A DNA stretch of 7,477 nucleotides. Source: a virus. Lineage: Duplodnaviria > Heunggongvirae > Uroviricota > Caudoviricetes. Positions 1 through 7,477 of the stretch are shown here, piece after piece. Under the pieces are notes generated by a model. That model did not search any database. It was not told the DNA's origin and saw only the letters and a list, made by a program, of their open reading frames with translations. The position numbers were made by a program, and so were the translations under genes. The DNA lies in the IMG/VR virus record IMGVR_UViG_2663762992_000008; one strand, 5' to 3'. The first letter of the stretch is position 1, and the number at the start of each line of letters is the position of its first letter.

Positions 1-597
1 TTGATATCAGAACTGCAGCTAACTCTGGAAATGCAAAGGCTTGTTTTATATTGTCTGATTTTATACATGTTCTGCCTCATACAGCTAATTGTATGGTCAA
101 TGATGGACGGCGTTATGAAGATGTTGTGCATGATTTGTATGAGCGGGCTAAAATTAAGAACATGGATGATTGGCTTGAAAATGCTTTANANNATNTNNAA
201 TAGTTACGGCTCTGGTCTGCGCTTGTGGGGCAACCGCACAGCGGCATGGCCTACCGTGACCCATATGCGTAACTTTGAAAACGTCCGCCGGACAGGCGAT
301 GTAATTAATGAGTCAATCCGTTATTTCAGTCAGCAGTATATTGATATGCCGATTAATCAGGCGCTGATTGATGCCCTGACCGAATCAGTAAATACCTGGG
401 GCCGTAAGCTGATTGCCGACGGCGCACTGCTTGGCTTTGAGTGCTGGTACGATCCGGCGCGAAATTCACCGACTGAACTCAGCGCTGGGCATTTATTGCT
501 TAGCTATAAATTCACCCCGCCGCCGCCGCTGGAACGTCTGACGTTTGAAACTGAAATTACTTCTGAATATTTAGTCTCTCTGGAGAGCAATAGCTAA
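1..597 (+). CDS. Contractile tail sheath protein, C-terminal part (5' partial). Frame 1 is clean from about nt 199; upstream of the N-run at 189-198 the protein-like frame is frame 3.
   Basis: Position immediately upstream of the tube gene with TAATG stop/start overlap at 595-599. The motif GSGLRLWGNRT resembles the WG(A/N)RT motif I recall from phage sheath proteins. Frame 1 upstream of the N-run translates to an implausible Cys/Met/Leu-rich peptide, whereas frame 3 (nt 3-200) gives a normal-looking peptide (..DGRRYEDVVHDLYERAKIKNMDDWLENAL). Confidence 0.55.
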   Translation: MISELQLTLEMQRLVLYCLILYMFCLIQLIVWSMMDGVMKMLCMICMSGLKLRTWMIGLKMLXXXXNSYGSGLRLWGNRTAAWPTVTHMRNFENVRRTGDVINESIRYFSQQYIDMPINQALIDALTESVNTWGRKLIADGALLGFECWYDPARNSPTELSAGHLLLSYKFTPPPPLERLTFETEITSEYLVSLESNS

Positions 598-1121
598 TGG
601 CTGGAAAAATTCAAATTAACCGTATTACCAACGCAAATATTTATCTCGATGGTAATAACCTTTTAGGTCGTGCAACCGAAATTAAATTGCCGGATGTCAG
701 TTTAATTATGCAGGAGCATAAAGCACTGGGCATGGTCGGCAAAATCGAACTCCCGGCAGGGTTCGATAAACTGGAAGGGGAAATTAAATGGAACTCCTTT
801 TATCAGGACGTCATGCGTAAAACGGCAAACCCGTGGCAGGCGGTAGCATTACAGTGCCGCTCCAGTATTGATTGCTATAACTCCCAGGGGAAAGCGAATC
901 AATTAGCGTTAGTCACTCATTTGACTGTCATGTTTAAAAAGAATCCACTGGGAACATTTAAACAAAATGAAAACCCGGAATTCAGCAGCGCCTTTGGTTG
1001 CACTTATATTAAACAAGTGGTCGATGGTGAAACGCTGCTTGAACTTGATTATATGGCGAATATTTTTCGGGTTAACGGCGTGGATCAATTAAGTACCTAT
1101 CGCAATAACATCGGTGGCTAA
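597..1121 (+). CDS. Major tail tube protein (P2 FII-like)
   Basis: 174-aa ORF, similar in size to P2 FII. The C-terminal motif GCTYIKQVVDGETLLELD resembles the tube-protein motif as I recall it. Sits between sheath and chaperone/tape-measure genes. GGAGAG lies about 10 nt upstream of the ATG. Confidence 0.8.
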   Translation: MAGKIQINRITNANIYLDGNNLLGRATEIKLPDVSLIMQEHKALGMVGKIELPAGFDKLEGEIKWNSFYQDVMRKTANPWQAVALQCRSSIDCYNSQGKANQLALVTHLTVMFKKNPLGTFKQNENPEFSSAFGCTYIKQVVDGETLLELDYMANIFRVNGVDQLSTYRNNIGG

Positions 1122-1125
1122 GTTA

Positions 1126-1145
1126 TTCGGGGCTACGGCCCCGAA
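1126..1145 (+). promoter_or_regulatory. GC-rich stem-loop between tube and chaperone genes: 8-bp perfect stem (ttcggggc / gccccgaa) with a tacg tetraloop; no U-tract follows
   Basis: Perfect inverted repeat read directly from the sequence, 4 nt after the tube stop codon. Absence of a following T-run argues against a simple intrinsic terminator; it may be an mRNA processing/stability or attenuation element. Confidence 0.35.
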
Positions 1146-1171
1146 CTTCGCAAAATAAATAAGGATACAAA

Positions 1172-1489
1172 ATGAAAGAGCATTATATCTTACAGTTCCC
1201 GTTTACTTCAGCGGCGGGAGACGTAATTAACACTCTGCAATTACGTCGCCTGAAAGTAAAAGATATGCGCAACGCGCGCCGGATCAGCGAAAAGCCAGAA
1301 GAGTGGGATGAACCGCTAATGGCGGCAATGACCGGACTGGTGCCAGAAGATTTAGCTGAAATGGATTTGCTGGATTACCAGGCATTGCAGAAACGATTTC
1401 AATCCATGCTTACCGTGGTTACAGAATCCTCCCCTGCTATGGCAGGCAATGGCGTTACTGGCGAGATGGTTTCGCTTTCCGCCCAGTGA
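1172..1489 (+). CDS. Tail assembly chaperone, short form (P2 gpE-like)
   Basis: 105-aa acidic ORF between the tube and tape-measure genes, the conserved position for this chaperone. AAGGA at 1161-1165 lies 6 nt upstream of the ATG. Confidence 0.65.
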   Translation: MKEHYILQFPFTSAAGDVINTLQLRRLKVKDMRNARRISEKPEEWDEPLMAAMTGLVPEDLAEMDLLDYQALQKRFQSMLTVVTESSPAMAGNGVTGEMVSLSAQ

Positions 1490-1577
1490 GATAGACGCCC
1501 TTACCGTCGATGACTTTAGCAACTGGCTGGATGAAGCCAGCGCTCAAATAAAGATCGAATATGACTCGCAGACCTGA
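1172..1577 (+). CDS. Putative frameshifted long form of the tail assembly chaperone (E+E'-like). The extension lies in the +1 frame relative to the short form; the exact shift site is not defined.
   Basis: Frame 3 is open from 1356 to a TGA at 1575-1577 and encodes a protein-like tail (..LARWFRFPPSEIDALTVDDFSNWLDEASAQIKIEYDSQT). The -1 frame closes at 1492-1494, adding only two codons. A CTT-TCC context at 1475-1480 would permit a prfB-like +1 slip (CUU to UUU). Confidence 0.4.
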
Positions 1578-1589
1578 TGTCTGCGAGTC
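1563..1589 (+). promoter_or_regulatory. Strong stem-loop: 11-bp perfect stem (gactcgcagac / gtctgcgagtc) with a 5-nt loop ctgat that contains the TGA ending the +1-frame chaperone extension
   Basis: Perfect 11-bp inverted repeat read directly from the sequence. It is followed by a moderately T-rich segment and about 90 nt of untranslated leader before the tape-measure start. Confidence 0.4.
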
Positions 1590-1677
1590 CTTTAAAGCCC
1601 GCCAGGTTTATTTCTTCCCAGCCCATTTTTCAGAAAACTAACCAGCGGGCCATCACCAATCTATAAGAGAAACAATT

Positions 1678-4029
1678 TTGGCCAACGATATTATTACCCA
1701 GCTTCAGGCGCGTAATGAGACGTTGACGCAGGCAATAGCCCGTTACGGCTCACTCAACGCCAGAACTTTGTTAGCTCTCTCTTCTCAGCAAGCGACAGTA
1801 ATCAAACTAACGCAGCAACTTGCCGATTCTGCTCTCCGCCTGGAGGAAAATAGCCGCAGCCGCGCTAATCTGATGGAGAAAACCCACACATTTGCCGGGC
1901 AATTTAGCAAAGTATTCAATGTTGAAGCCCCCGATTGGAAGTTGCCGTATGAGTTCCAGGACAACATGGTCAATATGGCGACCAAAGGTGGGATGAATGA
2001 TACAACCCGCGAGACGCTCAGCCTTAATCTGCGCGACTGGAGCATGGATTTTAACCAGCATCAGACCACCTTACAGAACGCAGCCCAAACGCTGATCGAA
2101 GGCAATTTGTCGTCGATACAGGATCTCAACCGTTATATGCCGGAGATCGCCAAAGCTGCCACCGCCACGCGCGAAAGTGCTGAAACATGGGCGAATGCCG
2201 CGCTCGCAACCCATGATCGACTGAATATTGCGCCAGAAAATTTCCACGCCGCGCAAAACATGATGTACGGCATTAGCAAAAGCGGTGGGCCTGCCGTTGC
2301 CGAGCAAACGCAGTGGATAGACAAATTTGCAGGTAAAACCGGCGCTCAGGGTCTGGAAGGTATGACTGAACTGACTGCCGCCATGCAGATCGCCATGAAA
2401 AACGGGGCCAGCGCCAGTGCGGCGGCTGAGAATTTTGACCACTTTCTGCAAACCACCTTTTCGAAAAAAACCGATAGCTGGTTCGCCAGCCAGGGCGTCG
2501 ATTTGCAAGGCTCTCTGCTTGAACATCAGCAAAACGGTATGAGTGTTAGCGAAGCCATGACTCATATCGTGCAAATGCAGCTTGAGAAGATGAATCCGGC
2601 GATCCTCGACACCTTCAAACGCACTATGCAGATTGAAGATTTATCTGCTCGCAGCACTGCGCTGCAATCGATGGTGGCGCAATTTAATCTGGGCGAAATG
2701 TTCGGCGATGCGCAAACGGTGGAATTCCTGGCACCTATGCTGGCGAATATGGAGGAATATCGCCAGTTAAAAGCCTCTGCCATGCAAACTACCAGCAAGA
2801 ATCTGATTAACGCTGACTTTTCTGCGCAAATGGCCTCGCCCATTGAACAGACTAAAGCGTTACAACTGGCGTTAAATGATTTATGGCTCAGCATTGGCTT
2901 GCAGCTTATGCCGGCGATTGGCGAGCTGGCACAAAGCCTTGCGCCGGTTATTCGCCAGTTCAGTGCCTGGCTACGCGAACATCCGGCGCTGGTGCAAAAC
3001 ATTGCGAAAATCGTCGGGGCGATTTGGCTGTTTAACGGTGCGCTTAATGTTTTAAAGCTGGGCGCGAACCTCATCGCCTCGCCGTTTATTCGTCTGGTCG
3101 ATATCTTCCTGAAAGTCAGGGCAAGTCTGGCCCTCGGCGGCGCGGCAAGTAAAGTGCTATCGGCGGTTAAGTCATTGGGTGGCGGCGCAAAATGGCTAAC
3201 GCAACTGCTTGGTCGTGGCCTGATCGGAGCATTGAAACTGTTTGGTCGAACCGTTCTCTCGCTAGGCCGGGTGTTATTGATGAATCCCATTGGTCTGGTC
3301 ATCACTGCGATTGCGGGCGCGGCTTATCTGATTTATCGCAACTGGGAACCTATCTCCAGGTTCTTTTCGACCATCTGGCAACGTATCACCACGGCCTTTG
3401 ACGGCGGCATTGCAGGAATTTGTCGGTTGATTCTCGACTGGTCACCGCTGGAGTTGTTCTATAGCGCCTTTTCCGATGTGATGAATTGGTTTGGTGTTGA
3501 GATGCCTGCGAGTTTTAGCGAGTTCGGCAGCAATATACTGGGTAGCCTGGCCGACGGCATAATGAATGCTTTCCCCGCACTGAAAGGCATTATTGATCAG
3601 GTCAAAAACGCCATGCCAGACTGGCTAAAAGCCACAATGGGTATCAGCACAGAAGCATCGGCTGCGGCTGTTACAGGCACGGCTAATACCGCATCAGTCT
3701 CCCCCGCGACCGTTGTTCCAGGCGTTGCCGGTGCGATTTTAACGCTGCCGGTGGGCAAACAACTCGCGCCATCCGGCAAAACGGCTACGCCGTCATCGGC
3801 AAAACCCGCGTCGGCCTCTTTACCTGGTAAATCCGTAACCAAACCGGCGACGCTACCCTCCCGTTCCCCGGGAAAAGTCCAGGTGAATTTTTCGCCACAA
3901 ATTACCGTGCAGGGTAACGGACAAAACACCACTAAAGAGATTCAGAACGTGTTGACGATGAGTAAACGCGAACTGGAAAGAATGATTAACGATGTAATGG
4001 CGCAGCAGCAGCGCCGGGGGTATGCCTGA
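1678..4029 (+). CDS. Tail tape measure protein (P2 gpT-like)
   Basis: 783-aa ORF directly downstream of the chaperone. N-terminal half is helical and Ala/Gln-rich; there is a central run of hydrophobic, Gly/Ala/Leu-rich segments (about aa 400-560) and a C-terminal Ala/Ser/Thr/Pro-rich low-complexity stretch. Apparent TTG start at 1678, since no ATG or GTG occurs in frame after the upstream stop at 1639-1641. Stop overlaps the next start (TGATG at 4027-4031). Confidence 0.8.
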   Translation: MANDIITQLQARNETLTQAIARYGSLNARTLLALSSQQATVIKLTQQLADSALRLEENSRSRANLMEKTHTFAGQFSKVFNVEAPDWKLPYEFQDNMVNMATKGGMNDTTRETLSLNLRDWSMDFNQHQTTLQNAAQTLIEGNLSSIQDLNRYMPEIAKAATATRESAETWANAALATHDRLNIAPENFHAAQNMMYGISKSGGPAVAEQTQWIDKFAGKTGAQGLEGMTELTAAMQIAMKNGASASAAAENFDHFLQTTFSKKTDSWFASQGVDLQGSLLEHQQNGMSVSEAMTHIVQMQLEKMNPAILDTFKRTMQIEDLSARSTALQSMVAQFNLGEMFGDAQTVEFLAPMLANMEEYRQLKASAMQTTSKNLINADFSAQMASPIEQTKALQLALNDLWLSIGLQLMPAIGELAQSLAPVIRQFSAWLREHPALVQNIAKIVGAIWLFNGALNVLKLGANLIASPFIRLVDIFLKVRASLALGGAASKVLSAVKSLGGGAKWLTQLLGRGLIGALKLFGRTVLSLGRVLLMNPIGLVITAIAGAAYLIYRNWEPISRFFSTIWQRITTAFDGGIAGICRLILDWSPLELFYSAFSDVMNWFGVEMPASFSEFGSNILGSLADGIMNAFPALKGIIDQVKNAMPDWLKATMGISTEASAAAVTGTANTASVSPATVVPGVAGAILTLPVGKQLAPSGKTATPSSAKPASASLPGKSVTKPATLPSRSPGKVQVNFSPQITVQGNGQNTTKEIQNVLTMSKRELERMINDVMAQQQRRGYA

Positions 4030-4982
4030 TGTATGCCGTTTTAGGAGAGATTGAATTTAAAGTTGTCACATTCTGGGACGGCTTTAAAAGCACAATGGGC
4101 GTGGATTACGCCACACATGCCCGTATAGAAGGCAAACCCGGCGTGCAGTTTATTGGCGATAAGCTGGATATGCTGGCGCTGGAATTTTCCCTGCACAGCC
4201 AGTTTTGCCAACCCACAACAGAGCTGAATCGACTGCGTGAAGCCATGCTTGCTCACAAAGCAATGGCGCTGGTGTTTGGCAACGGAGATTATCGCGGCTG
4301 GTTTGTAATTACAGAGTTAACCGCCACTCACCAGCACACCGATCCCTGGGGCAATGTCATTGCCCAAAGCGGAACAATGTCGCTCCAGGAGTATACCGGC
4401 GATCCGAAAAACCCACTGCTGCCCCCGGCAATTACCACCCAGGAGCCTAATATCGAGGAAAAGGCGAGCGATTTTCCGAATAAGGTGGAGTCCTGGTTGT
4501 ATCAGATATTGAACGCCATTGAAGAAGGTATGCGCAAAGCCAAAGAGATGCTCGATGAACTGGCGCAAACCATTGAAGATATTAAAAAAACAGTGGCAAA
4601 AGTGAAAGCACTGATTAAAGAGGCCAAAGCGTTAAAAGAAAAGTGTGAAAAGATAATTACGTCGTTGAAAAAGACTATCGACGCCATCGAAACCCTGTTT
4701 AAACAGCCAATGGATCTGCAAATGCTGGCAGGACTCCCAAAAGCGTTGTCGGCTCAGATTAAAGCTTTACTGGGTAACATGCCAGGTATACGGGACTGCG
4801 CCAATGACGCCAGTACGCTGGTTGACCATGCTCAGACACTTTTCGACGACATTGCCAGCAACATCGCCGAAGCGACGTTTGATAAAGCCGCAACGTTGGT
4901 TGATCAGGCACGAACAACGGTACAACAAACCACTCCCGCAGTGAGCCAGCTTGCTGCCGCGACCATTACGAGGAGCTGGTAA
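4029..4982 (+). CDS. gpU-like tail protein (tail tube terminator family) fused to a C-terminal extension of about 180 aa predicted to be alpha-helical/coiled-coil
   Basis: The N-terminal ~125 aa (hydrophobic start, ..GVQFIGDKLDMLALEFSLH..) resemble P2 gpU as I recall it, and the gene is in the gpU position between tape measure and gpX. The ORF continues without a stop to 317 aa through a Lys/Glu/Ala-rich heptad-like sequence (..MRKAKEMLDELAQTIEDIKKTVAKVKALIKEAKALKEKCEKIITSLKK..). TAATG overlap with the next gene. Confidence 0.65.
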   Translation: MYAVLGEIEFKVVTFWDGFKSTMGVDYATHARIEGKPGVQFIGDKLDMLALEFSLHSQFCQPTTELNRLREAMLAHKAMALVFGNGDYRGWFVITELTATHQHTDPWGNVIAQSGTMSLQEYTGDPKNPLLPPAITTQEPNIEEKASDFPNKVESWLYQILNAIEEGMRKAKEMLDELAQTIEDIKKTVAKVKALIKEAKALKEKCEKIITSLKKTIDAIETLFKQPMDLQMLAGLPKALSAQIKALLGNMPGIRDCANDASTLVDHAQTLFDDIASNIAEATFDKAATLVDQARTTVQQTTPAVSQLAAATITRSW

Positions 4983-5191
4983 TGCGATACCTTGAACATA
5001 TCACCACCGATGGCGAACGCTGGGATAACCTGGCCTGGCATTACTACGGCGATGCACTGGCTTATGAACGCATTATCGCAGCCAATCCACATGTCGCCAT
5101 TTATCCGGTACTGCCTTCCGGTATTCAGCTCATCATTCCGGTCATTTCCGTCAATAAAACCTTATCGGAGATCCCACCATGGCTGAGATAA
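4982..5191 (+). CDS. gpX-like small tail protein with LysM-type fold
   Basis: 69-aa ORF. The pattern W-x-x-(L/I)-A-x-x-YYGD...IIAANP...LPSG..L.IP is similar to P2 gpX as I recall it. Located between the gpU-like and gpD-like genes, as in phiCTX/R-pyocin-type clusters. Overlaps the next ORF by 13 nt. Confidence 0.75.
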   Translation: MRYLEHITTDGERWDNLAWHYYGDALAYERIIAANPHVAIYPVLPSGIQLIIPVISVNKTLSEIPPWLR

Positions 5192-6219
5192 GCGTAACTG
5201 GCGGCGTCTTTGCAACACTCACGCCCATTTTTACCCTCTGGTATGGGCATAAAGATATCACTTATGACATCACGCCTTATGTCACCAGCATCAGTTACCA
5301 GGACAGTATTAAAAACGAGTCGGATACCATCGCGATTACACTGGATGACACCGATGGACGCTGGATAAAAGAGTGGTATCCCGGCAAAGGCGATACGCTG
5401 GCGCTGCATATGGGTTATCAGGGGGAAAAGCTGCTCGATTGTGGTCAGTATATTATTGATAAAATTGATATTTCATCGCCACCTTCTACGGTAAATATTG
5501 ATGGCATCGCCACTTCCGTCAATCAGGCGCTACGCACGCGTAACAGCCAGGGCTTTGAAGAGACGACGCTTTCGGCTATCGCCAGCCGTATCGCGCAAAC
5601 GCACGGTCTGAAACTGGTGGGCAAAATCGAGCCGCTCACCATCGACCGGGTAACGCAGTATGGTGAAACCGATGTTGGATTTCTCAAACGTCTGGCCAGT
5701 GAATATGGTTATGCCGTAAAAGTGACGACAAAAGAGCTGATTTTTTCACATTTACCCACGCTGCGCTGCCTGGCACCGGTAAAAACGATCGACCGCAAAG
5801 ACGTTTCGCATTTCACCTTCAAAGATACCATTAACCGTATCTACAAAAACGCCACCGTACAGCATCAAAATAGTAAGAAAAAAGAACTGGTTATCTACAC
5901 CCACGACAGCCAGCAAAAACCGTCTGCCCGTGGAGTCGGCACCAGTGCCGACACGCTAAAACTGAACAGTCGGGCGACGGACATTGGCGCAGCACAGGCA
6001 AAGGCCAACGCTGCACTCGACAGCCACAACGAATATCAGCAAACCGGAACGCTCACAATGATGGGCTGCCCGGAACTGACGGCGGGCAATAAAATTGAAC
6101 TGACCGATTTTGGCGTGCTTTCCGGTCAGTGGCTGATTGATAAATCTACTCACAGTTTTGTGCGCAGCGGCTATACCACTGAAATCGACGTGTCACGCGG
6201 GCCAGCGACCAGCCAGTAA
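5179..6219 (+). CDS. gpD-like tail/baseplate hub protein (late control gene D family)
   Basis: 346-aa ORF. Motifs ITLDDTDGRW, FEETTLSAIASRIAQTHG and DVGFLKRLASEYGYAV are co-linear with P2 gpD as I recall it. Position downstream of X is conserved. Confidence 0.8.
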   Translation: MAEISVTGGVFATLTPIFTLWYGHKDITYDITPYVTSISYQDSIKNESDTIAITLDDTDGRWIKEWYPGKGDTLALHMGYQGEKLLDCGQYIIDKIDISSPPSTVNIDGIATSVNQALRTRNSQGFEETTLSAIASRIAQTHGLKLVGKIEPLTIDRVTQYGETDVGFLKRLASEYGYAVKVTTKELIFSHLPTLRCLAPVKTIDRKDVSHFTFKDTINRIYKNATVQHQNSKKKELVIYTHDSQQKPSARGVGTSADTLKLNSRATDIGAAQAKANAALDSHNEYQQTGTLTMMGCPELTAGNKIELTDFGVLSGQWLIDKSTHSFVRSGYTTEIDVSRGPATSQ

Positions 6220-6228
6220 GGAGGAAAT
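6220..6228 (+). promoter_or_regulatory. Ribosome-binding site (AAGGAGG core) for the spike gene
   Basis: GGAGG at 6220-6224, 4 nt upstream of the ATG at 6229, immediately after the gpD-like stop codon. Confidence 0.6.
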
Positions 6229-6930
6229 ATGAAAGGAGTAACCCGGCAAACGGGGATTATCAGCGATATTGACGAAACCAGCGTTCGGGTGCGAGTCACG
6301 CTTCCAGAGTGTGACAATCTGAAGAGCAACTGGCTTGCGGTACTTCAACGCAATTCCCAGGACAATAAAGACTACTGGCTACCGGACATGGGAGAGCAGG
6401 TGGAGGTTCTGCTGGATGATAACGGTGAAGATGGCGTGGTGCTGGGCGCAGTATATTCAACGGTAGATACCGCGCCAGTAGCATCGCGCGACAAACGCTA
6501 TGTCCAGTTTTCCGATGGCGCAGCGTTTGAATATGACCGCAGCACCCACCAGCTTACGATTAACGGTGGTATCGAAAAAATCGTGATTGAGGTTATCGAC
6601 CGTACCAGCCTGATATCGCCCAACGTTGAGGTTAAAGCCCAACACGTCACCGTGACTTCCGACACTGTTGATGTGAAAGCCACCGACGTCAGCATTGAAG
6701 CCAGTAAGGTCGATGTTAAAGCGATGGCTGTAACGGTAGACGCACCGCTCAGTACCTTTACCGGCAACGTCACGGTGATGAAAAAACTCACCTGGCTTGG
6801 TGGGATGGCAGGAAGTGGAGGCATCGGTAACGCCGCCACGATAACCGGCAATGTCAACGTGATCGGCAACGTTCAGGCCAGCGGCGCATTGCAGGACAGC
6901 GGTGGCAACTCCAACCACCATTCACACTGA
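6229..6930 (+). CDS. gpV-like baseplate central spike protein
   Basis: 233-aa ORF. N-terminal region (..LPDMGEQVEVLLDDNGEDGVVLGAVYS..VQFSDGAAFEYDRSTHQLTINGG) is co-linear with P2 gpV as I recall it. The C-terminal half has repetitive V-x-V-K-A/T-D-V beta-strand-like repeats and ends in NHHSH. Confidence 0.8.
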   Translation: MKGVTRQTGIISDIDETSVRVRVTLPECDNLKSNWLAVLQRNSQDNKDYWLPDMGEQVEVLLDDNGEDGVVLGAVYSTVDTAPVASRDKRYVQFSDGAAFEYDRSTHQLTINGGIEKIVIEVIDRTSLISPNVEVKAQHVTVTSDTVDVKATDVSIEASKVDVKAMAVTVDAPLSTFTGNVTVMKKLTWLGGMAGSGGIGNAATITGNVNVIGNVQASGALQDSGGNSNHHSH

Positions 6931-6935
6931 CTTTT

Positions 6936-6965
6936 AACCCGCCTGATAGCGGGTTTTCTCTTTTT
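6936..6965 (+). terminator. Rho-independent terminator candidate: 7-bp stem (aacccgc / gcgggtt), 6-nt loop ctgata, followed by ttctcttttt
   Basis: Perfect GC-rich inverted repeat immediately followed by a T-rich tract on the coding strand, 6 nt after the spike stop codon, within a 98-nt intergenic gap. Confidence 0.6.
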
Positions 6966-7028
6966 AATCAATCAGTTTTCTAAATCGCTTTAATATCTCC
7001 ACAGCCCGGTCAGGGCGAAAATACCCTC

Positions 7029-7388
7029 ATGAACACAAAAACACGCCCCTCAACGCTGCACTGGCAACCGGCCTTGCAGCGGCCTGAAGAATACGTCTGC
7101 GGACTGGATGATATTCACCAGGCAATACACATCATTCTGCGTACACCGCGCGGCAGTGATCCCCACAGACCGCTGTTTGGCAGCAATTTGTGGCACTACA
7201 TCGATTATCCCATCGAGCGGGCGATCCCGCATGTGGTACGGGAGTCGGTAGAGGCCATCCGCCAGTGGGAACCGCGCTGCCGGTTGCTGAAGGTGACACC
7301 TGTAATCGACGGTGAACATCTGACGTTACGTGTGCAATGGCGCGCCGCTGACGGCGTAATCAACTCAACGGAGGTGTTATGGCGATAG
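7029..7388 (+). CDS. gpW-like baseplate wedge protein (GPW/gp25 family)
   Basis: 119-aa ORF. ..IHIILRTPRGSDPHRPLFGS.. and ..QWEPRCRLL.. resemble P2 gpW as I recall it. Lies upstream of and overlapping a gpJ-like start. Confidence 0.75.
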   Translation: MNTKTRPSTLHWQPALQRPEEYVCGLDDIHQAIHIILRTPRGSDPHRPLFGSNLWHYIDYPIERAIPHVVRESVEAIRQWEPRCRLLKVTPVIDGEHLTLRVQWRAADGVINSTEVLWR

Positions 7389-7477
7389 CCGAACCCAATT
7401 TTATTGAACGCGATCCTGCGCAAATTACCAGCGAGATGATTGCGCAATACGAAGATGCCAGCGGCAAAAAGCTCTAC
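7379..7477 (+). CDS. gpJ-like baseplate protein, N-terminal 33 codons (3' partial, runs off the window)
   Basis: ATG at 7379 overlaps the gpW-like stop by 10 nt. Translation MAIAEPNFIERDPAQITSEMIAQYEDASGKKLY is open to the window end, in the conserved V-W-J order. Confidence 0.55.
   Translation, partial: MAIAEPNFIERDPAQITSEMIAQYEDASGKKLY

Follow-up and report, generated by a model that had tools for sequence, protein, structure and literature searches.

The long form of the tail assembly chaperone encoded in the 7,477-nucleotide stretch of DNA that we analyzed (the window) is probably made by low-level +1 slippage of P-site tRNAPhe from UUU to UUC at CGA_TTT_C, a reading to which we assign a probability of about 0.7. 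In this model, most ribosomes would read nucleotides 1172–1489 and generate a 105-amino-acid short form, and a minority would slip one base forward with the Phe76 codon (UUU, 1397–1399) in the P site. The tRNA (anticodon GAA) would lose its G·U wobble on UUU and re-pair perfectly with the overlapping UUC (1398–1400), after which +1-frame translation would run from AAU (1401) to UGA (1575–1577). The predicted long product of 134 amino acids would join the chaperone domain (amino acids 1–76) to a 58-amino-acid E′/T-like tail (1401–1574), with ...LQKR|FNPCLPWLQNPPLLWQAMALLAR as the junction peptide of a UUU_C shift. By analogy with gpG/gpGT of lambda and gpE/gpE+E′ of P2, we infer that both products would coat the tape measure protein through their common N-terminal domain, and that bringing in the tube subunit would fall to the rare long form.

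In the E. coli chromosome, the window belongs to a contractile-tail gene cluster of the BcepMu/P2 type. The tail tube gene (FII-like; 597–1121, plus strand) matches PF04985 (E = 4e-56), is named ‘phage major tail tube protein’ in RefSeq and lies directly upstream of the chaperone gene (1172–1489, plus strand), which occupies frame 2 from an ATG at 1172 to a TGA at 1487–1489. The tape measure gene starts with TTG at 1678 and extends to 4029 on the same strand (PF10145, E = 3e-11; RefSeq ‘phage tail tape measure protein’), and its product is the presumed client of the chaperone. This gene order fits the chaperone-pair class that includes lambda G/GT, P2 E/E+E′ and Mu gp41. The gpE/gp41-like chaperone belongs, in its N-terminal part, to a known chaperone family, as amino acids 6–80 match PF10109 (Phage_TAC_7) with E = 3e-18 and 66 bits (cutoff 25 bits). 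It also matches phrog_166, a tail protein (E = 4e-33), and its RefSeq entry is WP_000658215.1, ‘phage tail assembly protein’; RefSeq has the short form only. The element has no head genes, and ambiguous bases are present in the window at 188–198. No promoter-like site was found, and the only terminator-like site lay within the chaperone gene, on the other strand. A perfect 11-bp hairpin at 1562–1588 (plus strand) holds the stop codon of the extension in its loop; the 70-nt segment folds at −22.7 kcal/mol, and the hairpin is kept with compensatory changes in close relatives (L006–L009 and L043). When scanned as an intrinsic terminator this hairpin did not score, and it is not required for the shift.

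The preliminary description of this DNA had stated that only frame 3 is open past the chaperone stop codon, and this was correct. Frame 3, which is +1 relative to the chaperone, is open from 1356 to a TGA at 1575–1577 (plus strand), and frame 1 (−1) is closed by a stop codon at 1492–1494. Canonical −1 frameshifting was rejected because the −1 frame stops at 1492. Past the proposed shift, the +1 frame consists of 58 codons, NPCLPWLQNPPLLWQAMALLARWFRFPPSEIDALTVDDFSNWLDEASAQIKIEYDSQT, followed by the TGA (1401–1577, plus strand). A 651-nt stretch was 100% identical in six complete E. coli chromosomes and was found at ≥90% identity in 195 of 5426 genomes. We also compared 173 related loci drawn from phages, genomes, viral contigs and metagenomes (109 unique relatives). 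The E′-like motif was in the +1 frame in 171 loci spanning E. coli to Burkholderia, in the −1 frame in one and in frame in one, although these counts overstate independence since the sequences are phylogenetically related; clustering of the loci with +1 geometry gave 26 groups at 90% identity, 11 at 80% and 8 at 70%. The sole −1 locus was from a Pasteurella phage and carries a canonical A_AAG_GGA heptamer, so the test was able to detect a −1 heptamer. The sole in-frame locus (L062) has a single 1-nt deletion downstream of LLARWF.

Substitutions in the extension were synonymous at a fraction of 0.45 when read in the +1 frame, compared to 0.08 in frame 0 and 0.06 in the −1 frame, and the extension is 58 codons long in 93 of the 109 unique relatives. 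Together with the conserved geometry in 171/173 loci, the +1 synonymous fraction bears out the earlier suggestion that the frame-3 open reading frame encodes a plausible protein tail. This second open reading frame overlaps the 3′ end of the chaperone gene and is conserved among relatives with no conserved start codon of its own, as the Met codon at 1449 is variable. Antisense coding was rejected; only one opposite-strand frame had an elevated synonymous fraction, and this frame has shared wobble positions and contains more than one stop codon per sequence. As far as sequence comparison reaches, the extension is confirmed as a real coding tail that is attached by a +1-type frame change and is not an indel artefact.

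Homology searches support assignment of the extension as the putative E′/T-like half of the tail chaperone, with an E′-like (P2 GpE family) core at 1449–1550 (plus strand). The preliminary description had proposed comparing the tail with E′, and the outcome was mixed. Matches to PF06528 (Phage_P2_GpE) remained below the Pfam cutoff of 23 bits: the +1 tail alone gave a weak match (E = 0.003, 17.6 bits), amino acids 93–126 of the predicted fusion scored 17.4 bits, and five of eight predicted fusions scored 13–22 bits. In contrast, when a profile of 11 predicted fusions was aligned to P2 gpE+E′ with hhalign, the probability was 92.6% (E = 4.7e-7) over columns 5–124 versus 4–135, with the E′ part included. 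The predicted 134-amino-acid product is collinear with P2 gpE+E′ from end to end. The extension also matched phrog_8286 (E = 1e-20), which PHROGs files as an orphan of unknown function. Neither the extension nor the fusion had a model in NCBIfam, and a PDB sequence search gave no match.

The shift could be confined to nucleotides 1389–1410 by the boundaries of the open reading frames in the 109 unique relatives (TTT−8 to TTT+29) and by the switch in synonymous substitution (by TTT+13). The +1 frame opens only 8 nt before TTT in six unique relatives (Ralstonia type, L167 and Pseudomonas phage Komp), and in four others frame 0 already ends at TTT+27 to TTT+33. Synonymous fractions in frame 0 and the +1 frame were 0.59 and 0.09 upstream, and switched to 0.08 and 0.45 in the extension. 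Selection on the +1 frame is visible from TTT+13; in the 18-codon linker its signal is modest (0.26 versus 0.11 in frame 0), and conserved residues occur there in both frames. Two E. coli sequences (L015 and L023) differ at five frame-0 residues across 1427–1453 and are identical in the +1 frame. In the lineages that give the tight bracket, no +1-frame start codon was found between the point where the frame opens and that where selection sets in. The sole slippery element within 1389–1410 is CGA_TTT_C (R75, F76, then C; 1394–1400, plus strand), which is the predicted shift site.

TTT followed by C is invariant in 172 of 172 +1-frame loci. The frame-0 residue after TTT may be Q, L, R or H, always with a codon that begins with C, and no 4-column run other than TTT_C is invariant in a diverse alignment of 13 sequences. 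TTT was found in 100 of 100 unique enterobacterial sequences versus a background of 52%. It is also kept in all GC-rich lineages despite backgrounds of 4–28% (the TTT share of Phe codons is 0.04 in BcepMu, 0.08 in Komp, 0.11 in Bise, 0.15 in Ralstonia, 0.19 in L171–L174 and 0.28 in L170); taking five lineages as independent, the joint chance of TTT is ~2e-5. AAA CGA TTT is nearly without synonymous variation (S ≤ 0.02), whereas adjacent conserved codons vary freely. CGA accounts for 104 of 105 Arg codons at the position before TTT versus a 7% background, and a helper role for this conserved rare codon, by I·A wobble in the E site, is possible. BcepMu and L170 carry TCC_TTT_CGC.

Slippage of +1 on UUU_C in the P site is an established class of frameshifting, as in UCC_UUU_CGU of influenza PA-X (PMC3498833), and a bacterial cell-free assay placed UUU among the P-site codons most prone to shifting (bioRxiv 10.1101/2025.10.02.679949). 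The window has the in-frame UUU followed by C (1397–1400) of this class, and the motif is conserved beyond the amino-acid requirement. A slow A-site codon, however, was not found. The window has CAA at this position, enterobacteria have CAG (74/100) or CAA (25/100), which is near background (CAA 26%), and the GC-rich lineages have CGC, CGG or CTG. Our literature search found no paper that assigns a +1 UUU_C site to this chaperone family.

We infer that the shift is ribosomal, that its direction is +1 rather than −2, and that its efficiency is low. Transcriptional slippage was rejected because the bracket contains no A or T run longer than three. Mu-type −2 frameshifting was rejected because there is no homopolymer run in 1389–1410 and the triplet two bases back from UUU is GAU. 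The features of prfB-type +1 frameshifting were not found, as the A-site codon is CAA and there is no upstream SD; CTT_TCC likewise lacks an A-site stop codon and an SD. We found no SD-like element upstream of TTT_C (sequence GCAGAAACGA) and no conserved downstream RNA structure (consensus −0.37 kcal/mol; window fold z = −0.93, not significant). Because no stimulator was found and the A-site codon (CAA/CAG) is not rare, the efficiency of the shift may be very low.

A +1 shift one codon earlier, at AAA_CGA (1391–1396), is an unlikely alternative to slippage on UUU_C. Here, P-site tRNALys would slip from AAA to AAC with the rare, slow CGA codon in the A site, giving the product ...LQK-DF-NPCL.... 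The classic bacterial +1 context places a hungry codon after a slippery one (PMC3498833). Both AAA (92/100) and CGA (98/100) are almost without synonymous variation in the enterobacterial relatives, and CGA makes up only 7% of background Arg codons. Reading of GAT-TTC in the +1 frame would also account for the fixed TTT in enterobacteria. However, the AAA_CGA element is missing in the GC-rich lineages, where TTT is preceded by ACC_CGA, GAC_CGA, GAC_TCC, GAG_GTG or GCG_GCA, and these lineages keep TTT_C against strong codon bias. Moreover, slippage from AAA to AAC would leave a wobble mismatch, whereas re-pairing from UUU to UUC would be perfect.

Two database proteins (P0001 and P0002) are single-ORF fusions that result from loss of one C (...TESS|LLWQAM...) exactly at the C-run TCC_TCC_CCT (1427–1433). 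In the E. coli lineage the frame might thus change at this run, either by a −2/+1 slip of tRNAPro or by slipped-strand variation of the DNA, with ...TESSLLWQAMALLAR, i.e. ...QSMLTVVTESS-LLWQAM..., as the junction. CCC_C is a known shift-prone context, and some E. coli variants contain runs of C6–C7. On the other hand, the run varies even among E. coli sequences (GAATCCGCCACTG, GAATCTGCCACTG), and the AAT CCN CCN codons at or before it vary only synonymously in the +1 frame, whereas frame 0 changes (SSPA, SATV, SPPA, SPLA). A frame-0 TAA is present upstream of 1427–1433 in L043 and L044. The C-run was rejected as a programmed site, and we consider this explanation improbable. Natural single-ORF fusions in general arose by deletions of 1 nt or more and were uninformative as markers of the junction.

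Synthesis of the tail by itself, without recoding, has an equally poor chance of being correct. A 42-amino-acid peptide (MALLARWF...) could be translated from the ATG at 1449, perhaps by reinitiation near the chaperone stop codon. This ATG is present in the window and its closest relatives, annotators often call the open reading frame as a separate small gene (phrog_8286), and BcepMu gp42 is annotated in this way. However, the Met residue is replaced elsewhere by QAQG (PhiKM/KP12 type), GEK (Ralstonia) or DEV/DEA (BcepMu, Komp), and selection on the +1 frame reaches ~12 codons upstream of 1449. In addition, the sole SD-like triplet (AGG) is 2 nt from the ATG, and P2 and lambda produce the homologous parts solely as fusions (P2 record; PMC5009743). 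Two further candidate slip sites in relatives were rejected. At the GGG_G sequence just before LLARWF (PhiKM/KP12 type), the fourth base can be G, C, T or A, which is synonymous in the +1 frame and non-synonymous in frame 0. The window lacks the G5 run (CCG_GGG_GAG) found near the frame-0 stop codon of some relatives, and in 38 unique loci this run is located downstream of frame-0 stop codons.

The preliminary description had pointed to CTT_TCC (1475–1480; L102 and S103 in frame 0), ~80 nt downstream of the site that we predict, where a prfB-like +1 slip of tRNALeu would give the junction ...GEMVSLPPSEIDAL..., i.e. ...GEMVSL-PPSEIDAL. Re-pairing from CUU to UUU is the prfB slip, and the position near the frame-0 stop codon resembles that in lambda G/GT. 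Nevertheless, frame 0 ends before this site in 44 of the 109 unique relatives, and many relatives have GTT or ATT there. The site also falls within the LLARWFRF segment, where selection is already on the +1 frame; the eight codons upstream (LLARWFRF) are strictly +1-selected, with Arg encoded as CGC, CGG, AGA or AGG, and frame 0 varies at this position and is often a stop codon. As had been noted in that description, the A-site stop codon and SD stimulator of prfB are lacking. The comparative data thus refute CTT_TCC as a conserved site, and slippage there is most improbable. Finally, several database copies have deletions in the chaperone gene (P0003, P0004, P0005 and P0026), and these, like the missing head genes and the ambiguous bases at 188–198, could suggest an error of 1 nt in sequencing or assembly, or a dead prophage whose chaperone gene has become a pseudogene; the identical sequence in six independent complete genomes, the same offset in 171 loci from E. 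coli to Burkholderia and the strong purifying selection on the +1 frame exclude such an explanation as far as sequence data can go, leaving it a negligible chance and disposing of the 1-nt indel that had been raised earlier.

Slippage on UUU_C can be compared with known recoding systems. P2 resembles the window in gene position (tube, chaperone, tape measure), in its PF10109 domain and in its two-part product, and in both the shift site, a predicted one in the window, includes a TTT codon for Phe at the chaperone domain's C-terminal edge. The extension is 58 amino acids long in the window and 57 in P2, with PPSE[IL] located 26 and 28 amino acids after the shift, respectively. However, P2 shifts −1 at T_TTT_TTG, whereas the family of the window would shift +1 and has no X_XXY_YYZ heptamer, and frame 0 continues past the shift for 29 codons in the window versus 6 in P2. 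The slip codon of P2 is not the counterpart of the Phe76 codon, as P2 Phe84 is ~3 alignment columns downstream of Phe76.

The +1 (or −2) direction had been called atypical in the preliminary description. Although such shifts are uncommon, they have precedents, since −1, −2 and +1 shifts are all documented for the tail chaperone gene pair, with Mu using −2 (PMC5009743, PMC3498833). Mu is thus a precedent for a gene pair without a −1 shift; relative to its chaperone, its extension likewise occupies the +1 frame, the tail module of the window is Mu/BcepMu-like, and the Mu chaperone also matches PF10109, albeit weakly (24.7 bits). Xu, Hendrix and Duda reportedly described in 2004 a −2 frameshift of Mu gp41 on C_GGG_GGC_GA. 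Mu slips two bases back on a G5 run located 8 codons before the stop codon, whereas the bracket of the window contains no homopolymer, and its tRNAPhe, unlike the Mu case, would be unable to re-pair two bases back (GAU). The nearest Phe codon in Mu is TTC, and a +1-frame stop codon lies between it and the G-run.

Influenza A PA-X (UCC_UUU_CGU) and the +1 sites of E. coli with UUU followed by a pyrimidine use slippage of P-site tRNAPhe from UUU to UUC, as proposed for the window. The PA-X motif likewise resists synonymous change with no RNA stimulator evident, and TCC_TTT_CGC of BcepMu and L170 matches PA-X in its E- and P-site codons. Neither the gene nor the host translation system is related, however, and the enterobacterial flanks (CGA before, CAA/CAG after) provide no rare A-site codon, unlike PA-X, although the role of a slow A-site codon in PA-X is also uncertain (PMC3498833). 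The prfB gene (RF2; CUU_UGA with an upstream SD) is another case of a +1 P-site slip in E. coli, but the window has neither an in-frame A-site stop codon nor an SD-like stimulator, and its function is not autoregulatory. In BcepMu, gp41 is the homologue of the window chaperone and gp42 is the homologous +1 open reading frame. The GenBank record pairs gp42 with gp43 as slippage-joined equivalents of G/T, whereas we would link gp42 to gp41 by a +1 shift at TCC_TTT_CGC; the peptide conserved in the gap between gp42 and the tape measure gene of relatives is outside the gp43 frame.

Frameshifting of tail chaperones is a textbook case of recoding. To our knowledge, almost all of the characterized examples are −1, and Mu is the only natural −2 case. 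The wider reading that we favor, with some reserve, is that BcepMu-like myophages and their tail-only derivatives, in hosts that include Burkholderia, Ralstonia, Pseudomonas, E. coli, Salmonella and Klebsiella, would make the long chaperone by unstimulated +1 slippage on x_UUU_C where the chaperone domain ends. All three directions would then occur in the PF10109 family (P2 −1, Mu −2 and this clade +1) with the position of the junction and the architecture fixed, and the site would converge on that of PA-X. In enterobacteria, the E-site CGA may stimulate the shift via its weak I·A wobble. The predicted long form is missing from annotation, and gene finders that seek only −1 heptamers will miss it; engineering of the tail-only cluster or of BcepMu-like phages would require both products. 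The locus would also allow unstimulated +1 slippage of the PA-X type to be modelled in genetically tractable E. coli, and the effect of the E-site CGA to be tested there. If our model is correct, the direction of slippage is exchangeable while the junction position and the product stay fixed, and −1, −2 and +1 solutions to one task would be found side by side in one protein family.

The small chaperone gene (1172-1489, plus strand; PF10109 Phage_TAC_7, E 3e-18) is read in frame 2 and stops at a TGA at 1487-1489. Frame 3, which is +1 relative to the chaperone frame (frame 0), is open from 1356 to a TGA at 1575-1577, and frame 1 (−1) closes at 1492; the preliminary description of this layout proved exact. 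The +1-frame tail gave a weak, below-threshold match to the Pfam P2 GpE family (E 0.003). A sequencing indel was excluded, as six independent genomes are identical here and relatives keep the offset. We placed both the chaperone and an E′-like motif, resembling the C-terminal half of the P2 long form, in 173 loci from phage records, genomes, IMG/VR contigs and metagenomes, and the motif was in the +1 frame in 171 of these. One exception, L062, is a lone sequence that has lost 1 nt. The other was Pasteurella phage AFS-2018a (L012), whose E′-like extension occupies the −1 frame, a canonical A_AAG_GGA heptamer (1720-1726) lying just 5′ of the stop; recovery of this heptamer indicates that our procedure was able to detect ordinary −1 cases. 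The long form is unannotated in that phage record too. These sequence comparisons confirm the observation of a chaperone with a +1-frame extension.

CTT_TCC (1475-1480, in frame 0) had been put forward as a prfB-like slip site. That assignment was wrong: three independent comparative lines, namely ORF boundaries, the substitution pattern and a conserved motif, place the predicted shift about 80 nt further 5′. Among 109 unique +1-type sequences, the latest opening of the +1 frame is 8 nt before the conserved Phe76 codon (TTT, 1397-1399), a limit reached by six sequences belonging to three distant lineages, and the earliest end of frame 0 is 27-33 nt past this TTT, in four other sequences. Frame 0 terminates before the CTT_TCC position in 44 of the 109. 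The synonymous fraction of pairwise codon differences was calculated from a gap-free alignment of 100 unique enterobacterial sequences. Upstream of the TTT this fraction was 0.59 in frame 0 and 0.09 in the +1 frame, in the 18-codon linker after the TTT it was 0.11 and 0.26, and in the extension it was 0.08 and 0.45, respectively. The antisense frames were non-coding by substitution pattern. Codon by codon, +1 selection was detectable from TTT+13, at a Leu encoded by TTA or TTG, followed by an invariant Trp at +19. Arg in the LLARWFRF motif is encoded by CGC, CGG, AGA or AGG, where frame 0 gives S, P, Q or a stop.

The comparative data bracket the shift to 1389-1410, and TTT_C is the only sequence within this bracket with perfect re-pairing after a +1 step. 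TTT was followed by C in all 172 of 172 loci while the next frame-0 residue varied (Q, L, R, H), and TTTC was the sole run of invariant columns in a family-wide alignment of 13 sequences. In flanking genes, TTT accounts for only 4-19% of Phe codons in the BcepMu, Komp, Bise and Ralstonia-type loci and for 28% in L170, a further locus; all of them retain TTT at the predicted slip site. The preceding codon (1394-1396) was CGA in 104 of 105 Arg codons, compared with a background use of 7%, and the codon before CGA was AAA in 92 of 100 enterobacterial sequences. The site in BcepMu and L170 is TCC_TTT_CGC.

From these sequences, P-site slippage on UUU_C is the best-supported mechanism. tRNA-Phe (anticodon GAA) would give up a G·U wobble on UUU and take a Watson-Crick match on UUC. 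Slippage on UUU_C is established for influenza PA-X, at UCC_UUU_CGU (PMC3498833), and in a bacterial cell-free assay UUU ranked with the P-site codons most prone to shifting (bioRxiv 10.1101/2025.10.02.679949). Neither an SD-like element nor conserved RNA structure was found at or around the predicted site, nor is the A-site codon a rare one here, so that a low shift efficiency would be expected. Low efficiency is expected to be what a chaperone system needs, as in lambda and Mu, where frameshifting occurs at a few per cent (PMC5009743, PMC3498833).

A +1 shift one codon earlier, at AAA_CGA with CGA as a hungry codon, would fit the enterobacterial data; however, this site is missing from the GC-rich lineages and we consider it unlikely. 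With slippage on UUU_C, the frozen rare CGA suggests a helper role or an E-site stimulator, perhaps through weak I·A pairing of the E-site tRNA. A frame change at a C-run (1427-1433) is more doubtful still. In two database proteins, P0001 and P0002, loss of one C there has created a constitutive single-ORF chaperone-E′ fusion, but E. coli variants in this stretch are synonymous in the +1 frame and non-synonymous in frame 0, and frame 0 stops upstream of the run in two relatives. The run, TCCTCCCCT, lies in the frame overlap, and its length differs between E. coli copies (L022, L025, L102), from C3 to C7; other copies (among proteins P0003-P0005 and P0026) have larger in-frame deletions, and these losses may reflect sequencing error, decay or phase-like variation. 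Independent initiation of the extension at ATG 1449 is also very unlikely, as this Met is replaced in other clades and selection in the +1 frame begins well upstream. A −2 shift is not credible, because the triplet two bases back from UUU is GAU, and neither is transcriptional slippage on a T3 run.

The first interpretation had the frame class right and the site wrong, and it called the +1 direction atypical, a fair word that nevertheless overstates the case, since tailed dsDNA phages are known to use −1, −2 or +1 for the tail chaperone gene pair, with −2 in Mu (Atkins et al., PMC5009743). Mu is described by Firth et al. (PMC3498833) as the only natural −2 case, with an efficiency of about 2.2%; on re-checking its geometry, we found that gp41 ends with ...GAA CGG GGG CGA... 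and that the sole open downstream frame is +1. RefSeq annotates the short chaperone form alone, PHROGs lists the extension as phrog_8286 with unknown function, and NCBIfam has no model for it. The BcepMu GenBank record pairs gp42 and gp43 as G/T equivalents, whereas the peptide conserved among relatives in the gap between gp42 and the tape measure gene lies outside the gp43 frame. The authors of the KS10 study found no frameshift site with −1-oriented tools. Although tail chaperone frameshifting was known already, including in directions other than −1, we found no paper that places a +1 shift on UUU_C in this chaperone family, an earlier mention being not fully excluded. We consider the predicted +1 UUU_C site well supported by the comparative analysis.

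In the window, the 3′ end of a tail sheath gene lies upstream of the tail tube gene (597-1121; PF04985); the tape measure gene (1678-4029) lies 3′ of the chaperone gene and is followed by gpU-, X-, D-, V- and W-like genes, all on the plus strand. At 317 aa, the gpU-like protein (4029-4982) is roughly twice as long as P2 gpU, with many weak coiled-coil-type Pfam matches in its C-terminal half. A perfect 11-bp inverted repeat at 1562-1588, GACTCGCAGAC ctgat GTCTGCGAGTC, carries the TGA of the extension in its loop, and compensatory changes preserve the repeat in the Superficieibacter, Dryocola and Phytobacter relatives. It lacks a following T-tract and so does not resemble a standard terminator. 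GC-rich relatives (BcepMu, L011, 1970-2243; L005, L013, L167, L171) have a gap of 230-280 nt between the extension stop and the tape measure gene, with a small conserved ORF (...GPKKAxPKxxTxPNTxGT...GNS...); in BcepMu this ORF is out of frame with the annotated gp43, recorded as 'T equivalent by ribosomal slippage'. In the window the gap is 100 nt and is without this ORF.

Six complete genomes, among them E. coli strain A10 (chromosome), match the window at 100% identity; at ≥90% identity it was present in 195 of the 5426 complete E. coli genomes covered, chromosomal in every case. A short run of N at 188-198, inside the sheath gene, points to a low-quality patch in the source assembly; the stretch that matters here is free of ambiguous bases and identical to the complete genomes. 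The A10 cluster (L001, chromosome 4617562-4633202, which contains the window) is flanked by lysC and a nucleotidyltransferase/slipin pair and encodes an activator of the Mor family, a lysis cassette with holin and lytic transglycosylase, and tail proteins as far as the tail fibre, with no head, terminase, integrase or transposase genes annotated. The organisation is tailocin-like, as if descended from a BcepMu-like phage, and our literature search found no paper on a tail-only cluster of the A10 type. The chaperone extension of this E. coli cluster is still under purifying selection.

A shift at UUU_C would yield a predicted 134-aa protein, consisting of chaperone residues 1-76 and 58 residues from 1401-1574. 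A profile of 11 predicted family-wide fusions aligned across both halves with P2 gpE+E′, an experimentally established fusion (hhalign probability 92.6%, E 4.7e-7). The P2 extension is 57 aa compared with 58 aa in the window's predicted fusion, and its PPSE[IL] motif lies 28 residues past the shift rather than 26. P2 too has TTT, encoding Phe, in its −1 site (GGT TTT TTG) where the chaperone domain ends. Both Pfam coordinates and MAFFT put this codon some three columns past Phe76, and we therefore do not claim that the two codons are identical. The −1 site of the Pasteurella phage lies about 5-6 codons past the Phe76 column. The positions of the P2 and Pasteurella sites suggest that relatives would arrive at the same two-part protein by shifting at the domain boundary, each in its own direction.

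Follow-up and report, generated by a model that had tools for sequence, protein, structure and literature searches.

The window analysed here is a whole stretch of 7,477 nucleotides of viral DNA (Caudoviricetes; IMG/VR record IMGVR_UViG_2663762992_000008) that carries part of a tail gene cluster. The order at the locus is a tape measure gene (TMP), a gene for a 317-aa protein, gpX, gpD, gpV and gpW, then gpJ and gpI, and this is colinear with gp42, gp43, gp44, gp45, gp46, gp47 and gp48 of phage Mu. The following features concern us:

1678..4029, plus strand: tape measure protein gene (Pfam PhageMin_Tail), directly upstream of the 317-aa gene
4029..4982, plus strand: long-form gpU-family gene, an open reading frame (ORF) of 317 aa
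4029..4403, plus strand: tube-like (GpU) domain, residues 1-125, from Pfam PF06995, the AF2 model, Foldseek and an N-terminal profile
4404..4484, plus strand: conserved proline-rich linker, residues about 126-152 (PKNPLLPPAITTQEPN...), from alignments and pLDDT
4485..4967, plus strand: helical bundle domain, residues about 153-313, with about 165 helical residues
4509-4733, plus strand: Lys/Glu-rich heptad stretch with a dip in GC, within the helical bundle domain
4530..4532, plus strand: internal ATG (Met168), a suggested second start that was judged non-functional from spacing, conservation and a promoter scan
4584..4590, plus strand: A7 homopolymer inside the 317-aa gene, from which frameshifts enter the gene calls of draft assemblies
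4926..4979, plus strand: conserved C-terminal tail, residues about 300-317 (TPAVSQLAAATITRSW), from alignments
4982..5191, plus strand: gpX, a LysM-type tail protein X encoded by a separate gene (Pfam Phage_tail_X, E 1.6e-23)
5179..6219, plus strand: gpD-type baseplate hub gene (Pfam Phage_GPD; PHROG 52, E 8e-133)

The 317-aa gene is translationally coupled to the tape measure gene, its ATG sharing a base with the TGA of the latter (TGATG), and its own stop codon overlaps the ATG of gpX. Just upstream of the sheath gene, the locus holds a separate Mu Gp37-family gene (Pfam PF09646, E 6e-34), the likely tail terminator. The locus as a whole is a headless, tailocin-like tail cluster, conserved and present in roughly 3.6% of the complete genomes of E. 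coli; A10 is one of the strains with this lysC-yjbD cluster. An active locus would amount to an R-type tailocin descended from the Mu/BcepMu line. The subject of the E. coli ST131 'tailocin' paper is a complete P2-like prophage (PMC9205054).

The 317-aa protein is 100% identical to E. coli RefSeq entry WP_000271438.1 ('phage tail protein'), and the DNA of the gene is a 100% match to E. coli A10. PHROG 788 ('tail protein') aligns over residues 1-317 with profile positions 1-297 of 297 (E 6.1e-129). A megablast search of the phage collection gave no match, and phage relatives emerged at the protein level only: full-length forms are found in the Bcepmuvirus-type phages phiE255, PhiKM, KP12 and Komp_PAO1_1, and conservation is end-to-end across phages of Enterobacterales, Burkholderia, Ralstonia and Pseudomonas. 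PHROG 788, WP_000271438.1, gp19 of Burkholderia phage phiE255 and 'tail protein U' of Escherichia phage PhiKM share family and architecture with the protein and are colinear with it throughout; we found no substantive difference among them, and their names are generic only. NCBIfam held no model for the protein and returned only SMC/Rad50-type coiled-coil noise far below cutoffs. A second homologue search using the alignment as query added almost no diversity. The match in Komp_PAO1_1 was considered as the R2 pyocin cluster itself and this was rejected, Komp_PAO1_1 being a complete Mu-like phage; it also carries Gam.

The earlier note on this DNA had regarded 317 aa as an unusual length for a gpU-family protein, given a typical 130-170 aa. 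The family has two length classes, and the premise fits just one of them. Among the 150 best-scoring representatives at 50% clustering, 84 were 280-319 aa and 29 were 160-199 aa long, in a ranking by family profile search that is biased towards long forms because the query profile is itself the long form. Same-length homologues, which that note had named as the finding that would count against it, were looked for and proved to be common and already annotated (288-327 aa). The 317-aa protein is an ordinary, widespread phage-tail baseplate protein.

Its N-terminal part was suggested to be gpU-like, and this is borne out by a Pfam Phage_P2_GpU (PF06995) match at residues 6-123 (E 5.9e-34; 116.7 bits against a cutoff of 27.5) that spans 119 of the 120 profile positions. 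When PDB sequences were searched with an N-terminal profile, 'Ripcord PA0626' was recovered (E 0.0045), and it was recovered by that profile only. The same search with the single protein or the full-length profile gave coiled-coil noise alone (syntaxin, viral fusion proteins, chemoreceptors and designed bundles), which we discarded.

The AF2 model comprises a tube-like domain of beta-strands, a disordered linker and a confident helical bundle; a long hairpin at residues 13-46 is of low confidence. The best full-length Foldseek match in the PDB was a chain of the Mu baseplate (9ki1_u; 348 aligned columns, E 2.6e-3, prob 0.91). The fourth-ranked match and second full-length baseplate match was chain 9rku_A1 of Agrobacterium phage 7-7-1 (355 columns), and further matches were to baseplate chains of pyocin R2 (6u5b), PVC, AFP and the Anabaena CIS. 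For these baseplate chains probabilities were 0.9-0.98 but E only 3e-3 to 0.2, with low TM-scores (0.2-0.25). The values are modest because the domains are oriented differently and the model is poor at the N-terminal hairpin. In the BFVD the best match was a 407-aa protein annotated 'DNA circulation, N-terminal' (365 columns, E 5e-6).

In the linker, P126, K127, P132, P133, A134 and P140 are invariant in alignments of 20 and 25 sequences and at least 90% conserved in an alignment of 64, and pLDDT is below 50 over residues 129-153. An equivalent flexible linker is present in Mu, Milano and pyocin (PMC11915804, PMC10811340). Beyond it, helices are predicted at residues 153-188, 192-225, 238-271, 277-299 and 302-313. 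Residues 161-235 are rich in Lys (18.7%), followed by Leu, Ala and Glu (12% each) and Ile (10.7%). The suggestion of a long helical extension with heptad periodicity was confirmed: over residues 150-235 hydrophobicity repeats every 3.5 residues in one unbroken register (z = 17.5; none of 2000 shuffles as high), followed by a 3.6-residue periodicity over residues 236-317, as amphipathic helices would give. Identity between subfamilies is about 15% in the helical domain, as opposed to 62% in the tube domain. BLASTP found no match to the helical domain in phage PhiKM, though the neighbouring genes are 50-77% identical. Past the variable helical region identity climbs again in the C-terminal tail, where S306 and R315 are invariant. 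Within the tail module it is the helical domain that evolves fastest, and this shows even between alleles of E. coli.

The DNA of this extension had been described as visibly AT-rich and as hinting at an in-frame acquired module. GC is indeed lower at 4509-4733 (0.409) than in the 317-aa gene (0.49), but the dip is not exceptional: the 225-nt window starting near 4509 ranks only 32nd lowest of 1411, and the tube gene has a GC of 0.421 overall, the lowest 225-nt windows (0.387) lying at about 490-900. Most of the dip is at codon position 2 (GC2 0.267) and therefore reflects amino-acid composition; GC3 is 0.467 in the dip and 0.566 in the rest of the gene (Fisher p = 0.15). The dip is thus due mainly to Lys/Glu/Ile/Leu codons. 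GC gives no real support to acquisition, and what speaks for it is sequence divergence, which within the tail module is far greater in the helical domain than in any other segment.

Comparison with characterized tails places the protein in a recognizable slot. Mu gp43 (N, 'DNA circularisation protein'; PDB 9ki1) is encoded, like the 317-aa protein, between the tape measure and hub genes and shares its domain order of N-terminal tube-like domain, flexible linker and wedge-contacting helical domain. Gp43 differs in being 495 aa long with eight helices and a fused LysM, as opposed to the separate gpX here, and in having an N-terminus of the Pfam DNA_circ_N rather than the GpU family; Mu gp43 corresponds to the 317-aa gene plus gpX. 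Gp25 of Agrobacterium phage Milano (the baseplate centrepiece, BCP) has nearly equal domain boundaries, with a Tube domain at 1-127 that a poorly ordered linker joins to a Helical domain (141-345) embedded between wedges. Its helices number eight, it ends in a LysM (346-396) and it is disulfide-linked to the wedge, unlike the 317-aa protein with its four or five helices and separate gpX. In the R2 pyocin, PA0626 ('Ripcord', BCP; PDB 6u5b) shares the Pfam GpU domain (E 2.4e-32), is likewise a two-domain protein (about 290 aa) and is encoded between the tape measure and hub genes of the tailocin; the gene for PA0627 (LysM 'glue') follows directly, to be compared with the separate gpX. The domain order of PA0626 is reversed, with the helical domain at 1 to about 130 and GpU at 158-285; the analogy with PA0626 is therefore one of function and location and not colinear homology. 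No significant alignment of helical parts was obtained when hhalign was used to compare the family profile with Mu gp43, PA0626 and the PA0626 family alignment. The short gpU form of P2 has 159 aa; this and other gpU proteins of about 160-190 aa have the tube-like GpU domain in common with the 317-aa protein, are likewise encoded after the tape measure gene, and lack the helical domain of about 165 residues.

The gene product is thus very probably the tube initiator (baseplate centrepiece, 'ripcord') of a contractile tail of the Mu/BcepMu type. We looked for a tube-protein-like beta domain, and found it in the GpU domain and the predicted beta fold; for a helical bundle joined to it by a flexible linker, which is present; and for a position between the tape measure and hub genes, laid out here as in Mu and the R2 pyocin. 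Domain content, gene position, family, predicted fold, wide distribution and conservation pattern were each shown for this protein itself. Mu gp43 is a hexameric tube initiator with a tube-like domain, a helix-rich wedge-binding domain and a LysM domain, and Mu gp37 is the terminator (PMC11915804). PA0626 is described second-hand in the role of 'Ripcord' (PMC10811340, PMC10996793), its helical bundle gluing the wedges and being extruded upon contraction (PMC10811340).

From Mu gp43, Milano gp25 and pyocin PA0626 we infer a hexameric ring, a wedge-gluing role and release on contraction for the 317-aa protein. Six GpU domains would form a ring on the trimeric gpD hub, predicted to continue the tube onto the hub, and would act as the seed from which the tube polymerises around the tape measure protein. 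The proline-rich linker would run outward from the ring, and the C-terminal bundle of four or five helices would wedge between adjacent gpW/gpJ/gpI wedge complexes, beside the separate LysM protein gpX, holding the baseplate as it is before firing. Triggering would make the wedges splay, free the helical domains and let the centrepiece depart with the tube. An intact helical domain in a tail-only element that packages no DNA argues for such a structural tail role.

The earlier note had instead proposed a terminator capping the head-proximal end of the tube, its coiled-coil extension a decoration at the tail terminus gained by in-frame fusion. The name 'gpU' is shared with the lambda terminator, and the helical segment is both lower in GC and the most divergent part of the protein. 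Tail terminators are exemplified by lambda gpU and P2 gpR/gpS; P2 gpU, by contrast, is a tube initiator at the hub (baseplate) end of the tube and not a terminator. It is the P2 GpU family that Pfam detects here, the family also present in the baseplate protein PA0626, whereas neither Pfam nor PHROG gave a terminator-family match. A terminator would further be expected upstream of the sheath and tube genes; the 317-aa gene follows the tape measure gene and precedes the hub gene, as does that of the Mu tube initiator gp43, and the Mu-type terminator of the Gp37 family is a different gene of the locus. The fold matches are all baseplate chains, and the GC dip has its explanation in codon position 2, with no significant difference in GC3. 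Terminator function is thus extremely improbable, and the decoration fares no better, as solved relatives bury the helical domain between baseplate wedges (PMC11915804, PMC10811340). It is also highly improbable, if marginally less so, that the long ORF is an artefact fusing a normal gpU with a downstream gene, or that it gives two products through the ATG at 4530 or slippage on the A7 run. In favour of a split are PHROG 18424 (122 aa), which matches residues 196-316 only, the truncated or frameshifted database versions P0032, P0037, P0097 and P0105, and the A7 run itself; P0037 diverges exactly at ...DIKK. Yet the full-length ORF is present, identical or nearly so, in 195 independent complete E. 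coli genomes, which disposes of the suspected missed stop or frameshift, and its conservation between host groups is end-to-end, while most of the truncated forms come from drafts or from assemblies built from reads, and the truncated forms begin to differ at indel sites. The idea that the extension is made separately fails on the internal ATG, which begins at 4530 and not at 4529: a single base separates the proposed GAAGG (4524-4528) from it, much less than a Shine-Dalgarno sequence needs, which leaves the ATG without a usable ribosome-binding site. Met168 is absent from subfamilies about 40% identical, and no promoter-like sites were found on the plus strand inside the ORF (4029..4982).

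Two further readings concern the helical domain of the tube initiator. It could additionally act as a pilot like Mu N, or as a circularisation module that binds DNA ends, and pass into the target cell together with the tube, since Mu N is reported to accompany and circularise infecting DNA (PMC11915804). Such a role would suit the occurrence of the family in transposable BcepMu-like phages, with full-length relatives in the four Bcepmuvirus-type phages, gp43 (N) as the positional counterpart and 'DNA circulation' as the annotation of the best BFVD match. We nevertheless consider it unlikely: the protein has no DNA_circ_N (PF07157) match at E ≤ 0.01, where Mu gp43 scores 91 bits, and hhalign detected no sequence similarity to gp43. 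A headless cluster, which delivers no DNA, keeps the domain intact, and the domain is acidic/Lys-rich and hypervariable with no obviously conserved DNA-binding surface. There is a slightly better, still small, chance that the hypervariable domain is more than passive wedge glue. Its presumed place at the tube tip at firing, its fast evolution and the opposite domain order in PA0626 mean that it could be a module recruited independently and open to exchange, one that might match the threshold for firing to the given fibres and wedges. It might instead have a role in the envelope of the target, such as inserting into the membrane or forming a channel, or, in phage relatives, in the handling of DNA ends.

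As a discovery the assignment of a tube initiator carries small weight; it corrects a likely misreading driven by names, between the lambda gpU terminator and the P2 gpU baseplate tube initiator. It offers a specific role for a protein that databases name only 'phage tail protein' or, wrongly, 'chemotaxis protein', a mislabelling of some relatives that stems from the helical region. Of modest value are also the fastest-evolving helical domain, the conserved headless host locus and the layout of the subfamily, which is intermediate between P2 (short gpU plus gpX) and Mu/Milano (tube, helical and LysM domains fused) and has no member with a solved structure. The 317-aa protein differs from the fused-LysM subtype of Mu gp43 and Milano gp25 in having no LysM or Tail_X match. 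Rare 364-aa fusions of centrepiece and Tail_X do occur in databases (P0060, P0074 and P0091).

We conclude that the 317-aa protein encoded at 4029-4982 on the + strand, a position that the earlier note had given correctly, is the tube initiator, or baseplate centrepiece, of a Mu/BcepMu-type tail. Overlapping codons link its gene to both neighbours (its ATG with the TGA of the tape measure gene upstream, its stop with the ATG of the gene that follows), so that the genes are translationally coupled. Phage_P2_GpU (Pfam) covers residues 6-123 with 116.7 bits (cutoff 27.5, E 5.9e-34), and the protein outside this domain is helical. Lys, Glu, Leu, Ala and Ile are abundant in residues 161-235. Over residues 150-235 hydrophobic residues recur every 3.5 residues in one unbroken register (z = 17.5, a value reached in 0 of 2,000 shuffles), confirming the helical extension with heptad-like periodicity that had been noticed from the sequence, and residues 236-317 follow a period of 3.6 residues instead. 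What had been observed of the frame was largely correct; the function read into it was mostly wrong. The genes of the window are, in order:

Sheath, C-terminus
Tube
Chaperone
Tape measure
Centrepiece (4029-4982, + strand)
gpX (LysM-type Tail_X)
gpD hub
gpV spike
gpW

In the full locus gpJ, gpI and a fibre gene come next. With these included, the gene order parallels that of Mu gp39 to gp48, the centrepiece and gpX together taking the place of gp43. By cryo-EM, Mu gp43 is a hexameric tube initiator in which a flexible loop joins the tube-like domain to a helix-rich one that extends downwards to pack on the wedges, with a LysM module in addition; the tail terminator of Mu is gp37 (PMC11915804). 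The 'baseplate centrepiece' gp25 of phage Milano consists of a Tube domain (1-127), a Helical domain (141-345) and LysM (346-396), and in pyocin R2 the centrepiece is PA0626, 'Ripcord', a protein that glues the wedges by its helical bundle and is extruded on tube movement (PMC10811340).

In an AF2 model built from 64 homologues (mean pLDDT 69.5) the N-terminal domain is beta-rich, residues 129-153 form a disordered linker, and helices are confidently predicted at 153-188, 192-225, 238-271, 277-299 and 302-313. Among PDB chains searched with Foldseek, 9ki1_u of the Mu baseplate was the best full-length match of this model (348 columns, E 2.6e-3), followed by baseplate chains of phage 7-7-1, pyocin R2, PVC, AFP and the Anabaena CIS. 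In BFVD the top match was a 407-aa 'DNA circulation, N-terminal' protein (365 columns, E 5e-6) and the second a 424-aa 'LysM domain' protein. By analogy with these systems we conclude that the helical extension would be the wedge-binding domain of the centrepiece.

The earlier note had proposed a tail terminator. Against this, the P2 GpU domain is also present in the baseplate protein PA0626, and the locus contains a distinct gene of the Mu Gp37 family directly upstream of that for the sheath (PF09646, E 6e-34). The gpU of lambda is a terminator and is unrelated to P2 gpU; the misreading probably stems from it. In PA0626 (R2 pyocin cluster, L003:4006-4878) the helical part is N-terminal and GpU C-terminal (158-285), the reverse of the arrangement in the centrepiece, and no similarity was detectable between the two helical parts. 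The reversed order and dissimilar helices may reflect independent recruitment or extreme divergence. The order in PA0626 conflicts with the wording of PMC10811340, which has the helical bundle attached at the C-terminal end of the tube domain.

The DNA of the centrepiece gene is 100% identical to Escherichia coli strain A10, and the window lies inside a cluster between lysC and yjbD:

L001:12285-27925, cluster in strain A10
L005:6229-23249, cluster in strain TCM3e1
Cluster start, in order: Mor-type late activator, holin, transglycosylase (endolysin), lipoprotein, Gp37-family terminator, gp38-like gene
Cluster remainder: full tail and baseplate set, sheath through gpI, then fibre and fibre-assembly genes

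The layout is the same in the second strain, where the centrepiece copy is about 95% identical. No head/capsid, integrase, transposase or replication genes were found in the cluster in the two strains inspected. Judged by its gene content the cluster looks like either an R-type tailocin, as a candidate of Mu/BcepMu ancestry, or a domesticated tail remnant. For phage relatives of the centrepiece a part in DNA-end handling, like that of Mu N, is conceivable, although the protein itself has no DNA_circ_N match and its helical domain is intact in this cluster without head genes. Adjoining the cluster on the opposite strand (L001:27939-29863, with the same pair in TCM3e1) are a nucleotidyltransferase-domain gene and a slipin-family gene, which may be a cargo or defence pair.

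The centrepiece gene is an ordinary member of an already known kind. Used as a probe, it was found full length in 195 of 5,426 complete E. coli genomes (in two of these the entire cluster was viewed), chromosomal in every case, and its E. coli copies are annotated 'phage tail protein'. PHROG family 788 spans the whole protein (1-317 against 1-297 of 297, E 6e-129). The length had been thought unusual; homologues of 288-327 aa, annotated and aligned over their whole length, are common, occurring in Salmonella, Enterobacter, Klebsiella, Yersinia, Pectobacterium, Brenneria, Serratia, Xenorhabdus and Photorhabdus. Sequenced phages also carry relatives, namely Klebsiella KP12 and Escherichia PhiKM (about 40% identity), Burkholderia phiE255 (33%), Ralstonia YO107_2 and Pseudomonas Komp_PAO1_1. 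When 1.8 billion cluster representatives were searched with a profile, 1,474 relatives were returned; the best 150, in a ranking that favours long forms, include 84 of 280-319 aa and 29 of 160-199 aa. Many homologues, such as P0007, P0011, P0013 and P0034 from Salmonella, are publicly named 'chemotaxis protein' or 'methyl-accepting chemotaxis protein', probably a carry-over from spurious helical-bundle similarity.

The 195 genomes and the wide conservation contradict both an artefact and a two-product reading of the long frame. Shortened or oddly long database homologues are due to frameshifts, contig ends or deletions. At least one, P0037 from a read-derived assembly, is frameshifted exactly at an A7 homopolymer inside the gene (4584-4590), and PHROG 18424 (122 aa) appears to gather C-terminal fragments of split centrepiece genes. 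Rare 364-aa proteins fuse the centrepiece to gpX, thereby recreating the Mu/Milano layout.

Conservation is high in the tube domain and proline-rich linker (the smaller alignments show no variation at P126, K127, P132, P133, A134 or P140), residues 150-290 are hypervariable and contain indels, and the final ~15 residues are conserved again (S306 and R315 invariant). Compared with a more distant subfamily, identity is 62% in the tube domain and about 15% in the helices. Neighbouring tail proteins of PhiKM are 50-77% identical and its tube domain 65%; the helical part alone gave no BLASTP match there. Within E. coli, amino-acid changes fall almost entirely in the helical domain (4449-4979): all 15 differences from the common allele P0001 are in residues 141-317 (p = 1.6e-4), and against the TCM3e1 allele (L005:14001-14954) nonsynonymous/synonymous codon differences number 11/14 in the extension, compared with 1/18 for the tube domain (p = 0.006). 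Such change would mean relaxed or diversifying selection.

Because changes concentrate in the extension, the suggestion of an in-frame acquired module gains some support from divergence; it gains none from GC. The dip that had hinted at such a module is real (0.409 at 4509-4733) but weak as evidence. It results from amino-acid composition, since the deficit is mostly at codon position 2 (GC2 0.267), and GC3 is 0.467 against 0.566 in the remainder of the gene (p = 0.15). Equally low or lower GC occurs in the tube gene (0.421) and in stretches around 490-900 (0.387). Separate production of the extension from the internal ATG at 4530 was likewise not borne out. The preceding GAAGG stops one base before this ATG and is therefore too close for a ribosome-binding site, the Met is absent from ~40% identical relatives, and no promoter-like sites were found on the + strand inside the frame; by these features the codon seems not to serve as a start.

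At the left end of the window the sheath gene remnant carries six scattered N (189, 191-192, 195, 197-198). An open frame at 1172-1577 extends, in the +1 (= -2) frame, beyond the point where the tail assembly chaperone ORF (1172-1489) stops, and its end (...SEIDALTVDDFSNWLDEASAQIKIEYDSQT) has a weak Pfam Phage_P2_GpE match under the cutoff (E 9e-4). This is probably a frameshift extension of the chaperone, unannotated in RefSeq and in a frame other than the usual -1.
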